NCBI GenBank assembly: GCA_026004495.1
Contig: BPJG01000001.1
Span: forward strand, 70,470-134,469
Origin: Candidatus Parcubacteria bacterium
Lineage (GTDB): Bacteria; Patescibacteriota; Minisyncoccia; UBA6257; HR35
Length of the DNA stretch: 64,000 nucleotides
Direction: 5' to 3'
In this document: one piece after another, positions 1 to 64,000 of the stretch
Layout of the letters: each line of letters opens with the position of its first letter
Numbering within the stretch: position 1 is the first letter of the stretch
Translations under genes and position numbers: made by a program
The notes under the pieces: model-generated
The model's input: the letters and a program-made list of their open reading frames with translations, nothing else
What the model was told of the DNA's origin: nothing
Database searches by the model: none

Positions 1-1
1 G

Positions 2-235
2 CTTCAAGGCTTAGCAGATGAAAGAAATGAATCAGTCAAAAAATTAATTAGTGAAGTAATTAGAAAATGTAAAGAAAAAGGAAAATATGTAGGAATTTGC
101 GGACAAGCACCAAGTGATTTTCCAGAAATTGTTGAATTATTGGTCAAAGAAGGAATTGAAAGTCTAAGTGTTAATAGCGATGTAGTGGTTAAAACGATTG
201 AAATGGTTAAAAAATTTGAAGATGAAAATAAATGA
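2..235 (+). CDS. PEP-utilising enzyme C-terminal domain (PEP synthase / pyruvate,phosphate dikinase family), 3' partial
   Basis: Absent from the ORF track because it has no start in the window. Frame 2 reads ...KCKEKGKYVGICGQAPSDFPEIVELLVKEGIESLSVNSDVVVKTIEMVKKFEDENK*. The GICGQ.PS.P...L...GI.S.SV region is typical of the C-terminal TIM-barrel of PpsA/PPDK. The TGA at 233-235 overlaps the eno start. Confidence 0.75.
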   Translation, partial: LQGLADERNESVKKLISEVIRKCKEKGKYVGICGQAPSDFPEIVELLVKEGIESLSVNSDVVVKTIEMVKKFEDENK

Positions 236-1502
236 TATAAAAGTAAATAAAATTTTAGACTCAAGAGGAGAATGGACAATTGATATTGAAATTGAAAGTG
301 AAGGAATAAAAGAAAAAGCCTCAATCCCTTCTGGAAAAAGTATTGGCTCTCATGAAGTTGTTTGTTTAGATTGTGAAAAAATTAAAAAGAACTTAGATGA
401 ATTGTTGAAAGATATAAAAAATAATGATTTTCAAAATCTAAAAGAATTAGATGAATTTTTAATTAAAAGAGCAGGGAAGAATAAAGAAAAATTAGGAGGT
501 AACTTTACTTTAGGAATTTCAATTAGTTTTGCTCGCGTTTTGGCTAAAAGCAAAAATTTGGAGTTGTTTGAATATTTAAAGAACGAATATGCTCTAATAA
601 TAGAAGATGAATTTAGACAAATACCAAGATTAATTTTAAATATTATTGGTGGTGGAGTACATTCTTTTAATAATTTAGATTTTCAGGAATATTGGTTGGT
701 GACGCAGAACTACGCTGAACTGACGCAGAACTACGCAGACAATAATAAAACGCAAACCAATGCGAACTATAAGCTAAATAACGCTAAATTTCAGGTGAAC
801 TTATCCGAAGGAGAAAATTATTATGAAACGCAAAGCGATAAGAACTTAATGCGACTCAAAGCAAATAAATATGAATTTCTTATTTTTTTAATCATAGAAA
901 TCATAAATATTATTAATCAACTTGAAAATAAACTACCTAAACCATTAGGAAGAAATGATGAAGGAGCATTTTGTACAAACTTTAGTGATGATTATGAACC
1001 ATTTTTATATTTAAAAGAAGTTAATAATTTTGAACTTGGAGCTGATATTGCCGCTAATCAAATAACAAAGGTAGTTAATTGGGAAAATGTTTATCGCAAA
1101 CTAAAAATTTTGGGTGTTAAATATTTAGAAGATCCTTATAGAGAAAATGAATTTGAAAAATTTGCTGAACTTCGAAAAGAAGGATTTAAAGTAATTGGCG
1201 ATGATTTAACAGTGACCAATATTGAAAGATTAAAAATTGCCTTAGATAAAAATTCTGTTGATGGTGTAATTGTTAAACCTAATCAAATTGGCACCATAAC
1301 TGAAGCATTTAATTTTGTTAAATTAGCCAAAACAAATAATTTATTTACAATTTTTTCTCATCGAAGTGGAGAAACTAATGATAATTGGATAATTGATTTA
1401 GGAATTGCTTTTGGAGCAGATTATTTTAAAATTGGTGTTCCTTTACAAGGCGAAAGAGTGGCAAAATATAATAGACTTTTAGAGATTTATGGTAAAATTT
1501 AA
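222..1502 (+). CDS. eno: Enolase (phosphopyruvate hydratase) carrying an in-frame repeat insertion
   Basis: N-terminus KILDSRGEWTIDIEIE...IPSGKSIGSHE. C-terminus EDPY...VIGDDLTVTN...VKPNQIGTITE...SHRSGETNDNWIIDL...GERVAKYNRLLEI. The track ORF starts at 198, but the ATG at 222 gives a typical enolase N-terminus and overlaps the upstream stop. Confidence 0.92.
   Translation: MKINDIKVNKILDSRGEWTIDIEIESEGIKEKASIPSGKSIGSHEVVCLDCEKIKKNLDELLKDIKNNDFQNLKELDEFLIKRAGKNKEKLGGNFTLGISISFARVLAKSKNLELFEYLKNEYALIIEDEFRQIPRLILNIIGGGVHSFNNLDFQEYWLVTQNYAELTQNYADNNKTQTNANYKLNNAKFQVNLSEGENYYETQSDKNLMRLKANKYEFLIFLIIEIINIINQLENKLPKPLGRNDEGAFCTNFSDDYEPFLYLKEVNNFELGADIAANQITKVVNWENVYRKLKILGVKYLEDPYRENEFEKFAELRKEGFKVIGDDLTVTNIERLKIALDKNSVDGVIVKPNQIGTITEAFNFVKLAKTNNLFTIFSHRSGETNDNWIIDLGIAFGADYFKIGVPLQGERVAKYNRLLEIYGKI
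701..862 (+). repeat. GC-richer repeat-arm insertion, in frame inside eno
   Basis: The DNA reads gacgcagaactacgctgaactgacgcagaactacgcagacaataataaaacgcaaaccaatgcgaactat... and translates TQNYAELTQNYADNNKTQTNANYK.... It sits after the conserved FQE(Y/F) enolase motif, where enolases normally continue directly. It shares a 40-50 nt core with 1965-2010 and 2551-2600. Confidence 0.7.
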
Positions 1503-1552
1503 TGATTTATATTAAAATTTAATTAAGGTCGAATTAAAAAAAATTTTAAAAA

Positions 1553-1951
1553 ATGACTTCAGATTATATTCTTTTACTTTCAAGAGTGATTTTAGGTCTT
1601 TATTTTTTATTTAGTGGTTTTGCTCATTTTAAAAATTTAAATATGATGTCGCAGTATGCTCAAAGTAAAAATGTGCCAGCTCCTAAATTGGCTGTTATTG
1701 TTACAGGTCTTTTACTTTTAGTTGGTGGTCTTTCAATTTTACTTGGTGCTTATATTCAAGTCGGGGTTTTAGCTTTAACAATTTTCTTTTTACCTGTTAG
1801 TTTTATGATGCATAATTTTTGGACTGTTCAAGATCCACAAATGAAGATGATGGAAATGATTAATTTTATGAAAAATATGGCTATCTGGGCAGGAGTTTTA
1901 GCTTTACTTTTTATCCCTCAGCCTTGGCCATTCAGTCTTAGTTTGTTCTAA
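1553..1951 (+). CDS. DoxX family membrane protein
   Basis: 132 aa with four predicted TM helices. The N-terminus LLLSRVILGLYFLFSGFAHF is typical of DoxX. Confidence 0.65.
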   Translation: MTSDYILLLSRVILGLYFLFSGFAHFKNLNMMSQYAQSKNVPAPKLAVIVTGLLLLVGGLSILLGAYIQVGVLALTIFFLPVSFMMHNFWTVQDPQMKMMEMINFMKNMAIWAGVLALLFIPQPWPFSLSLF

Positions 1952-1954
1952 TTT

Positions 1955-2063
1955 ACGGTTATAGACTAACGCAGACAATATTAAAACGCAAACTAATGCA
2001 AGCTGATGCGGCTAATGAAGGTATTCGCAACGGTTCGCGTGAAAGTTCGCATAGGTTCGCGAC
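1955..2063. repeat. Intergenic copy of the repeat-arm family containing both orientations
   Basis: ctaacgcagacaatattaaaacgcaaactaatgcaagctgatgcgg is followed by four gttcgc words (ggtattcgcaacggttcgcgtgaaagttcgcataggttcgcgac). gttcgc is the reverse complement of the gcgaac word in the arms. Confidence 0.65.
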
Positions 2064-2072
2064 AAATAAAAA

Positions 2073-3941
2073 ATGAAGATATTAATTTTAGGTGGAGGAT
2101 TTGGAGGTACTTATACTTTAAAACATTTGCATAAGTTTTTTCATAATAAGAAGAAAGTAAAATTGGTATTGGTAAATAAAAAGAATTATTTTATTTTTAC
2201 GCCTTTGCTTCATGAAGTCGCTACTGGTGGAGTTTCAATCGATAATGCTTTAGAACCTATAAGAGAAATTATTAAATGTTGCGATTTTGATTTTATCCAT
2301 GGAGAAGTTGAAAAAATTGATTTAGAAAATAAAGTTGTTTATATAAATAAAGAAAGAGAAAATTATAATGTTGATTACGATTATTTAGTTATTGCTTTAG
2401 GTTCAAAAACAAATTATTATAATATTACAGGCGCTAAAGAATTTACCTTTTCTTTAAAAACAGTTGATGATGCCATAAGGCTGAAAAATAGATTTGTTCA
2501 TATGTTTGAATTAGCGAGTGTAGCGCAGACCTGCGCAGACTACACGCAGACTAACGCAGACAATATTAAGACGCAGACTGATGCGAACTACACGCAGGCT
2601 GATGCAGGCAATAATGTAGTGCAGACTAATGCAGAAAACAACGAGAATTTTCTTTATGAAGATTTAAGCTATAAAATTATAGGAATAGCTTATAAAATTA
2701 AAAAGAATTTAGGATTGGGACATAAAGAAAAAGTTTATACGAATTCCCTTGAACTTGAACTTAAAAAAGAAAATATCATTTATAAAAGAGAGGAAAAAAT
2801 CAGCGTGGTATATGATGGAAAAATAGTAGGAAACTATATACCAGATTTTGTAATAGAGGATAAAATTATTGTGGAATTAAAAACACTCCCCTTAATAGAT
2901 GAGAAGACAAAAAAGCAAATCTGGAATTATTTAAAGGGAACTAAATATAGACTTGCAATTTTGATTAATTTTGGCAAGAAAGATGTGGAAATATCTAGGA
3001 TAATTTATGATAAAGCAAGAAATTCTAATAGTCAGCAAGAGTCTGCGTCCAGTCAGAAGGTTGATAATAATGAAAGTCTGCAAAAGTCCGCGTCCAGTCT
3101 GCAAAAGTCTGAGTCTAATAAATATTTAACTTTTGTCATTGTCGGAGGTGGAGCAACTGGAGTTGAACTTGCTGGTGAAATGAGTGATTTGTTTTATAAA
3201 ACATTTAGTAAATTATATTCATCAGATTTAATTTCACAAGTTAAAATAATTCTAATCGAAAAAGGCAAAGAATTAATTCCTCAATTTTCTCCAAAATTAA
3301 GACAAAAAGCACTTGAAAGGTTAAAAAAATTAAAAGTTGATATTAGATTGGAAAGAGGAGTAATTGAAGTTGGTGAAGATTTTATTAAACTTGATGATGG
3401 TAATGTTATCGAAACAAAAACAGTTATTTGGGCAGCAGGAGTTGAAACTAATTTACCAGAAATTATTGGCAAGGTTGAAAAGGATAATAAAGGAAGATTA
3501 GTTGTAAATGAATATCTACAAGTAAAAAAGAAAATAGATATGTTAAGTCAGCAAGAATCTGCGTTAAGTCAGCAAGAGTCTGCGTACGATAATGTTTTTG
3601 CCATTGGTGATGTTTGTTGTTTTATTCAAGACCAAAAGCCTTTGCCACAATTAGCTCAAGTTGCAGTTAGACAAGTAAAAACAGTTTCTTTAAATATTAA
3701 AAATTCGATTGAAAATAAGACTTTACAAAAATTTGCTTACAAACATACTGGTGATTTAATTTCAGTTGGTAGATTTTATGCCCTAGGAGAAATTAAAGGA
3801 GTTGAATTTTCAGGTTTAATTAGTTGGTTTATTTGGAAAGGAGTTTATTTAAGCAAAATTATTTCTTTTCGAGATCAAATCAAAACATTTATTGATTGGC
3901 TTTTGAATTTATTTTTACCCAGAGATATTACTGAATTATAA
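2073..3941 (+). CDS. ndh: Type II NADH dehydrogenase (NDH-2, FAD-dependent pyridine nucleotide-disulfide oxidoreductase) with two in-frame insertions
   Basis: MKILILGGGFGGTY (first GxGxxG). FVIVGGGATGVELAGEM (second Rossmann motif). VFAIGDVC near the C-terminus. At 622 aa it is about 200 aa longer than expected because of the insertions at 2518-3120 and 3543-3584. Confidence 0.85.
   Translation: MKILILGGGFGGTYTLKHLHKFFHNKKKVKLVLVNKKNYFIFTPLLHEVATGGVSIDNALEPIREIIKCCDFDFIHGEVEKIDLENKVVYINKERENYNVDYDYLVIALGSKTNYYNITGAKEFTFSLKTVDDAIRLKNRFVHMFELASVAQTCADYTQTNADNIKTQTDANYTQADAGNNVVQTNAENNENFLYEDLSYKIIGIAYKIKKNLGLGHKEKVYTNSLELELKKENIIYKREEKISVVYDGKIVGNYIPDFVIEDKIIVELKTLPLIDEKTKKQIWNYLKGTKYRLAILINFGKKDVEISRIIYDKARNSNSQQESASSQKVDNNESLQKSASSLQKSESNKYLTFVIVGGGATGVELAGEMSDLFYKTFSKLYSSDLISQVKIILIEKGKELIPQFSPKLRQKALERLKKLKVDIRLERGVIEVGEDFIKLDDGNVIETKTVIWAAGVETNLPEIIGKVEKDNKGRLVVNEYLQVKKKIDMLSQQESALSQQESAYDNVFAIGDVCCFIQDQKPLPQLAQVAVRQVKTVSLNIKNSIENKTLQKFAYKHTGDLISVGRFYALGEIKGVEFSGLISWFIWKGVYLSKIISFRDQIKTFIDWLLNLFLPRDITEL
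2518..3120 (+). mobile_element. In-frame insertion cassette: 5' repeat arms, GxxExxY-family PD-(D/E)XK domain, then 3' inverted repeat arms
   Basis: The core is YEDLSYKIIGIAYKIKKNLGLGHKEKVYTNSLELELKKENIIYKREEKISVVYDGKIVGNYIPDFVIEDKIIVELKTLPLIDEKTKKQIWNYLKGTKYRLAILINFGKK, which is GxxExxY-like with the D...E.K nuclease motif. The 5' side carries repeated gcgcagac/acgcagac words (2521-2640). The 3' side carries gtctgcgt/gtctgca words (3030-3115), their reverse complement. The cassette lies between ...FELAS and KYLTFVIVGGG of NDH-2. Confidence 0.75.
3543..3584 (+). repeat. Solo tandem 21-nt repeat arms inserted in frame in ndh
   Basis: ttaagtcagcaagaatctgcg is followed by ttaagtcagcaagagtctgcg, translating LSQQESA LSQQESA. 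The word agtcagcaagagtctgcgt is identical to 3030-3048 in the large cassette. Confidence 0.8.
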
Positions 3942-3949
3942 TTAAATTA

Positions 3950-5386
3950 ATGGAGCCTCTTTATCTATTTAACACCCTAAGTCGAAAAAAAGAAAAATTT
4001 AAACCTTTGAAAGATAAGATAGTAACGATGTATAATTGTGGACCGACTGTTTATGAAAGACCACATATTGGTAATTTAAGAGCCTATATTTTTGCTGATA
4101 CCCTAAGAAGAACGCTTGAATACAATAGCTATAAGGTCAAACAGATTATAAATATTACTGATGTTGGGCATTTAACTTCTGATGCTGATACTGGTGAAGA
4201 TAAAATTGAAAAAACTGCTCGAAAAAAAAGAAAAACTGCCTGGGAAATCTCTCACTATTTTGAAAAACTTTTTAAGGAAGATATTAAAAAATTAAATATT
4301 AAAAATCCTTTTAAGTTTCCTCGAGCAACTCAACATATAAAAGAAATAATTGAGCTTATAAAGATTCTAGAAAAAAAAGGCTATACTTACAAAATTTCTG
4401 ATGGTATCTATTTTGATACTTCTAAATTTAAAAATTATGGTGAATTAGCTGGCTTAAAGAAAAAAAAATTCATTGCCGGTGCTAGGGTTGAAATAAATCC
4501 TGAAAAAATAAATCCAACTGATTTTGCTTTGTGGAAATTCTCGCCTAAAGATATTAAAAGACAAATGGAATGGAAAAGTCCGTGGGGTATCGGTTTTCCT
4601 GGTTGGCATATTGAATGTTCAGCAATGTCAATGAAATATTTAGGTAAAACAATTGATATTCATACTGGGGGTATAGATCATATTAATATTCATCATACAA
4701 ATGAAATTGCTCAATCAGAAGCAGCAACTGGTAAAAAATTTGTTAACTATTGGCTTCATGTAAATTTTTTAAAAGTTGAAGGAGAAAAAATGTCAAAAAG
4801 TTTAGGAAATATTGTTACCCTAGAAGATATTGAGAAAAAAGGTTTTCAACCGCTTGCTTTCAAATATTTAGTTTTAACCTCCCATTATCGTTCAGAAATG
4901 AATTTCACTTGGCAAGCAATGGAATCAGCTCAAAAAGCATATAATTTAATTTTAGAAACAATCTCCAGTTTTAATCTTTCTATTAATTTGTATAAATCAC
5001 TATCTATCAACAGACAACTTTCAATTCTACATAGCTCTGCATCTAGGGAAATATTAAATATTATTAATGATGATCTTGATACTCCTCGATTAATTGCTAA
5101 ATTATGGGAAGTTTTAAGACTAAATGAAAATTTAAAATTTAAAAAAATTTTTGTTTTAAAAGCTGATAAAATTTTAGGATTGGGATTCAAAGAATTTTTA
5201 GTAAAACAAAAGTTACCAGCCAAAATTAAAAATAAAGTATTATTGAGAGAAAAGCTGAGAAAAGAAGGGAAATGGCAAGAAGCTGATAAGATTAGAGAAA
5301 AAATATTAAAAGCTGGTTATAAAATTGAAGATACTAAACAAGGCCCAATTATTAAAAAAGTCGTTATTAAAAAATTAATAAAATAA
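3950..5386 (+). CDS. cysS: Cysteinyl-tRNA synthetase
   Basis: MYNCGPTVYERPHIGNLRAY (HIGH), GWHIECSAM, KMSKSLGN (KMSKS), DDLDTP. Confidence 0.92.
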   Translation: MEPLYLFNTLSRKKEKFKPLKDKIVTMYNCGPTVYERPHIGNLRAYIFADTLRRTLEYNSYKVKQIINITDVGHLTSDADTGEDKIEKTARKKRKTAWEISHYFEKLFKEDIKKLNIKNPFKFPRATQHIKEIIELIKILEKKGYTYKISDGIYFDTSKFKNYGELAGLKKKKFIAGARVEINPEKINPTDFALWKFSPKDIKRQMEWKSPWGIGFPGWHIECSAMSMKYLGKTIDIHTGGIDHINIHHTNEIAQSEAATGKKFVNYWLHVNFLKVEGEKMSKSLGNIVTLEDIEKKGFQPLAFKYLVLTSHYRSEMNFTWQAMESAQKAYNLILETISSFNLSINLYKSLSINRQLSILHSSASREILNIINDDLDTPRLIAKLWEVLRLNENLKFKKIFVLKADKILGLGFKEFLVKQKLPAKIKNKVLLREKLRKEGKWQEADKIREKILKAGYKIEDTKQGPIIKKVVIKKLIK

Positions 5387-5387
5387 A

Positions 5388-5912
5388 ATGAATAAAAATT
5401 TACAAATAACTTTGGGACTTTTGCGTCTTTCATTGGGCTGGATATTTTTTTGGTCATTTTTAGATAAACTTTTTGGTTTAGGTTTTTCTACTTGCAGAAA
5501 TAGAGAAATAAATATAGTAGATTATTTTTGCCGAGATGCATGGATAAATGGTGGCTCACCAACTTTTGGCTTTTTAAAATTTGCAGTAAAGGGACCTTTT
5601 GCTGAAATTTTTAGATCAATGGCAGGTAACCCAGTTGTTGATTGGCTATTTATGTTAGGACTTTTAGGAGTTGGCTTAGGATTAATGTTAGGAATTTTTA
5701 TTAAACTTTCAACATTCTTTGGCGGATTAATGCTTGTTTTAATATATATTGCTGGCTTTATTTTGCCGGAACATAATCCATTTTTAGATGAACATTTAGT
5801 TTATACAATTTTAATGGGCTTGCTTTATCTTTCAGATTCAGGTAATTATTTAGGCTTAGGTAATTGGTGGCAAAATACAAAATTAGTTCAAAAATATAAA
5901 ATTTTAAAATAA
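5388..5912 (+). CDS. DoxX-like polytopic membrane protein
   Basis: LGLLRLSLGWIFFWSFLDKLFG followed by several TM helices. The start is 1 nt after the cysS stop. Confidence 0.5.
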   Translation: MNKNLQITLGLLRLSLGWIFFWSFLDKLFGLGFSTCRNREINIVDYFCRDAWINGGSPTFGFLKFAVKGPFAEIFRSMAGNPVVDWLFMLGLLGVGLGLMLGIFIKLSTFFGGLMLVLIYIAGFILPEHNPFLDEHLVYTILMGLLYLSDSGNYLGLGNWWQNTKLVQKYKILK

Positions 5913-5931
5913 ATTTTATTACCTTATTTTT

Positions 5932-6510
5932 CTAATATTTTATATGAGGGAAATTTTCAATCCTGCCTAATATTCTAACTTTTAATTTTTTAACGCCCCA
6001 TTTTATAGCTTCATCTACGTTATCAAAATAAACATCAATCTTGTTTCCTTTAACTGCACTGCCAGTATCTAATGCTATGGCATAACCATAATCTGGAATT
6101 TCTAAAACAGTTCCTAATGGAATAATCTCAGGATCGACTGCAACAGTACCCTTTAATGCAGGTAACCCAGAATAAGTAATACCATAATCTTTTCTACCAG
6201 GCATCTTACCCGTAGACTCAGGCCCAGAGGTATAAGCAGTCGCTACTACTTCTAAGGTTTTTAAATATTCAATATTTTTTTGTGAATTTTCTATTATTTC
6301 TTCTAGATCTTTTTTAACTTTCTCATACATTAATTGTTTTTCTTTTAATTCTTTTTCTTTTTCTTCAATTTCTTGCCTAAGATTAGATATTTCTTTGTTA
6401 TCTTTTATAGTTTTTAAACCAAATAAAACAGCTAAAGTCATAAAAAAAGATTTCTTTAAAAAGTCTCTTCTAGAAATTTTTTTATCAAAAAATTTAGGAG
6501 TCTTTTCCAT
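5932..6510 (-). CDS. 3D-domain (RlpA/MltA-like barrel) cell-wall protein with N-terminal anchor and coiled coil
   Basis: VVATAYTSGPESTGKMPGRKDYGITYSGLPALKGTVAVDPEIIPLGTVLEIPDYGYAIALDTGSAVKGNKIDVYF matches the 3D-domain pattern. There is an N-terminal TM segment. Confidence 0.75.
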   Translation of the reverse strand: MEKTPKFFDKKISRRDFLKKSFFMTLAVLFGLKTIKDNKEISNLRQEIEEKEKELKEKQLMYEKVKKDLEEIIENSQKNIEYLKTLEVVATAYTSGPESTGKMPGRKDYGITYSGLPALKGTVAVDPEIIPLGTVLEIPDYGYAIALDTGSAVKGNKIDVYFDNVDEAIKWGVKKLKVRILGRIENFPHIKY

Positions 6511-6552
6511 TTTTATATAAAATTATAATTATATCAAAAAAAATTATAAATT

Positions 6553-7372
6553 ATGTCAAAGCTTAAAAAAAAGATTTTTCAAATTATTAAAAAAATTCCA
6601 TCTGGTCAATTTTTGACATATAAACAAGTTGCGATATTAGCTCATAATGAAAAAGCTTTTAGAGCGGTTGGCAATATTTTAAAATATAAGGCTAAATTAG
6701 GGAAACAATTTATAAATATTCCTTGTCATCGAGTAATTAAAGGTGATTATACTGTTGGTGGATACTTGGGTAGAAAAGATTTAAATTGGTTAAAAGCAGC
6801 TTTACTTTTAAGAGAAGGAGCAATCGGAGTTATTCCAACTGATACAATTTATGGCATTTGTACATCTGCTTTTAATAAAAAGTCTGTTGAAAAAATTTAT
6901 AAATTAAGAAAAAGAAATCCTAAAAAGCCTTGTATAATTTTGATTTCTAACTTAAACGATTTAAAGCTTTTTAAGGTTCAGCTTGAAAATTGGCAAAAAT
7001 ATATTTTAAAGAAAATTTGGCCAAGTAGAATAAGCGTCATTTTGTCTTGTAAATCGAAGAAATTTTCTTATCTTCATCGCGGAACAGAAACTTTAGCCCT
7101 TAGATTACCCAAAGATAAATTTATACTAAAAATTTTAAAAATTTCAGGACCATTAATTGCTCCATCAGCAAATTGGGAAGGGCATGAATCAGCAAAAACA
7201 ATAAATAAAGCAAAAAAAATATTTTAATAACCATGTATTTTATTTAGATAGAGGAAAACTAATTAGTGACCCCTCAAATTTAATCGATTTAACTCACAAA
7301 GAAATAAAAATCATAAGAAAGGGAGCTGATAATGATAAATTAGATAAATTTTTAAATTATAAATTAGTATAG
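6553..7372 (+). pseudogene. MGMT-like DNA-binding domain fused to TsaC/Sua5/YrdC threonylcarbamoyl-AMP synthase, interrupted by a frameshift in an A8 run
   Basis: The N-terminus has FLTYKQVA...IPCHRVI (the MGMT PCHRV motif). It continues GVIPTDTIYGICTSAFNKKSVEKIYKLRKRNPKKPCIIL (YrdC/Sua5). The ORF stops at 7227, but the next frame from 7220 continues YFNNHVFYLDRGKLISDPSNLIDLTHKEIKIIRKGADN...* to 7372, which is the expected PS.i.Dlt...ilR.G C-terminus. The shift lies in aaaaaaaa at 7212-7219. Confidence 0.7.
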
Positions 7373-8044
7373 ACAGAATAACCCTGGGTATCATTTCTAC
7401 ATAGACATACCTTAAAGTTTATATCAATCTGTGATATATATTTTTTAGGTTTTTTGTTTTTAAATCTTGGAATTATTTTAATTAAAAAAGTTAAAATATA
7501 AAAATTCATAATTTCATTAGATTATTAAAATTATATCTATCAACATTATTAGGTGATTTATTAGAAACGTAATATTTTAATAAACTTAGTAACTAAAATT
7601 ATAATAGTAAGCTGTTGGAAGCAGATTATAAAAATTTATTTTAATAAAGATAAAATGTTTTTTTATGTACTATTTATAATATGTATATAAAGAAAGTCAA
7701 AGATAATTTTAATCCCTCAAGTTTGAGAAAATAGAAATTAGCCCTTAATAAAAGCATAGAAAAAATAAAACCAGAACATAGATCTTTTTGACTATATTAG
7801 AACATTTAAAAATTACATCATTAAAAGTATAATTATCTTATAAAATTAACCTTTCTTTAGTAATTATTTGATAGTCTTAAAGCTTCTATTGTATTAGTTT
7901 TATATTTTTTTACTTTTTTTAATATAAGAAATATTAAAATATCATTAAAAAAGGGGAATTCATAAAAATGAAACCAAAAGATAAAAGTTAAAATAAAATC
8001 AGAATTTTAGTTCAATGAAAATTTATAATAAAAAAAATTAATTT

Positions 8045-8182
8045 TTAAGATTCATCATTATTATCCTTATCTTTATCACATTTACAACATTCTGGACATT
8101 TATTGCATAAATCACATATATCTTTTTGTAATTTATAACATACCTTACAGAAATTAGATCTCTTTAATTTTTCTTCTTCCAT
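8045..8182 (-). CDS. Possible 45-aa Cys-rich (zinc-ribbon-like) small protein
   Basis: Absent from the track because it is under 60 aa. It reads MEEEKLKRSNFCKVCYKLQKDICDLCNKCPECCKCDKDKDNNDES*. Eight Cys are arranged in CxxC, CxxC, CxxCC and C patterns. No clear RBS is present. Confidence 0.3.
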   Translation of the reverse strand: MEEEKLKRSNFCKVCYKLQKDICDLCNKCPECCKCDKDKDNNDES

Positions 8183-8231
8183 TAAATTATTTAAATATTA
8201 TAAAGAATTAATTATCGACCTAAAAATTTAT

Positions 8232-9650
8232 CTATTTAAATATTTTTGACCAATCAAAGTTCCACGGATCATCTTTTCTATCAGTAGCTATATCTTTATG
8301 ACCTAAAATGTATTTTATCTGATAGCGAGATTTAATATCATTAATTAATTCATTTAAAGCTTGATATTGTAATTCGTTAGGTGATTCATTTTTATGATAT
8401 ATTAACTCAATTCCTATTGAATATAAATTTACATTGGTTCTATTATCGGGCAATTTACTTTTACCAGCATGATAAGCAATTTTATCTTCAGATAATAATT
8501 TATATATGTTGCCCTGTCTATCAATTAAATAATGAGCTAAAACTTCATAATTTTTGTAAATATTAATAATTTTATTTACATTATAGTGATCTTTATCTAA
8601 TGAATTATAAGAAGAATGAATAATTATCGTGTCTATAAATCTTCGGTGATCATATTTAAATCCCCAATTTATATTTGCGGTTAAATTTTTTATTTTAATT
8701 TTACTATTTTCTTTAATTTCGCTCTTTACACTTTTTTCATTATTTTTATTAATAAATTTATTGATTTCTGAAATAAACTTAAGGGGATCAATAGAAATAT
8801 TATTAACTTTAATAGAAAAATGTAAATGGGGACCCAAAGAATAACCAGTATTACCTACCTCCCCAATTTTCTGACCTTTATTTACAATTTCATTTTCGTT
8901 AACAAAAAATTTATTTAAGTGCAGGTATAAAGAATAAATTCCTCCACCATGATCTATGATTATGGTTTTTCCATAATTAATTAAATCTTTTGCCAGGACA
9001 ACCTTACCATTATTAACTGCATAAATCAAATCTCCGATTTTACCATCTAAATCAACACCTAAATGTTGGACCTCATTTTTACCGCTTTTCCTTATATTCC
9101 CGTAATCTCCAACAATTATAATTTTATCTAATGGATAAATAAATTCTTCATTAAAATAAAGCTGAGTTGTAAATTTATTAACCTTATTTTCAATAATTTC
9201 ATTTTCATTTTTTAGATTATTAATTATATTAGGGATAGTGAATCCCTTTTTTTCTAATGAAGGAGTTGTTTTAAGCTGGGTTATGGGAAAAATTCTTTTT
9301 TTAATTCTAATTATCTTTTCAATTTTTTTACCATTATTAAATTCAATAGTTAATTTATATTTTCCTCCTTCTTCTTTGGGATCTATGCCTATAAAACTAA
9401 CGAATTCACCATTTTTTAAATTAACAAAGTTAATCTGATTATTTTTAAAATAAGAATTAGTTATCTTTAAACCATTATTAAGAACTAATTTAACCATCAT
9501 AACATCTCCAGAATAGAAATTTTCTTTATTAATTTCAAGAGAATAGTTTTGAGCAAAAGTTAAATTAAATAAAATAAATAAAAATAATATCACTAAGGTA
9601 ATTGTCCTTTTTAAAATAATTATTCCTTTAAACTTACTATAGCATTTCAT
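8232..9650 (-). CDS. Bifunctional peptidoglycan hydrolase: M23 metallopeptidase plus N-acetylmuramoyl-L-alanine amidase (Amidase_2)
   Basis: HLGVDLDG...IIDHGGGIYSLYLHL...GNTGYSLGPHLHF (M23 motifs). The C-terminus has IIIHSS...AYHAG...YSIGIELI...ILGHKDI (AmpD-like amidase_2). An N-terminal signal/anchor is present. Confidence 0.8.
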   Translation of the reverse strand: MKCYSKFKGIIILKRTITLVILFLFILFNLTFAQNYSLEINKENFYSGDVMMVKLVLNNGLKITNSYFKNNQINFVNLKNGEFVSFIGIDPKEEGGKYKLTIEFNNGKKIEKIIRIKKRIFPITQLKTTPSLEKKGFTIPNIINNLKNENEIIENKVNKFTTQLYFNEEFIYPLDKIIIVGDYGNIRKSGKNEVQHLGVDLDGKIGDLIYAVNNGKVVLAKDLINYGKTIIIDHGGGIYSLYLHLNKFFVNENEIVNKGQKIGEVGNTGYSLGPHLHFSIKVNNISIDPLKFISEINKFINKNNEKSVKSEIKENSKIKIKNLTANINWGFKYDHRRFIDTIIIHSSYNSLDKDHYNVNKIINIYKNYEVLAHYLIDRQGNIYKLLSEDKIAYHAGKSKLPDNRTNVNLYSIGIELIYHKNESPNELQYQALNELINDIKSRYQIKYILGHKDIATDRKDDPWNFDWSKIFK

Positions 9651-9694
9651 TTTAATTAATTTTAAATTAAATTAAATGAATTTAAAAACTTAAT

Positions 9695-10339
9695 TTAACG
9701 ACAAATTTTTTTAAAATATTCTTTTAATTCTTGTGGTATATTCTGGCATAATTTATAGCAATAAACCTTACCCTTAAATTCACTTAATTTTTTATCATAT
9801 TCAAATAAATCCAAAAACTTATTGTAGCGATAATAATTTACCCTACAAAAATCTTTACTGCTATTATAAGCAAAATAACTTGCTTGATAAATAGCCCCTT
9901 CTTCTGGTAATAACTTAATAAAAAATCCATATTTTCCACCTCCTCCTGTTCCCTGTGATAAAACTAATTTCTTAATTTCACCATTTTCAGTTTTAAAATT
10001 TAAAATTTCTACATTATTATAGATTTTTAAAATATTATTAAAAAAAGATTTTTTGGTTATAAGAATATAATTATCAATAGCAACCCCTCCAAATCCTAAG
10101 CTTACTAAAGCTTCTTTAATACCATCTCGGGTTAAATCAATTTCACTTTCTATTTTTAAATTATCTAAACCTTCTTCTGTTATTTTATTGACAATAATTA
10201 ATTTCCTAATTTTCGGGATTAATTTTTCATAAGGCAATTCAATTCTTATTATAATTATTAAATAAATAATAATAAAGATAATTAATAGAAAAAGTAATCT
10301 AAAAATATATTTAAATTTAATTTTATTAAATAGATTCAT
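9695..10339 (-). CDS. Hypothetical membrane-anchored protein
   Basis: 214-aa ORF with one N-terminal TM helix. No domain recognised. Confidence 0.5.
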   Translation of the reverse strand: MNLFNKIKFKYIFRLLFLLIIFIIIYLIIIIRIELPYEKLIPKIRKLIIVNKITEEGLDNLKIESEIDLTRDGIKEALVSLGFGGVAIDNYILITKKSFFNNILKIYNNVEILNFKTENGEIKKLVLSQGTGGGGKYGFFIKLLPEEGAIYQASYFAYNSSKDFCRVNYYRYNKFLDLFEYDKKLSEFKGKVYCYKLCQNIPQELKEYFKKICR

Positions 10340-10985
10340 AATATTATTATAATCTTCAACTTATAGTTTAAAATCAGAAATTAATTAACCAAAACTTAAT
10401 TTAAAATTATAATTACTAAAAATATGAATAGAAAAATTAAGATATATAAAAATAAAAAACAAGCTAAAGGAAGAATATTATTTTTTCAAATTAAAAAATA
10501 TGAAAATACTTATAATCTCTTAAAATTAATGAAAAAAATACATTTTAGTTAGACTAAAAAATATTAAATAAAATACCTTAAGGATTTATAATTTGCAAAA
10601 AAATGAATAACCGGGAGTAAATGATATTTATTATTTAGAAAATAATTTATTTAGGGTTATTGATAAAATAGATAAAAAAACATAAAAAATATAATTTACA
10701 TTATTCAGTTATACTCCCCATACTTTTAATCATCAACATTTTAGCTTTAAAAATTTTAAAATAATATTTATAATAAGTTATTTATAACTAACAAAAACCT
10801 AAAAGAATTAAATATAGAGACATTGTTTTTATTATGATGCTAGAATTTATAAAAAATAATCATTATATAGTAATAATATATAGTTTTAATTTATATAAAT
10901 ATTGGATATGTAAATATTAGAAAAATTAAAATAACAAATAACCTTATTTAAATAAATCTTAGATTTAATTTAAAATTTATTTAAA

Positions 10986-12674
10986 ATGATAGAATTGCCA
11001 TTTATATTCAAATTATCAATATTATTTTTAATCTCCTTTATTTTAGGTTTTTTATTTAATTTAATAAAACAACCTTTAATAATCGCCTATATTATATCTG
11101 GAATTATAGCCGGAAATTATTTAATTGATTCTTTAGAAACTAAAAATATTTTAAGCATATTTTCAGAAATCGGTGTAGCTTTAATGCTTTTTATTGTTGG
11201 CTTAGAGTTAAAACTAAAAGTTATTAAGGATATTGGAAAAAATGTTGCAATCATAGCTATCTTGCAAGAACTATCAGTAATTATTTTGGGTTTTGTGATA
11301 TCCTTAATTTTAGGTTTTAACCATATAGAATCTCTTTATATAGGAATTGCCCTTTCTTTTAGTAGTACAATTATTATTATTAAATTACTTTCTGATAAGG
11401 GCGATTTAGAAAAATTTTATGGTAAATTAGCTATTGGTTTTTTAATTATCCAAGATATAATATCAATAATTTTAATATTATTAATTCCATTTTTTTCCCT
11501 TAATAAAAATTTTATAAACCTAGAAAACAATTTATTAATTATTAGTTTTGTAATATTATTAATATTTTTTACGGTTCGTTATTTAATTCCTAAATTAGAA
11601 AATTTAATTACCAAAACAAATGAATTGCTATTTATTTTCTCATTCTCCTTTGTTTTATTATTATCTTCATTATTTAAATTAGTGGGAATAGGATTAGAAA
11701 TTGGAGCTTTGATAGCTGGACTAATATTAGCTAATTATCAATTTAGTTCAGAAATTAATTTTAAGTTGAGGCCAATAAAAAATTTTTTCTTAATAATATT
11801 TTTTATATATTTAGGTTTAAATATTAAATTTCCTCAAATAGAAAATGAATTGTTTAAAATCTTAACATTTTCCTTTTTTATTTTGATAATTCAACCAATA
11901 ATCAGTTTTTTCTTATTAAAATTACTTAAAATAGGTAATAGGCAAGCTTTTAAATTTAGTTTGATTTCGGCACAAATAAGTGAATTCTCTTTTATTATTA
12001 TCGGTCTTGGAAATAAATTAGGTCAAATAGAAAATAATTTATTCTCAACAATTTCTTTTATCGGAATTATAACTATATTTCTTTCAATTTATATGTTTTA
12101 TTATTCAGACAAAATATACAATTTAATTTTTAAAAAAATATTAAAAATAAAAGATAGGGTTAATATTGATGAAGAAATAAAAAATAAAAATTTTAATATA
12201 CTTCTTATTGGTTGTGATAGAACAGGTTATAGTTTCTTACTAAGTATTAAGGAAAATAAAGAAAAGATTTTAATAATAGAAAATAATTATCAAAAAGTTT
12301 TAGAATTAAAAAAAATAAATTATAATGTTATCTATGGTGATATAGATGAATTTGAATTGTTAGATGAAATAAATCTTAAGCAGTTTAAAATAATAATTTC
12401 TACAATACCTGATTTTGAAACAAATTTAATACTATTAAGAAGATATAAAAAAGACAATCCCAAAGGAATATTTATTTGTAATTCTAATAAATTTAAAGAT
12501 AATTTAGAATTATACAAAAATGGAGCAAGTTTTGTTAACTTACCCCATTCTTTGGGAGGAGAAAAAATAGCTGATTTAGTTAATAATTTTGGTTTTGAAA
12601 TAGATGAATATGAAGCTATTAAAAAAGAAAATTTTGAAAAGATATATAAAATAATTAATTATTTAAAAATTTAA
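10986..12674 (+). CDS. Cation:proton antiporter (CPA2/Kef-type) with C-terminal RCK/TrkA-N domain
   Basis: About 11 TM helices. The N-terminus has QPLIIAYIISGIIAG, typical of Na_H_Exchanger proteins. The C-terminus has NILLIGCDRTGYSF (Rossmann RCK). Confidence 0.8.
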   Translation: MIELPFIFKLSILFLISFILGFLFNLIKQPLIIAYIISGIIAGNYLIDSLETKNILSIFSEIGVALMLFIVGLELKLKVIKDIGKNVAIIAILQELSVIILGFVISLILGFNHIESLYIGIALSFSSTIIIIKLLSDKGDLEKFYGKLAIGFLIIQDIISIILILLIPFFSLNKNFINLENNLLIISFVILLIFFTVRYLIPKLENLITKTNELLFIFSFSFVLLLSSLFKLVGIGLEIGALIAGLILANYQFSSEINFKLRPIKNFFLIIFFIYLGLNIKFPQIENELFKILTFSFFILIIQPIISFFLLKLLKIGNRQAFKFSLISAQISEFSFIIIGLGNKLGQIENNLFSTISFIGIITIFLSIYMFYYSDKIYNLIFKKILKIKDRVNIDEEIKNKNFNILLIGCDRTGYSFLLSIKENKEKILIIENNYQKVLELKKINYNVIYGDIDEFELLDEINLKQFKIIISTIPDFETNLILLRRYKKDNPKGIFICNSNKFKDNLELYKNGASFVNLPHSLGGEKIADLVNNFGFEIDEYEAIKKENFEKIYKIINYLKI

Positions 12675-12684
12675 TAAATAAAAA

Positions 12685-14100
12685 ATGAATGAAGGTTTAA
12701 CCTTTGACGATGTTCTTTTAATTCCTAAAGTGTCAAAAATTAATTCAAGAAAAGATATTGATTTATCAATAAAACTTCACTCTAAAATAAATTTAAATCT
12801 ACCTATTATATCCTCACCAATGGATACTGTTACTGAATCTGAAATGTCTATTTCGATGGCAAGAAATGGAGGCCTGGGTATAATTCATAGATTTTGTTCT
12901 ATTGAAGAACAAGTAAAACAAGTAAAAAGAGTAAAAAGAGCAGAGAATTATTTAATTGAAAATCCTATTTGCATTTCTCCTCAAGCTACCCTAAAAGAGA
13001 TAAAAAATAAATCGATAGAATATGATTTTGAAACTTTTTTAGTTGTCGATGAAAATAAAAAACTTTTAGGATTAATTTCTAAACGAGATTATTTCTTAGA
13101 AGAAAATGAAAACAAAAAAGCATTTCAATTAATGACTCCTTTTGAAAAATTAATTGTTAGTTATAAGAAAATATCCTTAGCTGAAGCTAAAAATATTTTT
13201 AGAAAGTATAAGATTGAAAAAATACCAATAATTGATAAAAATAGAAAAATTGTTGGATTAATTACTTTTAGAGACTTTAAAAATTCTTTAAATAAAAAAG
13301 CAAGTCGCGATAAAAATGGTAAATTATTAGTTGGAGCAGCAATTGGAATAAGAGGAGATTATTTAGAACGAGCTAAAGAATTAGTAAGGGCAGGAGTTGA
13401 TATTTTATGTATTGATGTAGCTCATGGACATTTAGAAAAATCAATTAAAACCATAAAAGAAATTAAAAAATATTTTCCCGATATTCCATTAATTGCCGGA
13501 AATATAGCAACAACTGAGGGAGCTAAAGATTTGATAAAAGCAGGAGCAGATATCATTAAAGTTGGCATAGGTCCAGGAAGTGCTTGTACTACAAGAATTA
13601 TAGCAGGAGTTGGAGTCCCTCAATTATCAGCTATTATTAAAGCTAAAAGTGGATCTAAAAATATACCAATTATTGCTGATGGAGGTTGTCGCAATTCTGG
13701 TGATATAGTTAAAGCTTTAGCTGCAGGAGCAAGTGCAGTTATGTTAGGTTCATTATTGGCAGGAACAGATGAATCTCCAGGAGAAATTTTTTATCTTAAA
13801 AATAAAAGAGTTAAGGCTTTTAGAGGAATGTCTTCAGCTGAAGCTTATAAAAACAAATTAAAATCTACTAATGATAACCCAGAATATGAACCAATATCAG
13901 AAGGAATAAATTATGGTTTTATTGAATACAAAGGTTCAGTTAAAGAAGTTTTAACTAATTTAGAAAAGGGAATTAGATCTGGTTTTTCATATTGTGGAGC
14001 AATAAATATTAAAGAATTATGGCAAAGAGCTGAATTTATTAAAATTTCTGATAAAGGATACAAGGAAAGCTTACCTCATACTATTAATTTTCTTGATTAA
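12685..14100 (+). CDS. guaB: IMP dehydrogenase
   Basis: [21 protein letters not shown], a CBS pair, [15 protein letters not shown]...GD..KA.A.GA..VM.G. Confidence 0.92.
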
Positions 14101-14671
14101 AATAGCTTAATAAATCTAATTTGTTTTTAAAAATTTTAATAATAGGCTTTTGGTAACTAACTAATTTATCTTTAGCTTCATTTAAATTAAAATATTGAAC
14201 TTTATCAATTTCTGGTATAGTAATTTTTTTATTAGATTTTGGTGGCCAATTAATAATTATAAATTTTCCCCTCTTGTTTAATGTACTACCAAAATCCTTT
14301 TCTAAGATAAAAATATATAAGATTTTATTTCTGCCCCTTACTTCATCTAAATATAAAATTTTATCTTTATCTTCCTGCGATAATTTAAAACTTGTTTCTT
14401 CTTCAAATTCTCTAATGGCAGTATTTTTTAAATCTTCATCATCTTTTACCTCACCCTTGGGAATACTCCAGCTATTCAAATCTCTATTATGCCAAAATGG
14501 ACCGCCGGGATGAACTAAAAGAATTTCTATATTATTAAATTGATATGAATTAGAATTATTTTTAGCTGATATTGAATTTAATAAATTTAACGACTTACCT
14601 TTTTCTTTTTTTACTGTTTCAATATAAATATTATTTTTTCTATAGACTAAAATACCAGCAGATTTTTTCAT
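14084..14671 (-). CDS. NUDIX hydrolase
   Basis: GGPFWHNRDLNSWSIPKGEVKDDEDLKNTAIREFEEETSF contains the Nudix box GX5EX7REUXEEXGU. Confidence 0.8.
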   Translation of the reverse strand: MKKSAGILVYRKNNIYIETVKKEKGKSLNLLNSISAKNNSNSYQFNNIEILLVHPGGPFWHNRDLNSWSIPKGEVKDDEDLKNTAIREFEEETSFKLSQEDKDKILYLDEVRGRNKILYIFILEKDFGSTLNKRGKFIIINWPPKSNKKITIPEIDKVQYFNLNEAKDKLVSYQKPIIKIFKNKLDLLSYFNQEN

Positions 14672-14717
14672 AATTTTTTATATTTTTTTTATCTAAAATA
14701 GATAAAAAAACTAATTA

Positions 14718-15113
14718 TTAAGAATAGCTTATTTCTTTTATTTTCTTAATAATTTCTTCTAGACCTGACGATTTATAAATAATTCCTTTTAATCCTAAAG
14801 ATCTAACAAATTCATCATTTATTTCTTGACCATCATCTGTATATTTAAGGTTGGTAATAATAATAATATTAGGACATTTTGATCCCAGGTCTTTTTTAAG
14901 ATGAACCAAAAATTCTAATCCACTTATTTCCGGCATTGATATATCTAATAAAACTAAATCGGGTTTAATTTCAATTATTTTAAGTAAAGCTTCTTTGGGG
15001 TCATAAAAACATTCTATTTCGAAACCTTCTTTTTTTAGAGCAAAAGAAATTAAATCACAAAATGATTTTTCGTCATCAACTAATAATATTCTATAGGGCC
15101 TTTGTTCGGCCAT
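14718..15113 (-). CDS. Stand-alone response regulator receiver domain (CheY-like)
   Basis: ILLVDDEKSF...KPDLVLLDISMPEISG...IIIITN...K receiver motifs. 131 aa with no output domain. Confidence 0.85.
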   Translation of the reverse strand: MAEQRPYRILLVDDEKSFCDLISFALKKEGFEIECFYDPKEALLKIIEIKPDLVLLDISMPEISGLEFLVHLKKDLGSKCPNIIIITNLKYTDDGQEINDEFVRSLGLKGIIYKSSGLEEIIKKIKEISYS

Positions 15114-15271
15114 AAAAAAATTATAATTTATAATAGAAAAACAATTTAAACCTTTGTGGATAAATAATTAAATTTTAAATATTATTTTTTTTTAAAAAAA
15201 TTTAGTAGTAAAATATTATATTATTTGAAAAATAAGATTAAAGATTAAAAATTAAAAAATTATGGTTATTT

Positions 15272-17161
15272 ATGTATAAAGAAAAAAATAAAAAAGAAAA
15301 AAGGAAAAGTGAATCAAGAAAAAAGGAAAATTTCTCTCAATTATTAAATCAAGAAATTTTGTCATTTAAAAATTTTAATGAATTCAATCCAACGCAAAAT
15401 ATTTTTGAAGTTAATTTAATGGAAAAATATATAATTAGGGAAATAAAAGGAGAAGATACTTTATTGCTAAGAAAAATTACTGATACAGAAGATTTAATCG
15501 ATGATAAAGAAACTGAAATAATCGAAGTTTTAAGTTTAAATTTTCCTGAAAGCGAAGAATACAAATTTCCAATAGAATACTGGATAAATTTATGGATAAA
15601 ATATGGCGGATGGATAGATCTTAATAATCTACCTCAAAAAAATGAGCTTTCAATAAAAGAAGCCAGAGAATTTTTTAGTAAAATTCCTTCAAAAACTGAA
15701 GTAATTTTTGATTATTATTTTTCTACTGAAGAAACATTATATAACTTTTGTAAATATAAATCCCAGCATTATTTATCAAGATATATTAGTTTCTTAAATA
15801 TCCATTTAGAAAACTTTAATTATGATATTGTAGGGATTAATTTAGATTATGAAAGATTTTTAGCCCTAAAAAGATATAAATTATTTGGCCGACCGATTCC
15901 TCTTGAAATTCTAAGCTTAGAAGAAATGAATTATTTATTAAGAAATGAAAGATTAAAAGAAGAATACCTTAGTAAAACAACAAAAAGAACATTTAATTGT
16001 GATTTAAATATACAAAATCCAACTTCAAATCAATACGCCGGAACTACAAGAATTATATATACAAAATTAAAAAATCCAGAATATTATCCTTATCACATTT
16101 TTTTAGGAAATCCTTCTGAAGAAGAAATAATAGAATATATTAAAGTATTATTAATTAAGAACTTAGTTTCATCATTTACCCAAAATCAATTTGATGAAAA
16201 TACAATAATTCAAAATTTAATTTTCAATTGTCAATTATATAAAATTTTAAAATCTGAAGATAAAATAATTCTTTTACCAACTGTTGCTACAATTCCTACA
16301 GCTTTTTTATTTAAATGGCTATTAAGGTATACAAAAAAAGAACTTATTAAAAGAGGTAGAGAAGATTTAGCAGAAAAAATTGTTATTCCTAAATTTTTAT
16401 TCATCAATAGTGAAAGTATATACTTAAGAGAAAATCTTAGTAATGAAGGAATTATGAATCAAATATTTCAAAATTTAAAAGAAGGATTAACAACTAAAAC
16501 ATTAGATGAAAAATTACAAGAACTAAAAAAAGAAATTGAAGAGAAGGGAAAAAATGAAGAAGAAAAGAAAAAATTAAATTTTTTAAAATATATTATCGAA
16601 TTTTCTTTGAATCTAAAAAAAAGATTGTATATAGTTAATAAAGAGTTATTTGATGATCTAAATATTGATAACCTAAGACAAAAATTATCAGAATTAAAAA
16701 TTTCTTTTTTAGATGATGCCACAGGAATGAAAGCTACATATTTTTTGTCCTATACATCTGCTTATTTGGCTATCTTAGATATATTAAAAGATAAACTTAA
16801 GAATGATTGGGATAAAATAAGAGATGAAATTTATGATATTTTGGAAAGGGAAATAATGCCCATTCAATTTACAGCTAATTTAGAATCATTAGATTATCAA
16901 ACTATTTATAATCAAAGTGCTAATAGATTTATTATTACAGAAAGATTGTTTATTGAATTACTTCCAATATTTAAAAGAAAAAAAGAAAAAAAGTCAGAAA
17001 ATCCAGAAATTATTTTAGAAAAACCAGATATAAAAACAGAAAAAATTTTGCACGACTTTAATACAAAAAAAATAGAAATATTAAAAGAAATATCTAAATA
17101 TTTATCTCCATTTTTAGCTGACTATATAATCACTTACCCAAATTTAGTTATCCCGAATTAA
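15272..17161 (+). CDS. Hypothetical protein (629 aa)
   Basis: Long ORF with coding-like composition. No motif recognised. Confidence 0.6.
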   Translation: MYKEKNKKEKRKSESRKKENFSQLLNQEILSFKNFNEFNPTQNIFEVNLMEKYIIREIKGEDTLLLRKITDTEDLIDDKETEIIEVLSLNFPESEEYKFPIEYWINLWIKYGGWIDLNNLPQKNELSIKEAREFFSKIPSKTEVIFDYYFSTEETLYNFCKYKSQHYLSRYISFLNIHLENFNYDIVGINLDYERFLALKRYKLFGRPIPLEILSLEEMNYLLRNERLKEEYLSKTTKRTFNCDLNIQNPTSNQYAGTTRIIYTKLKNPEYYPYHIFLGNPSEEEIIEYIKVLLIKNLVSSFTQNQFDENTIIQNLIFNCQLYKILKSEDKIILLPTVATIPTAFLFKWLLRYTKKELIKRGREDLAEKIVIPKFLFINSESIYLRENLSNEGIMNQIFQNLKEGLTTKTLDEKLQELKKEIEEKGKNEEEKKKLNFLKYIIEFSLNLKKRLYIVNKELFDDLNIDNLRQKLSELKISFLDDATGMKATYFLSYTSAYLAILDILKDKLKNDWDKIRDEIYDILEREIMPIQFTANLESLDYQTIYNQSANRFIITERLFIELLPIFKRKKEKKSENPEIILEKPDIKTEKILHDFNTKKIEILKEISKYLSPFLADYIITYPNLVIPN

Positions 17162-18715
17162 CAAGCTAACAAAAAATTTACTTCCCCTACCTTCGCCTTC
17201 TGATTCGGCCCAAATTCTGCCTTGATGAGCTTCAACTAAATTTTTAACAATATAAAGACCTAAGCCAGTACCTCTAATTTCTTTTTTAATTGAAGGATCA
17301 CGAACAAATTCACCAAAAAGCTTACTTTGTAATTCTTTTGACATTCCAATTCCAGAATCACTAACACAAATTATTAATTCATTATTTTGTTTATAAACAC
17401 TTACCTTAACCCATCCTTGAGGAGTATATTTAATAGCATTATCAATTAAATTTTGTATGACTTGAGAAAATCTTAATTTATCAACTTTCAAAATTATTTG
17501 CTCAAGATTAGTTTCAAGACTTAGCTCTAAATTCTTTTCTTTGGCTAAAATAGTAAAATTATTTAAGATTTCTTTAATCAAACTAATAATTTCAACTTCC
17601 TCAAAATTAAGGTCCATTTTACCTTCTTCAATTCGTCGATAATCCATAAATTGTTCAATTAAAACCAAAAGCTTATCAACTGAATCTTTAATTTTTTTGG
17701 CAAAATCTTTTGCTTGTTCCGGCACATTTTCAATTCCATCAGCAATTAATTCAGCATAGCCTTTAACAACAGCCATCGGTGCTTTTACCTGATGCGACGC
17801 AAACGAAAGAAACTCCGATTTAATTCTATTTAATTTTTCCAATTTTTCTCTTAATTCAACTTCTTTTCTTACAGATTGTATAGTTATTAAAGAAACAATT
17901 AATATGAAAATAAATATTATTATTCTAATTAAAATTTCGATAAAATTAATGCTTATTAATATTTGGAATGCTGTTAAAATTAATAATATACTAATTAAAA
18001 TATCAATTAAAATAAATTTAATATTTAAGAATTGATAACGAACTATTGCTAAAAAAGTAAGTAAAATTAGGGGTATAGAATATAAAATACCAAATTGAAT
18101 ATATTTAGCGTTGCCAAATACATTAGGAAATATAAAATTAAAAATTATATGTAAGGTGAAAGTAACCAAAGCTCCGATAAATATTAAGATGGCGGAATAT
18201 TTTAGATTTGTCTCTTTAACAGAATAAATTTTTTTAATAAAACCAACAAAAAAGCTAATTAACAAACCTATTGTGGTTATACCAAATAATACTATACCAA
18301 TATTAGTTTTTACGCTTCCTATAGTGCCGTCAGGTTTAAATGAAATAATTTTTTCGAAAACTAACGGCGTTAATGTGAGTATCGAAACAAAAATAGTAAG
18401 TGGTAATAAAACATATTTAAAAGTTTTAGAATAATTAAAAGAAATATTAGGAAAAGCATAATACAAATTAAATATTGAGAAAGCGTACCAAATAGCAAAA
18501 AACATGTGTATCCTTAAAAAAATAAGTGCAAGGTTATTTAAATGCGGTTGATTGTATAAAAAATTGAAAATACCCCATAAAATAGTGCTTAGACTTAAGA
18601 GTAAATATGCAAAATTAGTAGCACCTTTTCTATTTTGGTTATAAATTATAAAACCTAATACTCCCATAGCACTAGCTACCCAACCTAAGATTATAAATAT
18701 GAAATTTTGGCTCAT
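17144..18715 (-). CDS. Sensor histidine kinase with polytopic N-terminal membrane domain
   Basis: SEFLSFASHQVKAPM (H-box), NLIDNAIKYT (N-box), DSGIGM, GTGLGLYIVK (G-boxes). About 9 N-terminal TM helices. The start overlaps the stop of the upstream methyltransferase gene (ATGA). Confidence 0.9.
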   Translation of the reverse strand: MSQNFIFIILGWVASAMGVLGFIIYNQNRKGATNFAYLLLSLSTILWGIFNFLYNQPHLNNLALIFLRIHMFFAIWYAFSIFNLYYAFPNISFNYSKTFKYVLLPLTIFVSILTLTPLVFEKIISFKPDGTIGSVKTNIGIVLFGITTIGLLISFFVGFIKKIYSVKETNLKYSAILIFIGALVTFTLHIIFNFIFPNVFGNAKYIQFGILYSIPLILLTFLAIVRYQFLNIKFILIDILISILLILTAFQILISINFIEILIRIIIFIFILIVSLITIQSVRKEVELREKLEKLNRIKSEFLSFASHQVKAPMAVVKGYAELIADGIENVPEQAKDFAKKIKDSVDKLLVLIEQFMDYRRIEEGKMDLNFEEVEIISLIKEILNNFTILAKEKNLELSLETNLEQIILKVDKLRFSQVIQNLIDNAIKYTPQGWVKVSVYKQNNELIICVSDSGIGMSKELQSKLFGEFVRDPSIKKEIRGTGLGLYIVKNLVEAHQGRIWAESEGEGRGSKFFVSLLIRDN

Positions 18716-19464
18716 TTCTTTATGATTATTAAAATATACCTTGATCTGAAAGTATTTTTTAGATCTTTAAAGTCAATACCTAAATTTTTATATTTTTCTT
18801 TAATTTTTCTAGTAAGTCTTCTAATAAAGAGATAATATTTCTTGATCCCGATTTTTTTTAAAATTTTTTTTATTTCTGATGGTAAATAAGCTGCTCGAGC
18901 TGAATAATAAATTAATTTTTTACTTAGATTATCAGGCGGTATAACCATTTTTAAAAGATAATAAGGTACATCTCTTCTTAAATCTTGAATATAAATTAAA
19001 CTATTTTGTTTTGTCACCCTTAGCATTTCTTTTATTGCTTTAGAAGTATTTTTAAATTGATGCAAACTATCTTTACACACAACAATGTCAAAATAATTAT
19101 TAGGAAAATTTAATTTATGAATATCATCTGAGATAAATTTTGTATTTTTGCAACCCTTACAGTTTTTCTTTGCCAATTGAAGTGCAAATTTAGTGTTGTC
19201 TATTCCGATAATTAAAGCATTTGGAAACCTTAAAGCAAGCTCTTTGCATAAAAACCCAGGACCACAACCTACATCAAGAATTTTAATTTTTTTATTGGTA
19301 TCTATTTTTGTTTTGGCAAATTCAATTAAATTATCAACAAGCGGAATTATCCACTTTTTATAATTTATTGTTGACATTTTCTCAAATTCTTTATGCTCAT
19401 TAATACCCATTTCTTTAGGTTCGGGAATCCTCTTTTTAAAAAATAGTTTTACTTTATTACCCAT
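18712..19464 (-). CDS. Class I SAM-dependent methyltransferase
   Basis: ILDVGCGPGFL (motif I) and FDIVVCKDSLHQF. Confidence 0.8.
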   Translation of the reverse strand: MGNKVKLFFKKRIPEPKEMGINEHKEFEKMSTINYKKWIIPLVDNLIEFAKTKIDTNKKIKILDVGCGPGFLCKELALRFPNALIIGIDNTKFALQLAKKNCKGCKNTKFISDDIHKLNFPNNYFDIVVCKDSLHQFKNTSKAIKEMLRVTKQNSLIYIQDLRRDVPYYLLKMVIPPDNLSKKLIYYSARAAYLPSEIKKILKKIGIKKYYLFIRRLTRKIKEKYKNLGIDFKDLKNTFRSRYILIIIKK

Positions 19465-20987
19465 TTTTGTTTAATACCTGCCTTAAAATAAATTGGATCT
19501 TCGTAGGGGTGAAGGAAAATTTCTGGTTCTAATTGTTTTTTATATTTTTCTGAAGCCGTTGAATAAAGATGATTATATTCTGTTGAATGTTTAATTAAGG
19601 AGTTTACTACTTCTTTTTTAATTCGTTCTTTTAATTTAAAAGCCGGTTTTATATTCTTTTTCATCTCTATATGAATATGCAATTTTTGATTGTAATTTTT
19701 ATCATAGACAACTTGCATTGTAAATTTACCTGTAATATATTTTTGTAGTTCTGATTTTAATAAAGCTTGTCTAATATATTCAGGATATAAAATAATTCCA
19801 AACAAGGATACAGTAAAGTCAGATCTTTCATAAACATATACGAATGGCAATTTAAGAATTTTATCTTTTATTTTCAACTTCTCAGATTCTTTAAAGATAT
19901 CGATGCCTACTTCTTTTAATCTTTTTATCATTTCATCAAAATAAATAACCCCTCCATAATCAGGGAAACTATATCTTAGAATAGGAATTGAATCTCCATG
20001 TCCCGAGGCCAAGATTAAGCCATCTTTTTCTTCAAACCAAACAATATAAGGATGGTATTGAGCTAAAGTAGGAGTTCTGGTAGCGTCTCTAAAGAGATTT
20101 CTAAAAACTTTATCTTTTTCAACAGCAATGTGCCTTATTAGGTTGGAAAAAGCTGTTTCATGTGCCATAGTTCCAAGTTCAACTGTACCATAAATATTGA
20201 TATTATCATTAAGCATATTTTCAAGATTGACCTTATTAGCGATATACTTTCTAAAGCTTTCAGGAAAGCTTTCAGCAGCATTTAAGATTCTTATTTTGAA
20301 TTTTTTAAATTGAACCCCGGCTGATACTGCTTCGTCGACTAAATCCTTGACAGAAGGAGGATAACCAACAAGAATTATTTGATCGTAATAAAATGATAGT
20401 TTTTGGAAAGTTTTTAATATTAATTCTTTATTTACTCCTATAGGAGCAACTGTTAATGGATATTTTTCGCTGAGTCTGTAGTAAACATAATAATTATGTA
20501 ACCCCCCAATCCATATACCTAATCCAAAGCTCAAAATAACTAAAGTATTAAATTTATTAATACCCCATTGATTTAAAAAGGCAGTTTCTAGTACATACAA
20601 TCCCTGTTCATCCAAATTTTCTCCTCTAATAAAATAAAAAGGCTCACCAGTAGAGCCCGAAGTTGCTGAAATTGTTGTTAGATTTAAATTTTCATTTGGA
20701 TAGAGTTGTTGATAAGGATATTGGCGAAGATAATTATTTTTATTCATAATTGGTAATTTAGCTAAGTCTCTAAAACCAGTAATTTCTCGATAATTAATTC
20801 CATTTTCTTTTAAGAATTGTTTATAAGCTGGTGTTGTTTCAATGGTAAATTTTACTAGTCTATCTATTTGTTTTTTGCCTAAATTCAACCAATAATCAGG
20901 TGGTCGTGTTTTTAATTCCTTCAATCTTTTATCTATGTTTTTGGGATATTTAAAATATATAAATTTTTTGTCCATTATGTTTCCCAT
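19449..20987 (-). CDS. Adenylate-forming enzyme, phenylacetate-CoA ligase / F390 synthetase (PaaK/CapK-like) family
   Basis: SATSGSTGEPFYF corresponds to the TSG(T/S)TG.P AMP-binding motif of the PaaK family. The size and C-terminal lid region are consistent with that family. Confidence 0.65.
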   Translation of the reverse strand: MGNIMDKKFIYFKYPKNIDKRLKELKTRPPDYWLNLGKKQIDRLVKFTIETTPAYKQFLKENGINYREITGFRDLAKLPIMNKNNYLRQYPYQQLYPNENLNLTTISATSGSTGEPFYFIRGENLDEQGLYVLETAFLNQWGINKFNTLVILSFGLGIWIGGLHNYYVYYRLSEKYPLTVAPIGVNKELILKTFQKLSFYYDQIILVGYPPSVKDLVDEAVSAGVQFKKFKIRILNAAESFPESFRKYIANKVNLENMLNDNINIYGTVELGTMAHETAFSNLIRHIAVEKDKVFRNLFRDATRTPTLAQYHPYIVWFEEKDGLILASGHGDSIPILRYSFPDYGGVIYFDEMIKRLKEVGIDIFKESEKLKIKDKILKLPFVYVYERSDFTVSLFGIILYPEYIRQALLKSELQKYITGKFTMQVVYDKNYNQKLHIHIEMKKNIKPAFKLKERIKKEVVNSLIKHSTEYNHLYSTASEKYKKQLEPEIFLHPYEDPIYFKAGIKQKWVIK

Positions 20988-22072
20988 TGTATAAAGGGTG
21001 GTTTTTTAACCGAGATGGCCGATGGTGGATCAGCTTTTCCTATTCTCATTACTGCGGTTAAAATATAATTATTTTTATCTACTTTAAATAATTCACATAA
21101 TTTTTGATAAGAATTATTAATAATGTTTAGCTCTTCTTCATTAAAAATATTTTTGTTTCCAAAATTAGCCTGTTGCCAAAAGAAAAATATTCCTGTAATT
21201 AGATGACAAGCTAAGTTTAACTTTGTAGCTCTAAGCCAAATATTTTCTATAAGCCTACCAAGATTTATAAATTCCTTATCATTATTAATAATAGAAAAAC
21301 CAATCATTGTGTTAGTAGCTGAATACATTTTAACTGTGTCTTTATAAATAGTTCTTACGATTCCTAATTTCTTCATTAATTTAAAGAAAGTAGTATTCCT
21401 TAAAAGTTTAATCATTAATATTTGAGGTGGTTTAAACTCCATTGTTTTGATATATAATCCCCTTTCTCCCTTTTGAGCTTTTTCTTTATCAAAAATGATC
21501 TCATTAAAAAGCAATTTTCTAAGATGGTCATTGTTAAAATTCAAATAAGTGTCATAAGCCAATAAACTGCCAATTTCATTTATTAAATCACCTTCAATTA
21601 TTGAAACCTTACAATTAGAGAAAAAATTAACTTCATTTAATAAATATTTTTTTTCTTCTTCTGTTAAGGCCTCTTTTTTGTAATGGTTTCTATTGGTTGT
21701 TCTTTTTTTAATATATTCATATAAGTCATCTTTCTCTTCAACGCCTGACTTTTCTAAAATAATTGAGGCTATGATATTATTTTCAAATTTCTCATTTATT
21801 GTTATTATGGGATTTAATTTATAATGCTTGGCTGTAATTACTATATTTTCAATTAAAGCCCCACAAGCAATTAAAGTACCTCTATTATTGTAATTTAATA
21901 TTGGATGATCTTTTTCTGGTAAATATCTTATTTTTATCGTATTTTGAGAAGCAATAAATTCCCATGGTTGAGAATTGCTTCCAGATGGAGCATTTAAGCT
22001 TTCTTTTAAAATATTTTCTATTAAAGATTTTTCAGGCATTTTTATTAATAATATTTTACAGCATATAATCAA
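20975..22072 (-). CDS. Double-domain nitroreductase-family protein
   Basis: NAPSGSNSQPWEF is the nitroreductase signature. A second lobe follows at about residues 200-365. The likely true start is MPEKSL at 22039. Confidence 0.7.
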   Translation of the reverse strand: MIICCKILLIKMPEKSLIENILKESLNAPSGSNSQPWEFIASQNTIKIRYLPEKDHPILNYNNRGTLIACGALIENIVITAKHYKLNPIITINEKFENNIIASIILEKSGVEEKDDLYEYIKKRTTNRNHYKKEALTEEEKKYLLNEVNFFSNCKVSIIEGDLINEIGSLLAYDTYLNFNNDHLRKLLFNEIIFDKEKAQKGERGLYIKTMEFKPPQILMIKLLRNTTFFKLMKKLGIVRTIYKDTVKMYSATNTMIGFSIINNDKEFINLGRLIENIWLRATKLNLACHLITGIFFFWQQANFGNKNIFNEEELNIINNSYQKLCELFKVDKNNYILTAVMRIGKADPPSAISVKKPPFIQWET

Positions 22073-22075
22073 TAT

Positions 22076-23188
22076 TTACAATTTTTTTAATTTTTTGAGG
22101 AAATATTTTTGTTGTTTTTTAAAATCTTTAGGTAAAATCGATAACATTTTATCAATATTTAATAAAATTCTTCCTTCTTTAATTTTTCCACCAAGAATAA
22201 TTTTTTTTGATAAATAAGAAACAGCTACACCGCATAAAGTTGCAGCATTACCTAATTGTGGCCAAGAATAAATTGTTTTTCCAACTTCTATTAATGAATA
22301 TAACATTCTTGGCGTTGCTAAATTAGCGCCTGCAATTTTGGCTGTAATCTTTATCATATCTTGAGGATTTAAATTTTTTAGATTTTCGGAAGATAAATTT
22401 CCCAAAAGACCATGAAGAATAGGATAATTAGGATTTAAATCGTATCTTTCGATGTCAATTAAAATATTATCGGCATGGTCTGTTGCCATAATTACAGGAA
22501 TTCTATATTTTTTAGCTTTCTCTCTTATTTTTATTTTGAGATAGAGATTATCCATTTCTTCAATTAAAACATCAATTTTAGGTTTAAGTAAAAAATTATC
22601 TATATTTTTATAAGTAATACCTTCTGAATAAATTTTCAAGCTTGCATAAGGATTTATTTCATAAATTTGTTGAGCACAATAAATTGCTTTATTAATTCCA
22701 ATCGACGAAATAGGATAACGTAATCTATTTAAATTAGATAAAGAAATTTCATCATTATCAGCTATTTTCATATATCTAGCTCCACCTATCATTGCGAGTG
22801 TTAAGGCTATATGAGAACCCACACTAAGACCTGCTATCCCTATTCTTGATTTATAAAACTTTATTTGTTCATCTTTGGTTAGAAGGTAAATATTTCTCGC
22901 AGTTTTAGTTTCAAAAAATTCTTTTTCATCTAAACAGTGAATTAATTTTTTATTCCAGGGGAAATATATCCATTTACCAACTTTATCTAATGTTTTATTT
23001 TTTAATTTTTTCTTTAAAAAATTTTCAAAATCTTGTTGATATTCTTTGATAAATTTATATTTAGGATTTTTAATTAAAAAATAATCTTCTAATTGTTTTT
23101 CGTAATTATCTATGATTTCTGATGGGTTTAATCTCTTTTTTAATAGCTCTAAACTTATATGATGAGCGTTAAAAATTAATGGCTTCAT
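22076..23188 (-). CDS. ThiF/E1-like adenylyltransferase with a roughly 110-aa N-terminal extension
   Basis: RIGIAGLSVGSHIALTLAMIGG...MKIADNDEISLSNLNRL (Rossmann motif plus the D.D....NL.R E1 motif). No CxxC zinc pairs were seen. Confidence 0.75.
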   Translation of the reverse strand: MKPLIFNAHHISLELLKKRLNPSEIIDNYEKQLEDYFLIKNPKYKFIKEYQQDFENFLKKKLKNKTLDKVGKWIYFPWNKKLIHCLDEKEFFETKTARNIYLLTKDEQIKFYKSRIGIAGLSVGSHIALTLAMIGGARYMKIADNDEISLSNLNRLRYPISSIGINKAIYCAQQIYEINPYASLKIYSEGITYKNIDNFLLKPKIDVLIEEMDNLYLKIKIREKAKKYRIPVIMATDHADNILIDIERYDLNPNYPILHGLLGNLSSENLKNLNPQDMIKITAKIAGANLATPRMLYSLIEVGKTIYSWPQLGNAATLCGVAVSYLSKKIILGGKIKEGRILLNIDKMLSILPKDFKKQQKYFLKKLKKL

Positions 23189-23427
23189 TGTCTAATTTGA
23201 ATATTATTTTAAATTATATCACAATCAATATAGTTTTTAAAAAATTATTTATTTTTTACTTATTTATTTCTCAATTTCTTAAGAAATTAAGAAAAACAAA
23301 ATTTTCTAATTTAATACATACGATGTCTTATTAATTTTTTTCATTATTCATCTCTATAGCAGAAAATAATGAAAATGCTTTGGAGTTTTGGAAAAATAAT
23401 AAAAACTTTGAATAAGGAGGTAAGACC

Positions 23428-23658
23428 ATGAGAGCCGTTCGAGTTGAAGAGCTAGAAATAATTTGTCACGAAGTAAGGCGCCGGATGTTCCAAACCATCC
23501 TCAATGCGGGAAGCGGTCATCTCTGTAGTTCGTCTTCCTCTGTGGAATGCATTTTTAGAAGTCTACAGAAATTTATAAATCTATATGTCTTCTGTTTAAT
23601 TTGTTTTGGTAATGTAAAATCCCATTCAGAATCTATACCCGGAGAACTGAAAGTATAA
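23428..23658 (+). pseudogene. Transketolase N-terminal fragment (only about 45 homologous residues)
   Basis: A strong SD (aaggagg, 23415-23421) precedes the ATG. MRAVRVEELEIICHEVRRRMFQTILNAGSGHLCSSSSSVECI resembles the transketolase ...R..I..M...AGSGH.GGSLS.VE.. motif. Homology is lost after about 23560. GC is much higher than in the flanks. Confidence 0.55.
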
Positions 23659-24723
23659 AGAAGTGATAGTCTGCTGTTTATAGAACTAGTAATTTCAAGA
23701 AGATGAGATAGAGTCATCCCATATCCGATAGAAGCAGAAACTGGTTTCTGGCTATTGTAATTGATCCCAAAAAGAAGTATTCTGCTGTCGATAAATTGTG
23801 TGGTAGTAAAATTGCTTCCGTGTATATTCTTTTGCCTACCCAGTTTTGTAGATGCCTCTCGACAAAAAATATATCAACGGCTAAAATTTATTGCTAAATT
23901 GAATAAAGCTCGTTGGCAATTGATGAAACCTTTTCATTTGGGTTTTTTATTTTGTGTAAAAACTCCTTGAAAACACCTCGCGCATTTGACTGATTGATTT
24001 CTAAATTTTTTAAGTAAGGGTATATTGCATTAAAAATACTAAGAAATTCTGAGTCAAACATTTGATCTATAACGCGGTCGCTCATGTTTGTACCAATTCA
24101 ATTATATCTCTCAAATGACCATTCGTCGTCTAGTTTTTCTAATGAGTCAGCAACCATGGCTTTTGCACCTGGAGGCGAAAATTTTTTTCATTTAGTTGCT
24201 TTACAGCTGGATCTTTGAATAACGGGTTAGGATAATTTAATGATTTTTCTCCGTTATGTTTAACGATAAATCTTTTCTCCTTGTAGATATCAAAGACCGA
24301 ACGAACGAATTCCTGATACAATTTGTTGTTTGTATTGAAGTAATTGTCGTAATCACAGCTTATCTGAATACTTTTCAAATCTTTCAGAATTACATCGCTA
24401 AAATAATTCAGAACGCTTATTGGTTCAGTAAATTTATACAAGTGACTTTTCGGGATCTTATAAAAATTGAAAATAAGATCTAATGTTCTTTGATCTGTAT
24501 CATTTAGTTTTCGTTTTTGTAGAAAATTTGATACTGCATTGGCAATTTTAAAAACGGTAGAACCGCTATAATGCATGCAAATTGGGAATCGAACAGAAAA
24601 TCCCTGTTTTCGTTTCCATCTAGCCCAAACGTCAGCCAATACAAAAATCCTTGCATGACTTAAACTCAGCGGGCACACCGGATGCATGTGAGCAATATCA
24701 ATAAAATATTTTTTATCTTCCAT
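23517..24723 (-). pseudogene. Class I aaRS-like (archaeal/eukaryal LeuRS-like N-terminus) gene, degenerate HIGH motif, broken downstream
   Basis: The 24139-24723 ORF reads FIDIAHMHPVCPLSLSHARIFVLADVWARWKRKQGFSVRFPICMHYSGSTV, matching P..sG.lH.GH.R.y...Dv.aR..R..G..V.FP...H.tG.p. Two in-frame TAG codons lie at 24139 and 24130. Frame changes follow, leaving pieces at 23894-24085 and 23517-23717. Confidence 0.5.
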
Positions 24724-24726
24724 AGC

Positions 24727-25341
24727 TTATATAAATAACGGTTTTATTTTTTCAAAAATTTTTCGGTGCCCAATTTCGTTAGGATGAATACCATCTTCGG
24801 AAAGCAACCCTAGATAATCAGACCTTAGCCATTCTTCAGCAATACTCAAAAAGGCGATATTCTTTTTTTTACACTCATCGCCAATGATCTTTTCATACGT
24901 TACGATTTTTTCATTCAAAAAATATACATTGTCCAATGGTGTTGTTTTTCGTTCGTCAACCGGGGTTAAACCAACGAAAATAATGTGATTGGTGTATTTA
25001 CTTGCGTTCTTAATGAGAAGTCTTATATTGTTTTTGAAGCCTTCTGCATTTGTAATAGGGTTGTCTATGGATTCGACGCATTTTGTATCGTTGATACCTA
25101 CTGCGAAAATGATAGAGGAATGATCGTCGGGATAAATTTTTCTACATCTTGCTTCAGCCTCAATTGGAAGTCGTTTAATAACTTCATTGGTTGATTCACC
25201 CGAGATGCTTAAATTATGGGTAAGAGTAAAATCTTTATCTTTTTTATCAAATTGTTGAATTAAAAGAGAGGGCCAAGATTTTATTTTTTCCACTTTTCTA
25301 CCCGCCGCTATGCTGTCTCCAAAAATTAGTATGTTGTACAT
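24727..25341 (-). CDS. SGNH/GDSL hydrolase
   Basis: ILIFGDSIAAG (block I), GINDT (block III), DGIHPNEIGH (block V). The gene is GC-richer than the genome background. Confidence 0.8.
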   Translation of the reverse strand: MYNILIFGDSIAAGRKVEKIKSWPSLLIQQFDKKDKDFTLTHNLSISGESTNEVIKRLPIEAEARCRKIYPDDHSSIIFAVGINDTKCVESIDNPITNAEGFKNNIRLLIKNASKYTNHIIFVGLTPVDERKTTPLDNVYFLNEKIVTYEKIIGDECKKKNIAFLSIAEEWLRSDYLGLLSEDGIHPNEIGHRKIFEKIKPLFI

Positions 25342-25412
25342 TAATTATTTTAAATTAAGTTTAATTTTTTATTTGTACGAATTATCTAATATAATAATGA
25401 CCTAATTATAAC

Positions 25413-26177
25413 TTAAAAATCAATAAATTTAAAAAGGAAAGGGAAAGATGGTGATCCAAGAAATATAGAAGTGCGTAAGTCCTCAAATCGCACCCCTTTT
25501 TCATTACTTTGAATGATTAACTTATATTTTTTGAGGTTCCAATAAGTCTTTATAAAGTTTCTTATTGCTTCTCGTCTGATTTGTTCTATAATCTTTTCAT
25601 AATAATTATCTAGAAATAATTTCTTAAAATAAAATAAAGCGTAAAGATTATCAAGAAAATAATCTCGAGGATCATCCATAACCAAATTGTTTCTATTAAT
25701 CAAATATTTTTTAATTAACTTAATTTCTTCAACTTCAGGTAGAATTTTTATTTCATTAAAAATAATATTTAAAATCTCCCTAATATTTTTTAGATCACTG
25801 CTAAATTCTATATAAACATAACCAAAATTATTGCCAGCTAGATAAGATCCAGAATAAACATCATAAATCAGACCATTTTCTTGTCTTAAAATTTTAAATA
25901 ATCTACTATTTTGCGGACCAGCTAATGTATTTAAAATAACCCCTTGTAAAATTGAATTCTCAACCCCAGTTTTTCTACTAATAGAAGGAATAATTAGACT
26001 AACACTTATGGTTTTTAGGTTGTGGTTGTGATTAAAAGCAAAATTTTTATTAAACCAATCTTTAGAATTAATGTGGATATCAATAGCTTTGGGATTTTTC
26101 TCAATATTATCAAATTGTTTATTCAATATATTTTTTAATTTATTAATCTTAAAGCCCCCTGTTATTGCTAAAATCAA
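25413..26177 (-). pseudogene. M16 (insulinase/pitrilysin) peptidase C-terminal half only
   Basis: ILAITGGF...LGVILNTLAGPQNSRLFKILRQENGLIYDVYS matches the M16 inactive-domain pattern. The ORF starts at a TTG, with an in-frame TAG 6 codons upstream (26196-26198). No catalytic HxxEH half is present. Confidence 0.6.
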
Positions 26178-26486
26178 TTGACTTCTCGAAATAATCTAAT
26201 ACAGTTACTACTGTCCCTTCTTTCGCCATCAAGGAAGATTCGTAACCTCCGCCACAACCGCATTCTATGCATTTTAAATTTATAAAATTTCCTATTATCG
26301 ATTTATAGTGATTATTTAATGCTTCGTTACAATAAAAATCCCATTTATCATTAATTTCAAATATATCGCCATGTTTTTTATAATAATTTAATCATTTTTT
26401 CCCAGTGATTATCCCAAAAGCGTCTTTCATCTAAAGCAAAGTCTTTTCGATGAAAAAATAATAAATCTATTATTTTTGTTAGCCAT
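26155..26486 (-). pseudogene. Class I SAM methyltransferase, multiply frameshifted and truncated
   Basis: Three frames give MANKNNRFIIF, then FHRKDFALDERRFWDNHWEK, then KKHGDIFEINDKWDFYCNEALNNHYKSIIGNFINLKCIECGCGGGYESSLMAKEGTVVTVLDYFEKS. The breaks lie at T and A homopolymers (about 26450 and about 26395). The gene ends within the M16 fragment. Confidence 0.6.
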
Positions 26487-26493
26487 CTGTTAA

Positions 26494-26867
26494 TCATTTT
26501 TTTATTAATCTTTTTATTATTTTTAGGGGCCTAAAATTTCTACTTATTTCTTCAAAATTTTTTTTACATATATCTCTATTATCTTTTGGGTAGTTACAAA
26601 GATAAATATCTAAAGTAAGGTAATTCAATTCAGGCCAAGTATGAATAGTAATGTGAGATTCAACCAAGCTAATCGGATCAGTGAAACCACCAGCAGAAAA
26701 TTTATAATAAAAGGATCCTAATTCGTGTATATTATATTTTTTAACAATGTTGTGAATGTATTTTTTCGTTTGATTTAAAGATTTCAGTTCTTCAACTTCT
26801 TTTGTGGTAATTTCTCCTAATATATGAAGTCTGGTAAATGGTCCGTTCTTGTTTTATTCATACACAT
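26494..26867 (-). pseudogene. S-adenosylmethionine decarboxylase (SpeH-type) paralog, start region out of frame
   Basis: The translation LGEITTKEVEELKSLNQ...FSAGGFTDPISLVESHITIHTWPELNYLTLDIYLCN contains the ESH..IHTWPE pyruvoyl-enzyme motif. This frame has no ATG, GTG or TTG. The upstream ATGs at 26861 and 26867 are in another frame. A TA-dinucleotide slip at about 26821-26826 would join them. Confidence 0.6.
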
Positions 26868-26885
26868 CCTTTTATTGAATGATAA

Positions 26886-27920
26886 CTAATGTGTTCCTTT
26901 TTCTACAATTTCAAAAAGGTTTTTTGAGCAATCAATTACGGCCTTAACACCTAATGGTATTGTAAGTATAGGATCAGTATGGCCTATATCAACATTAGCA
27001 AGAATTGGAAATTTATAACCAGTAGTTCTTATTTTAACTAATCTTATGGCTTCTTTTTTTTCTTTATCAGAATAACCAAAAAACCTTCCAATTATCATTC
27101 CTTTGACTTTTTTAAAAATACCAGATAACTCAAGATCAGTTAAATAAGAATCTATATTTTCTATTCTTTCTCCTCTTGTAAAGTCATTATCACTCTCTGG
27201 TATCTCCCAAAAAAGAATTTTGTTAGTAAAATCAGGCCAATATTTTGTCCCTCTTAAATGCATCATTGAAGTAATACAGCCACCCAAAATTGGTCCTTCT
27301 ACTTTACCTTGTTTTAACCATTGCCAACCTTTGTTCTTTTTCATTTTTCTTGGTCTTCTTAGATCTTCTTTTTTAAACCAATCAAGAATTTCATAGGTCC
27401 AACAAGAAGAAGGCTTAATCACACCGATAGGTTTGTCTTCCATTAATGCTTTTTTAAAATATTCTTCAGTATAAGGGAGTATTCTTGGGTTTTCTGCAAA
27501 TTGAGTAAGAGCTGCTGGCCCATAAAATGTTATTAAATTTGCCTGGGTATAAAACGCAAAATGTAAAACTGTAGCGTCGGAATAACCAACAAAAATTTTT
27601 GGGTTTTTCTTTATGAGATTAAAATCTAAATATTTTAAAACTTGATTAGAGTGATTTCCTCCTATAAAACAAATTATTGCTTTAACTTCTTTATCTTTAA
27701 AAAATAAATTAATATCTTCTGCTCTTTCCTTAGGCGAACCGGCAGTATAACCAGTAATATTTAAAGCATTTTTACCAATTTTAACTTTAAATCCCATATT
27801 GTTTAACATTTTAATAGCTCTTTTTGTTCTGTGTGGTACTAAACCAGCAAGTGGGGCTGATGGACTTATTAATCCGATTGTATCTCCTAATTTAAGTTTT
27901 GGTGGTTTAATTAATTTCAT
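26886..27920 (-). CDS. S66 serine peptidase (LD-carboxypeptidase LdcA / microcin C7 immunity MccF family)
   Basis: LKLGDTIGLISPSAP, VGYSDATVLH (nucleophile Ser), DIGHTDPILTIPLG (catalytic His). Confidence 0.85.
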   Translation of the reverse strand: MKLIKPPKLKLGDTIGLISPSAPLAGLVPHRTKRAIKMLNNMGFKVKIGKNALNITGYTAGSPKERAEDINLFFKDKEVKAIICFIGGNHSNQVLKYLDFNLIKKNPKIFVGYSDATVLHFAFYTQANLITFYGPAALTQFAENPRILPYTEEYFKKALMEDKPIGVIKPSSCWTYEILDWFKKEDLRRPRKMKKNKGWQWLKQGKVEGPILGGCITSMMHLRGTKYWPDFTNKILFWEIPESDNDFTRGERIENIDSYLTDLELSGIFKKVKGMIIGRFFGYSDKEKKEAIRLVKIRTTGYKFPILANVDIGHTDPILTIPLGVKAVIDCSKNLFEIVEKGTH

Positions 27921-27933
27921 ACCTATTTTAAAG

Positions 27934-28227
27934 CTATTGGAAAATTATGGATGAATTTGACCCTCTACACATAGGAATGGTTTTGTTTCCCAGATAAAAG
28001 GTAATTTTAAAATTACCTGGATAAATCTTTCTATCCCCATTCCCCAACCGCAGTGAATTTTTTGTTTTTTTACTACTCTTGAATCGATATATGGTTGATA
28101 ATCTGTATAACATAGCCCCTTTATATATAACAAAATCTTTGTCTTTAATAATATCTAAAATTACTCCTCTTAATTCATTGTAGGCTATATCAGTGCAGTC
28201 AGTTATAAAAACAATTCGCTTTTTCAT
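27934..28227 (-). pseudogene. Mosaic remnant: short N-terminal piece plus class II aaRS (Asp/Asn/Lys-type) motif-3 C-terminal fragment in another frame
   Basis: Frame A reads MKKRIVFITDCTDIAYNELRGVILDIIKD.... Frame B (27945-28133) reads ...YTDYQPYIDSRVVKKQKIHCGWGMGIERFIQVILKLPFIWETKPF, resembling the class IIb ending ...H.G.G.G.eR......g...Ir....FP. Confidence 0.45.
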
Positions 28228-28229
28228 AA

Positions 28230-29027
28230 TTAAATTAAATTTAAATTAATTATTCGTTTTTTATCAAAAAGTTTTTTAAAATCGTGTCCAATCTTGTCCA
28301 TCAAAAAAACTTTTGCTTTAGAACATTTTGTTCTTTGAAAAAAAATAGAACTGGTGTAGTTAATTGTTTCATCTGATTTACCGTGAAATATAATGATGTT
28401 AGGGTAATTTTTATCCATTTTGATAAAAGAGTCAGCCTCCTTGCCGGAAAAATATTTATCCCAACATTTATTTTCTATTCCCCTGAAAGCAAATTTATAA
28501 CCTCTTCTAAGAAATTCGAGGAAAGATATATTGAATTCATAAAATGCTTCTATATTTTTTGGGTTTTCTAGATATGCTAAAACCTCTTTTTTATGTAAAA
28601 ATAGTAAAGGAGCAAATAATAAAACATTCTTTACATCATTTTTGGATACTTTTGCAGAGATAACCGGATTACCAGCAAAACTGTAACCAATTAAATGTAG
28701 ATTTTTGTAATTCCAATATATCTCTTTATTGTCAAAAGTTTTTATCCCTTTTTTCTTTTTTACGAACTCAACTGCTAATTCTACAGTTTTTTTGCAGTTC
28801 TTATAGGTAAAACTGCCTCCACTTAACCAGCTTCCCAGATAATAAACGCTGAAGAAAGCAGTTTTTTTATCTACCTTATCAATAAAAAAATCTTTATCGA
28901 TTATTTGCGGTAACCCAGGGAAATAAATAAAAATATTTTCGACATTTACCTTGCCATTGTTAAAACTATCTTTTGTATAGTAGAAATGCAGTGCTACATT
29001 TTTATAGATAAAAAGTTCTAATTCCAT
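28230..29027 (-). CDS. Alpha/beta hydrolase
   Basis: HLIGYSFAG is a GxSxG-like nucleophile elbow. IIIFHGKSDE and GHDF are consistent with the acid and His positions. Confidence 0.6.
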   Translation of the reverse strand: MELELFIYKNVALHFYYTKDSFNNGKVNVENIFIYFPGLPQIIDKDFFIDKVDKKTAFFSVYYLGSWLSGGSFTYKNCKKTVELAVEFVKKKKGIKTFDNKEIYWNYKNLHLIGYSFAGNPVISAKVSKNDVKNVLLFAPLLFLHKKEVLAYLENPKNIEAFYEFNISFLEFLRRGYKFAFRGIENKCWDKYFSGKEADSFIKMDKNYPNIIIFHGKSDETINYTSSIFFQRTKCSKAKVFLMDKIGHDFKKLFDKKRIINLNLI

Positions 29028-30041
29028 ATTTTTTTAAGCTAATAAATATTTTTCCCTTTACCGCATCGATAATAATTTTTTTATTTCTATAGTTATCAAT
29101 TTTTCCTTTGATTATTTTTGATTCTACAAGACAAAAAATATTAAACTCTCTCGCTATGACTGCTATGTGTAAAAGAATGCCTCCAGTTATTATTAATCCA
29201 TTAATAAATGGAATTTTTTTAATCAACGAAATGTCCAGATTGCGTTTTACTAAAACAATATCATTTTATATTTATTTTATCATAATCTTCAATGTTTTTA
29301 ATTATTTTTAAAAATCAACTTGCGATACCCTTGTAAGCAATATTTCCTGTTCCTATGATTTTACTTTTGTCAAAAGTATAATTTATAATTTGGGGATATT
29401 TGTTCAGAGTTGTAATATTTCTACTTTGGAAAATATAAATTTCCTTACCGTCCCATCCCCATTCAATATCTAAGTATTCCCAAATATACCTTCAAGATTT
29501 AATGCTATCTTTGACAATTTTTTCAAAAATTTAGATTTCAGGTTATTTATTTTGGCTTTTTCAATTACCTTGATAATTGGTTTTTTATGACAACTAACAA
29601 CAGAATCTCCCAAGTCTTGGGTATATTCTACAATCATCTTATTGATATTTTGATTAAATGGATCGGCAGTAAATATCACTCCCGCAACACCTACGGGAAT
29701 CAATTCTTGAATGGCAATAGCCATACTTTCAAATTCCAGTCTGATATCATTTATTCGCGCGTATATTTTAGCATTATCACTAAATAAAGATCGATAACAT
29801 AATATAATTGCCTTTATAATATTTTCTTCCCCTTTTATATTTAAGAAGCTTGAATATTGACCAGCAAAGCTGAAAAAAGGGGGGATCCTCTACCCACACT
29901 TTTCTTTGATTATTTTTATTTTTTTGGATTTAGTTCCTACTTCTAAATTATCATAATCTTCTATAAGTTTTATATTATGGTAAATGAAATGTTTATCACA
30001 CATTAGCTTTAAAACCTCTTCTTTTAAAAAGTTCCTTTCAT
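29002..30041 (-). pseudogene. PEP synthase / PEP-utilising (rifampin-phosphotransferase-like) gene, multiply frameshifted
   Basis: The pieces, in order, are ...YDNLEVGTKSKKIKIIKEKCG*, MAIAIQELIPVGVAGVIFTADPFN...DLGDSVVS (ATP-grasp part, 29470-29724), DIEWGWDGKEIYIFQSRNIT, and GLIITGGILLHIAVIAREFNIFCLV (swivel phosphohistidine domain, 29002-29226). They lie in different frames. Confidence 0.65.
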
Positions 30042-30073
30042 CTTGGATTAATCAAATATTATTTTATAGGTCC

Positions 30074-30163
30074 TTATTTTTCCCAACGATAAATAGTAAT
30101 ATATCTAACATTAAGTAATTTCGCTATTTCAATTGTGGTCAAATAAACGTTCTTATTTTTCAT
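30074..30163 (-). pseudogene. Excisionase/AlpA-type helix-turn-helix stub (29 aa)
   Basis: MKNKNVYLTTIEIAKLLNVRYITIYRWEK* resembles the excisionase-family HTH (..lT..E.A..Lgvs..TiYrw...). It ends prematurely. Confidence 0.4.
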
Positions 30164-30372
30164 ACAATTCATATCATTAAATGACTTTGTTATACTTATA
30201 ATATAATTGCTGAACACTTTGCTAATGGTTTAGTATAATAATAGTAAAGGTCGAACACATCACAAACTATCTACTAAAACAGTTATCATAACTAATTATA
30301 ATAAAAAAGCTTTTATTCAAGAACAAGGGTCAAATGTTCTTGACATGGGCGGATTAAAAATAAAAATCAAAA

Positions 30373-30417
30373 ATTAGAAGAAATAGAGAGATTAGAAGAA
30401 ATAGAGAGATTAGAAAT
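30373..30417. repeat. 18-bp tandem repeat, 2.5 copies
   Basis: attagaagaaatagagag occurs twice, followed by attagaaat. Confidence 0.85.
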
Positions 30418-30558
30418 CAAATATCTTTACATCAGACCTTGACGACCTCATAACGAGTTTAATAAAAGGGCTATCTAAATATGGAAAAAGATATTTTAGA
30501 TATGTTTTATTAGTTTTAGATGATAAATAGTTTTATATAATAAAATATTTATATACAA

Positions 30559-31020
30559 ATGAATGATTACTATAAAATATATAATTATTTTTTGACCGCC
30601 ATTAAAAAAGATAATCCTTATGGTACTCCCCCAAAAATTAGTGGAGGAAATACAAAAAATATTAAAAATGCTTTATTAAAATTTTTAATTACCCTCGAAA
30701 AAATAACAACTTCGTCAAAATTAAAATATCAAGATATTTCTATATTTGTTTTAACTGACCCCAAATTTTTCTTTCCTCATAAAAAATCGAACATTACATT
30801 AGATGATTATGGAGCGCATTTAAAAGTAAGTACCAAGGGTTTGTTGTATCAAATCTTTCAAGCTTTGGATTTATCTAGACATTTTAATTTAGTCATAAAA
30901 TTATATAATCTACTTTCAGATTTACATTTATACTTATCAATGAATGATATCCCCTCAGTAGAAATATATAAAAATAAAACTTTGAAATTATTGAAAAAGT
31001 TAAAAGAATTGGTAATTTGA
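30559..31020 (+). CDS. Hypothetical protein
   Basis: 153-aa ORF. No motif recognised. Confidence 0.45.
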   Translation: MNDYYKIYNYFLTAIKKDNPYGTPPKISGGNTKNIKNALLKFLITLEKITTSSKLKYQDISIFVLTDPKFFFPHKKSNITLDDYGAHLKVSTKGLLYQIFQALDLSRHFNLVIKLYNLLSDLHLYLSMNDIPSVEIYKNKTLKLLKKLKELVI

Positions 31021-31308
31021 GAGTTGTTCTAATGAATTTTCAAGAAATTTTACAAAATTTAAACTTGACGGAGGAGTATTTTGATATTCAAAGAAGGATA
31101 AAAAAATTTAAGAGTTGATCAAATTTGTTCTTTAAGTGAATTGGTTGGGGGTCAAATTTAAAAGGTTAAATTTAAAAGAGAAGATTTAGAAAAGATAGCA
31201 AAATTAATTAAAGAAACAGACTCTGTTAATTTAGATACTATAATAACAGAAGCAAATTCAATTAAAGATCTTATTTTTTGGTTAGAAATTTTTGAAAAAT
31301 ATAAATAA

Positions 31309-31878
31309 ATGTATATTTCTCAGGGTAGATTTTGTTATATTGAAGAACTAACAACAGCCAATGATAAAGAATTATTTGAATTAATGAAAGAAAATGAAGA
31401 AGAGTATAGAAATTTAATTAGTGATCAACCCCTACCTCAAACTTATGAAGAATTTCGGGAAACATTGAAAACTTGGTTTACTCATGGAAGAAATTTTCAG
31501 TTTTTAGTCAGAAAAAGAGAAGGAGACAAAGTTATAGGTACTTTTTTCTTTTATTTTTGGGATCAAGAAAATAAAACAACTAAAATATCAGCCTATTTTA
31601 TTCCTGAAGTAAGAAAGACACCATTAATTGAAGAAGCATTAGGATTAGCTTTGATGTTTGCTTATAAAATAATGCATGTAGAAAAAGTAGAATTTTATGT
31701 TTATAGAGAAAACACTGAAATGCTTAACTTAGTTAAAAAATATAAGATTAATAAAGTATGTGAATCTCAAAGCGAAGTTAATCCTGAAAGAACATTAATA
31801 AACTTAGAAATCTCAAAAGAACAATTACAAGAAATATATAAAAAATTAAGAAGATTTTATGAGAGAAAGATAAGGTAA
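31309..31878 (+). CDS. GNAT N-acetyltransferase (RimJ/RimL-like, Acetyltransf_3)
   Basis: The layout ...FLVRKREGDKVIGTFFFYFWDQENKTTKISAYFIPEVRKTPLIEEALGLALMFAYKIMHVEKVEFYVYRENTEMLNLVKKY fits the RimL-type GNAT core. Confidence 0.6.
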   Translation: MYISQGRFCYIEELTTANDKELFELMKENEEEYRNLISDQPLPQTYEEFRETLKTWFTHGRNFQFLVRKREGDKVIGTFFFYFWDQENKTTKISAYFIPEVRKTPLIEEALGLALMFAYKIMHVEKVEFYVYRENTEMLNLVKKYKINKVCESQSEVNPERTLINLEISKEQLQEIYKKLRRFYERKIR

Positions 31879-32172
31879 AAACCTGAATTTTTCTTAAATT
31901 TTTAACCTCCATCCAACCCCTGATAAATTGATTCTTGACCCGAATCCCATTAGAAGAAGCAAAAAAATTTATTCCATTTTGAAATTAAATTTAAAATAAA
32001 AGGTTATAAATAAAGAAAATTCTTGAATTAAAAAGTTTGATTTTAAGTAAAAAATTAAAAAAAAGAAGTATATAATATATAAAAAATTTTTCAGTTGATT
32101 AAAAAAGATTAAGAAAAGAAATTATTTGAATCAGTTATTTATGGAAAAAAGAAACATTCTCAATAAATATCA

Positions 32173-32308
32173 AAAAAGATATATTTTCTCAAGATAACTT
32201 AAGTAAAAATTTCTATTTAACTGGTGGAACAGCCTTATCAAATTTATTAGTAACTTTTTATTTAAATAATAAAATTGATGAAAATTTAGATTTTTATATC
32301 AGAAATTG
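32173..32308 (+). pseudogene. Possible AbiEii/nucleotidyltransferase-toxin fragment
   Basis: KNFYLTGGTALSNLLVTFYLNNKIDENLDFY resembles the f.LkGGTAL...y...R.S.DlDF N-terminal motif. Only about 45 codons are open. Confidence 0.3.
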
Positions 32309-32362
32309 ATTTTACGTGATAAAATAATTACATATATTTTTTTTAATAAATTATAATTTTTT

Positions 32363-33409
32363 ATGATAAAAGAATTTAAAAGAGATCAACATAAAAATCA
32401 AACTTTATTTGAAAGATTCTTTGAATATAGACAACAAATAAAGAATTTATTTTTTCTATTAAAAAGAATTTTAACGATACCTATTATATACTATGATTAT
32501 CCGAGTGAAAAGATAAAAAATAGTCTTCAAAGAATTATTGACAACTTAGAAAAGAAGTACCCAGGTGATCAATGTCGTAAATATTTAACCTATCTTTTAC
32601 TAAAAGAAAATATAATTGGAGAAAGGGGAATAGTTCCTAAAAAAAGTGAGATTGAAAAGTTTGATTTTAAAGGCGAAGATTCTATTATTTATCAACTACA
32701 ATTATTTATTAAAAACTGGCAAAAAGAAAATGAGGAAATAATAAAACTTAGAAAAGAAAAAAATTTTAAGTCATATTTAGAATTATTAAAATTAACCGAG
32801 AATAATTTAAAAAATAAAAAAATTTTAGATATTGGAACAGGAGAAAATTATTTTATTGACTATTTATATGATAAAGAATTAACAAGTGGTTCTTATGGGT
32901 TAGATATTAAACCTCCAATATTAAATGAGGGACATTTTTTTATTGGTAAATTAGAAGAATTATCTTTTCAATCGGAATCCTTCGATTTGGTCACTTGTGT
33001 AAGTTCTTATCCTGGAATTTTTGTTTTTGAACTAATAGAATCAGAAGAAGTAAATGAATTAAATGAAGAAAAAATAAGAGAATTAATTAGGCAAGGATTA
33101 GAAGAAATGCTAAGAGTAACTAAAAAAGGTGGTGAAATAAGAATTACTCCATTTGCAAAAGAAATTATTTTTGATGAAGAAAAAATTAAGAAATACAAAA
33201 AAATTTATGAAAGATTAATTAAACAAAAAAAGCTAAATGAAATTATAATAGAGGAAATTGAAAATTATTGTAAGGAAACTCAAGCAAAATTAGAAATGGA
33301 ATTTCTTAAAAAAGAAAAATGTCCTATTTATATTAATAAAGATAACCAACCATTTAAAACAAAAAATTATTATATTGCTAATAATTATGTAATTATCATT
33401 AAAAAATAA
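32363..33409 (+). CDS. Hypothetical protein with a class I methyltransferase-like central domain
   Basis: ILDIGTGENYF (motif I-like) and FDLVTCVSS. The N-terminal roughly 110 aa is shared with the 38369-38695 protein. Confidence 0.55.
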   Translation: MIKEFKRDQHKNQTLFERFFEYRQQIKNLFFLLKRILTIPIIYYDYPSEKIKNSLQRIIDNLEKKYPGDQCRKYLTYLLLKENIIGERGIVPKKSEIEKFDFKGEDSIIYQLQLFIKNWQKENEEIIKLRKEKNFKSYLELLKLTENNLKNKKILDIGTGENYFIDYLYDKELTSGSYGLDIKPPILNEGHFFIGKLEELSFQSESFDLVTCVSSYPGIFVFELIESEEVNELNEEKIRELIRQGLEEMLRVTKKGGEIRITPFAKEIIFDEEKIKKYKKIYERLIKQKKLNEIIIEEIENYCKETQAKLEMEFLKKEKCPIYINKDNQPFKTKNYYIANNYVIIIKK

Positions 33410-33428
33410 AAAAAGAATAAATTTACTC

Positions 33429-33456
33429 TTGACAAATTTTTTTATTGAGGTATAAT
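33429..33456 (+). promoter_or_regulatory. Consensus sigma70-type promoter of cassette 1
   Basis: TTGACA (33429-33434), a 16-nt spacer, then TATAAT (33451-33456). Confidence 0.6.
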
Positions 33457-33462
33457 TATTAT

Positions 33463-33526
33463 CGGCTCTAACCCCTATGTCCTCGTCTCTGATATGGAAT
33501 GGAAGCTCCTGCTTCCATTTTTTTTT
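33463..33526 (+). ncRNA. Candidate small RNA 1: 38-nt unique segment plus intrinsic terminator
   Basis: The unique core is cggctctaacccctatgtcctcgtctctgatatggaat. It is followed by the hairpin atggaagc-tcct-gcttccat and T9 (33518-33526). The start is estimated from the -10 box. Confidence 0.5.
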
Positions 33527-33576
33527 ATTCGTGTATTAAATTTAGATTTTCATGATATAATAATTAAAAAAATATC

Positions 33577-33604
33577 TTGACAAATTTTTTTATTGAGGTA
33601 TAAT
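33577..33604 (+). promoter_or_regulatory. Consensus sigma70-type promoter of cassette 2
   Basis: TTGACA (33577-33582), a 16-nt spacer, then TATAAT (33599-33604). The 35-nt block is identical to cassette 1. Confidence 0.6.
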
Positions 33605-33610
33605 TATTAT

Positions 33611-33672
33611 TAGTCTTGCCATAACCGTATCCGAATCACCTAAATTTGGAAGCTCCTGCTTCCATTTTTTTT
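33611..33672 (+). ncRNA. Candidate small RNA 2: 37-nt unique segment plus the same intrinsic terminator
   Basis: The unique core is tagtcttgccataaccgtatccgaatcacctaaattt. It is followed by the hairpin tggaagc-tcct-gcttcca and T8. Confidence 0.5.
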
Positions 33673-33767
33673 ATTCGTGTATTAAATTTAGATTTACATG
33701 ATATAATAATTAAAAAATAAAACTTTTTATGTTTTTAAATAAATTTTATAATATAAAAAAATAGAAA

Positions 33768-34502
33768 ATGGATAAAACTTTAAGGAATTCAATCATAGTT
33801 TTTTTATTTTCCTTTTTAATAATATGTTTTTGGTTTGCTTATGAATACTCAAAAAATGTTAAAGTCAAAAGATTAATTACTGTAATCGGCGAAGGGGAAG
33901 AAATTGTTACGCCTAACATTGCCGAAATAAGAATTGGAATAATTACGAAGGGTGAAGATTTAAAAACTATTCAAGAAGAAAATGATAATAAAATAAATAA
34001 AATTATAGATTTTATAAAGTCAAATGGAATTGATAGTAAAGATATTAAAACAGAAAATTATACAATTCATCCAGATTATGATTATAATACTTATCCTTCT
34101 CAAATTATTGGCTATAGCATAAGTCAAAATTTGAAAGTTAAAATTAGAGATTTGAATAAAATAAGCAATATTTTAAAAAAAGTAGTGTCTGAATATGGTG
34201 CTAATGATGTTTATGGACCTGATTTTACTGTTGACGAAATAGAAAATTATTTAGAAAAAGCAAAAGAAAAAGCAATTTTAAATGCCAAAGAAAAAGCTGA
34301 AAAAATTGCAAAAACAGCTGGAGTTAAATTAGGTAGAATAATAAGTATAAGCGAATCTTCAATATCTGGTAGAGACTTAAGTTCATTTTATAATTCCGCT
34401 GGTCGAGGAGGTGGTGAGTATATTATACAATCATCTCCCAAAATAGAACCTGGGTCTCAAGAAATAAAAACTCAAGTAAGCGTAATTTTCGAAATTAAAT
34501 GA
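33768..34502 (+). CDS. SIMPL (DUF541) domain periplasmic/secreted protein
   Basis: There is an N-terminal TM segment. ITVIGEGEEIVTPNIAEIRIGIITKGEDLKTIQEEN...IKTENYTIHPDYDY fits the SIMPL pattern. Confidence 0.7.
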   Translation: MDKTLRNSIIVFLFSFLIICFWFAYEYSKNVKVKRLITVIGEGEEIVTPNIAEIRIGIITKGEDLKTIQEENDNKINKIIDFIKSNGIDSKDIKTENYTIHPDYDYNTYPSQIIGYSISQNLKVKIRDLNKISNILKKVVSEYGANDVYGPDFTVDEIENYLEKAKEKAILNAKEKAEKIAKTAGVKLGRIISISESSISGRDLSSFYNSAGRGGGEYIIQSSPKIEPGSQEIKTQVSVIFEIK

Positions 34503-34551
34503 ATATTCTTTAAAAAAATAAATATTTTAAAATAGTAACCTAAATAATTAT

Positions 34552-35388
34552 TTACTTATATTTGCTTTTATAAAGTAAAGGGGCGGCTAAAAAAATAGAA
34601 GAGTAGGTACCAATAACAATTCCAATCTGAATTGATAGAATAAAAGGTCTTAAATCTTGAATTAGAATAGATAGAGGTACAATAGATATAATTGTAGATA
34701 GTGAAGTAAAAATAGATCTTCTTAATGTCTGATTAATACTTAAATTGAATATTTCAGCAGTATTTTTGCCTGTCTTTAAAATATTTTCCCTCAAACGATC
34801 GAAAACAACAATTGTATCATGTACAGAAAAACCAGCAATAATTAATAAGGCAGTAATAAATCTAAAATCTAAATCAAAATTATAAAACTTAGAAAGAAAA
34901 ATATAAAAACCAGTTGTAGCTATAACATCATGAAAAAGAGTAATAATAACAATAAAACCCAAGAAGAAAGGGGAAAATTGATTTTTTAATTTATAGAAAG
35001 AAAAAGAAACATAAGAGCCAATTGCTAATAAAACCAAAACAATCATTAAAAATGCCTTACGTCTTAACTCTGAGCTTAAGCTACTACTAATAGATTCAAA
35101 TTTTATCTGTTCACTTTGATTATCTCGATTTTTAATTTCTTGCCAAACAATATTTAAATCTTGTTGACTCTTAATTATATATCCCTCTTCAGTTGGATAA
35201 TAAATTGCCTTTAATTTTAAATTATTAATAATTAAAGGAACATCAGCTTTGGTTTTAATTTCAAGAATATTGCCACCAACTAAATCAATACCTAAATTAG
35301 GATTAAAAAGATAAAAACTTAAAACTCCAAAAATAACTAAAATTAAACTTAAAAAATAAAAATAATAACGATATTTAATAAAGTCCAT
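34552..35388 (-). CDS. secF: Protein translocase subunit SecF
   Basis: FIKYRYYFYFLSLILVIFGV...GIDLVGGN, and C-terminal HDTIVVFDRLREN. No secD lies adjacent. Confidence 0.85.
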   Translation of the reverse strand: MDFIKYRYYFYFLSLILVIFGVLSFYLFNPNLGIDLVGGNILEIKTKADVPLIINNLKLKAIYYPTEEGYIIKSQQDLNIVWQEIKNRDNQSEQIKFESISSSLSSELRRKAFLMIVLVLLAIGSYVSFSFYKLKNQFSPFFLGFIVIITLFHDVIATTGFYIFLSKFYNFDLDFRFITALLIIAGFSVHDTIVVFDRLRENILKTGKNTAEIFNLSINQTLRRSIFTSLSTIISIVPLSILIQDLRPFILSIQIGIVIGTYSSIFLAAPLLYKSKYK

Positions 35389-35899
35389 ATTATAAATTTA
35401 ATTTAACATATAAGAAAATTTAATTATAACTTAATTCTAAATTATTTTAAATGATTTCAAAAATTTTTATAATTAAAATAATTTTAAAAAAATCGATAAA
35501 AATGATTATAAAAAAATTAAAATAATTATCAACAATTATTAGTTAGTAAATTAAATAAATAAATAAATATGTAATTTTTTTATTTTATATAATTAATACA
35601 ACATTAACCATAATACTCTATAGAGTTTACACTTCCAAAAAAAGCTTTAAATATTTTTTAAATAGACGGGTTTAATCAACTAAAAAAAGAAGAGAATGTA
35701 GGGCGAATAATTAATTTCTAAATTAAAAGAAGACTTAAAAAACCTAAAATCAGATTAAGAAATAAATTAAAAAATAAAATATACTTCATTATTTGGTTAA
35801 ATCAATAAAAATTTTTATTATAGAATAGTTGAAAAATAAAAATAGTAAAAATAAAAATAATTCTCATTAAAATGAATATAAACAAAGAAATGACATAAT

Positions 35900-36289
35900 T
35901 CAGATTATTTTTAATATAATTTCTCTTTCTCTTGGTCCGTCAAATTCAATTAAAATTACTTTTTGCCAAGTTCCCAAAATTAAGTTCTTGTTTTCAAATG
36001 GAATAAAAAGAGAAACACCAATAAGTGAAGATAAAAAATGATCGGGAAAATGTTCAGGATTATGAGGATGAATATAATTTGCTCGAGGGGTAATTTTTTC
36101 AAAGGCAGTTAAATAATCTTTATTAGCACCAGGGTCTAGATCAGCAACAGTTAAAGCGCAGGTTGTATGTAGGGCAAAAAGGAAAACTAAGCTATTTTCT
36201 TTTTCTTGGTTGGTTAAAATTTTATTTATTTCTTCAGTAATATCAATAATTTCTTTTTTTTTATTAGTTCTAATAATTAATTTAAACAT
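35900..36289 (-). CDS. yjbQ: YjbQ/UPF0047 family (secondary thiamine-phosphate synthase) protein
   Basis: LFALHTTCALTVADLDPG...HFPDHFLSSLIGVSLFIPFENKNLILGTWQKVILIEFDGPRER. Confidence 0.85.
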   Translation of the reverse strand: MFKLIIRTNKKKEIIDITEEINKILTNQEKENSLVFLFALHTTCALTVADLDPGANKDYLTAFEKITPRANYIHPHNPEHFPDHFLSSLIGVSLFIPFENKNLILGTWQKVILIEFDGPREREIILKII

Positions 36290-36843
36290 TACTGATTTAT
36301 CTCTTCATTAATTTCAATAATTTTAAATTTTAATTTATCAGGATCAATATTTAGAACTTCAATAGATTTAGGCAGATTAATTAGATTATTTCTATTAATA
36401 GAAATATTATAATTACTAGGCTCTAAATCAGATAAATCAATTACTGCTTTAATATTTTCAGTTTTAAAATTTTTAAAATCAAGTTCATTGCCAGAAATTA
36501 AAACTTTTATTTTTGAAATATTTAAATTAGACACACTTAAATTATCTTTAAGGTTAATAAATTCAATTGGAACTTCAACGATTTTTTGAATCTTTGTTTT
36601 GTTATAATTATTAACTATCCAAATTGAAAAAGAAATAAATAAAGCTAAAAAGCCAAAACCAATATTTTTTATTATTTTGCTATAATCAGACTTAAAAAGA
36701 TCATTAAAGGAATTTTGAAAATAATAATTTTTTAATTCTTTTATAATCTTGTCTTCGCTAATATTAAAAAATAATTTAGTATCTTTAACAAAAGAAATTT
36801 TTCCAGTTTCTTCAGAGATAATAATAATTAAAGCATCAGATGA
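36289..36843 (-). CDS. Same-frame continuation: CdaA C-terminus (SDALIIIISEETGKISF) fused to a TM segment and a YbbR/CdaR-like domain
   Basis: All 185 codons after the TAA are open in the cdaA frame. They read SSDALIIIISEETGKISFVKD...IGFGFLALFISFSIWIV (TM)...VEVPIEFINLKDNLSVSNLNISKIKVLISG...(YbbR-like). The first canonical start codon is the GTG at 36534. Confidence 0.7.
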   Translation of the reverse strand, partial: SSDALIIIISEETGKISFVKDTKLFFNISEDKIIKELKNYYFQNSFNDLFKSDYSKIIKNIGFGFLALFISFSIWIVNNYNKTKIQKIVEVPIEFINLKDNLSVSNLNISKIKVLISGNELDFKNFKTENIKAVIDLSDLEPSNYNISINRNNLINLPKSIEVLNIDPDKLKFKIIEINEEINQ

Positions 36844-37491
36844 TTAAGATAAACCTATGGCTGATCTATGACGAGTGCCTAATCTTTGATTATAATCATA
36901 AAAATCAGGCAACGGTAAATGAGCTGAAGCATATTTAATTTTATCATTTTTAATAATAATTGCGCCATCATGGAGCGGTGAGTTTTTATTGAAAATAGTT
37001 ATTATTAGTTCTGTGCTTATTTCACTGTTAAGTAGCTTTGCACCTTGGATAATAGAATCTAGAGTGATATTTTTTTCAAAAACTAAGATGGCTCCTATTT
37101 TATTTTGAGACAAATATTTTATAGCATTTAAGATGTTATCAATTAAAACATCTTTATTATTGAGATTTTTCTTTCTTTTTGGTACAATAATAGCAATCTG
37201 TTCTAAAAAAATCCTAAGCTCTCTCTGAAAAATTACGATTAAACTTAAAATTACAAAAGGTAGATAAAATTGAAGCAAATTTTTAGTTAGAGTAAGGTTT
37301 ACCCAATTAGCTACAAGAAATAAAAATACAAGAATTGAAAAACCAAAAATGATTTTATAAGAACGTGTTTTATTAATTATAGATATAGTAAAAAATACAA
37401 GAATACTTAATAAGAAAATATCTATAACATCTTTAATATAGATATTTTTAATTAAATAAATTAATTTTTGATAATCAATAAAATTATTCAT
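36844..37491 (-). CDS. cdaA: Diadenylate cyclase CdaA, terminated early by an in-frame TAA
   Basis: Three N-terminal TM helices. DAC-domain motifs GAILVFE, PLHDGAIII and RLGTRHRSAIGLS are followed by TAA (36844-36846), where homologs have the Glu of G(I/L)SE. Confidence 0.85.
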   Translation of the reverse strand: MNNFIDYQKLIYLIKNIYIKDVIDIFLLSILVFFTISIINKTRSYKIIFGFSILVFLFLVANWVNLTLTKNLLQFYLPFVILSLIVIFQRELRIFLEQIAIIVPKRKKNLNNKDVLIDNILNAIKYLSQNKIGAILVFEKNITLDSIIQGAKLLNSEISTELIITIFNKNSPLHDGAIIIKNDKIKYASAHLPLPDFYDYNQRLGTRHRSAIGLS

Positions 37492-37521
37492 TTTAAATTA
37501 TATTATAATTAAAAAATTGAA

Positions 37522-38325
37522 ATGCCTGAGCTTCCTGAAATTGAAACTATTAAAAGATATTTAGAAAAAGAAATTATAGATCAAAAAATAAAAAATATTG
37601 AAATTTTTAATAAAAGAAGTTTTAAGGGTAATAAGAAAAATATTCAAGGAGCGAAAGTTATAAGACTCGAAAGAAAAGGCAAAGTGTTAGTTTTTGTTTT
37701 AAGTAATGGTTATAATCTGATGTTTCATTTAAAGATGACAGGACAAATTTTATTTTTCAATTTCTTAAAAAAATTAGCAATAGACAAATCAACGAGAGTT
37801 ATTTTTATTTTAGATAATAGCTATCTTGTTTTTAATGACATTCGTAAGTTTGGTTGGGTAAAAGTTGTTGATGATAAAAATTTAAGAGAAGAGATAAAAA
37901 GGTTGGGCATTGATGCTTTAAATTTAACTTTTGATAATCTGAAAAGAATTCTAAATAACACTAAAAGGCCAATTAAATTGGTTTTAATGGATCAAGCAAA
38001 AATCGCTGGAATTGGAAATATTTATGCAAACGAATCATTATTTTTAGCTAAAATTAATCCTCAAACTCCAGCAAATAAAATATCTGAAGAAAAAATAAAA
38101 GAATTATTAAAGGCAATTATAAAAATTTTGAAAAAAGCAATTAAATATGGAGGGACAAGTTTTAGTCTTTACCTCAAACCAGATGAGTCTAAAGGAAAAT
38201 ATCAAGAAAAATTTTTAGTTTATAAAAGAGAAGATAAAAAATGTTGGCGATGTCATAAAAATATAAAAAGAATAATTTTAGGAGGAAGAAGTACTTTCTA
38301 TTGCCTTAATTGTCAAAAATTATAA
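37522..38325 (+). CDS. mutM: Formamidopyrimidine-DNA glycosylase
   Basis: MPELPEIETI, GIGNIYANESLF, and the zinc finger CWRCHKNIKRIILGGRSTFYCLNCQ. Confidence 0.92.
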   Translation: MPELPEIETIKRYLEKEIIDQKIKNIEIFNKRSFKGNKKNIQGAKVIRLERKGKVLVFVLSNGYNLMFHLKMTGQILFFNFLKKLAIDKSTRVIFILDNSYLVFNDIRKFGWVKVVDDKNLREEIKRLGIDALNLTFDNLKRILNNTKRPIKLVLMDQAKIAGIGNIYANESLFLAKINPQTPANKISEEKIKELLKAIIKILKKAIKYGGTSFSLYLKPDESKGKYQEKFLVYKREDKKCWRCHKNIKRIILGGRSTFYCLNCQKL

Positions 38326-38368
38326 TTTAAATACTGCAATTAATTAATTTTTTCAATTAATCTTTGTT

Positions 38369-38695
38369 TTAATCTAAACCTAATTCTTCTATAGTTTTAT
38401 CTAAATATTGTTCAATTGAATCTTCACCAGGGAGATCAATATCTTTAATTTGTTCCTCAATTGGCGTACTGCCTATTAAGATATGGTAAGCCGAGTATTT
38501 TAATAATTCATCTTGTCCATATTTTTCTTCAAGTTTCTTACAAAATTGGGTTATTATTCTATGATATTCTTCTCTAAAGTTTTTAGATTGTAATATATGT
38601 TTATTAAAAATAATTTCTATTTTTTTTCTAATCCGCTCATTGATTTCTTTGTTATTGTCATTTCTTTCTAAATTAAAATTAAATTTATCTTTCAT
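38369..38695 (-). CDS. Hypothetical protein, paralogous to the N-terminus of 32363-33409
   Basis: KKLEEKYGQDELLKYSAYHILIGS...DLPGEDSIEQYL parallels DNLEKKYPGDQCRKYLTYLLLKEN...DFKGEDSIIYQL. Confidence 0.5.
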   Translation of the reverse strand: MKDKFNFNLERNDNNKEINERIRKKIEIIFNKHILQSKNFREEYHRIITQFCKKLEEKYGQDELLKYSAYHILIGSTPIEEQIKDIDLPGEDSIEQYLDKTIEELGLD

Positions 38696-38765
38696 TATTT
38701 TTATTAATTTATAATAATTTAAATATTATTATAAAATAATAACTTAAAATATTAAAATTATAATT

Positions 38766-40106
38766 ATGCCAGGTGAAAAACATAGACAACCTGAAAGAAA
38801 AAGACAAGAAAAAGAAGAATATAACAAAGAAAGAAGAGAATTTTTAAAATATTTATTAGGTTTTGGTTTAACTAGTACATTAACATTAGGAGGTTTATTT
38901 CTTCTATTGAAAAATTTACCTAAAAAAGAAAGAAGAAAATTTATTTTAAAAGAAATAATAAAAAAAAGACAAGAAAATATCAATAAAATAGAGAAAATTA
39001 GTAAATTTAATCCTAATGAAAAAATTAAAGTAGAAATAAATTCTGAATTAAAGAAATTCTTGAAAGAAACAAAAATAAGTGGATTAATAGAATATTATTT
39101 TCCTGAGACAATTGACGATAAAATATCTCCTAGGCTTATTTTAGATAATTTATGAGAAGAAAAAAATAATAAATTTAGTGAAAATAAAGAATTAGAAGAA
39201 TCTTTTCGAGAATTAAAATTAGATATCTTAGAAAATTATGAAAAAGAACCAGGTGAAAAAACTAATATTGAAAATTTCATTAATTATCTTATTTTTTGTC
39301 TCATTAAAAGTATATTAATTTTAAATATAAAAAAATTATCTGACTTGTTTATATTTCCTAAAAAAGAAGAGAATTTATCAACCGAAGAAAGAAATTTACT
39401 AAAAGAAAAGAGGGAATTATTAGAATTTATTTTAAACGATGATTCATTTTATCAATATTTATTACTAACTTTAGTTGTTATTATTTTAAATGAAATATGT
39501 TTTGCCTCCGAAAATAATCCTGAAATAAATTTAAATATCTTAGAATATTTGATTTCAAATTTTGGTATTAATTTTATAAGCTGTATCCCTGCAATTTATG
39601 ATAAAAGGTTATCATTTGGTCCGTTTCAATTAACTGATTTAGTTGTCGGCAAAAATACGGCTGAAAAAATATATCCTATTACTACAATTAATCTATGTTT
39701 ATCAGATAAATTTGAAGATTACAAATTACCCAATAATTTAGCTGAATTTAGAAACCAGGATCATTATCAAGGAGTGATCTTTTTATGTATTTATTATTTA
39801 TGTAAATATATAAAAAACCTAGATGAAACGAAAATTAAAGAATTAAAAGACTTAACAAAACAAACTGCTCATATAAGAGAAGAATTCTATAAAAAATTAT
39901 CGTTAATGTTTTGTAGTTGCCATCATAATGGTGAAGCACAAATTAAAAAATTTATAGAAGATAGATTAGAATTAGATAAAGATGAATACCTAGAACGTTC
40001 AATAAAGAATTTCGAAATCGTTGAACAAAATTTGAGAAAAAAAGTTAAAGAATTAATTAATAAAATCATGAAAGAAATAAAGGAAGAAATGAAATCATTT
40101 GAATAA
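38766..40106 (+). CDS. Hypothetical protein; one reading frame interrupted by a single TGA at 39153-39155
   Basis: The track ORFs 38766-39155 and 39345-40106 (TTG start) share a frame. The 63 codons between them contain no stop and no ATG or GTG. There is an N-terminal TM segment. Confidence 0.55.
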
Positions 40107-40135
40107 ATAAATTATAATTATTAAAAATAACTAAA

Positions 40136-40960
40136 ATGAAAAATAAAGAAATAAAAACGAAAACTTTATTAGATTTTTCTATAAAAACAGCTCATAGTGT
40201 TGGAATTATATTAGAAAAACTTTTTAGAAAAGAAAATCCATTTATTCGTGGCACTTCAAAGGAAATAAAAACATTTTATGATGAATTAACAGATAAAATT
40301 ATTAAAAAATCAATTGAGAAAAATTTTAAAAATCATTCCTATTTAACTGAAGAAACTGGCTTAGTTGATAAACATTCAGATTATCTTTGGATCATTGATC
40401 CATTAGATGGAACTGGTAATTTTGTTAATCATAATCCATTTTTTTCTGTTTCTATTGCTTTATGGTATAAAGGTGAGCCATTATTAGGAGTTATCGAAGC
40501 CCCAATATTAAAAGAAAGATTTATTGCTATAAAAAATAAAGGTTCTTTTCATTATGATTTAAATAAAAAAAATAAAAAAAATGAAGCGAAATTATCAGAT
40601 ATAAATCATTTAAAAGAAAGTTATGTTGTCTACTGTGAAGGCAGTGAAAAAAATAAATTAAGGATCGTCAATTTATTTGATAAAATTTATCCTCAAGTAA
40701 AAGAAGTTAGAAAATTAGGTTCGGCTGCTCTCGAATTAGCCTGGATAGCCTTAGGTAGGGCAGATATATATTTTACTACCCAAATTTCGCTTTGGGATAT
40801 AGCAAGTGGATTAATTTTTACTTCTGAAGCTGGAGCAAAATTATTTAAGTTTAACGGAGAAGAATATAAATTTAAAGAATTTTACAATAACTTATTAAAT
40901 AAATTTGATTTGATTGCAGGTAAAGATTTTTTAGTAAAAAAATTTTTAAAGTTGATTTAA
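40136..40960 (+). CDS. Inositol monophosphatase family protein (SuhB-like)
   Basis: LTEETG, WIIDPLDGTGNF, LGSAALELAWIA, WDIASG. Confidence 0.88.
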   Translation: MKNKEIKTKTLLDFSIKTAHSVGIILEKLFRKENPFIRGTSKEIKTFYDELTDKIIKKSIEKNFKNHSYLTEETGLVDKHSDYLWIIDPLDGTGNFVNHNPFFSVSIALWYKGEPLLGVIEAPILKERFIAIKNKGSFHYDLNKKNKKNEAKLSDINHLKESYVVYCEGSEKNKLRIVNLFDKIYPQVKEVRKLGSAALELAWIALGRADIYFTTQISLWDIASGLIFTSEAGAKLFKFNGEEYKFKEFYNNLLNKFDLIAGKDFLVKKFLKLI

Positions 40961-41358
40961 ATATCTAGAGAAAGTTGATCCTCATTATTTTGCTGATTTT
41001 CAGCTCGTAATCTTCTTTGGTAATCTTTGTAAATTGCTAAAGCTCGGTTGAGCATATCTTTAAAACATTTGTTAGAAATCTCAGTATAAGCCTTAAAATC
41101 ATTAGAAATATTTACACCAACAGGACTCTCGCTTGAGATTATTTTTGTCGATACCCTTCCTTCATTATTAAAAATAAACCTTTTAACTATAACTACATTA
41201 TGCCTATTAATTACCTCAAAGTCAACAATAAAATTATTGTTATAATCATAGCCAATATATTTAGGTTGCCTTTTAACTTTTTCAAAAGGAGTAATCTGAT
41301 CCCAGCCTTCGAGTTCATCAGAATTGTCATAAAAATTAAATCTAAGTTGTTCTCTCAT
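40957..41358 (-). CDS. Hypothetical protein
   Basis: 133-aa ORF. No motif recognised. Confidence 0.45.
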   Translation of the reverse strand: MREQLRFNFYDNSDELEGWDQITPFEKVKRQPKYIGYDYNNNFIVDFEVINRHNVVIVKRFIFNNEGRVSTKIISSESPVGVNISNDFKAYTEISNKCFKDMLNRALAIYKDYQRRLRAENQQNNEDQLSLDI

Positions 41359-41410
41359 AATTAATTAATTTTATAATATAATTAATAATTTTAAAAATTA
41401 ATTTTTAATT

Positions 41411-42226
41411 ATGAAATTTTTTGACACTCACTGTCATCTTAATATTCCACCATTAAGAGAAATTTATAAAGAAATAATTGAATCAGCACAAAAAAATAAT
41501 ATTGACTATATAGTTATTCCAGGTACCAATTATGAGGACAGTATTTTTGCCATAGAAATTGCTAATAGTTTCAATAATATATATTGTGCCTTAGGATTTC
41601 ATCCTAATGAAATTATAGAATTATCTTTAAAGGAGATAATAATAAAATTAGATAAGTTAAAAAATAATTTAAATGAAGATAAAGTAATAGCAATTGGAGA
41701 AATAGGTTTAGATAAAAAAGCGGGAAATTTTGATTTTCAAAAAGAAATTTTTATTTTACAAATAAGATTAGCTAAAAAATATAACAAACCTTTAATAATT
41801 CACAATCGAGAATTAAGCAATGATTTATTAAAAATATTAAAACAAGAATGGAACGATTATTTTGAAAATAATATAGTCTTCCATTGCACTGAGCCAAATG
41901 AAGAAATATTAGAATTTGCTAAAATTAAAAAATTATATTTAGGTTTTGATGGTGATTTAACTTATAGAAAAGATAAACAGGAATTTATAAAAAAAGTTCC
42001 ATTGGATTTGATAGTGATGGAAACAGACTCACCATTTCTTCTGCCTGAACCATTAAGAACATTTATTAAACACCAAACTCGTAATAAGGAAGAAAACTTT
42101 TTCCCTAATAAGCCTGAAAATTTAATTTTAATCTTCAATAAGATTGTCGAGATTTTAAATCTTGATAAAGAAATATTAGCTCAAAAATTATTAGAAAATA
42201 GTCTAAGATTGTTCAATTTAAAATAA
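41411..42226 (+). CDS. TatD family metal-dependent hydrolase
   Basis: FFDTHCHLN, GEIGLD, IIHNRE, METDSPFL. Confidence 0.88.
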   Translation: MKFFDTHCHLNIPPLREIYKEIIESAQKNNIDYIVIPGTNYEDSIFAIEIANSFNNIYCALGFHPNEIIELSLKEIIIKLDKLKNNLNEDKVIAIGEIGLDKKAGNFDFQKEIFILQIRLAKKYNKPLIIHNRELSNDLLKILKQEWNDYFENNIVFHCTEPNEEILEFAKIKKLYLGFDGDLTYRKDKQEFIKKVPLDLIVMETDSPFLLPEPLRTFIKHQTRNKEENFFPNKPENLILIFNKIVEILNLDKEILAQKLLENSLRLFNLK

Positions 42227-42312
42227 ATATTCTTTTAAAGAATTATTAAGCAGTTAATATTTCAAGAGATTAATAATTAATTTATTTTTAATTTATATTT
42301 ATAATAATTTTT

Positions 42313-43518
42313 ATGAGAAAAATAATATTTATTCTAATAGATGGATTAGCAGACATCGCAACCAAAAATACTCCTTTAAGATTGGCATCAAAAATATTTT
42401 TGGATTCACTCAAAGGTAGAATTCATTTATCATATATTTATCCTTTAAAAAAAGAGTATTGGCCTAAAGGTGGTAATTATAGTGTTAGTGGATTAGCTAA
42501 TTTTCACTTGTTAGGATATAAATTAAAGATTAAACAATTTAAACGTGGCCCTTATGAAGCAATTGGAAGTAATATTAAGTTTAAAAATGGTTGGTTAGCC
42601 TTTAGAGTTAACTTTGCAACAGTTGATGAAAAATCATATGTTATAGATAGAAGAGCAGGAAGAAATATTTATGGTTTAGAAAAATTAACTAAAGAAATAA
42701 ATTCAATCAAATTTAAAATACCCTTTGAACTTTATCACATTGCTGGCCATCGAGGAGTTTTAATTTTTAAAACCAAACTTTCAGAAAATATTTCAGAAAA
42801 TGATCCTTATAAAACAAATTTAAGAATAAAAAAGATTAAACCCTCAAAAAAAGATTATTTATCAAAAAAAACAGCTGAATTAATTAATAATTTTTTAGAG
42901 ATAGCTTATGAAAAAATAAAAATTAGCAAAATAAATTTAGAAAGGCAAAAAAGAAATATTTTACCCGCAAATTATCTTTTAATAAGAGAGCCAGGAAATA
43001 AAATATTGAAGTTAAAAAATTTTTTTAGAAAATATAGCTTTAAAAATGGCCTTATAATAGCAACTAATGGAGTTGATAAAGGAACTTGCTTAAGTGTAGG
43101 TTTTAAAAAGTATGACCTTAATTATCCTAACAGTATTATTAATGAATTAAATAATTTAACTAAAGCTATATTTAATTTAGGAGATAAATATCAATTACTC
43201 TATTGTCATCTTAAAAAGGCAGATGAATTAAGTCATGATAAAAATTTCAATGGTAAAAAAGAATTTTTTGAAAAATTTGATGATTTTTTAAAAAAGATAT
43301 TCGCTAAATTTAAAAATGATATTTTTGTTATCACCGGTGATCATATTACTAATACTCAATCCGGCGAACATATGTTTGGTCCAGTACCTTTAATTATTAT
43401 TAACTCAAATCTAATTAATAAACCCAAAGAGATTAGTGAAATTGAAGCTATAAAATTGGGCGAGTATTTTAAAAATACTAATGATTTATGGAAATTTTTA
43501 AAACAAAATGTTAGCTAA
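42313..43518 (+). CDS. apgM: Cofactor-independent phosphoglycerate mutase, ApgM (archaeal) type
   Basis: ILIDGLAD, RGPYEAIGS, AFRVNFATVD...VIDRRAGR, VITGDHITNTQSGEH, GPVPLII. Confidence 0.75.
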   Translation: MRKIIFILIDGLADIATKNTPLRLASKIFLDSLKGRIHLSYIYPLKKEYWPKGGNYSVSGLANFHLLGYKLKIKQFKRGPYEAIGSNIKFKNGWLAFRVNFATVDEKSYVIDRRAGRNIYGLEKLTKEINSIKFKIPFELYHIAGHRGVLIFKTKLSENISENDPYKTNLRIKKIKPSKKDYLSKKTAELINNFLEIAYEKIKISKINLERQKRNILPANYLLIREPGNKILKLKNFFRKYSFKNGLIIATNGVDKGTCLSVGFKKYDLNYPNSIINELNNLTKAIFNLGDKYQLLYCHLKKADELSHDKNFNGKKEFFEKFDDFLKKIFAKFKNDIFVITGDHITNTQSGEHMFGPVPLIIINSNLINKPKEISEIEAIKLGEYFKNTNDLWKFLKQNVS

Positions 43519-45169
43519 AAGAATAGAAAACAGATTAAAAATTTTAGGCAGAAAATTAATTGATAAAGATTTTAATGATTTGAAAAAAAATTTATTTATT
43601 TCTCACTGCGATAATTTAGATCATGGTGACTACTATTCTAATTTTATATTTTTATTAGCAAATAAAACAAAATTAAGCGCTAGGGAAATATTTGAAAAAA
43701 CTAAAGATTATTTAGAAAAACTATCCTATATTAAAAAGGTTGAACTTATTAACGGTTATCTTAATATTTTTATTCAAAAAAAAGTTTTTTTTGAAGACTA
43801 TAAAAAAGTTTTATTAAAAAAAGAAAATTTTTTAAAGAATAACTGGGGAAGAAATAAGAAATTAATAATTGAATATATTTCAGCTAATCCAACTGGACCT
43901 TTACACATAGGTAATGGTAGAGGAGCAGTTTTAGGAGATATTTTAACTAATGTACTTAAACTATCAAACTTTAGGGTAACTAAAGAATATTATGTTAACG
44001 ATAGAGGTAATCAAATAGATTTATTGGTAAAATCTGTTTTACATTATCTAGGTAAAATTTCAAATGAAGAAAATATTTATAAGGGTGATTATCTTAAAGA
44101 ATTTGCCTTTAAATATAAGAAAGAATTAGAAAATATGTCAATTGAAGAAATTAAAAAATTTACCGTTAAATATATCTTATCTAAATTAATTAAACAAACA
44201 TTAAAAAATTTTGGCACTAATTTTGATAATTTTTATTTTGAAACTGATCTTTATTCTAAAAATACAGATAAAGAAGTAATAAAAATTTTAACTAAAAAAG
44301 GATTAATTTATGAAAAAGATGGAGCTACTTGGCTTAACTTAAAAAAATTTAATGAAGCTAAAGATGAAGTATTAATTAAAAATAATGGCGAACAAACTTA
44401 TTTTTTATCTGATATTATTTATAACTATGATAAATTTTTTATCAGAAAGTTTCACTATTCAATTATGATTGTCGGTAGTGATCATCATGATCATATTAGA
44501 AGATTACAAAAAACATTTGAATATATTTTTAATGTTGAAGCCAAAAGATTTAAATTTATTGAATATCAAATGGTTCATCTGTATAAACAGGGTGAAAAAA
44601 TTAAAATGTCAAAAAGAAAGGGTGAATTTGTAACCCTTGATGAATTAATTAAAGAAGTAGGAGTTGAACCAATAAGATTTTATTTTGCTAAATATTCACC
44701 TGAAATTACTATTAATTTTGATTTAAATGTGGTCAAGAAAGAAAATATTAATAATCAAATTTGGTATTTAATGTATACCTACGCCAGATTTAATAAGATT
44801 TTAGAAAAAGCAAAAGAAAAAAAATTTAAATTTGATTATCGACAAAACTTAAAAACTAATCTAACTAAAAGTTTCATTTATTTAATAAATCAAGATAATT
44901 ACTTAAAAATATTTAGAAGAATAAATCAATTTCCTTTAGTAATTTTAAATTCAGCAATCAATCTAAGGCAAAATTATGTAATTAGTTATTTACTAAAATT
45001 AGCAGATGAACTTAATAGTTTTTATGAAAAAGAAATAATAATTAAAGGCGATTCAAAAGAAATTAGATATAAACTTATTTTTATCTATTATCTCAAAAAT
45101 ATTCTTGATTTAGGCCTTCATCTTATTAATATAAAGCCTAAAAAAGAATTGCATAACCCGATAAGTTAA
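43508..45169 (+). CDS. argS: Arginyl-tRNA synthetase
   Basis: SANPTGPLHIGNGRGAVLGD (HIGH region), VGSDHHDH, KMSKRKGEFVTLDEL. Confidence 0.92.
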   Translation: MLAKRIENRLKILGRKLIDKDFNDLKKNLFISHCDNLDHGDYYSNFIFLLANKTKLSAREIFEKTKDYLEKLSYIKKVELINGYLNIFIQKKVFFEDYKKVLLKKENFLKNNWGRNKKLIIEYISANPTGPLHIGNGRGAVLGDILTNVLKLSNFRVTKEYYVNDRGNQIDLLVKSVLHYLGKISNEENIYKGDYLKEFAFKYKKELENMSIEEIKKFTVKYILSKLIKQTLKNFGTNFDNFYFETDLYSKNTDKEVIKILTKKGLIYEKDGATWLNLKKFNEAKDEVLIKNNGEQTYFLSDIIYNYDKFFIRKFHYSIMIVGSDHHDHIRRLQKTFEYIFNVEAKRFKFIEYQMVHLYKQGEKIKMSKRKGEFVTLDELIKEVGVEPIRFYFAKYSPEITINFDLNVVKKENINNQIWYLMYTYARFNKILEKAKEKKFKFDYRQNLKTNLTKSFIYLINQDNYLKIFRRINQFPLVILNSAINLRQNYVISYLLKLADELNSFYEKEIIIKGDSKEIRYKLIFIYYLKNILDLGLHLINIKPKKELHNPIS

Positions 45170-45634
45170 ATAAAAACATATAAAGGCTATAATAATTCCA
45201 AAAATTATATCAATTGGCCAATGCATTAATGATAACCAACTTAAAATTGCTATCAAAATTGATAAAATAAATAAAAAGAATCCTAATTGAATATTAGAAA
45301 TTAAAGTTACGAATGAAATAGCAAAGGATAAGGTTGTGTGTCTTGAGGGGAAACTATCTAATCTTTGCTCCTCAAAAGGAAAAAAATAACTTATTGGCCT
45401 TAAGGACTTAAATTGACCATTGATTAAAATAATAAAAATAAAAGAAAAGAAAAGAACTATTACTAACTCTAAAAGGTAGATTTTATTTAATTTTTTATTA
45501 TGAATAAAAGATAAAATAATATTACCAAAAGAAAAAATGAAAACTAATCCAAGTAAAAAATCTCTTAAAACATCAAAAAAGTATATTAAGTTATAATTAT
45601 CTTTTAAAATTAAAAAAATGAATTCTGTGGCCAT
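45110..45634 (-). CDS. PAP2 family phosphatase (membrane)
   Basis: KSLRP...SFPSRHTT...(H) PAP2 motifs and 5 TM helices. It overlaps the argS 3' end by 60 nt. Confidence 0.7.
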   Translation of the reverse strand: MATEFIFLILKDNYNLIYFFDVLRDFLLGLVFIFSFGNIILSFIHNKKLNKIYLLELVIVLFFSFIFIILINGQFKSLRPISYFFPFEEQRLDSFPSRHTTLSFAISFVTLISNIQLGFFLFILSILIAILSWLSLMHWPIDIIFGIIIAFICFYLTYRVMQFFFRLYINKMKA

Positions 45635-47108
45635 TAATAAAATTATAAATATATTTTTAAAAAATTTAACTTTTAATCAAACAATAATTAAAAATAGTTT
45701 TTGGCTTATTGCTGGTAAATTAATAAGTGGAATATTAAGGGCTTTATTAGTTATTTTTTCAGCCAGATTATTAGGAACAAGTGAATATGGAAGTTTTTCT
45801 TTGGCAATGAATTTTGTTCTCCTATTTTCATTCTTGCCCGAATTAGGATTAACCTCAATTTTAACTAGAGAATTATCTAAAACTGAAGACAAAAAAGAAA
45901 GACAAATTATTTTTAATAATATATTCATAATCTCTTTAATCTTAAGCTTCATATCTTATTTATTGATATTTTTTTTAGGACAATTATTTTTAAAAGACGA
46001 ATTAGCTAAAATAATTTTACCCATATTATCTTTAATGTTAATTTTTGATATCTTTAGGGAATTTTCTTATGCTATTTATAGATCAGAACTAAAAAGTGAA
46101 TTACAAGGAATTTTTCATTTTCTAACAAATCTTTTGCTTTTTATTGGTGGTTTAATAAGCTTATATTTATTTCGGAAAGCAATTTATTTATCGTGGGCCT
46201 ATTTAATAACCATAACTATTGGATTTATAATAAGCAATATTTTTCTTATTGACTACTTTAAAAAATTTAAATTAGTTCTTGATTATAAAAAATGGATATA
46301 TTATTTTAATTCATCCTGGCCAATCGCTATTGCTAATGCTTTATACTTATTATTACTTTTTATAGATTCAATAATATTAGGTTGGTATTTTCCCAGTAAC
46401 ATAGTGGGAATTTATACCTCTTCAGTCAAAGTAAATGAATTTTTAATAATTTTTCCCACAGGAATTTCGTTAGCTCTTTTACCTATATTTTCAAAAAATA
46501 CTCTAGATAAAGAAAAATTAAAAACTACTTTAGAGCTAGGCCTAAGATTAACCTATATTTTAATTTTACCAATAATATTTGGCGGCATTTTACTTTCTGA
46601 AAATTTAATTAATTTTATATTTGGAAAAGAATACTCGGATTCACATTATGCCTTTAAAATTTTAATTCCTTCACTAATAGCTACTTCAATTTTTATGATA
46701 TTATCCCAACTATTAATTGCTCTAAACAAAAGAAAAGAATTATTAATATACGAGTTTTTTATATTTTTGATCAATCTAATAGGTAATATAATATTAATTC
46801 CATCTTTAAGCTTTATGGGTGCTGCCTATATGACAACCATAAGTAATTTCTTAGGGCTAATATTAATCATTTTAATAACCAATAAATATTTAAATTTTGA
46901 TATCTATTTCGGTATAAAAAAACCCTTTTTAGCTTCGGTTTTGATGAGTTTAATAATTTTAGCTTTAAATAAAATTAACTTTTTATTAGCAATTATAGTG
47001 GGCAGCATTTTATATTTTATAGTACTAATTTTAATAAGAGAAGAACTTATAATTAAAATAATTAATAACATTATAACTATCATTAAGTTTAAAAAATATG
47101 ATAATTAG
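45618..47108 (+). CDS. MOP-superfamily flippase (Wzx/polysaccharide biosynthesis protein-like)
   Basis: About 14 TM helices. The N-terminus NSFWLIAGKLISGILRALLVIFSARLLGTSEYGSFSLAMNF is typical of Wzx-type flippases. Confidence 0.7.
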   Translation: MNSVAINKIINIFLKNLTFNQTIIKNSFWLIAGKLISGILRALLVIFSARLLGTSEYGSFSLAMNFVLLFSFLPELGLTSILTRELSKTEDKKERQIIFNNIFIISLILSFISYLLIFFLGQLFLKDELAKIILPILSLMLIFDIFREFSYAIYRSELKSELQGIFHFLTNLLLFIGGLISLYLFRKAIYLSWAYLITITIGFIISNIFLIDYFKKFKLVLDYKKWIYYFNSSWPIAIANALYLLLLFIDSIILGWYFPSNIVGIYTSSVKVNEFLIIFPTGISLALLPIFSKNTLDKEKLKTTLELGLRLTYILILPIIFGGILLSENLINFIFGKEYSDSHYAFKILIPSLIATSIFMILSQLLIALNKRKELLIYEFFIFLINLIGNIILIPSLSFMGAAYMTTISNFLGLILIILITNKYLNFDIYFGIKKPFLASVLMSLIILALNKINFLLAIIVGSILYFIVLILIREELIIKIINNIITIIKFKKYDN

Positions 47109-48666
47109 TTTATTATTATCCTTAATATTTTTTTTAGTTATTGGTATAAATTTTTTAAGATTAGTCCAAATAAAAGATTATTTTTTTCCATCAATCTTAG
47201 CCTATTTTGATTATCCTTCAAATTATCGTCATTTTTTTAGACTATATGAATTAATTTTAATTATAATTTGGTTATTTTTAATTTTTTTTTCTTTTAAAAA
47301 TGGGAAGATATATATTAATGAAAATATTTTATTGTTAATTTTATTAATTTTTGGCATTTTAATATATTTAAGAAAAGATCAAATAAAAAAAATAAGGTGG
47401 AATCTTAAAGGTTTATTTATTTTTTATTTAACTACTTTAATTAACTACAGAATTTTATCAGCAACCAATAATGATTTAACTATTGTCATCATTCTTTTAA
47501 CATCAGCAATTCAATTTTCAATAGTAATTTTTTCGACTTTTATAGCTAATATTATTACTAAAGTTTATGCTGAATATTTATTTAAGATAACAAAAAATAA
47601 AATTTCAAAATGGCTAAAAAAAGATAAAAATAGATTAGTTATTGGTATCTCAGGTAGCTATGGGAAAACATCGACTAAAGAAATCTTATCACAACTTTTA
47701 GAAGAAAAATTTAAAGTTTTAAAATCACCACTTAGACTTAATGCCGAAATAGGTTTAGCAAAATTTATTTTAAAGAGTCAATTAAAAAATTATGATATCT
47801 TAGTTTTAGAATTAGGATCCAGAAAGCTGGGTGAAATTTCAAAAATGGTAGATATTTTTCAGCCTAAATGTGTTTTTTTAACAGGCCTAGGTCCACAACA
47901 CATTGCTACTTTTGGCTCCTTTGAAAATATGATTAAGGGAGAAACTGAAATATTTAAAAAAATAGATGATAGTGGGATAGCATTTTTAAATATTAAGGAT
48001 AGATGGATAAAAGAATATGAAAAAAAATTGAATATAAAAAATAAATATCTTTATGGTGACAAGGATGGGAATTTTTATTTTAAAGAAGAAATTTTAACTT
48101 TAGATGGCTCAGAATTTATTTTTGTCTATCCCGAAGGAGAAGAAAAATTATTTACCAATATCGTTGGTAATCAATTTTTAGAAAACTTATGTGGAGCCTT
48201 GGGATTGTGTTATATATTAGGCATTCAACCCTATCAATTAAAAGAAAAATTAAAAAATCTTAAATTACTTTCAAATCAATTTGAAATCGTAAAAAGAGCC
48301 AATCCTTTAATTATTAATGATTCTTATAATGCTAATTTAATTGGGGTTCAAAGGGGAATTGAATTTTTTAATAAAATTTTTAAGGGTAAAAAAATATTAT
48401 TTTTTGGAGGAATATTAGAATTAGGAGAGGAAACAGAAAAAATTTACCAACAATTAATAGAATATTTTAAAATATTTGATTTGATAATTTTAACTTTTAA
48501 TGATTTTAGTGAAATATTCCTTAAAAATATTGAAAATGAAAAAATTTTAATTTATGATAATCAAGAATTAGATAAAATTATAAAATTTTATGATTTAAAC
48601 GATTTGGGATTATTAATTTTAGGAAGAATTCCAGAAAAATTATTAAATAGAATTAAAGAATTATGA
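47098..48666 (+). CDS. MurF-like Mur ligase with the canonical N-terminal domain replaced by about 170 aa of TM helices
   Basis: VIGISGSYGKTSTKEIL (P-loop), LVLELGSRKLGEI, and NDSYNAN in the C-terminal domain. Residues 1-170 form 4-5 hydrophobic helices. Confidence 0.7.
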   Translation: MIISLLLSLIFFLVIGINFLRLVQIKDYFFPSILAYFDYPSNYRHFFRLYELILIIIWLFLIFFSFKNGKIYINENILLLILLIFGILIYLRKDQIKKIRWNLKGLFIFYLTTLINYRILSATNNDLTIVIILLTSAIQFSIVIFSTFIANIITKVYAEYLFKITKNKISKWLKKDKNRLVIGISGSYGKTSTKEILSQLLEEKFKVLKSPLRLNAEIGLAKFILKSQLKNYDILVLELGSRKLGEISKMVDIFQPKCVFLTGLGPQHIATFGSFENMIKGETEIFKKIDDSGIAFLNIKDRWIKEYEKKLNIKNKYLYGDKDGNFYFKEEILTLDGSEFIFVYPEGEEKLFTNIVGNQFLENLCGALGLCYILGIQPYQLKEKLKNLKLLSNQFEIVKRANPLIINDSYNANLIGVQRGIEFFNKIFKGKKILFFGGILELGEETEKIYQQLIEYFKIFDLIILTFNDFSEIFLKNIENEKILIYDNQELDKIIKFYDLNDLGLLILGRIPEKLLNRIKEL

Positions 48667-49901
48667 ACAAAAAATTGATTTCGACAGATTTTTTCCCAAA
48701 TTTTGAAGATGATGATTATTTATTGATAAAAAAAATTTTAAAAAATAAGAACAGCTGGCAAGAGGGAAGGGAATTAGAAATTTTAGAATATGAATTAAAA
48801 AAATTTTTTCCCAAAGGAGAAATATTTTTATTTACTACCGAAAGAGGTGCCTTAGAATATTTTTTGAAATTTTATTTAAAAAAAACAAAACATAAAAAAG
48901 TAGCTACCCAAGCCTTTACTTGTTTTGTAATACCCAAATCAATTATCAATGCTGGTGGAATTCCTATTTATATTGATATATCTGAAGGTTATTTAAATTT
49001 TACTCAAAAAGAATTAGAAAAAGTATTTAAAAATAACCAAGATATTTCAGTGATTATTCTACAAAATACATTTGGGGTTCCTAACGATTTAAATAAAATT
49101 TTAGGCTTTTTAAAAGACAAAAATTGTTTAATTATTGAAAACTTAGCTCATAGTTTTGGAGCTAAATTTAACAGTTATTATTTAGGAAATTTTGGTGATA
49201 TTGCCTTAATTAGTTTTGGTAGAAGCAAGGTTATATCTTCAATTTTTGGAGGCGTATTAATAATTAATGACAAACAATTAGCTGAGGAATTTAAAAACTA
49301 CTATAAAGAATTAGACTATCCTTCAAAATCATTCATTATTAAATGCTTGATCTATGCCTTAAATATGGGACATTTAAGGAATAATTTTACTATTTATGGT
49401 AAATATTTAATGTATTTAATTAGAAAATTAAATTTAGCTGTTTTAGAAATTTCAACAAAAGAAAAAAATGGTTTAACAGAAAATTATTCAATTAAAAAAT
49501 TACCTAATTCTTTTGCTATTATAGCGCTCAATCAATTAAAAAAAATTTTTAAATTCAGTGATCATCGTAAAAAAATTTCTAAAATTTATATTAAAGAAGG
49601 GTTAATACCTTATGGCGAAGTTTATAATGAAGCTGAATATTATTACTTAAGATTACCCCTAACAAATGTTAAACCACAAAAATTAATTGATAGCCTTAAA
49701 AAATATAACATCTATTTAGGTAATTGGTATAATTCAGCCCTAGCTCCACTTACACGAAGATTAGACAGATTTGGTTATTATTATGGAATGTGTCCTAATG
49801 CAGAAAAATTAGCTTTATCAATTTATAATTTACCTACCAACATTTTAACAACCCCAGATGATGCTTATTTAATAGTAGAATTAATTAAAAAATGGAATTA
49901 A
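48663..49901 (+). CDS. DegT/DnrJ/EryC1/StrS-family PLP-dependent aminotransferase
   Basis: The fold-type I layout includes ALISFGRSKVISS (Schiff-base Lys region). The start overlaps the upstream stop (ATGA). Confidence 0.65.
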   Translation: MNKKLISTDFFPNFEDDDYLLIKKILKNKNSWQEGRELEILEYELKKFFPKGEIFLFTTERGALEYFLKFYLKKTKHKKVATQAFTCFVIPKSIINAGGIPIYIDISEGYLNFTQKELEKVFKNNQDISVIILQNTFGVPNDLNKILGFLKDKNCLIIENLAHSFGAKFNSYYLGNFGDIALISFGRSKVISSIFGGVLIINDKQLAEEFKNYYKELDYPSKSFIIKCLIYALNMGHLRNNFTIYGKYLMYLIRKLNLAVLEISTKEKNGLTENYSIKKLPNSFAIIALNQLKKIFKFSDHRKKISKIYIKEGLIPYGEVYNEAEYYYLRLPLTNVKPQKLIDSLKKYNIYLGNWYNSALAPLTRRLDRFGYYYGMCPNAEKLALSIYNLPTNILTTPDDAYLIVELIKKWN

Positions 49902-50905
49902 AAGATATATCAGAAAAAGATTATAAAAATTTTATTAAAGAACAGAAACCAATATCTTTTCTCCATAATTATGAATGGGGTGAGGTAGAAAAAAAATTAG
50001 GTAAAGAATTTTTTAGATTTGGAATTTATAAATCTCAAACTCTTATTGCTGTAGTTCAAATTATAGGTCATAAATCTAAGAGAGGTAATTTTTTAACAAT
50101 TTCTCATGGTCCTATAATTAATCCAAATTTTAAAGAAAATTTCTTAGAAATAATTGATTTAATTATAGAAAAAATTAAAAAATTAAATTTGAAAAAAAAA
50201 TATTCATTTCTAAGAGTAAATTTTTTATTTGAAAATTCAGAAGAAATTTTAAAAAATTTGATAGTCAGAAAATTTAAATTAGCTCCACGCTGGTTTGTAA
50301 GTGAAAATTTTTGGATTAAAGAAATAGATAAAACAGAAGAAGATTTACTAAAAGAAATGGATAATAATCACCGAAAGCAAATTTTAGATTCACTAACAAA
50401 GCCATATTTAGAAATAGAGAAATCAGATAAAATTGAAACAATAAAAATATTTTGGGATTTATATAAGAATTTAGCTAAAGAAAAAAATTTTATTCCGTAT
50501 AGCTACAATCTTATAAAAAATGAATTTGAAATATTTACTAAAGAAGATAAAGCCCTCTGGTATTTAGGTAAAATTGAAAATAAGTATTATTCAGCAGCTC
50601 TAATAATTTTTGATAATAATTTTGCCTATTATCATCATTCTGCTTCTATAAAAATAAAAGAGCCATTAAACTATAAATTGCAATGGCAAATTATCTTAGA
50701 CGCTAGACAAAGAGGGTGTAAATTTTATAATATGTGGGGAATAACAAATCAAGGTAAAGAACATCCTTGGTATGGTTTAACTCAATTTAAAAAAGGTTTT
50801 GGTGGAAAAATGATTAATTTCTTGCCGACATTAGATTTTCGCTTAAACTGGAAATATTATTTAACTTATGCTTACGAAAAAATATATAAAAAAATAAAAA
50901 ATTAA
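49892..50905 (+). CDS. FemAB/FemX-family peptidyltransferase (aminoacyl-tRNA-dependent peptidoglycan branch formation)
   Basis: FLHNYEWGEVEKKLG..., YYHHSAS, and YNMWGI...GLTQFKKGFGG are typical FemAB features. Confidence 0.7.
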   Translation: MELKDISEKDYKNFIKEQKPISFLHNYEWGEVEKKLGKEFFRFGIYKSQTLIAVVQIIGHKSKRGNFLTISHGPIINPNFKENFLEIIDLIIEKIKKLNLKKKYSFLRVNFLFENSEEILKNLIVRKFKLAPRWFVSENFWIKEIDKTEEDLLKEMDNNHRKQILDSLTKPYLEIEKSDKIETIKIFWDLYKNLAKEKNFIPYSYNLIKNEFEIFTKEDKALWYLGKIENKYYSAALIIFDNNFAYYHHSASIKIKEPLNYKLQWQIILDARQRGCKFYNMWGITNQGKEHPWYGLTQFKKGFGGKMINFLPTLDFRLNWKYYLTYAYEKIYKKIKN

Positions 50906-50953
50906 TATTAAAAATAGATTATGGTATAATAATATAAAAATTGTAAATTTTCT

Positions 50954-51037
50954 GCCCGGGTGGCGGAATTGGAAGACGCGTATGACTCAAAATCATATGG
51001 GTGAAAACCTGTGTGGGTTCGAGTCCCACCCCGGGCA
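50954..51037 (+). tRNA. tRNA-Leu (anticodon CAA)
   Basis: A cloverleaf folds by hand. The acceptor is gcccggg/cccgggc, the anticodon stem tatga/tcata with loop ctCAAaa, a long variable arm, and the T arm gtggg-ttcgagt-cccac. No CCA is encoded. Confidence 0.9.
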
Positions 51038-51091
51038 ATTAAATTTTAATTTTTAAAATAACATTGATAAAATAAAAAATAGTTAATAAAA

Positions 51092-51164
51092 GCCCCCATA
51101 GCTCAATTGGTAGAGCAGCTGGCTCTTAACCAGAAGGCTGGAGGTTCAAATCCTCCTGGGGGCA
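51092..51164 (+). tRNA. tRNA-Lys (anticodon CTT)
   Basis: The acceptor is gccccca/tgggggc, the D arm gctc-aattggta-gagc, the anticodon loop ctCTTaa, and the T arm ggagg-ttcaaat-cctcc. Confidence 0.9.
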
Positions 51165-51182
51165 AAGTAGATTAAGAATAAA

Positions 51183-52190
51183 ATGGAAAATAAATTTAAA
51201 AATATAAAAAGACAATTAGAAAATATTATTAAAAAAAATCCCTACTTAGGTAGTCTTTATGATTATTTTCTTAATTTAATCTACAAAGAAAGAAGAAATA
51301 TAGAAGAAGCTCAAGATATAGCAAATGTCATTAGATATTTATTTAACCCTCTTGAAAGTCATATAAAAGATTTAAATATTATATTAGAAAATTTTAGTAG
51401 TCTACCATACTTCAACGAGCAAGAAAAATTAATTATAAATAAATTAAAAAATGATTTACAAATTATATATCCACCAACTAAAATCTTGAAATTTATTACT
51501 AATTTTTCTGAAAAAATTTATTTTCTTTTTAGAAAATATGAAGATGAAATAAATAAAATTAATCAAGAAACTATTCCTTGGAGTGAATTTTATCCAACTT
51601 TAAATAACTTGATAGACGATTATTTTAAAGATTTAGATAGTATAGTTAAAAATGAACTTCAAAAAGAAAGGCGGTGTATATATATCGTTTATAGGTTATT
51701 AAAAAATACAATTCAAGAAATAAAAAATTTATTTAATTCAAAAAATGCTGAAGTTAAAAATATTTTAAGACAACAAATAGAAGCAATAGAATTAGAATCA
51801 AACGATTATTTAACTTTAAACATTATTGAAAATAATTTTAAAAATAGAATTGATGATCTTTTAAAGGAGCCTATAAATTATTTAATTTTAGATAAAGCAT
51901 TAGAAAATGAAACTATTGGACCATCCCAAGAGCATCTTTTTAGTTTAATCAAAGAAGGTAAAGATTTAGAAATGGATCAAGAATATCTAGATAAGCTAAG
52001 AATTGAATCTAATATTGAAGAAAATTTAAGACAATTGAATGTTTCTTATATAATTGATAAAATAAAAGATGAATTCTTAATTATACAATCTTATTTTTGG
52101 TATGGCACGGATTTAGATACATTCAATGACATTACATATATAACATTAGATCAAAAATTAAGATTATTAAAAGAATTAATAGAAGAATAG
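51183..52190 (+). CDS. Hypothetical protein (335 aa)
   Basis: Long ORF. No motif recognised. Confidence 0.5.
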   Translation: MENKFKNIKRQLENIIKKNPYLGSLYDYFLNLIYKERRNIEEAQDIANVIRYLFNPLESHIKDLNIILENFSSLPYFNEQEKLIINKLKNDLQIIYPPTKILKFITNFSEKIYFLFRKYEDEINKINQETIPWSEFYPTLNNLIDDYFKDLDSIVKNELQKERRCIYIVYRLLKNTIQEIKNLFNSKNAEVKNILRQQIEAIELESNDYLTLNIIENNFKNRIDDLLKEPINYLILDKALENETIGPSQEHLFSLIKEGKDLEMDQEYLDKLRIESNIEENLRQLNVSYIIDKIKDEFLIIQSYFWYGTDLDTFNDITYITLDQKLRLLKELIEE

Positions 52191-52216
52191 AAAAACAATA
52201 ATTTATTTTAATTAAT

Positions 52217-53026
52217 TTATAAACCTAAAACTTTAATTTCTTCTATTATTTTTTTAATTTTATTGGTATCTATTTTTGTTTTCTGAGAAATATTTTCTAT
52301 ACTATCTCTTAGTAAATCATTTGTTAAAACATAATGATTTTCGATAAATTTCTTTATTATAAATTTATTGGCATTGAGAATTATAGTTACTGGATATAAA
52401 TTTTTATCTTCTATTAATCTTTCTAAAGATTCGTCTGGGGGGTAATGCCAGGCAGTTAATCTTATATTTCGACAATTAGCGAAATTAATTGCCTCGGCTG
52501 AAATTTGAGTATTGGTAACTAACCATGGAATCAAATAGGGATACTTTTCATTTATATCAATCCATCTACCATAAATATATAAAACATTTTTTAGGTCTGA
52601 TCTTATTTCAAAAGAATTGTGAAATTTACATTCAATTATATATTTTTTTTCTTCTTTAATAGCAACTATATCTATTTCGTAATTTAAACATTTACCTTCA
52701 ATAAATTCGTTAATTATGGTATCATAACCATATTCAGCCAAAATTTTAGCAAAATACTGCTCAAAGGGATAGCCCGTAGGTCCCAAATCAAAAATGGCTC
52801 TCTTTAAATTATAACGAAGTGCATAATAATGATTAATTTTTTTTAATTCTTTTATGGTCAATTTGAAAATATCAGAACTTTTAGATACTAAAGGTAATTT
52901 ATTATAGATTCTACGACAAATATTATTAGCAGCTGGATAATCAATCCCGATCCTGCTTAAACTATTACAAAATTTTTCTTCATTAAAAATTTCTTCTTCG
53001 CCAAATTTTTTAATTATTTTTTTCAT
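52217..53026 (-). CDS. ATP-cone domain fused to a restriction-endonuclease-like (Mrr_cat/PD-(D/E)XK) domain
   Basis: The N-terminus IKKFGEEEIFNEEKFCNSLSRIGI...YALRYNL is ATP-cone-like. GYPFEQYFAKILAEYGY...YEIDIVAIKEEKKYIIECKF carries the E.D...ECK nuclease core. Confidence 0.65.
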   Translation of the reverse strand: MKKIIKKFGEEEIFNEEKFCNSLSRIGIDYPAANNICRRIYNKLPLVSKSSDIFKLTIKELKKINHYYALRYNLKRAIFDLGPTGYPFEQYFAKILAEYGYDTIINEFIEGKCLNYEIDIVAIKEEKKYIIECKFHNSFEIRSDLKNVLYIYGRWIDINEKYPYLIPWLVTNTQISAEAINFANCRNIRLTAWHYPPDESLERLIEDKNLYPVTIILNANKFIIKKFIENHYVLTNDLLRDSIENISQKTKIDTNKIKKIIEEIKVLGL

Positions 53027-53784
53027 TTTTTTTTAAAAATAAAAAACATATCGAAAATTTCTTTGAGCGATAAATTTCTTGGTCTTTTTAAAAGTAAATT
53101 TTTATCTTTAATTTTATATATTTCTTTTGAATAAAATCTTTTTAAATTATTGAGAACAGTTCTTTTATTATTAATAAAAAATCTTTTAAGAAACATTTCA
53201 AAATCTTCAACTTCTGAAATGAGAGGCTGTGAATAAAAAGAAAATTTAAGAGCTATTGAATCAACCTTGGGGGTAGGGAAGAAATATTTATTTTTGATTA
53301 CCATAATTTTTTTTATTTCAGTAAAATTTCTTATAAAACAGTGTAAAAAATTATTACCATTTTCACCTAAAATTTTTTGACCATATTCTTTCTGTAAAAC
53401 CAAAACAGCTATTTTAGGATGATTATCTTTATTAAATATTTTTCTTAAAATCTTGCCAGTAATAAAATAAGGTATATTACCTATGAGCAAAAAATCATTA
53501 TTAAATTTCTTTAAATTGCTTTTTAAAAAATCTTTATTAATTATTTTTACATTTTTATAGTTCTTAAATCTTTCTTCTAAAAATTTTGATAAATTTTTAT
53601 CAATTTCATAAACTATTAATTTTTTTGCTGATAATAAAAATTGAGTTAAATTACCACTACCACCTCCTATTTCAATAATTGTTTCGTTGTGGATAACTCC
53701 CAAGCTATTAGCTAAAAACATCAAAAATTTAGTATTTTTTAAAAAATATTGACCCAATGTTTTTTTTAACCTAAATCTTATCAT
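53023..53784 (-). CDS. rsmA: 16S rRNA (adenine1518/1519-N6)-dimethyltransferase
   Basis: LGQYFLKN, IIEIGGGSGNLT, GNIPYFITG. Confidence 0.88.
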   Translation of the reverse strand: MIRFRLKKTLGQYFLKNTKFLMFLANSLGVIHNETIIEIGGGSGNLTQFLLSAKKLIVYEIDKNLSKFLEERFKNYKNVKIINKDFLKSNLKKFNNDFLLIGNIPYFITGKILRKIFNKDNHPKIAVLVLQKEYGQKILGENGNNFLHCFIRNFTEIKKIMVIKNKYFFPTPKVDSIALKFSFYSQPLISEVEDFEMFLKRFFINNKRTVLNNLKRFYSKEIYKIKDKNLLLKRPRNLSLKEIFDMFFIFKKK

Positions 53785-54144
53785 AAATTAATTATATGTT
53801 ATAATAGTATTTATCAGAAAATTTTAAATAAAATTAATAATATTTTAATTATAGGTAATTGTCGAAATTAAATTCTAAGAATAAAGAAAATTAGTAGGTT
53901 ACTAGTTTTTATTTTAATTTTAACAATCTATTTTACAATTAATTTTGATAAAGAATCATCTTTACCTGATGAAAATATAAGTTATTCGAGTAATAATTAT
54001 GAAAATTTTATTATAGATAGTAATTTTAACAACGATTTAATATCAATAGATAACCAATCTATTGAAATTAGTTCAGATATTGCTTATTTAGTTAATAGCA
54101 ATATAAATAATAATTATTTTATTGAAAATAAGAAAAAATTAGAA

Positions 54145-54759
54145 ATGTCAATTGCCGAAAATCTAGTCATTAATAATAATAAATATTTAAAGTATATGGT
54201 TAAAAAGGGAGATAATTTAGAAAAAATAGCTAAATCATTTGGTTTAAGCGTAAAAGAAATAAAAAATATTAACAATTTAAAAAATGATAAGATAATAGCA
54301 GGAAAAATATTATTAATACCATCAAACGTAAAAATAACGGCTAAAATTAATAATAATGAAAAAAAGTATAAAATTAAACCAGAATATGTATCAGCCCTAA
54401 CAGAAATTAATGGTTTATTAATACCAACAGATGGTATTAACCAAAAACATGTCCATTCCAACAATGGAGTAGATATTTCAACAGATTGTGGAATGCCAGT
54501 ATATTCAGCTGCAGATGGAATAGTTATTAAAGCCGAATCAAGCGGTTATAATGGTGGTTATGGAAATTATATACTTATCCAACACAGAAATTTTGAAACA
54601 TTATATGGTCATTTGTCAAGAGTTTTTGTAAATTCAGGAGATAATGTTTCTAAGGGAGAATTAATAGGATTAGTAGGCAATACAGGATATACAATTGGAT
54701 TAACAGGTTGCCATCTTCATTTTGAAACCCGTGGCTTAAAAAACCCTTTATCTAAATAA
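54145..54759 (+). CDS. LysM plus M23 peptidase; the frame is open upstream to 53878 and includes a signal anchor but no canonical start
   Basis: YMVKKGDNLEKIAKSFGLSVKEIKNINNL (LysM). GVDIS...ILIQHRNFETLYGHL...GNTGYTIGLTGCHLHFE (M23). Upstream in frame lies EIKKISRLLVFILILTIYFTINFDKESS... Confidence 0.8.
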   Translation: MSIAENLVINNNKYLKYMVKKGDNLEKIAKSFGLSVKEIKNINNLKNDKIIAGKILLIPSNVKITAKINNNEKKYKIKPEYVSALTEINGLLIPTDGINQKHVHSNNGVDISTDCGMPVYSAADGIVIKAESSGYNGGYGNYILIQHRNFETLYGHLSRVFVNSGDNVSKGELIGLVGNTGYTIGLTGCHLHFETRGLKNPLSK

Positions 54760-54775
54760 TATAAAATAAATATTT

Positions 54776-54846
54776 TGCCCTCGCCAGGAATCGAACCTGG
54801 ATCTTAACCTCCGCAGGGTTACGTTTTTCCGTTAAACTACAAGGGC
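54776..54846 (-). tRNA. tRNA-Arg (anticodon GCG)
   Basis: The reverse complement folds as a cloverleaf. The acceptor is gcccttg/cgagggc, the anticodon stem taacc/ggtta with loop ctGCGga, and the T arm ccagg-ttcgatt-cctgg. Confidence 0.85.
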
Positions 54847-55081
54847 TATTATTTTAAAATTAGAATTAAATTAATTATAAATTATCTCTTATAATCATAG
54901 AATTTTAACTAATTAAATTATAAATTTTTATAAATTTAAATTATAAATTAATTTTAGAATTAAATAGTTAAATATTTAAATATTTTTTATTTTTATTTTT
55001 TAATAATTTTAATTATAATTTAATTATATTTTAAAAAAATAATTAAAAATATTAATAAAAAATAATAAATTATCGAATAAT

Positions 55082-55152
55082 CGGGGTGTAGTATAGCGGC
55101 AGTACGCACCCTTGGGGTGGGTGTAGGCCGGGTTCAATTCCCGGCACCCCGA
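55082..55152 (+). tRNA. tRNA-Pro (anticodon GGG)
   Basis: The acceptor cggggtg/caccccg has the C1:G72 pair typical of bacterial tRNA-Pro. The anticodon stem is caccc/gggtg with loop ttGGGgt, and the T arm is ccggg-ttcaatt-cccgg. Confidence 0.88.
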
Positions 55153-55238
55153 AAAATATTAGTAAAAAGATAAAATAGTAAATATATATAAAATATAATA
55201 AAAATATAAATATAAAATAAGATATTTTTATTAATTAT

Positions 55239-55276
55239 TTTTTAGTTCGCAAAAGATATATTTTGCGAACTAAAAA
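55239..55276. terminator. 16-bp perfect inverted repeat (hairpin) between tRNA-Pro and the fba 3' end; possible bidirectional terminator
   Basis: The hairpin is ttttagttcgcaaaa-gatata-ttttgcgaactaaaa. There is no canonical 3' U-tract in either direction. The core uses the gttcgc/gcgaac words. Confidence 0.4.
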
Positions 55277-55308
55277 TTAAAGCTAAAATTAAATAAAATA
55301 TCCCTTGA

Positions 55309-56166
55309 TTAAACATAATAAAATAATCTCTGGTAAAGTATTATTTTTCTTTTTAATTTTTCTATTATCTTATCTAAAATTTTATAAGGAATAACAGTTT
55401 TTTCTTTAATCAATTTTGATAATTCTTCTTTCCAAATTTTTCTAAATTCGGTATTAATATGAATAATAGAAATACCATTATTAATTGCCTTAATAAAATC
55501 TTTTTTTGTTAATCCAGAGCCTCCATGTAAAACTAACGGTAGATTAACTTTATTTTTTATTTCTTTAATTAAATTAAAATTTAAAGTTATTTTTTTAAAT
55601 TCTTTATTTTTAAATTTTATTTTTTGGGGTATACCATGGACATTACCTACTGATATTGCCAGTAAATCAACTTTAGTTTGATCGACAAATTCTTTGGCTA
55701 AATCAGGTGAAGTAAAATATTCTTCTTTTAATTCAATAGTATTTTCAATATCTGAGTGGCCAGTTAAATAACCCAATTCTCCTTCAATTAAACTTTTTTT
55801 ATTATTTTTATTCCTATAATTAACAACTTTTTGAGTAATCAAAATATTTTTTTTAAAACTTAATTCGCTACCATCAAATAAAACAAAATCAAAATCATAA
55901 TCTATAGCTTCGTAAGCTTTTTTAATATTTTTAGTGTGATCAGCATTTGAATAAACTTTAATTCCCCTTTCTTTCGCTTCATCAATTAAATCTTCAAAAT
56001 AATTTATACCCCAAAACTTTCTTTCACCTTCAGAAACTCCAATAATTAAGGGAATCTTTGATTCTTTAACAGCTTCAATCCCTGCCTTAAATTGTTCAAA
56101 GGTAGAAACATTAATATGTAAAATGGCTTTCTTTTTTTTGCCTTGAAAAATATTTAAAACTTCCAT
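55309..56166 (-). CDS. fba: Class II fructose-bisphosphate aldolase
   Basis: NADHTKN, LLAISVGNVHG, LVLHGGSG. Confidence 0.85.
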   Translation of the reverse strand: MEVLNIFQGKKKKAILHINVSTFEQFKAGIEAVKESKIPLIIGVSEGERKFWGINYFEDLIDEAKERGIKVYSNADHTKNIKKAYEAIDYDFDFVLFDGSELSFKKNILITQKVVNYRNKNNKKSLIEGELGYLTGHSDIENTIELKEEYFTSPDLAKEFVDQTKVDLLAISVGNVHGIPQKIKFKNKEFKKITLNFNLIKEIKNKVNLPLVLHGGSGLTKKDFIKAINNGISIIHINTEFRKIWKEELSKLIKEKTVIPYKILDKIIEKLKRKIILYQRLFYYV

Positions 56167-56376
56167 TTATTTTCTAAATATAATCCACAATATTAATGAA
56201 ATAAATAAACTTATTATTAAACTCGTAGCCAAAGGAAAATAAAAAGTAAAATTTTCCTTTTTAATTAATATATCCCCAGGAAGTAGGGGCAAGTTTATAA
56301 TTTTTGATTCAATCAACTTAATTAAAATTCCTATTCCTAATAAAATTAAAGAAAAATAAATTATTAAATTACCCAT
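56167..56376 (-). CDS. DUF2905 small membrane protein
   Basis: LPGDILIKKENFTFYFPLATSLIIS is the DUF2905 signature region. 69 aa with 2 TM helices. Confidence 0.65.
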   Translation of the reverse strand: MGNLIIYFSLILLGIGILIKLIESKIINLPLLPGDILIKKENFTFYFPLATSLIISLFISLILWIIFRK

Positions 56377-56384
56377 TATTTTGT

Positions 56385-56753
56385 TTATGTTATCCTAATA
56401 ATTTTTTTAAAAATAGTTTTTTTAGGTTTTAATAATTTTTTAAAGTCTTTATAAGAATTTAATATCTGCTGATGATAATTTTTAGTAAAATTACAAATAA
56501 ATAAATCTAAATTAACTAAATTTTTTTCGGGCCAAGTATGAATTGAAAGATGAGAATTAGACAAAATAAATACTATTGTTGTTCCATTATTTTTTTTAAA
56601 TGTATGATAAAGATATTTAATAAATTTTATTTTGTTTATTTTGAGAATTTTTTTTATTTCTGTTAAAAAATAATTAAATTTAACTAAGTTAAAATCACAA
56701 TTAATAAAATCTACAGAAATTTGATAACTTCTTGAAAACTTTGTTGTTTTCAT
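56385..56753 (-). CDS. speH: S-adenosylmethionine decarboxylase proenzyme (SpeH-type)
   Basis: ILSNSHLSIHTWPEKNLVNLDLFICNF matches (E)SH..IHTWPE......D.f.C. Confidence 0.65.
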   Translation of the reverse strand: MKTTKFSRSYQISVDFINCDFNLVKFNYFLTEIKKILKINKIKFIKYLYHTFKKNNGTTIVFILSNSHLSIHTWPEKNLVNLDLFICNFTKNYHQQILNSYKDFKKLLKPKKTIFKKIIRIT

Positions 56754-56883
56754 ACAGTGTTAAGTTAAAATTAATTATATAAATAGTTTAAATATTAATT
56801 TAAAAAATTTAACTGAAATTAAAATAACCACTAAATTAGAATTATAATTTAAAAAAAATTAAAAAGCAAATAAAAATTTAAAA

Positions 56884-57375
56884 ATGCTAGCAGGAAGTCA
56901 TATTATTTTTGCTAATGCAATTTTTTCCAATTTAACTCAAAATAATTTTTCTGCTTTTATTTTAGGAATTATTTCTCATCATATAGCCGATAGATTACCT
57001 CATTTAGATTTAAATTTAATTAGACATACAAAATTTAATAATTTAGATTTTTTTAAACTTCCTCTCAAAATCCAATTAATTGTTTATGCAGAATTTTTAT
57101 TAGGTATATTTTTTGTTTATTATTATTTCATTGATAATTATAAAATAAACAATTTAATAGTATTTTATTTAAGCTTAGGAGCCATTTTCCCAGATCTAAT
57201 TAATATTTTTTTAAAAAATAAATTAGAAAAAATTCCGTTGATAAATTATTATGTAAAATTTCATAAAAATTTCCATTTTAAGCTAAAGGAAAATAGTAAA
57301 ACTAAAATTCTATTTTTACAAATAGTAGTTTTGTTATTTTCATTGTTTTTCTTCAGGTTAACATTAACTAATTAA
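56884..57375 (+). CDS. Membrane protein, possibly a YdjM/DUF457-type metal-dependent hydrolase
   Basis: MLAGSHIIFANAIF...GIISHHIADRLPHLD plus TM helices. Confidence 0.35.
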   Translation: MLAGSHIIFANAIFSNLTQNNFSAFILGIISHHIADRLPHLDLNLIRHTKFNNLDFFKLPLKIQLIVYAEFLLGIFFVYYYFIDNYKINNLIVFYLSLGAIFPDLINIFLKNKLEKIPLINYYVKFHKNFHFKLKENSKTKILFLQIVVLLFSLFFFRLTLTN

Positions 57376-58351
57376 TATAATTTTTTACAATATTTAAACA
57401 ATCATTTTTATTTTTTACCCAAATTAAATCTTTCATTTTTATTAACTCTCTATACTGTTTGCGAGCAAATCTTCTTATATCACGATAGCAATTTTCGAAA
57501 ATATTTTGATAAAAATTATCTCTTTTTAGAATTATGAATTTATTATAATCAAAACTTTTTATTTCTAAATTTTTTACTAATAAACCAAACCAACGATATT
57601 CAAGACCAAAATTAATTATTCTTTCAAAACTTAATCCCCTTCTCTTTAATTTTAAAATCTCTAAAATTATTCTAAAGCTTCTTACCTTTAATCTTTTTTT
57701 TATTTTATTTTCTAATTTATTCCAATCAAAATCTGGAGCTATAGTTAAAATATTATATTTAGGTGTCTTAACTAATTCTGGTATTGATCCTTGTTGTTTT
57801 ATTATTTCAATAGCTCTAATTAGTCTTCGCTTATTATTTTTGTCTATATTTTTAGCTCTTTCTTTATTTAAGCTGATCAAATATTTATAAAGTTCATCAA
57901 CTGATAATTTTTCCAATTCTTTTCTTAGATTATAATTAGGTTTTACCTTAGGTAATTGCCAGCCTTCTTTTAATGCCCTTAAATAAAGTATAGTTCCCCC
58001 ACAAATAATTATCTTTTTTGCTTTATTGTTTATATATCCTATTAATAAATCAATGTCTTCTAGCCATTTACCTAAGGAATAATTATATTTAGGATGTTGT
58101 TGGGAAATTAAATAATGAGGAATATTAAATTTTTTTGAATAACAGATAATAAACTTTTTATTTTTAAATCTAATTTCTTTTAGTTTATCTATTTCTATTT
58201 TTCCGCTTCCAACATCTAAAAATTTATAAACTTGCCTTGAATCTGCATTTATAATTTCTCCATCTATTTTTTTAGCCAACCAAATGGCTAAATCTGATTT
58301 GCCACTTGCTGTTAAGCCTGTAATAAAAATTAAATTAATATTATTCATCAC
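57368..58351 (-). CDS. miaA: tRNA dimethylallyltransferase
   Basis: IFITGLTASGKSDLAIWLAKKIDGEIINADSRQVYKFLDVGSGK. Confidence 0.88.
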   Translation of the reverse strand: MMNNINLIFITGLTASGKSDLAIWLAKKIDGEIINADSRQVYKFLDVGSGKIEIDKLKEIRFKNKKFIICYSKKFNIPHYLISQQHPKYNYSLGKWLEDIDLLIGYINNKAKKIIICGGTILYLRALKEGWQLPKVKPNYNLRKELEKLSVDELYKYLISLNKERAKNIDKNNKRRLIRAIEIIKQQGSIPELVKTPKYNILTIAPDFDWNKLENKIKKRLKVRSFRIILEILKLKRRGLSFERIINFGLEYRWFGLLVKNLEIKSFDYNKFIILKRDNFYQNIFENCYRDIRRFARKQYRELIKMKDLIWVKNKNDCLNIVKNYIN

Positions 58352-60153
58352 TTTATTTTTAAAACTTTTATTATTACATCATTAGGTACCTTGACTCTAC
58401 CCTTGCCTAATATTGTTAATTTTTTCTTGCCTTCTTTTTGTTTTTGCCATAATTTCATTTTTCTCGTAATGTCTCCCCCGTATAGCCAACCAGCAACATC
58501 TTTTTTAAGTGCTGGTATTGTCTCTCTAGCTATTATTTTACCCCCTATAGCTGCTTGAAGTTTAACTGGAAATTGTTGTTTGGGTAATATTTTTTTTAAT
58601 TCTAAAATTATTTTTCTTCCAACCTCTTCTGCCTTTTCTTTTACTACTAATCTACTTAAGGAAGAATGAATTTCTTCAGCTATTAAGATATCTAATTTTA
58701 CTAAATTTGATTTGCGATAATCTAAAAATTTCCAATTAAGACTTGCGTAACCCGAGGTAATTGATTTTAAATCATCATAAAAACCCGAAACTAACTCTTC
58801 GAGTGGCATTTCGGCTTTAATTATTAAAAAAGAAGATAACATATCTTGACTTTTTATTGTTCCCCTTCTCTTTTTTATTAAATTAGAAACAAGCTCAACA
58901 TAATTAAATTGAGTAAATATCTCAATTTCTAACCATGGCTCATTAATTTCTAAAATTTTAGAAAATTCAGGCAGTTCATTAATATTTTCGATTTCAATTT
59001 TTTGTCCATTTTTCAAAATAACTTGATATTTTACTGAGGGTGAAGTTATAATAACCTCAGTATTAAATTCTCTTTTTAATCTTTCATAAAATATTTCTAA
59101 ATGAAGTAATCCTAAACAACCAACCTTATAACCCCTACCCAAAATATTTGAAAAGCATGGTTCTATTTTTAATGACCAATCATTTAATTTTAATTTAAAC
59201 ATATTATCTTTGAATTTTTCATAACTTATTTCTTCTGAGGGATAAACATTAGCAAAAACTACTGCTAAGGGTTCTCTATAACTATTAATTGCCTGAATTT
59301 CTATATCATTAACTATCGTATCGCCTATTTTAACAAGGCTTGATATCTTATCTTTATCACCAAATAATTCTTTTATACCTGTAGCAATATAACCAATTTC
59401 TCCTACCTTTAAAGAATCAACTTTTTTTATTTCAGGAGTAAAAAATCCTACCTCAAAAGATTTAAAGCTATAATTATTTGATTTAAAAAAATAAATATTT
59501 CCAGCCTTAAATTCCCCACTTATAACTCTAATGTATGCTAAAATACCCTTATAGGGATCGAAATAAGAATCAAAAATTAAAGCTTGACATTTATTATTAA
59601 CAGATAAGATACGAGGTGAGGGTATTTTTTTAATAACTCCATCTAATAATTCTTCAACTCCTAAACCAGTTTTAGCAGAAATTAAATAAATATCTTTCTC
59701 CTCACAACCAACCAGCTTCTTTATATCATTAATAAGATAATCTAAATCAATAATATTCAAATCTATTTTATTTATAGCTGGAATAATTATTAAACCTAAA
59801 TCTTGAGCTAATTTGAGATTATAGAAAGTTTGAGCCTGTATTCCTTGCGTTCCATCAATTAATAAAATAACACCCTCAACACATGACAAAGCGCGAGAAA
59901 CTTCATAAGAAAAATCACTATGTCCCGGAGTATCAATTAAATTTAAAACATAGCCATTATATTCCATTCTTACCGGTTGCATTTTAATCGTAATTCCCTT
60001 CTCTCTTTCCAATGATAATCTATCTAAATATTGTGGGATTAACTTATCTTTAGGAACAGTTTTGGTAATTTCTAAAAATCTATCCGCTAAAGTTGATTTG
60101 CCATGATCAATATGTGCAATGATAGCAAAATTTCTTATTTTGTCTATATTCAT
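58348..60153 (-). CDS. lepA: Elongation factor 4
   Basis: IRNFAIIAHIDHGKSTLADRFLE, LIDTPGHSDF, NKIDL, and the C-terminal LepA_C region. Confidence 0.95.
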   Translation of the reverse strand: MNIDKIRNFAIIAHIDHGKSTLADRFLEITKTVPKDKLIPQYLDRLSLEREKGITIKMQPVRMEYNGYVLNLIDTPGHSDFSYEVSRALSCVEGVILLIDGTQGIQAQTFYNLKLAQDLGLIIIPAINKIDLNIIDLDYLINDIKKLVGCEEKDIYLISAKTGLGVEELLDGVIKKIPSPRILSVNNKCQALIFDSYFDPYKGILAYIRVISGEFKAGNIYFFKSNNYSFKSFEVGFFTPEIKKVDSLKVGEIGYIATGIKELFGDKDKISSLVKIGDTIVNDIEIQAINSYREPLAVVFANVYPSEEISYEKFKDNMFKLKLNDWSLKIEPCFSNILGRGYKVGCLGLLHLEIFYERLKREFNTEVIITSPSVKYQVILKNGQKIEIENINELPEFSKILEINEPWLEIEIFTQFNYVELVSNLIKKRRGTIKSQDMLSSFLIIKAEMPLEELVSGFYDDLKSITSGYASLNWKFLDYRKSNLVKLDILIAEEIHSSLSRLVVKEKAEEVGRKIILELKKILPKQQFPVKLQAAIGGKIIARETIPALKKDVAGWLYGGDITRKMKLWQKQKEGKKKLTILGKGRVKVPNDVIIKVLKIK

Positions 60154-60250
60154 TTTATTTTTTTTAGTTTATTAACCCTTAGCTTACTTTTAGTATTAAC
60201 TAAAGTAAAACTAAGGATAATTTTAAAAAATTATATTAAAATTTTATTAA

Positions 60251-61111
60251 ATGTATGATGGGATAAAAAAACCTTTATTAAAGATATTTTTAATATTAGA
60301 AAATATTTTAATATCTGTATTAATATTCTACTTTATTATAAATAATTTTAAAGATTTTAATAAGAGTTTTTTTTACTATTTATACATTTTCGATATATTT
60401 ATCTCAGAAAATTATTTATTTTTCTTCATTAGTTTGCTCTTTTCTATTTTAGTTTTATTATCCCAAGCATTATTATGGAAAAAAATCTTTGAAATTAACA
60501 ATATAAATATAAAGTACTTATCTTCTTTAAATTTATTTTCTCTTATTCATTTTAAAAGATTATTTTCCCCTTTTGGTCCAATTTCACCTATTTTAAATAT
60601 AGGCGGAGATATTAAAAAATCTACTTTTATATATTCTACTTATATAATTTTTATAACATTAGGTTCGATATTTTTTTTCTTTTCAGCCCTTGCTTCAATT
60701 TATCCTAATTTAATTATTCTTTTTTCTTTATTATTTTTTTTAATCTTAAAATTATTAACCAAAAGAAAATTAGGTAATTTAAACTTTAAAAATTTTTTTA
60801 TCTTAATCTTCCTATCTTATCTGAATGAATTTTTTAGTTACGCGACATTTTTATTTTCTTTAAAAATTTTTTCATTAAACATTGATTTCTATAACAGCTT
60901 GTTTATATATTTAACCTGGGTAATAGTAAGTAGTTTATTTCCCTTCCTTTATGGAACTGGTTCAAGTGAATTAACTTCTATCTACCTGGCTAATTATTTA
61001 GGTTATGATAGTGCTTTATTTGCCTTAGGAATTATTTTTTATAGAATTATAATCACTTACTTCCCTATATTATTTTTAATACTAACAAAAATTATTAAAT
61101 TAAGAAAATAA
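60251..61111 (+). CDS. Polytopic membrane protein (family not resolved)
   Basis: 286 aa with about 8 TM helices. Confidence 0.45.
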   Translation: MYDGIKKPLLKIFLILENILISVLIFYFIINNFKDFNKSFFYYLYIFDIFISENYLFFFISLLFSILVLLSQALLWKKIFEINNINIKYLSSLNLFSLIHFKRLFSPFGPISPILNIGGDIKKSTFIYSTYIIFITLGSIFFFFSALASIYPNLIILFSLLFFLILKLLTKRKLGNLNFKNFFILIFLSYLNEFFSYATFLFSLKIFSLNIDFYNSLFIYLTWVIVSSLFPFLYGTGSSELTSIYLANYLGYDSALFALGIIFYRIIITYFPILFLILTKIIKLRK

Positions 61112-61256
61112 ATTTATTTATTTAGAATTTTTAAAATTAAATTTATCTTACAAAATTTAGAAATTAAAATTCCCACAATTAAAATAATTCTCACTTAAGG
61201 TAGGAATTATTTTATATATTTTGAAATTTTAAAAAATAATTTTAAAATTAAAAATT

Positions 61257-63053
61257 ATGAAAATTGATAAATTATATAAAATTCGTCATTCTCTAGCACA
61301 TCTTTTGGCAACTGCTATCCTAGAAATAGATCCTAAAGCAAAATTCGGTATTGGCCCAGTTACTGAAAATGGATTTTATTATGATTTTTTACTATCGAAA
61401 AAAATCGAGCAAAAAGATTTACCATTAATTGAAAACAAAATTAAAGAATTAATTAAAAAGAATATAAAATTTGAAAGAAAAAAAATAAGTTTAACTAAAG
61501 CTAAAAAATTTTTCAAAAATCTTAATCAACCATTTAAGTTAGAATTAATTAATGATTTACAAAAATATAGCACAACTGAATATGAAAAAATTTTAGATAT
61601 CAAAGACAAAAAAATAAAACCTAAAAAAATAAATTATGTAACTTTATATAAAACTTATAAATTTATAGATCTTTGTCGAGGTGGACACGTATCCAAGTCA
61701 TCAGAAATAAACCTTGAATCTTTTAAATTAACTAAAATAGCTGGAGCTCATTGGAGAGGAAACGAAAATAATCCAATGTTAACTAGGATCTATGGAGTTG
61801 CTTTTGAAACTAAAGAACAATTAGAAAGCTATCTTAAATGGGAAGAAGAAGTTCAAAAAAGGGATCATCGTATATTAGGTCAAGAATTAGAGTTATTTAC
61901 CGTTGATGAAAATGTAGGATCAGGTTTAATTTTATGGCTACCCAAAGGAGCAATAATTAGACAAACTATTCAAGAATTTATAATAGATATTTATAAAAAA
62001 AATAATTATCAATTAGTATTTACCCCTCATATTACTAAACAAAAATTATTTGAAATTTCAGGTCACCTTTCTTATTATCAAGAAAATATGTATTATCCTA
62101 TAAAAATTGAGGGAGAAAATTATTATCTTAAACCAATGAATTGTCCTTTTCATTTAACTATTTATAAACAAAAAACTAAAAGCTATCGTGATTTACCAAT
62201 TCGTTATGCTGAATTGGGAACTGTTTATCGTTACGAAAGATCAGGTACCCTTTCAGGTTTAACTCGAGTTAGAGGTTTTACCCAAGATGATGGTCATATA
62301 ATTTGCACCTTCAATCAGCTACCGGAAGAAATACATAATTGCTTAAATTTAGTTAAATTTATTTTAGAAAAATTTGGTTTTAAAGATTTTAAGGTCTTTT
62401 TAAGTATCTGGGATAAATCAAATAAGAAAAAATATTTAGGCACAAATAAAGAATGGCAATTTGCTATTGAAAGTTTAAAAAAATCGGTTGAAAAATTAAA
62501 TTGGCAATATGAAATAATGAAGGGAGAGGCAGCTTTTTATGGACCTAAAATTGATGTTGTTGTTAAAGATGCCCTCGGAAGAGATTGGCAAATTTCAACT
62601 ATTCAATTAGACTTTAACTTAACCAAAAAATTTGATTTAGCTTATATTGATAAAGATAATAAAACCAAGAAGCCTTATTTAATTCACCGAGCTTTATTAG
62701 GTTCAATTGAAAGATTTATTGGTTTATTAATAGAGCATTATGAAGGAAATTTACCCTTTTGGCTTTCGCCTATTCAAATTGCTATCATTCCCGTGAATAT
62801 AAATCATCTAAGTTACGCAGAAAAATTATTAGAATTATTAAAGGAAAAAAATTATCGTGTAAAAATATTAGAAGCAACAGAAAGTTTATCTAAAAGAATA
62901 CTTATTGCTGAAAAAGAAAAAATTCCCTATATGATTATAATCGGTGATAAAGAAATAAAAGAAAATAAAATATCTATTAGAAAACATAAGATAGGTAATA
63001 TTGGAACATTAAGTTTAAATAAATTTTTACAAATTATCAGTAAAGAATATTGA
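61257..63053 (+). CDS. thrS: Threonyl-tRNA synthetase (lacks the N-terminal TGS domain)
   Basis: HSLAHLLA (editing/second additional domain), CRGGH, and the class II motifs YLKPMNCPFH, GLTRVRGFTQDDGHI and FYGPKID. An anticodon-binding domain is present. Confidence 0.92.
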   Translation: MKIDKLYKIRHSLAHLLATAILEIDPKAKFGIGPVTENGFYYDFLLSKKIEQKDLPLIENKIKELIKKNIKFERKKISLTKAKKFFKNLNQPFKLELINDLQKYSTTEYEKILDIKDKKIKPKKINYVTLYKTYKFIDLCRGGHVSKSSEINLESFKLTKIAGAHWRGNENNPMLTRIYGVAFETKEQLESYLKWEEEVQKRDHRILGQELELFTVDENVGSGLILWLPKGAIIRQTIQEFIIDIYKKNNYQLVFTPHITKQKLFEISGHLSYYQENMYYPIKIEGENYYLKPMNCPFHLTIYKQKTKSYRDLPIRYAELGTVYRYERSGTLSGLTRVRGFTQDDGHIICTFNQLPEEIHNCLNLVKFILEKFGFKDFKVFLSIWDKSNKKKYLGTNKEWQFAIESLKKSVEKLNWQYEIMKGEAAFYGPKIDVVVKDALGRDWQISTIQLDFNLTKKFDLAYIDKDNKTKKPYLIHRALLGSIERFIGLLIEHYEGNLPFWLSPIQIAIIPVNINHLSYAEKLLELLKEKNYRVKILEATESLSKRILIAEKEKIPYMIIIGDKEIKENKISIRKHKIGNIGTLSLNKFLQIISKEY

Positions 63054-63056
63054 TTT

Positions 63057-63656
63057 TTATTTTCTTTGATAAATTCTTACAGTAGCCGAACCCCAAGAAA
63101 AAGGATATAAACCTTCGTTAATCATTTCAAAATTTGAATTATCATTTATTTTCTTGGTTAAAATTATCAACCTGCTACCCTTCTTAAGCTCTAATGACAT
63201 ATTGACAATCCTTTCTAATTGTTCATCATTAAAACAAGTTGAATTAACAAAAACCAAATCACCATCACTAAAATCATTATCAAAAATATCACCCTTAATA
63301 AATTCGATAGAATTTTCGTCTTTTAAATTAAAAATATCTTTAAATCTACTATAGGCTAATTGACTTGCTTCTATAAGAGATTCAAGATACTCTATACCGA
63401 TTGATTTTTTAACATCAAAAATCAATTTAGCTAATATTACTGCCTTGCCAGTGCCAGAACCTAAATCATAAAAGATAGAATATTTATCTGCATGAGCTTT
63501 TTCTAATATTTCACAAAAACCTTCTGGTATTATTTCTCCATAAACAAAAGATTTATCATTAATGCCCCTTTTACTTCTTTCTGACAATGAAAGACTAAAA
63601 CCATCAATATCTTTATATATTTCGTTAAAAATTTTAATTTTTTCTTCCTTAGTCAT
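63057..63656 (-). CDS. Class I SAM-dependent methyltransferase
   Basis: FYDLGSGTGKAVILA (motif I) and DLVFVNS. Confidence 0.6.
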   Translation of the reverse strand: MTKEEKIKIFNEIYKDIDGFSLSLSERSKRGINDKSFVYGEIIPEGFCEILEKAHADKYSIFYDLGSGTGKAVILAKLIFDVKKSIGIEYLESLIEASQLAYSRFKDIFNLKDENSIEFIKGDIFDNDFSDGDLVFVNSTCFNDEQLERIVNMSLELKKGSRLIILTKKINDNSNFEMINEGLYPFSWGSATVRIYQRK

Positions 63657-63800
63657 TTTTATATTATTATAATTATTTAATTAAATTATATTGAAAGAAT
63701 ATTTAGTGATATGATATAATATTATAATCTATTGTCAATATTAAGGTCGTTAATTTAATTAAATTATTAATTTAAATTTAAGATATTAATAAGAAATACA

Positions 63801-64000
63801 ATGCAAAATTTTTTAAATCTATTATTTATTTTAATCTTGTTATCTCTTTTAATAAGTGGTTTTTTTAATATTATACCTTGGAAATTTAATATTTCAGCTT
63901 TAATTGTAGGAATTATTCTCTGGTTGATTTTGATTTACAATTCATTTATATCGCTTAATCAAAGAGTTAAAGAAGCTGAAAGCGATATTGAGGTTCAAAT
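63801..64000 (+). CDS. LemA family protein, 5' partial (runs off the window)
   Basis: Absent from the track. MQNFLNLLFILILLSLLISG...IILWLILIYNSFISLNQRVKEAESDIEVQ matches the LemA N-terminus (TM then YN.l..l...v.ea.s.i.vq). Confidence 0.7.
   Translation, partial: MQNFLNLLFILILLSLLISGFFNIIPWKFNISALIVGIILWLILIYNSFISLNQRVKEAESDIEVQ

Follow-up and report, generated by a model that had tools for sequence, protein, structure and literature searches.

An in-frame insert in the enolase gene of a hot-spring Parcubacterium is probably the decayed relic of a nuclease-bearing repeat cassette

The window analysed here, a stretch of 64,000 nt, comes from the hot-spring Candidatus Parcubacteria MAG KatS3mg094 (24% GC, 634-kb genome). 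It contains an enolase gene and, beyond DoxX, a gene for an NDH-2-type oxidoreductase (ndh), both of which are interrupted in frame by members of one repeat family. Both enolase domains score above their Pfam cut-offs (PF03952 Enolase_N, 2e-21; PF00113 Enolase_C, 2.9e-37), and the TIGR01060 score of 215 bits lies below the 300-bit cut-off, so the protein is a divergent subtype. Pfam and TIGR profiles detected enolase domains only and no PF13366/TIGR04256 ORF in this gene. The features discussed below are as follows.

222 to 1502, plus strand: enolase gene, 426 aa, exact match to NCBI protein GIW65548.1 (KatS3mg094)
702 to 872, plus strand: variable segment of the enolase gene ('site B'), 57 codons, T161-Y217, taken from alignment A1 as anchor-to-anchor DNA
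702 to 775, plus strand: left-arm homologue, aligned in register with the ndh, intergenic, L083 and L167 arms
776 to 872, plus strand: AT-richer rest of the insert, without a right (inverted) arm
1963 to 2066, no strand assigned: intergenic copy in the DoxX-ndh spacer, without ORF, with left and right arm motifs in an imperfect hairpin
2073 to 3941, plus strand: ndh, 622 aa, with Pfam matches to Pyr_redox_2 (7e-42) and NDH2_C (8e-9)
2523 to 2639, plus strand: left arm of the ndh cassette, translated AQTCADYTQTNADNIKTQTDANY..., GC 50%
2640 to 3020, plus strand: GxxExxY / PDDEXK_3 domain, in frame (PF13366, 8.7e-34; TIGR04256, 4e-35)
3021 to 3116, plus strand: right arm closing the ndh cassette, with the left-arm motifs in reverse complement, translated NSNSQQESASSQK...SLQKSES
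3540 to 3584, plus strand: second in-frame ndh remnant in right-arm orientation, MLSQQESALSQQESA, two 21-nt units (TRF period 21, 95% matches)

In alignment A1, which holds 24 enolases of the clade, the motifs DFQEYWL, GRNDEGAF and SHRSGETND are invariant around the insert, whose bounds we define as the DNA between the DFQEYWL and GRNDEGAF anchors. Between these anchors the insert-free proteins (HR35 P0004, P0005, P0014, P0026, P0105 and P0120) have three residues, reading SKN or SKE, compared with 57 in the window, so that the gene has gained a net 54 codons (162 nt) in frame. An earlier sequence-only reading had counted about 55 extra codons after the FQE(Y/F) motif, in good agreement with this figure, and as the insert maps to 702-872 with a net gain of 162 nt, the interval of 701-862 given at the time was right to within a few codons. 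The same reading described the insert as GC-richer than the surrounding gene. This holds for the arm, with 43% GC at 702-775 against 26% in the remainder of the gene, but less so for the 3′ part (only 33% at 776-866; 38% for the whole insert). The frame is indeed kept open: no stop occurs in the host frame of the insert, compared with five and eight in the other two sense frames. Aligned with other enolases, the insertion maps to a predicted loop, as had been expected; in the AF2 model it lies between strand 154-161 and helix 204-237 with a pLDDT of about 30, and residues 165-213 fall below 50 while the rest is modelled confidently (pTM 0.82). The insert is predicted from this model to form a disordered loop.

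The arm with which the insert begins is an array of ACGCAGAC-type motifs spaced 10 or 11 nt apart, and therefore two motifs amount to 21 nt or seven codons. Its enolase version has CGC(A/T)GA motifs at 703, 713, 724 and 734 (spacing 10, 11, 10), followed by AATAATAAAACGCAAACCAATGCGAACT, and 702-743 consists of two tandem 21-nt units; TRF assigns a period of 10 to this arm and periods of 10 to 21 nt across all arms. Homology to 1965-2010 and 2551-2590, proposed from inspection, was borne out within the window: enolase 703-774 is 76% identical to the ndh left arm 2524-2595 over 72 nt (E 3e-12), and 733-768 is 89% identical to the intergenic copy 1969-2004 over 36 nt (E 2e-7). The first 74 nt of the insert align in register with both the intergenic copy at 1963-2066 and the ndh left arm, and the three copies have in common a non-repetitive distal stretch, AATA(A/T)TAAAACGCAAAC(C/T)AATGCGAACT. 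Together with the arms of the L083 enolase and of the 3′ end of rbfA in L167, five left arms can be aligned in register. The octamer ACGCAGAC is found seven times in the window against 0.02 expected, a 350-fold over-representation, and every occurrence lies inside 733-3585. An exact-pattern search with the arm core CGCAGACAAYAWTAARACGCA gave no matches in a collection of species-representative genomes that does not include the source genome.

The intergenic copy combines a left arm of ACGCAGAC/ACGCAAAC motifs with a right arm of GTTCGCG/GTTCGCA motifs, and shuffled sequences of equal composition fold as well as its hairpin does (z -0.03). The complete cassette is found in ndh at 2523-3116. Its left arm carries CGCAGA motifs at 2524, 2534, 2545, 2555 and 2572, its right arm carries GTC(T/A/C)G(C/A) at 3031, 3041, 3052, 3076, 3086, 3097 and 3107, and inverted repeats of 36-39 nt are 72-75% complementary. 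The whole cassette folds better than its shuffles (z -3.66); a comparison of the strands for a folding asymmetry that would point to an RNA-level function gave nothing consistent. Between the arms lies the GxxExxY domain, with its GxxExxY, D and ExK motifs intact and a GC content of 26%, like the host genome. The L086 orthologue of ndh, 467 aa long and 89% identical, has an empty cassette site, and at the position of the 3540-3584 remnant it carries a 53-aa insert made of a left plus a right arm. The repeat in enolase corresponds to the end piece, or arm, of a cassette that in its complete state also contains a GxxExxY gene, which goes beyond the original observation. Neither a target-site duplication nor a precise excision footprint was detected at the ndh or enolase junctions, the left ndh junction being ambiguous by about five codons. 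If the enolase insert is translated, FQVNLSEGENYYETQSDK is one of the tryptic peptides expected from it, and TQNYAELTQNYADNNK and QVNLSEGENYYETQSDK are the stretches expected if the insert and the cassettes stay in the protein.

The function of GxxExxY is listed as unknown (PMC3424549). The domains embedded in ndh and in enolases are clear members of TIGR04256/PF13366, residues E30, Y33, E79 and K81 are invariant, and the AF2 model of the ndh-embedded domain reaches a pLDDT of 93.6. Foldseek returned weak, generic PD-(D/E)XK matches to this model (Cas4, lambda-exonuclease-like and other proteins; TM 0.4-0.57). By sequence, the PDB contained no relative, a PADLOC look-up gave no family and PHROGs gave one weak 'endonuclease' match. 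Motifs and predicted fold suggest that GxxExxY is a putative PD-(D/E)XK nuclease. Among the best 120 of 1,777 profile matches (E ≤1e-8), all are 121-211 aa long with PF13366 as their sole Pfam domain; this search, like one with the GxxExxY domain itself, listed free-standing genes only, and it missed even the embedded copies used to build the profile. We examined six free-standing genes, taken from CPR lineages, Verrucomicrobiota and Lewinellaceae, and in all six found related CG(N)AAT-type motifs arranged as inverted repeats on both sides; relative to 1,921 control ORFs, most of the bracketing scores rank within the top 0.2-5%. The arm motifs that accompany GxxExxY lineages include ACGCAGAC, CCGAAT, CACGAAT, ACGGAA and CCGGAT. 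In-frame GxxExxY domains inside enolase and ndh were seen in the present hot-spring Parcubacteria clade only.

For comparison of the locus we sampled, beside KatS3mg094, contigs of KatS3mg097 (AP024681, a complete genome), GCA_026004535.1 (BPJI01000001) and HR35 (BEIL01000004); the matches listed comprise about six close relatives among genomes and some 15 in metagenomes. Insertions in related enolases cluster at three hot spots, sites A, B and C. At site B, 71 of the 93 listed homologues with both anchor motifs have at least eight extra residues, and a whole GxxExxY domain is present in frame in 14 of 120 listed homologues, at site C in 12 and at site A in two. Filled and empty sites differ among close relatives, and HR35 is wholly without an enolase insert. 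The inserts at site B differ in length and motif between lineages: in L083 the site holds a hairpin with a right arm, and differently trimmed forms of the window's insert are common to the L083 and L086 lineages. Outside enolase, the rbfA cassette of L167 carries a GxxExxY domain 64% identical to that in ndh. The sequence-only reading had argued for a mobile repeat rather than local slippage, and this is supported by the filled and empty sites and by the arm architecture at the unlinked sites (enolase site B, the DoxX-ndh spacer, the first ndh site and the 3′ end of L167 rbfA).

Its further proposal, that the repeat survives in coding DNA only where it can be read through, agrees with the intragenic copies examined, every one of which can be read through in the host frame alone; most of the other frames contain 5-10 stops. 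Where tblastn split an enolase gene, the parts on either side of the insert were in the same frame in seven of seven cases. Intergenic hairpins, by comparison, have stops in every sense frame in two of the three checked (L086 and L167; not the window's own). Selection acts differently on the two components of the cassette: dN/dS is 0.11-0.13 for embedded GxxExxY, in the range of the enolase core (0.04-0.16), and 0.4-1.4 for the arms. Embedded GxxExxY is under purifying selection and the arms are almost neutral. Mobility is indicated by L092 and L093, whose enolase cores are 95-97% identical (dS about 0.17) and whose site-C cassettes are only 52% identical (dS 2.3), with CCGAAT and CACGAAT arm motifs, respectively. 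These near-identical enolases carry unrelated cassettes at one site; the cassette has been swapped.

Downstream of its arm, the enolase insert shows little resemblance to a cassette. No inverted partner of the left arm was found in 776-872, 820-865 repeats 742-787 weakly in direct orientation (67% identity), and the last 3′ nucleotides (agaactta...) are similar to those with which the shorter inserts of L083 and L086 end. We also considered 776-870 as a remnant of the nuclease ORF and rejected it, given a local alignment score of 14 to the interior of the ndh cassette compared with 11.9 ± 1.8 for shuffles, 40 of 300 of which scored as high.

Homology and anatomy of the copies, filled and empty sites, the constraint on frame and the purifying selection on the embedded nuclease lead us to propose, with a probability of roughly 0.7, that 702-872 is a decayed copy of a selfish cassette, reduced to an arm without an ORF and now an immobile, translated passenger. 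A complete member would have a gene for the GxxExxY PD-(D/E)XK nuclease enclosed by two arms, the right one being the inverted complement of the left one. In this lineage, such cassettes and their ORF-less hairpin derivatives would sit between genes and within housekeeping genes, and an intragenic cassette would persist only while the host frame stays open. Translation would then turn the arms into hydrophilic, disordered linkers located in surface loops, and the nuclease would be produced as a domain within the host protein. Spread would be started by the nuclease, via homing-like double-strand-break repair or hairpin-directed recombination. The enolase copy may have entered the loop after the FQEYW strand in a common ancestor of this lineage and those of L083 and L086 and later lost its right arm, together with any ORF once present, while 21-nt slippage and in-frame indels would have changed its length. 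Its descent from a whole cassette or a hairpin is suggested mainly by the L083 hairpin at that site, and the insert is probably present in mature enolase. Enolase had been regarded as the second gene hit by the family; it does harbour a family member, but as an old relic rather than a fresh insertion.

That the insert might instead be a low-complexity expansion by 21-nt slippage, resembling the other sites merely by convergence of simple sequence, would fit its tandem units, the short TRF periods of all arms and the continuous range of site B lengths, from 0 to 63 extra residues among the listed homologues. We consider this extremely improbable and slippage on its own largely refuted, as the similarity runs past the tandem unit into the non-repetitive stretch common to the ndh and intergenic copies, a nuclease gene is flanked by the same arm architecture in another genome (L167) and the over-represented octamer is confined to the elements. 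The distinction drawn originally between mobility and slippage thus stands for the family, but slippage of 21-nt units (702-743) does add to the length of this insert. As to ectopic spread, the family may be real and the window's copies the product of gene conversion within the 3-kb eno-DoxX-ndh block, the nuclease being incidental cargo. Such conversion could explain as well as transposition why 700-3590 contains every one of the five copies present in the 64 kb, and the lack of target-site duplications agrees with it. Still, we hold it to be very unlikely, since the arm family recurs with a related nuclease at the unrelated rbfA locus of another genome, whole site-C cassettes have been swapped between nearly identical enolases, and the nuclease is under purifying selection and consistently arm-bracketed across phyla.

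Two further explanations concern the fate of the insert in the host rather than its source. Intron-encoded ORFs can be read in frame with the upstream exon, and the paired arms of complete cassettes bring the host flanks together, so that insert and cassettes might be removed before the mature protein arises, either by RNA excision, in the manner of an rRNA intervening sequence or a bulge-helix-bulge intron that is cut out and the ends religated, or like an intein; the predicted GxxExxY fold also weakly resembles tRNA-splicing endonucleases, as it does many other PD-(D/E)XK proteins. Removal appears very unlikely to us. RNA excision would not need arms and ORF-less copies that are open in the host frame only, and the enolase copy has neither a right arm nor a significant fold (z -0.37), so that reading it as an RNA hairpin fails. 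At the gathering threshold Rfam recovered four tRNAs only and no group I/II intron in the whole window, and a permissive scan of 1-4200 (E up to 1) yielded only a chance miRNA match (E 0.36). Pfam detected no Hint or Intein_splicing domain in enolase or ndh, and the junctions V|TQN...NKY|EF (enolase) and V|AQT...SES|NK (ndh) are not of the intein type Cys/Ser...HN|Cys/Ser/Thr. Alternatively, the loop might have been recruited from repeat DNA and kept for a regulatory or moonlighting function at the enolase surface. Moonlighting of enolase, at the cell surface or in binding, is known from other bacteria, and the insert is retained in frame in several lineages. A benefit to the host is nonetheless very improbable in view of close relatives, including HR35, that lack the insert entirely, of same-site inserts that vary in length and motif between lineages, and of arm peptides that evolve nearly neutrally (dN/dS 0.5-0.7 at site B where enough codons align) in an insert predicted to be disordered.

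As with intein homing endonucleases, a nuclease ORF lies in frame in conserved housekeeping genes whose sites are repeatedly occupied, and, as with homing genes, different cassettes replace each other in near-identical hosts; PD-(D/E)XK homing enzymes such as I-Bth0305I share the fold of the cassette domain, judging from a weak structural match. Unlike inteins, however, the cassettes have no Hint domain or intein-type junction residues, apparently stay in the protein and lie between inverted DNA repeats, and unlike strict single-site homing, one arm family occupies several different sites. Short ORF-less palindromes alongside a coding form bracketed by inverted repeat copies are also typical of REP/RAYT systems and MITEs. 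RAYTs are HUH/Y1 transposases and REPs are extragenic, and MITEs derive from transposase-bearing IS elements, usually with target-site duplications. Here, by contrast, the partner is a GxxExxY PD-(D/E)XK protein rather than a recognised transposase, duplications were not observed and the copies lie within genes, where they would be translated.

Coding palindromes and GC-rich mobile hairpins of organelle and Mollicute genes likewise place inverted or dyad-symmetric DNA within the translated sequence of AT-rich genomes. The GC clusters of yeast mitochondria, as in var1, form GC-rich islands in DNA that is otherwise AT-rich. In mitochondria of Nematomorpha, inverted DNA lies within genes and its arms encode conserved protein parts under amino-acid selection (PMC6649704); both arms are read as protein in an AT-rich genome there as here. 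PARCELs, which occur in ORFs without an assigned function, are amphipathic repeats of 25 residues, and many of these ORFs have membrane-targeting sequences (PMC2996958). None of these three is reported to have a nuclease ORF between its arms, unlike the present family. Rickettsia palindromic elements (RPEs; Ogata et al. 2000 Science 290:347, summarised in PMC10969869) are about 150 bp long, fall into ten families and each encode a conserved peptide; that summary mentions no protein-coding form. As described there, they are, like the present repeats, short palindromic selfish elements of a small AT-rich genome that also occur between genes and lie in frame in housekeeping genes of unrelated kinds; they are read through there, and surface loops are thought to tolerate them. 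They differ from the present arms, which are arrays of 6-8-nt motifs at 10/11-nt spacing with peptides that are not conserved, and whose complete form has a PD-(D/E)XK gene inside the host protein. Compared in this way by behaviour, the nuclease cassette may be read as an RPE analogue with a nuclease-bearing form.

In the literature on GxxExxY/PF13366, on KatS3mg genomes and on in-frame or palindromic repeats of CPR/Patescibacteria, we found no account of such cassettes. We raise as a tentative possibility that GxxExxY genes with phased inverted arrays are a widespread, undescribed class of nuclease-driven cassettes across phyla, and that in thermophilic Parcubacteria they became translated, non-splicing 'pseudo-inteins' inside essential genes; the arms might then serve both as mobility substrate and as flexible linkers that ease domain insertion, and the enolase segment might be a fossil of this process. 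For annotation the family carries a warning, since the 622-aa ndh product is deposited as 'hypothetical protein' (GIW65550.1) and related enolases are labelled 'GxxExxY protein'. The natural full-domain insertions in enzyme loops, at three enolase sites and one NDH-2-type site, are useful for protein engineering. In-frame selfish palindromes, so far regarded as a peculiarity of Rickettsia and a small number of other lineages, are now extended to CPR/Patescibacteria, with the nuclease-bearing parent element still visible in the present lineage. They may be the source of some lineage-specific insertions of low complexity in the housekeeping proteins of CPR bacteria, and they suggest a testable role for the large uncharacterised GxxExxY/PDDEXK_3 family.

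The extra segment in the window enolase is best read as a decayed, arm-only relic of a family of nuclease cassettes (left arm, GxxExxY PD-(D/E)XK nuclease ORF and inverted right arm); the identity of the repeat as a cassette arm is added here to a sequence-only reading of the locus. As determined by alignment of 24 clade enolases, with the DNA cut out between the invariant anchors DFQEYWL and GRNDEGAF, the protein (an exact match to GIW65548.1, encoded on a 634,165-bp contig of the MAG Candidatus Parcubacteria bacterium KatS3mg094) carries 57 residues at the insertion point (T161-Y217, nt 702-872) compared with 3 in the insert-free proteins (HR35 P0004, P0005, P0014, P0026, P0105 and P0120), a net gain of 54 codons. 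Within the window, 2524-2595 matches 703-774 over 72 nt (76% identity, E 3e-12) and 1969-2004 matches 733-768 (89% identity). The motif ACGCAGAC occurs seven times in the window versus 0.02 expected, always within 733-3585, and motif-array scans of the whole 64 kb found no such arrays outside the elements of this interval besides one tRNA. The GC content is 43% in the arm part (702-775) compared with 26% in the remainder of eno (window, 24%), and the insert has no stop codon in the host frame versus 5 and 8 in the other two sense frames. The sequence-only reading had claimed in-frame extra codons after the FQE motif, homology to neighbouring repeats, elevated GC and an open frame, all of which are borne out.

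Each arm consists of CGCAGA(C)-type motifs that follow one another at intervals of 10 and 11 nt in turn, and a motif pair therefore measures 21 nt (7 codons). A five-way alignment of the left arms from enolase, ndh, the intergenic copy, the L083 enolase and the contig L167 is in register from the first base onward.

Genes and repeat elements around eno
ppsA 3' end: upstream of eno, first in the local gene order
222-1502: eno; arm motif starts 703/713/724/734
1553-1951: DoxX
1963-2066: copy in the DoxX-ndh spacer, ORF-less hairpin of the same arm family
2073-3941: ndh, NDH-2-type oxidoreductase
2523-2639: ndh cassette, left arm; motif starts 2524/2534/2545/2555/2572
3021-3116: ndh cassette, right arm, inverted; reverse-complement motif starts 3031/3041/3052 and 3076/3086/3097/3107
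3540-3584: second ndh site, two 21-nt units in right-arm orientation
3950-5386: cysS

Between the arms in ndh (an exact match to GIW65550.1 of the same MAG) lies an in-frame GxxExxY/PDDEXK_3 domain (PF13366, 8.7e-34; TIGR04256, 4e-35). The two arms are 72-75% complementary across 36-39 nt, and the entire cassette region folds more stably than shuffled sequences (z -3.66). In the relative L086 (GCA_026004535.1) the ndh orthologue, 89% identical, has an empty cassette site: FEIGSLYPEKV directly precedes NKYLTF, compared with FELASV, 198 codons and NKYLTF in the window. At the second ndh site L086 carries a 53-residue insert with both left and right arms, and its DoxX-ndh spacer holds a hairpin built from another motif, ACGGAA/TTCCGT. 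An unrelated metagenome contig (L167) shows the left-arm architecture of the window copies once more, this time running into rbfA at its 3' end. Behind it come a free-standing GxxExxY gene, whose product shares 64% identity with the ndh domain, and then a right arm of GTCCGCGT/GTCTGCGT type. In the enolase the right arm is absent, the 3' half of the insert is a weak direct repeat of 742-787 with no detected relation to the ndh cassette interior, and folding of the insert is not significant.

The gene order ppsA-eno-DoxX-ndh-cysS recurs in relatives. Because ndh is missing between DoxX and cysS in bacterium HR35 (L081 11141-12976) and in the L083 lineage (L083 6116-8015; window 1553-5386), it is a variable gene within the clade and probably non-essential. 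The gene for a PEP synthase/PPDK-like protein that lies upstream of enolase encodes 1228 aa with faint intein and LAGLIDADG Pfam matches in HR35 (L081 6328-10014) versus 790-796 aa in L083 and L086; in one lineage a classical intein therefore resides in this neighbourhood as well. Elsewhere in the window, 33430-33700 contains a tandem pair of units with an offset of about 147 nt. Both comprise a sigma70-like promoter (ttgacaaattttttattgaggtataat), a body of about 55 nt that is richer in GC and unlike between the units, and an identical terminator-like hairpin, ggaagc-tcc-tgcttcc, with a T-run after it (33501-33516, 33648-33663). The pair resembles two small RNA genes; Rfam gave no match.

Enolase is a recurrent host. 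Close homologues are 367-659 aa long and have insertion hot spots after EYLxxEY (site A), after FQEYWL (site B, holding the present insert) and after FLYLKE (site C). Among the 120 homologues listed, both site-B anchors were found in 93, and in 71 of these the site is longer by 8 residues or more (range 0-63); a whole in-frame GxxExxY domain is embedded in 14 of the 120 (12 at site C, 2 at site A), and several such enolases bear the JGI annotation 'GxxExxY protein'. The site-B DNA varies by lineage: L083 has a clear 117-nt hairpin (ACGCAGAC three times, then GTTCGCG four times) of the same type as the intergenic copy of the window, L086 retains 45 nt of the arm found in L083 and the window, L092 and L093 have ACGCGGAT arrays, and in L091 and L095 such arrays precede an ACGAAT/ATTCG hairpin. 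The inserts of the window, L083 and L086 are alike at their 5' start and 3' end (agaactta...), which points to a single ancestral insertion, later trimmed or expanded by multiples of three. At site C of L086 (10690-10825) an ORF-less CCGGAT/ATCCGG array is translated as LPGYKPD-type repeats; multiple arm families thus coexist within one gene. An additional ACGAAT/ATTCG hairpin nested in the right flank of the L093 site-C cassette (4570-4750) suggests that elements insert into the arms of one another. Two enolases 62-64% identical to the window enzyme (P0038, P0053) are deposited as Candidatus Aenigmatarchaeota (DPANN archaea), which could reflect cross-domain transfer of a divergent enolase subtype or mis-binning.

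Searching all close loci with the insert-free HR35 enolase (tblastn) placed both parts in one frame in 7/7 enolase genes split by inserts, and intragenic copies are open in the host frame only. Of three intergenic hairpins checked, two (L086, L167) are interrupted by stops in all sense frames; that of the window (1960-2066) is stop-free in one sense and one antisense frame. The open frame connects to neither DoxX nor ndh, and the copy may be formerly coding or open by chance. In a codon-level comparison of four cassette-bearing enolases, dN/dS of the embedded nuclease domain (0.11-0.13) resembles that of the enolase core (0.04-0.16), whereas the arms reach 0.4-1.4; the nuclease is therefore kept as a protein in the host frame, and arm peptides need only openness. 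AlphaFold2 models the window enolase with confidence (pTM 0.82), but pLDDT drops to about 30 in residues 165-213, between strand 154-161, which bears FQEYWLV, and helix 204-237. Such a result fits a tolerated, disordered surface loop; the insert would be translated as such a loop and held in frame because enolase must work.

Removal of the insert at the RNA or protein level is unlikely, as both the arms and ORF-less copies are held open, no intron models matched and intein features are lacking. That a mobile repeat is tolerated only if translatable, as the sequence-only reading proposed, is supported, with two further additions: 21-nt slippage adds to the insert length, and the enolase copy is old rather than recent. 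The strongest evidence of mobility in this report comes from L092 and L093, whose enolase cores are 95-97% identical (dS about 0.17) and whose site-C cassettes are 52% identical (dS 2.3), with CCGAAT versus CACGAAT arm motifs; the whole cassette has been swapped at the same position. Every copy in the window falls within 3 kb, and no target-site duplication was found at the ndh and enolase junctions. Candidate modes of spread are cleavage with homing-like repair, recombination directed by the hairpins, and gene conversion between local copies.

In behaviour the family comes nearest to the Rickettsia palindromic element (PMC10969869), with coding palindromes of Nematomorpha mitochondria (PMC6649704) and PARCELs (PMC2996958) as related cases; in contrast to the present family, none of these has a reported nuclease-bearing in-frame form. 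Homing endonucleases carried by inteins and REP/RAYT pairs are similar to the full cassettes, which differ from the former in apparently not splicing and from the latter in having another enzyme and an intragenic location. The literature searched gave no account of in-frame arm or cassette insertion in CPR bacteria.

The function of the GxxExxY family is listed as unknown (PMC3424549). The domain, whose model has pLDDT 93.6, keeps all four residues that are invariant in the family (E, Y, E, K) and both nearly invariant ones (G, D). It has no relative in the PDB by sequence, and Foldseek returned weak matches (TM 0.4-0.57) to Cas4 SSO0001, lambda-exonuclease-like enzymes, the I-Bth0305I homing endonuclease, tRNA-splicing endonucleases and Holliday-junction resolvases. 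The best 120 family matches listed are all free-standing (121-211 aa). In other lineages such genes are tightly packed among same-strand housekeeping genes, and all those examined, for example in other CPR lineages (L168, L171, L172), are flanked by inverted repeats of related motifs (CACGAAT, CGCGAAT, CGCTAAT, TTAGCGGA). In a Verrucomicrobiota contig (L174) the gene lies between inverted 27-nt copies of TTAACCACGGAACACACGAAATACACG that match perfectly (952-978 and 1383-1409), and a Lewinellaceae genome (L176) shows comparable CG(N)AAT-type bracketing; bracketing scores mostly rank in the top 0.2-5% against 1,921 control ORFs. The arm-ORF-arm layout may characterise the GxxExxY family in general.

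Follow-up and report, generated by a model that had tools for sequence, protein, structure and literature searches.

A GxxExxY nuclease between inverted word arrays, inserted in frame in the NDH-2 gene of a Candidatus Parcubacteria bacterium: a candidate selfish element translated with its host

What is a stretch of some 600 bases with a nuclease domain of its own doing in the coding sequence of a respiratory flavoenzyme, and how does the gene survive it? We analyzed a window of 64,000 nucleotides (the whole stretch of DNA considered here) from a Candidatus Parcubacteria genome. The NDH-2 ORF at 2073-3941 contains no stop codon, cassette included (ORF translation), and encodes 622 aa, in agreement with an earlier sequence-only reading, according to which the ndh frame stays open through an insert of about 600 bp. 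The cassette is in frame, covers about 600 bases (2520-3119), and consists of a 5' word array, a nuclease domain, and a 3' array in reverse complement:

2073..3941, + strand: type II NADH dehydrogenase (NDH-2) host gene, 622 aa (ORF list and Pfam)
2520..2640, + strand: 5' arm, tandem ACGCAGAC-type words at a spacing of 10-11 nt (21-nt double units), repeat families D3 and D4
2641..3020, + strand: cargo, complete GxxExxY / PDDEXK_3 nuclease domain (profile matches)
3021..3119, + strand: 3' arm, GTCTGCGT/GTCCGCGT/GTCTGCA words, the reverse complement of the 5' words; direct families D1 and D2, inverted pairs I1, I3, and I4

In the profile search, the ORF matched the Pfam families Pyr_redox_2 (7e-42) and NDH2_C (8e-9), and its dinucleotide-binding motifs are GGGFGG (aa 7-12) and GGGATG (aa 358-363). 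With a Pyr_redox_2 core, two GxGxxG motifs, and the NDH2 C-terminal domain, it is a type II NADH dehydrogenase. The protein is 100% identical to NCBI protein KatS3mg094_069 of a Candidatus Parcubacteria MAG and keeps every invariant column of an alignment of 60 orthologs. The dN/dS values of the host part were 0.17 and 0.13 against the orthologs L002 and L004, respectively, which lack the insert, and 0.13 between these two; judged by substitution rates, these values show that the host ndh sequence stays under purifying selection. In the full-length AF2 model, where the alignment depth is zero inside the insert, pLDDT was 90-98 in NDH-2 on either side of it. The host organism is a tiny hot-spring bacterium, and NDH-2 is a respiratory enzyme.

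Alignment to orthologs placed the insertion point where it had been read from the sequence, between ...FELAS and the second Rossmann motif KYLTFVIVGGGATGVE. Since the insert replaces a short variable linker, its ends (2520 to 3116-3119) cannot be fixed to the base; at its junctions, the residues read S|VAQT and SESN|KYL. The two closest NDH-2 orthologs, L002 (88% amino acid identity) and L004 (82%, bacterium HR35), have an empty site, with a linker of 18-24 nt alone between the shared flanks GAATTAGCGAGT and AATAAATATTTAACT; the ndh flanks are collinear with the orthologs to the base. The window gene and L002 are sisters (dS 0.37), with L004 outside (dS 0.50-0.52). Among the best 120 NDH-2 homologs, PF13366 occurred in the window protein only. 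These comparisons of orthologous sequences show that the cassette entered a short surface linker of NDH-2 after the split from the nearest sampled relatives, and the domain is an insertion and not an ancestral part of the enzyme, as had been supposed.

The cargo was identified by two profiles. PDDEXK_3 (PF13366) matched at aa 197-309 over profile positions 2-116 of 117 (1.6e-32, 112.8 bits against a cut-off of 22), and NCBIfam TIGR04256 'GxxExxY' over model positions 2-116 of 116 (2e-33, 115.2 bits against a cut-off of 35), confirming the earlier recognition of a full-length GxxExxY domain. The G-HK-E-KV-Y motif and the PDF...ELK (PD...ExK) residues are present, and E30, D69, E79, and K81 are conserved at 98-100% in 48 embedded and 34 free-standing copies. 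The predicted fold is of the Cas4/RecB type, with the DNA nucleases Cas4, Dna2, and RecE as best fold matches; the model has a restriction-endonuclease-like alpha/beta fold, and according to the prediction the nuclease forms a domain that folds by itself. By profile, motif, and predicted fold, the window domain is assigned to the GxxExxY / PDDEXK_3 family, the function of which is given as unknown (PMC3424549). A sequence search of the PDB with the domain found no solved structure.

The family comprises 8,134 cluster representatives at E<=1e-3. The closest relative of the window cassette had no more than 63% identity in a search of 5.8 billion proteins, GTDB genomes, and JGI metagenomes. Queried by tblastn with the domain, 50,697 phage records gave no match, so a phage vector is not indicated, and no transposase family was matched in the Pfam/NCBIfam search. 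Close domain pairs differ by dN of 0.10-0.18 at saturated dS, which suggests that the nuclease is maintained by purifying selection. Selection of this kind on the domain could equally mean clean folding within an essential protein, or a benefit to the host. The domain contains neither a Met codon nor a stop codon of its own.

In composition and repetition, the arms differ from the rest of the window: their G+C content is 49% and 37%, against 24% in the window. At no more than one mismatch, ACGCAGAC has 19 copies in the window against 3.9 expected, a number reached in 0 of 100 shuffles (largest count 9), and 17 of the 19 copies fall within 702-3585, on the + strand 5' of the domain and on the - strand 3' of it. 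One inverted pair joins 2526-2561 with 3076-3111 (36 nt, 75% complementary), and there are further pairs besides. Word counts and inverted repeats therefore uphold the description of the 3' words as the reverse complement of the 5' ones. The proposed pairing of the arms was also recovered: they pair in the predicted RNA fold (MFE) of 2500-3140, with -141.3 kcal/mol against -116.0 +/- 5.2 in shuffles (z = -4.9), and the duplex of the two arms reached -69.9 against -33.1 kcal/mol in mononucleotide shuffles (z = -9.2).

The same architecture is repeated in frame in many housekeeping genes of Patescibacteria. We took the 80 GxxExxY relatives in GTDB genomes that lie closest; 46 of them form an in-frame part of a larger ORF: LepA (19), RecG (18), transketolase (2), LeuRS at two sites, and also GatB, RtcB, Wzy_C, and an aconitase_C-type subunit; one ORF has two copies. 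The search for the same cassette in other genes found it in frame in at least 10 GTDB host genes, with the word family, orientation, and linker peptides shared. The hosts of 63 long database representatives span 44 Pfam families, and the LepA, RecG, and LeuRS insertion sites recur in metagenome loci (JGI contigs). The domain is present in about half of the 120 best-matching LepA homologs and absent from the closest, which is 81% identical. The insertion loops adjoin highly conserved motifs, namely DTPGH in LepA, helicase motifs II/III in RecG, and GxGxxG in NDH-2. Residence at conserved sites of conserved genes, present or absent among close relatives, is what characterizes homing endonuclease genes, and the cassette shows this pattern. 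The position is identical every time in LepA and in RecG, which, on sequence comparison, also fits old, vertically inherited insertions with occasional gene conversion.

In the arms of the family, the word ACGC[AG]GA is spaced at 10-11 nt and runs forward in 5' arms and as the reverse complement in 3' arms, where the same strand was seen in at most one case. Cognate arms pair more strongly than non-cognate ones (-47.8 against -30.7 kcal/mol). In Omnitrophota, Bacteroidales, and Planctomycetes, the flanks of free-standing GxxExxY genes are complementary too, with different words at a spacing of about 10 nt. Because inverted arrays accompany even these intergenic genes of other phyla, the arms appear to be intrinsic to the GxxExxY family and point to a DNA-level element and not to a protein-level module. 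Domain identity is 0.63 within LepA, 0.60 within RecG, and 0.58 between LepA and RecG, and in a neighbour-joining tree of about 125 residues, which is noisy, 11 of 37 copies have their nearest neighbour in a different host gene, which suggests exchange between sites. Among close domain pairs, in all of which saturated dS makes timing uninformative, no case of recent transfer was seen, and no target-site duplication is recognizable at the NDH-2 junctions, where the insert replaces a variable linker.

We conclude that the insert is probably one copy of a selfish palindromic element, the arms of which are inverted arrays of 10-11-nt words and the loop of which encodes a GxxExxY PD-(D/E)XK nuclease. 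The empty sites, the many hosts, and the arms-only relatives described below support the earlier proposal of a mobile or intervening element complete in itself; that it moves and that its nuclease is active is presumed here. The ndh gene is not killed because the cassette is in frame and free of stops, and the cassette may be borne as a translated loop. Lacking a start codon of its own, the nuclease would be produced solely as an internal domain of the host protein, riding on host expression. Its target would be the word arrays or the hairpin or cruciform that they form, not the host-gene sequence. A break could then be repaired from a cassette-bearing copy, with homology provided by the generic arms or by the conserved host flanks, and arms-only sites or empty alleles would gain the cargo through this repair, in a homing-like gene conversion. 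Arms-only arrays would serve as non-autonomous partners or landing pads.

Long retention under strong purifying selection, the conserved catalytic residues, and the very high frequency of the module in LepA and RecG across Patescibacteria would also fit a domesticated domain that now serves its hosts, e.g., in nucleic-acid binding in RecG and LepA, with the NDH-2 copy as a by-product of domain shuffling. We regard this as unlikely. The hosts are unrelated (a respiratory flavoenzyme, a tRNA synthetase, an amidotransferase, an RNA ligase, a membrane O-antigen ligase-like protein, glycosyltransferases, and pilins), the domain is absent from close NDH-2 and LepA orthologs, and in other phyla inverted arrays flank the free-standing intergenic gene.

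Word arrays also occur in the window outside the cassette:

3537..3591, + strand: second in-frame ndh insertion, two 21-nt units in reverse orientation, AGTCAGCAAGAGTCTGCGT, translated as MLSQQESALSQQESAY; family D1
1955..2066, + strand: arms-only relative in the spacer directly upstream of the ndh start codon; families D3, D10, and D1
699..770, + strand: forward-only word array in frame in the enolase gene (VTQNYAELTQNYADNNKTQTNANY); word search and enolase alignment

Family D1 has copies at 3030-3049, 3546-3565, and 3567-3586, the unit of 3537-3591 being the first unit of the 3' arm. This second insertion is found in L002 and not in L004, and pLDDT drops there. The enolase alignment to solved enolases is interrupted after query residue 170. 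The two solo arrays in one orientation, 699-770 and 3537-3591, are unexplained by the hairpin model. The upstream array at 1955-2066 begins with forward words (ACGCAGAC, ACGCAAAC, etc.) and continues with GTTCGCG words; its segment 1963-2004 matches 42 nt of the 5' arm (2548-2589), AT-rich spacer included, at 88% identity and lies 585 nt upstream of them. The fold of 1950-2075 forms a hairpin, yet no better than shuffles (z = 0.1). Arms without cargo are also present in the same NDH-2 loop of four orthologs (P0108, P0116, P0123, and P0130) and in one LepA loop (L030). Variable low-complexity insertions are common at the same NDH-2 and LepA loops of orthologs, other word families included.

Such insertions, the occurrence of word arrays alone in a single orientation, and the lack of observed recent transfers are what would be expected if there were no present-day mobility, the loop repeats having arisen by replication slippage, the nuclease having joined by one or a few ancient fusions, and the complementary arms being a by-product of expansion. 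We consider this quite improbable. Slippage leaves unexplained the strict reverse complementarity of the 3' and 5' arrays, the best match of cognate arms, and the arrival of a foreign ORF of 380 nt in an ndh linker that is empty in a relative at dS 0.37. The recurrence of a 42-nt arm segment with its AT-rich spacer 585 nt upstream and the nearest-neighbour domains that often lie in different host genes also speak against it.

How the host tolerates the cassette was judged from the reading frames of the arms. In the window, the 5' arm has no stop codon in the host frame and 2 and 6 in the other two. For 90-nt arms, the host frame was free of stops in the 5' arms of 46 of 47 loci and in the 3' arms of all 47, while the other frames average 1.3-2.3 stops. 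Only the host frame lacks stops, which suggests that translation of the arms is under selection. The peptides of the 5' and 3' arms are VAQTCADYTQTNADNIKTQTDANYTQADAGNNVVQTNAENN and NSNSQQESASSQKVDNNESLQKSASSLQKSESN, respectively; in the prediction, the former has pLDDT of about 50 and is without secondary structure, and disordered hydrophilic linkers are predicted for both arms. We favor translation of the insert as a surface loop, given a host frame free of stops, a domain lacking Met, and the predicted disorder of the arms. Of the fates that the sequence-only reading had left side by side, this one gained ground, and removal at the RNA level found no support. In Rfam searches, the whole window gave nothing at gathering thresholds (neither an intron nor an rRNA gene), and a sensitive pass over 1900-3700 at E<=1 gave nothing except one chance CRISPR-DR match. 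Among the stem mismatches, G:U pairs are not enriched on the sense strand (51 G:T against 93 A:C).

RNA-level excision is therefore disfavored. It would make the insert an intervening sequence, with the stem cut by RNase III or by the encoded nuclease, the halves rejoined (e.g., by RtcB) or used separately, and the insert absent from mature NDH-2. The predicted pairing of the arms (fold z = -4.9, duplex z = -9.2) and one cassette inside rtcB itself agree with this, and ORF-bearing stem-loops excised by RNase III are known in 23S rRNA (PMC4990558). However, excision needs no open frame, yet the arms keep one in 46/47 and 47/47 loci; a domain without Met or start could be obtained only from unprocessed mRNA, and an mRNA cut in two without a ligation pathway would be destroyed. 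With G:U pairs not enriched, no Rfam intron in 1900-3700, and DNA nucleases (Cas4, Dna2, RecE) as best fold matches, we hold the RNA route to be very unlikely; that nuclease and stem form a protein-dependent RNA excision system for bacterial mRNAs is, in our estimate, highly improbable. An assembly or binning artefact, i.e., a chimeric contig joining ndh halves to an unrelated GxxExxY gene via repeats, is hardly credible even for a metagenome-assembled genome with repetitive arms, as a chimera would seldom preserve the frame at both junctions, the architecture is repeated in 46 independent GTDB assemblies and further JGI contigs, and the ndh flanks match the ortholog order to the base.

Elements that reside in genes spare their hosts via RNA splicing (introns), protein splicing (inteins), rRNA processing (IVS), or translation (RPEs). 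Several known types were rejected for the insert. An intein was dismissed by the absence of both a Hint/intein Pfam match and junction nucleophiles (S|V, N|K), and group I and group II introns by the lack of a covariance-model match. A 23S rRNA IVS does not apply to a window without an rRNA gene and a protein-coding host with a selected open frame, nor does translational bypass, as stops and take-off and landing codons are absent. The Rickettsia palindromic element proper was rejected given 600 bp, a nuclease cargo, word arrays, and a Parcubacteria genome. Set beside a MITE or insertion sequence, which has terminal inverted repeats, a target-site duplication, and, in the autonomous form, a cognate transposase, the cassette has inverted arms, no recognizable duplication where it replaces the variable linker, and no transposase match among Pfam and NCBIfam families.

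The selfish palindromic element that we propose nevertheless shares features with these systems. The in-frame likeness to Rickettsia palindromic elements that had been pointed out is backed by the comparative data: RPEs are likewise palindromic selfish DNA, in frame in unrelated housekeeping genes of a reduced-genome lineage, at positions that fit the host fold, and translated as an extra peptide (PMC10969869). RPEs, however, are about 150 bp long, have no enzyme, lack a structure of tandem 10-nt words, and occur in Rickettsia only (PMC10969869), while the cassette bears a complete nuclease in its loop and word-array arms common to a phylum. As in inteins with a homing endonuclease, a nuclease lies in frame beside conserved motifs of housekeeping proteins, is expressed via host translation only, and varies in presence among close relatives. 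Unlike inteins, the cassette is without a Hint/splicing domain or junction nucleophiles and is presumably kept in the mature protein; its nuclease is PD-(D/E)XK and not LAGLIDADG or HNH, and inteins do not have inverted DNA arms. A small ORF in the loop of a long stem, inserted in an essential gene and regarded as selfish, is also typical of 23S rRNA IVS (Coxiella S23p, PMC4990558; CPR 23S_rRNA_IVP, PMC11270868). These are located in rRNA and removed by RNase III, whereas the hosts of the cassette code for protein and keep an open frame under selection. A survey of insertions in CPR rRNA lists LAGLIDADG, GIY-YIG, and 23S_rRNA_IVP, and not PDDEXK_3, among their ORFs (PMC11270868).

The cassette resembles REP/REPIN systems in having a single enzyme gene, inverted flanking repeats, and gene-free copies elsewhere. 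In those systems, short repeats in inverted orientation lie on both sides of a RAYT gene and also occur without it at scattered places in the genome; the RAYT enzyme is an HUH/Y1 transposase, and a REP is an extragenic hairpin of 20-40 nt. In contrast, the enzyme of the cassette is a PD-(D/E)XK nuclease, and its repeats are tandem words inside genes. I-Ssp6803I is a very small PD-(D/E)XK homing endonuclease, free-standing within a self-splicing group I intron. By analogy with it, a small PD-(D/E)XK nuclease could provide the mobility of a selfish element that resides in a gene; no sequence relationship between the two was seen.

The earlier statement that no described element carries a GxxExxY domain into protein-coding genes agrees with the literature searched, in which no published description of the cassette was found and mentions of 'GxxExxY' are incidental only. 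It is possible, and we advance this tentatively, that GxxExxY genes with inverted arrays form an unrecognized class of autonomous mobile elements across bacteria that has adopted a 'non-splicing intein' life style in Patescibacteria. The nuclease would have lost its start codon and be expressed solely within essential host proteins, as an internal domain, and the arms would play two roles, as the substrate of DNA recognition and recombination and as the code for flexible protein linkers. Spread would proceed by cutting of hairpin or word-array sites, arms-only copies included, followed by repair copying.

If true, this would be the first translated-through element with its own enzyme, linking enzyme-less RPE-type palindromes to homing-endonuclease biology, and would give GxxExxY/PDDEXK_3 a role. 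The reading predicts the DNA substrate of the nuclease, as well as existing peptides and transcripts. LepA, RecG, LeuRS, GatB, RtcB, and NDH-2 would offer naturally validated permissive insertion sites. Part of the length variation and low-complexity inserts in Patescibacteria core proteins would also be explained, as would a recurring mis-annotation: NCBI records label some LepA proteins as 'GxxExxY protein'.

A stop-free NDH-2 (type II NADH dehydrogenase) frame with an in-frame insert was encoded in the window, the G+C content of which was 24.2%. The insert (2520–3119), termed here the cassette, comprised a 5' arm (2520–2640), a GxxExxY domain (2641–3020), and a 3' arm (3021–3119), the arms being built of short repeated words. 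The relevant features of the window were as follows:

2073–3941, + strand: NDH-2 gene ndh, 622 aa, stop-free
699–770, within ORF 198–1502: in-frame, forward-only enolase array, GACGCAGAAC TACGCTGAAC ... ACGCAAAC, translated VTQNYAELTQNYADNNKTQTNANY
1955–2066, in the spacer before the ndh start codon (2073): arms-only element, in which forward ACGCAGAC/ACGCAAAC words precede words of the GTTCGCG type
3537–3591: second in-frame ndh insertion, two 21-nt reverse-orientation units (MLSQQESALSQQESAY)

In the NDH-2 protein, a full-length Pfam match to PDDEXK_3 (residues 197–309, 1.6e-32, profile positions 2–116 of 117) was bracketed by Pyr_redox_2 (7e-42) and NDH2_C, and the NCBIfam model TIGR04256 'GxxExxY' scored 115 bits against a cut-off of 35. 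These matches place the domain firmly within the GxxExxY/PDDEXK_3 family. At NCBI, the identical protein is recorded for KatS3mg094, a Candidatus Parcubacteria MAG (634-kb contig). The word ACGCAGAC (with at most 1 mismatch) was present in 19 copies in the window versus 3.9 expected, a number reached in 0 of 100 shuffles; 17 copies fell in 702–3585, those upstream of the nuclease domain being on the + strand and those downstream on the – strand. Inverted repeats between the arms included 36 nt at 75% complementarity. The arms paired in the predicted fold of 2500–3140 (z = –4.9), and their isolated duplex had –69.9 kcal/mol versus –33.1 kcal/mol for shuffles (z = –9.2). The in-frame insertion, the complete domain, and the reverse-complement arms noticed in the sequence-only reading were thus confirmed, and its proposed stem was predicted as well.

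Among the best 120 NDH-2 homologs (5.8 billion proteins searched), PF13366 was found in the window protein only. Alignment of the ndh DNA with its closest orthologs, L002 (88% amino acid identity) and L004 (bacterium HR35, 82%), revealed the same flanks, GAATTAGCGAGT ... AATAAATATTTAACT, separated by 18–24 nt in these empty sites versus ~600 nt in the window. The dS value was 0.37 between the window and L002 and 0.50–0.52 between L004 and either of them; by this measure, the window and L002 are sisters, with L004 outside. Since both orthologs are empty, gain of the cassette in the window lineage is the simplest history, and the insertion is recent on the scale of the sampled relatives. The dN/dS values of the ndh host parts were 0.17 and 0.13 for the window versus the empty orthologs and 0.13 between the two empty orthologs; purifying selection thus still constrains the host parts, to the same degree as in the latter. 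The NDH-2 fold was predicted by AlphaFold2 with pLDDT of 90–98 on either side of the insert.

A profile of the closest GxxExxY proteins was searched against one genome per GTDB species, and the 80 best loci were analyzed. The domain lay within a much longer open frame in 46 of the 80 loci and in 42 of the 43 most similar ones, so the window cassette is not an isolated case. The hosts were:

LepA/EF4: 19 loci, of which L030 occupies a second site in LepA
RecG: 18 loci
Transketolase C-terminal subunit: 2 loci
LeuRS: 2 loci, two different sites
GatB: 1 locus
RtcB: 1 locus
Wzy_C membrane protein: 1 locus
Aconitase_C-type subunit: 1 locus, N-terminal fusion
ORF with two domain copies: 1 locus (L021, 1379–3964), 862 aa

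Except for L030, the LepA copies were located between VRMxY and (E)YxLNLIDTPGH, and all RecG copies between DEQHRFGVxQRxxL and (V)PHLLSMTATP; the LepA, RecG, and LeuRS sites were found again in JGI metagenome contigs. At E ≤ 1e-3, 8,134 of 1.84 billion cluster representatives belonged to the GxxExxY family; in the top ~60, the domain was mostly internal to a long protein. The 63 long representatives covered 44 Pfam host families, with glycosyltransferases and pilins among them. Of the 120 LepA proteins most similar to one carrier, roughly half had the domain; the closest (81% identical) lacked it. Four full-length LepA/EF4 proteins (P0341, P0373, P0393, and P0452), one of them attributed to a Nanoarchaeota archaeon bin, are named 'GxxExxY protein' in public (NCBI) records because of the inserted domain.

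The linkers of all embedded copies were of the TQT/NAE/TDAD type on the 5' side and of the SASxPRxSA type on the 3' side; a single DNA word, together with its complement, gives both peptides on translation. ACGC[AG]GA was the top 7-mer in the 5' arms; its reverse complement was common in the 3' arms, where the word itself, in unchanged orientation, hardly occurred. Words were spaced by 10–11 nt, two words making 21 nt, or 7 codons. Free-standing GxxExxY genes (Omnitrophota, Bacteroidales, Planctomycetes, and others) also had complementary flanks (z down to –12.5), composed of different words (ACAGAT, CACGGA, ACGAAT, etc.) with a spacing of likewise ~10 nt; the periodicity is therefore a property of the element, not of coding. 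In diverse free-standing elements, pairing of cognate arms gave –47.8 versus –30.7 kcal/mol for arms of different loci, the cognate arm being the best partner in 11 of 24 elements. Patescibacteria arms were nearly interchangeable (–61.5 cognate versus –49.8 kcal/mol non-cognate).

Across 48 embedded copies, conservation reached 98–100% at the catalytic E, D, E, and K and at several further positions. Close domain pairs had dN of 0.10–0.18 with saturated dS, indicating that the nuclease protein is maintained. The domain could be regarded as a co-opted host module; however, its hosts are unrelated and varied, close relatives have empty alleles, and DNA-level arms occur even around intergenic members. 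Together with the conserved residues and the maintained protein, these observations favor a selfish element, in line with the self-contained mobile or intervening element suggested in the sequence-only reading. Signs of exchange between sites were also present: domain identity was 0.63 and 0.60 within a host gene versus 0.58 between host genes, the nearest neighbor was in another host gene for 11 of 37 LepA or RecG copies, and both arms-only versions and recurrences of arm segments occurred. A LeuRS copy was 77% identical to a LepA copy, and the Wzy_C copy was 77% identical to a RecG copy.

Over 90 nt of arm, the host frame was stop-free on the 5' side in 46 of 47 loci and on the 3' side in all 47, non-host frames having 1.3–2.3 stops on average; the arms are not intrinsically open, and the open host frame is selected. 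No Met codon occurs in the window domain, and copies of the embedded clade have neither a start nor a stop of their own; therefore, the nuclease can be made only from insert-containing mRNA, within the host polypeptide. AlphaFold2 gave pLDDT of 97–99 for the domain and ~50, with no secondary structure, for both arm-encoded segments, so modeled as an independently folding module on flexible tethers. Insertion points were loops adjoining conserved motifs. The open host frame, lack of an own start, predicted tethered module, and loop sites favor translation of the insert as a loop, one of the fates envisaged earlier. Another, removal by an RNA-level mechanism, had no support: there was no Rfam family match, and arm mismatches had no G:U-compatible excess on the sense strand (51 G:T versus 93 A:C).

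Arms-only versions, without nuclease cargo, were found at the canonical LepA site in L030 and at the NDH-2 linker homologous to the cassette site in P0108, P0116, P0123, and P0130. The left half of the 1955–2066 element had 42 nt at 88% identity to the cassette 5' arm, AT-rich spacer included; its hairpin was no more stable than shuffled sequence. The 3537–3591 units repeat twice the first 21-nt unit of the cassette 3' arm. This insertion was absent from L004 and, because it is shared by L002, is older than the cassette. An extra forward-only four-word array was present in L002 at the site equivalent to window ~2350. The alignment to solved enolases broke at the 699–770 array, for which no reverse-complement partner was found nearby. 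All word arrays of the cassette family were within the first 3.6 kb of the window (enolase, spacer, and ndh), with isolated single-word matches only in the other 60 kb; this clustering suggests local spread or local gene conversion.

We consider it fairly probable that the cassette is a selfish palindromic element carrying a putative nuclease and copied by repair. The nuclease would be produced as a passenger within the host protein and would act on word arrays or on the hairpin/cruciform formed by them. Repair would copy the element into new sites, with generic arms or conserved host flanks as the homology, and arms-only arrays would serve as landing pads or as non-autonomous partners. This mechanism does not account for the solo arrays of one orientation, nor for the fact that the LepA and RecG sites are strictly constant. 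No sign of recent movement was seen: among the relatives compared, no two different sites carried near-identical copies, and no relative of the window cassette exceeded 63% identity in 5.8 billion proteins, GTDB genomes, and JGI metagenomes.

Rickettsia palindromic elements (RPEs) are in-frame, translated palindromes (PMC10969869). The cassette shares their way of sparing the host and may be classed as a selfish insertion of the RPE-like, translated-through type, autonomous and with a predicted nuclease. It resembles intein-borne homing endonucleases in the logic of expression and site choice, although no Hint domain (Pfam) was present. It also recalls RAYT/REP, in which an enzyme gene is flanked by its own dispersed repeats. 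Like 23S rRNA intervening sequences, it is an ORF in a stem-loop, whereas those sit in rRNA and are excised (PMC4990558). The function of GxxExxY/PDDEXK_3 is listed as unknown (PMC3424549), and the family was not reported in a survey of CPR rRNA insertions (PMC11270868). We found no publication that describes inverted word arrays with GxxExxY genes as their cargo, or these genes as in-frame insertions, which is no proof of novelty; that the cassette represents a distinct, undescribed class of mobile element is less likely than not but a substantial possibility.

Patescibacteria NDH-2 orthologs ranged from 404 to 590 aa; four or five loops (following KFFH, VYV hairpin, FELAS linker, and preceding the YxNVFAIGD motif) had low-complexity insertions that account for this variation. 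Many of the insertions are arms-only palindromes, since an ADxTQT-type half pairs with a SAKSA-type half. The cassette-hosting LepA loop also had cargo-less inserts of quite different word families, e.g., HPQFPISNFQFPNKS...LGIKDSE (P0348, P0356, P0401, P0439, and P0451); in the phylum, this loop is a hot spot for in-frame palindromes in general.

Several proteins of 250–277 aa (P0211, P0228, P0242–P0244, and others) consisted of two tandem GxxExxY domains. In proteins of 434–450 aa (P0253, P0262, P0270, P0298, P0309, P0316, and P0317), the domain was at the extreme N-terminus; these may be N-terminal fusions to glycosyltransferase group 1 (GT1) domains, as judged from Pfam counts over the 63 long representatives (GT1 in 8). 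The cassette inside the RNA ligase gene rtcB (L041, 1409–3358; genome 26% G+C) had arms of the variant word ACGGAyT, with peptides YTDYNGLHTDYNGL... and ...LSEQSVLSPKKSV. P0001 (L001, 5600–6800), the protein most closely related to the window domain (61% identical), was not embedded: its gene, with its own ATG and stop, lies between rbfA and the next gene, flanked by ACGCGGAC words 5' and GTCCGCGT/GTCTGCGT words 3'. The same locus contained a solo reverse-word array upstream of rbfA (5605–5648) and another word family, AACGAAT, downstream (6735–6775).

Follow-up and report, generated by a model that had tools for sequence, protein, structure and literature searches.

How does a 42-bp tandem repeat come to be translated inside a type II NADH dehydrogenase (NDH-2) whose gene also carries a large nuclease cassette, and is it a remnant of such a cassette or an insertion in its own right? 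We evaluated this for the ndh gene (2073..3941, plus strand; 622 aa in an unbroken ORF) of a 64,000-nt stretch of DNA, here called the window, for which a sequence-only reading had offered two origins: the footprint of an excised or aborted cassette, or an independent insertion of a cassette arm. The part of that proposal that held is the in-frame insertion of arm-family sequence; the parts that did not are that the block is a fragment and that it is a recent footprint of the cassette now present in the gene.

A complete 42-bp module inserted in frame in ndh

The host gene is identified as ndh by its Pfam domains (Pyr_redox_2, 7e-42; NDH2_C, the NDH2 C-terminal domain, 8e-9), two Rossmann GxGxxG motifs, a GD motif and homology to solved NDH-2. 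Within it, the block consists of two tandem 21-nt units, 3543-3563 (ttaagtcagcaagaatctgcg) and 3564-3584 (ttaagtcagcaagagtctgcg), that differ at one base and each encode LSQQESA in the frame of the 622-aa ORF (plus-strand translation LSQQESALSQQESA), and TRF reports it as a repeat of period 21 with 2.1 copies, 95% matches and a score of 81. The block had been described from the letters alone as tandem and in frame, sitting just before an NVFAIGD motif, and both descriptions were confirmed; it directly precedes Y505-DNVFAIGD, whose G512 and D513 are invariant in 120 orthologs. Allowing up to 3 mismatches, the block 21-mer occurs three times in the window (3027, 3543 and 3564; expected 0.00 from 100 shuffles), and the word said to be shared with the 3' arm of the cassette is indeed there, with the 19-mer agtcagcaagagtctgcgt identical at 3030-3048 in that arm and at 3567-3585 in the solo block.

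Read on the minus strand, the block (3543..3584) forms a complete repeat module of two 21-nt units, CGCAGACTCT TGCTGACTTAA CGCAGATTCT TGCTGAC, with four similar CGCAGAC-like heptamers on the same strand spaced at 10-11-10 nt. Its membership in the repeat family of the cassette arms, which had been suggested earlier, is borne out by this layout and by an nhmmer profile of 24 modules from other organisms, which matches it at 3586-3545(-) with an E-value of 2.2e-6 over model positions 7-48 of 54. Units 2 and 4 carry a GCTGAC variant that recurs in the window enolase gene and in L001, L037 and L051, and the peptide follows the family's antisense template, S-x-(R/Q)-x-S-A twice, as SQQESA-L-SQQESA. 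No partner module or hairpin was found at the block (DNA fold z 0.14, no self-complementarity), and the nearest nuclease domain ends 517 nt upstream with two 3' modules of its own; because it has no adjoining GxxExxY gene, partner module or hairpin, we class the block as an orphan. Promoter-like or terminator-like sites were likewise absent at the block, and an Rfam search of the window returned only tRNAs, with no structured RNA at the block and no ribozyme.

Comparison of empty and filled sites established the block as part of a 54-nt in-frame insertion in ndh. Where the window protein has 27 residues, 115 of 120 orthologs have nine (QVKNYxNVF), and the solved NDH-2 structures 9mqy and 9pxk show a gap in the alignment at the block. 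The module and four extra inserted codons, AAA ATA GAT ATG (3531..3542, plus strand), together make up the net 54 nt, with a boundary uncertain by ~3 nt, and the AAG before these codons replaces an ancestral AAT. The ortholog comparison that had been put forward as a possible refutation, a search for the LSQQESA peptide, found orthologs without it and left the insertion reading standing.

An AF2 model gives residues 491-500 a pLDDT of 53 between confident strands, and the block is presumably translated as part of an 18-residue surface loop that does nothing for the enzyme. When the 622-aa protein is modelled at full length, AF2 assigns the cassette region a pLDDT under 50 because the alignment lacks depth there, and given these values we make no claim on how the nuclease domain packs on NDH-2.

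Nuclease association and the heptamer-array family

The same gene holds both a full GxxExxY cassette and the solo arm, as the sequence-only reading had proposed. The cassette begins with a 5' arm of two sense modules (2521..2607, plus strand; nhmmer E 4.5e-12 for 2521-2566 and 4.7e-4 for 2568-2607), read as AQTCADYTQTNADNIKTQTDANYTQADA, continues with a GxxExxY/PDDEXK_3 nuclease domain in frame with ndh (2646..3026, plus strand; Pfam 1.6e-32, TIGR04256 2.1e-33), and ends in a 3' arm of two antisense modules (3026..3111, minus strand; E 3.7e-7 for 3111-3073 and 7.8e-4 for 3056-3026), read as SQQESASSQK...SLQKSASSLQKSES. The two arms pair in an RNA fold of 2505-3130 (z -4.5). The nuclease domain keeps, in alignment columns, the invariant D, E and K of the PD..ExK motif, and its AF2 model is confident (pLDDT 96); Foldseek gives it weak generic PD-(D/E)XK matches (TM ~0.5) that leave the substrate, DNA or RNA, unspecified, and a PDB sequence search with it found no relative.

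Association between arrays and nuclease extends well beyond this locus. Among 119 loci selected by pattern, seven have an array directly beside a GxxExxY gene. At 80 loci selected by GxxExxY homology, ACGCAGA-type words are enriched 15-38 fold upstream and their reverse complements are enriched downstream, and arrays of at least 3 units lie upstream at 42 of 73 metagenomic GxxExxY loci, downstream in inverted orientation at 42 of 73 and on both sides at 30 of 73, against 36 of 1033 control segments (3.5%). The nine closest nuclease relatives are all embedded in frame; three share a site in LepA and four share one in RecG. The nucleases of L128 and L131 are 80% identical and their host LepA proteins 45% identical, which, with the shared LepA and RecG sites, is sequence evidence that the cassette form is mobile. 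The homing prediction of co-converted flanks around the insertion was dropped, as sliding-window identities gave no local signal. The nuclease may bind or mobilise the heptamer arrays. The GxxExxY/PDDEXK_3 family is still listed as of unknown function (PMC3424549), and the arrays suggest both a function and a candidate cognate DNA site for it.

The basic module of the family is 42 nt long, two 21-nt (7-codon) units with four CGCAGAC-type heptamers, one per helical turn, and the heptamer holds a stop codon in none of its six frames. Modules occur as inverted sets around GxxExxY genes, as two-armed hairpins lacking an ORF, and singly. A 38-nt core, with four heptamers at 10-11-10, is found again in the arms of the window, in the solo block and in L001, L002, L005 and L008, and the same core is present in Saccharibacteria, Pacebacteria and other CPR genomes. 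Pattern-scan matches in high-GC Actinobacteria were set aside as probably unrelated tandem repeats, their spacing being 11-11-11. Modules from other organisms show a frame bias: 23 of 24 lie inside open frames of 293-990 aa, with 14 of 15 sense copies in one frame (xQTxADxTQTxAD) and 8 of 8 antisense copies in one frame (SxRxSAxSxRxSA), the template that the block fits. Solo modules are the commonest intragenic form, and host genes identified by eye include UvrA, UvrB, GAPDH, GatB, Sua5 and TruB; in TruB the module takes the place of ~8 host residues and is not a pure addition. Filled and empty sites, compared three times in ndh (hotspots 1, 2 and 4) and once in truB, revealed neither a target-site duplication nor a consistent element end, and a putative target duplication, in which the KNYDNV codons would recur in degenerate form ahead of the block, was discarded as unconvincing. 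Our literature search on GxxExxY/PF13366, in-frame insertions in CPR and MITEs of Patescibacteria found no published description of the heptamer arrays or of the in-frame cassettes.

Two further family copies lie in the window. The enolase gene has a sense-oriented arm, TQNYAELTQNYADNNKTQTNANY, at 698..775 (plus strand; nhmmer E 6.9e-8) within a 57-aa insertion, the enolase being 434 aa long in the window vs 377 aa in L006; this arm is 76% identical to the ndh 5' arm over 72 nt. The enolase insertion had also been considered as a truncated cassette with a stub of the nuclease ORF, for which a collinear alignment was suggestive but non-significant past the arm, with 20 of 500 shuffles scoring as well and other pieces of the window scoring higher, and we rejected it. 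Between DoxX and ndh lies a degenerate, intergenic two-armed copy (1963..2066, no strand assigned), detected by repeat comparison and marginal by nhmmer (E 0.16), whose sense arm is 88% identical to 2548-2589 and whose antisense arm is in the GGTTCGCG dialect; no stable hairpin was predicted for 1963..2066 (z +0.84). Across the 64 kb, nhmmer matches with E <1 comprise only the block, the cassette arms, the enolase arm and the intergenic copy, with nothing beyond position 3600, so that five family sites fall within 3.6 kb and none in the other 60 kb. This clustering of all window copies within 3.6 kb is left unexplained by the origin that we favour below.

Site states in relatives and the origin of the block

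The same ndh site was found empty, filled by one module or filled by a hairpin in the relatives. Its empty form reads GTA AAA AAT TAT in L005 (HR35) and L006, and the filled junction AAG AAA RTA RAT is shared by the window, L002 and L001. L002 has the same 54-nt insertion at ~11% DNA divergence from the window and has no cassette; the block is therefore no recent trace of the cassette that the window gene now carries. In the sister genome L001 the same junction holds an ORF-less two-armed hairpin (+135 nt, -30 kcal/mol, z -6.6), which differs from the window insertion by 81 nt (27 codons), and both filled forms, that of L001 and that of the window and L002, have the alternating CGCAGAC/GCTGAC unit pattern. 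The L001 hairpin makes it more likely that the block is what is left of a two-armed element than that a module was newly inserted on its own. TTA opens both 21-nt units in the window and TCA opens both in L002, a pattern that points to concerted change.

Weighing all of this, we consider it probable that the block is the orphan arm of a selfish in-frame DNA element, translated as a harmless loop. Elements of this kind would land inside housekeeping genes of CPR/Patescibacteria, which they apparently leave unbroken and where they would survive only as insertions that are a multiple of three, free of stops and in a frame that gives short hydrophilic peptides. In an ancestor shared by the window organism, L002 and L001, one such element would have inserted into the NDH-2 loop that precedes the FAD-binding GD strand; both arms would have been retained in L001 and the antisense module alone left in the lineage of the window and L002, where its two 21-nt units may since have been homogenised or re-duplicated. 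The second arm was presumably lost by deletion, and the block itself is likely functionally neutral. Several observations count against such an origin. In the ndh gene tree HR35 (L005), with an intact empty site and closer to the window than the sister genome L001, falls inside the clade of three carriers (quartet bootstrap 98-100%). A single gain therefore implies that HR35 lost the insert cleanly or recombined with an empty allele; otherwise the same ndh site must have been filled twice. Also counting against it, no single deletion of the filled sequence restores that of the empty site, no target duplication is seen, none of the 120 ndh orthologs has a nuclease cassette at the exact site of the block, and modules within genes are most often solo.

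It may be that modules insert by themselves, and the second account, which we judge rather unlikely, takes the block as such an insertion: the 42-nt module and a short tail would themselves have been copied, e.g., through templated repair or through a GxxExxY nuclease acting in trans, the block of the window and L002 would never have been two-armed, and L001 would later have gained an adjoining sense array. Partnerless, ORF-less single modules are indeed common in genes (L002 hotspot 2, L005 hotspot 1, UvrA, UvrB, GAPDH, GatB and TruB), two solo insertions in ndh each add a net 54 nt, and the window copies are clustered locally, as if arising beside old ones. Set against this, the shared junction in L001 lies outside the sense arm, and the second array would therefore have to insert exactly between the junction and the old module; in addition, neither a mechanism nor a target duplication is visible, and the TruB module replaces host residues.

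That the block is a retained functional site seems improbable to us. On this account its phased heptamers would serve as a putative array to which the embedded nuclease domain or some other protein binds, with an effect on DNA topology or on the expression of ndh, or else the loop would be adaptive for NDH-2. Heptamers spaced by one helical turn are typical of protein-binding arrays, and 39 of the 42 nt of the block are conserved between the window and L002, with identity between the strain-level contigs L002 and L003; however, at 93% the block does not clearly exceed the flanking gene (88-93%) in conservation, HR35, L006 and 115 of 120 orthologs function without the block, the block has no promoter-like or terminator-like signal, and the loop is of low model confidence.

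Least credible of all is an ordinary tandem duplication in situ, or a low-complexity host loop, with no tie to a mobile family: near-identical tandem units, a simple TRF period of 21 and signs of local duplication or homogenisation in the unit would fit it, but the orthologs have no single-copy precursor, 19 nt are identical to the cassette arm, and the four-heptamer 10-11-10 layout and the frame are as in copies from unrelated genes, and it is already contradicted by the ortholog comparison and by the significant full-length match to a profile of modules from other phyla.

Comparison with known systems

With an orphan arm as the preferred reading, we compared the block and the cassette with known repeats and selfish elements. 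DNA uptake sequences (the DUS of Neisseria and USS of Pasteurellaceae) are short over-represented words that use tolerated frames in coding regions and often form inverted pairs. They originate through substitution and are distributed evenly across the genome as single copies, unlike the four-unit arrays seen here, which are true insertions and clustered. Bacterial MITEs (Correia, ERIC, BOX and others) are short non-autonomous repeats that are sometimes intragenic, with in-frame fusions possible (PMC10969869); the solo block differs from these in having a phased heptamer array inside and neither terminal inverted repeats nor a target-site duplication.

The arrangement of an enzyme gene between inverted short repeats, with repeats also scattered as hairpin doublets and singlets, resembles REP/REPIN-RAYT systems. 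RAYT, however, is an HUH tyrosine transposase (IS200/IS605-type) and REPs are extragenic imperfect palindromes, whereas here a GxxExxY PD-(D/E)XK protein goes with direct heptamer arrays, most CPR copies of which lie in frame inside ORFs; no HUH gene or RAYT was seen in the loci examined, where the flanked gene is PDDEXK_3/GxxExxY.

In its cassette form the element resembles inteins and homing-endonuclease genes, being inserted in frame close to nucleotide-binding motifs of conserved genes such as LepA and RecG, at the same site in different carriers, and patchy among relatives, with a nuclease more similar than its host protein, and the ORF-less remnants and empty sites at one position recall a homing cycle. 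This combination of a shared site in diverged hosts with a more conserved nuclease is a finding on the LepA/RecG cassettes only, the higher nuclease conservation coming from the LepA pair L128 and L131. Unlike inteins, the cassette lacks a Hint/intein domain and conserved splice-junction residues, its junctions being variable, and the inserted segment seems to be retained in the protein. There is no ribozyme either. The domains that Pfam recognises in ndh are limited to Pyr_redox_2, PDDEXK_3 and NDH2_C, and those in the LepA/RecG carriers to PDDEXK_3 and the domains of the host. A nuclease organised as here occurs in none of the classical homing families. The cassette form behaves like an intein or homing element that does without splicing, and if confirmed would widen the known lifestyles of selfish nucleases in essential genes.

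Rickettsia palindromic elements (RPEs) are palindromes of ~100-150 bp confined to Rickettsia, and we know of no enzyme associated with them. Ogata et al. in 2000 reportedly found that their translation favours certain frames, yielding short conserved peptides that the host fold tolerates. RPEs are selfish repeats that lie in frame inside unrelated housekeeping genes (PMC10969869), and the block shares with them an in-frame position in a housekeeping ORF whose host fold is kept. It differs in being 42-54 nt long, non-palindromic and of another sequence family and host phylum, its module being a four-heptamer 42-nt array of CPR that is found alone, in inverted pairs or on the flanks of a PD-(D/E)XK nuclease ORF. 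Extending this likeness, we put forward, as a proposition that is about evenly balanced, that GxxExxY proteins, a large family, are the nucleases of an undescribed class of mobile element with ends made of inverted, helically phased heptamer arrays; that in CPR one of its branches lives within essential genes, LepA, RecG and NDH-2 among them, as in-frame 'homing cassettes' that do not splice, the 21-nt periodicity and the stop-free heptamer being adaptations to life in ORFs; and that solo modules are footprints or trans-mobilised offspring, cassettes and solo modules jointly adding to CPR proteomes a layer of selfish peptides comparable to that of the RPEs. As the block shows, many selfish in-frame insertions are present in CPR housekeeping proteins, where they inflate and distort alignments, family models and phylogenies. 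The arrays are a second independent case, after the RPEs of Rickettsia, of repeats shaped for survival in ORFs, and here a candidate enzyme makes the mechanism testable.

Tandem 21-nt units in ndh and the loop that holds them

Within ORF 2073..3941 of the window (24% G+C), which encodes the type II NADH dehydrogenase (NDH-2) KatS3mg094_069 of a Candidatus Parcubacteria MAG (622 aa), two 21-mers lie in tandem at 3543-3563 and 3564-3584, one base different from each other, and translate in frame as LSQQESA twice, with Y505-DNVFAIGD beginning right after. TRF recovered the pair (score 81, period 21, 95% matches), and at up to 3 mismatches the 21-mer has 3 sites in the window against 0.00 expected. 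The third falls within the 3' arm of the cassette, a GxxExxY/PDDEXK_3 nuclease domain that intervenes at residues 197-311 of the same protein, with 3030-3048 identical to 3567-3585 over 19 nt. The sequence-only reading, which had described the in-frame tandem before NVFAIGD and a word common to the cassette's 3' arm, is thus correct. The GTCTGCG/CGCAGAC heptamer occurs 9 times in the window versus 0.26 expected (9/9 between 700 and 3600), and chance comes nowhere near explaining the block. On the minus strand it reads CGCAGACTCT TGCTGACTTAA CGCAGATTCT TGCTGAC, the layout of a 38-nt core that came up repeatedly when we scanned for phased CGCAGAC-like heptamers: four heptamers at 10-11-10 spacing. 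The block is therefore one complete module, not a fragment.

From Q483 to F509, 115 of 120 orthologs have just 9 residues (QVKNYxNVF), long insertions occurring there only in the window protein and P0002 (27 residues) and in P0004 (54 residues), and solved NDH-2 structures show an alignment gap at the block's position. Empty-site DNA is GTA AAA AAT TAT in HR35 (L005) and another ndh relative, L006. The filled site of the window and its relative L002 is a net 54 nt longer (AAG AAA ATA GAT ATG, then the 42-nt block), and the insert of a third relative, L001, at this junction adds 135 nt and starts AAG AAA GTA AAT; among the 120 orthologs the filled site is confined to this small clade. The AF2 model is confident for the NDH-2 core and gives residues 491-500 a pLDDT of 53 between strands 483-486 and 504-510; the block, kept in frame within a surface loop, is most likely inert. 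At ndh insertion hotspots 1-3, orthologs P0033-P0064 carry other low-complexity in-frame insertion families, e.g. YPNNLPNKLPESSDRI...FGQNSGNTFGPHSGN and NLPGYQPDMSPGYKPDKSG, which may be further repeat dialects.

The module family and GxxExxY nuclease genes

The four-heptamer core recurs in the window cassette arms, at two places in L002 (ndh hotspot 2 and truB), at ndh hotspot 1 in HR35, in L001, and on both sides of rbfA in L008, adjoining a free-standing GxxExxY gene. Pattern scanning of species-representative genomes revealed the four-unit 10-11-10 form in CPR MAGs, Saccharibacteria and Pacebacteria among them. Desulfobacterales and further groups gave a three-unit 10-10 form, in many cases with two inverted copies separated by 100-400 nt. 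Loci L009-L127 (Desulfobacterales, other non-CPR) present the CGCAGAC heptamer as three-unit 10-10 arrays, very often in inverted pairs, and the family therefore reaches well beyond CPR bacteria; at L077 a GxxExxY gene sits between the two arms of such a pair. The L008 arrays (2103-2145 and 2459-2501) are inverted around the whole rbfA gene, the second doubling as upstream arm of the GxxExxY gene (2501-2956). A related genome with 28% G+C has a four-unit 10-11-10 module in ACGGAT dialect within an Fpg ORF (L208, 11581-11618).

An nhmmer profile of 24 modules from other organisms, with the window and its close relatives excluded, matched the window at 2521-2566 (+ strand, E 4.5e-12), 698-745 (+, E 6.9e-8), 3111-3073 (-, E 3.7e-7) and, at the solo block, 3586-3545 (-, E 2.2e-6). 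Two weaker matches fell on the second modules of the cassette arms (2521-2607 and 3026-3111) and a marginal one on an intergenic copy (E 0.16); the remaining two were at chance level (E 2.3 inside the 5' arm; E 16 at 62814). The five family sites of the window cluster in its first 3.6 kb (one in enolase, one intergenic and three in ndh, the gene with the window's sole GxxExxY domain), and 3600-64000 has none.

The enolase gene (198..1502) has a 57-aa in-frame insertion (698-880) starting with a sense-type arm of the family, TQNYAELTQNYADNNKTQTNANY, and the ~100 nt after this arm show no significant similarity to the cassette. The intergenic copy (1963-2066, between DoxX and ndh) is degenerate and two-armed, with a downstream arm in another heptamer dialect (GGTTCGCG units), so that its arms do not pair. 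In L001, the N-terminal DNA_binding_1 domain of a Sua5/YrdC-type gene (~6560-7553) contains a two-armed insertion in frame (AELTQNSQNKAENFLRKSAYELNPRESALS...), and another module of this gene lies at 7398-7435; of these two, the two-armed insertion is absent from the ortholog in the window (6553-7227). The L002 truB module (3911-3948, TQTHADWTQTYADLN) takes the place of ~8 residues that HR35 TruB (L005 5135-6040) has and is not a clean addition, so module gain can accompany loss of host sequence. A perfect 18-nt tandem repeat at 30373-30415 (ATTAGAAGAAATAGAGAG, 2.4 copies, TRF score 86) has a sequence unlike that of these modules and is unrelated to them.

GxxExxY homologs were present in 8 of the first 119 pattern-selected loci, the gene directly adjoining the array in 7 of the 8. 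In the reciprocal test, on 80 metagenomic loci chosen solely by GxxExxY homology, ACGCAGA, CGCAGAT, CACAGAT and CACGAAT were 15-38 fold enriched upstream of the genes, and the reverse complements of these words were enriched in the downstream flanks. Phased arrays of at least three units lay upstream in 42 of 73 GxxExxY loci, downstream and inverted in 42/73 and on both sides in 30/73, versus 36 of 1033 control segments; the dialect differs among loci and is usually the same on both sides of one gene. In the window nuclease the invariant D, E and K are intact, and its confident AF2 model (pLDDT 96) is a minimal PD-(D/E)XK fold whose structural neighbours are all weak. The GxxExxY family is listed as of unknown function (PMC3424549), and our literature search found no paper describing the heptamer arrays. 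We infer recognition of the arrays by the nuclease, as well as the mechanism of spread. The solo block itself is an orphan module of this family, which borders GxxExxY nuclease genes in the form of inverted arrays.

In-frame carriage by host genes

Modules from other organisms lie inside open frames of 293-990 aa in 23 of 24 cases, sense copies reading x-Q-T-x-A-D-x-T-Q-T-x-A-D in 14/15 and antisense copies S-x-R-x-S-A-x-S-x-R-x-S-A in 8/8, counts that overstate independence as some copies overlap or duplicate each other. The solo block's SQQESA-L-SQQESA conforms to the antisense template. Hosts, named by eye, include UvrA, UvrB, GAPDH, GatB, Sua5 and TruB. The heptamer has no stop codon in any of six frames, and the 21-nt unit equals 7 codons, so gaining or losing a unit always preserves the frame.

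The nine closest relatives of the window nuclease are likewise all in frame within host genes, on metagenomic CPR-like contigs: LepA (L128, L131, L134) at one site between GITIK and DTPGH, RecG (L129, L130, L132, L133) at one site between DEQHRFGV and MTATPIPRT, a glycosyltransferase (L135) and a transketolase (L136). A further such contig, L051, has a GxxExxY cassette in frame in an 862-aa ORF. Between L128 and L131 the nucleases are 80% identical and the host LepA 45%; in other carrier pairs nuclease conservation is generally about that of the host or higher, with one pair 3 points lower, a pattern that would be expected for a homing-type element.

History of the site and known systems

We favour a single ancestral insertion that later lost its sense arm, because the L001 and window insertions differ by 81 nt (27 codons), have in common the junction AAG AAA RTA RAT and alternating CGCAGAC/GCTGAC units, and occupy a small clade. 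The L001 insertion is a strong hairpin (-30 kcal/mol, z -6.6; sense units CGCAGAACT, antisense AGTTCTGCG), and the window block by itself has no fold (z 0.14). Counting against a single insertion, quartet bootstraps of 98-100% join HR35, with its intact empty site, to the window and L002 and leave L001 outside. This calls either for loss of the element in HR35 (a clean loss, or recombination with an empty allele) or for two separate gains at one site. Hotspot 1 has the opposite pattern, being filled only in HR35 and L001, and homoplasy is therefore unavoidable at one or other site. The earlier proposal of a footprint or solo arm is partly right: the block is a whole module, it is old, being common to the window and L002, and it is probably the arm left over from a two-armed element. 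It is no remnant of the cassette now present.

In the window both 21-nt units start with TTA, in L002 with TCA, and the corresponding L001 units differ considerably from one another, which indicates that the unit has been homogenised or re-duplicated. The L002-type protein is found on 12 contigs and is the sole sequence of its 90% cluster; L002 and L003, the pair of contigs compared, come from different samples and have identical blocks. At hotspot 3, the window cassette site, more distant orthologs carry ORF-less two-armed elements in CGCAGAC dialect. A single site can thus differ between lineages, being empty in some and two-armed or ORF-bearing in others.

The nearest analogues are Rickettsia palindromic elements and REPIN-RAYT systems; those of the cassette form also include inteins and homing endonuclease genes. 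We found no intein domain in the window ndh or in the LepA and RecG carriers, no conserved junction residues among these carriers, and no ribozyme by Rfam on the window. At least one tested defining feature each of Rickettsia palindromic elements, REPIN-RAYT systems and inteins is absent, and we would assign the solo block and cassette to none of the analogues.
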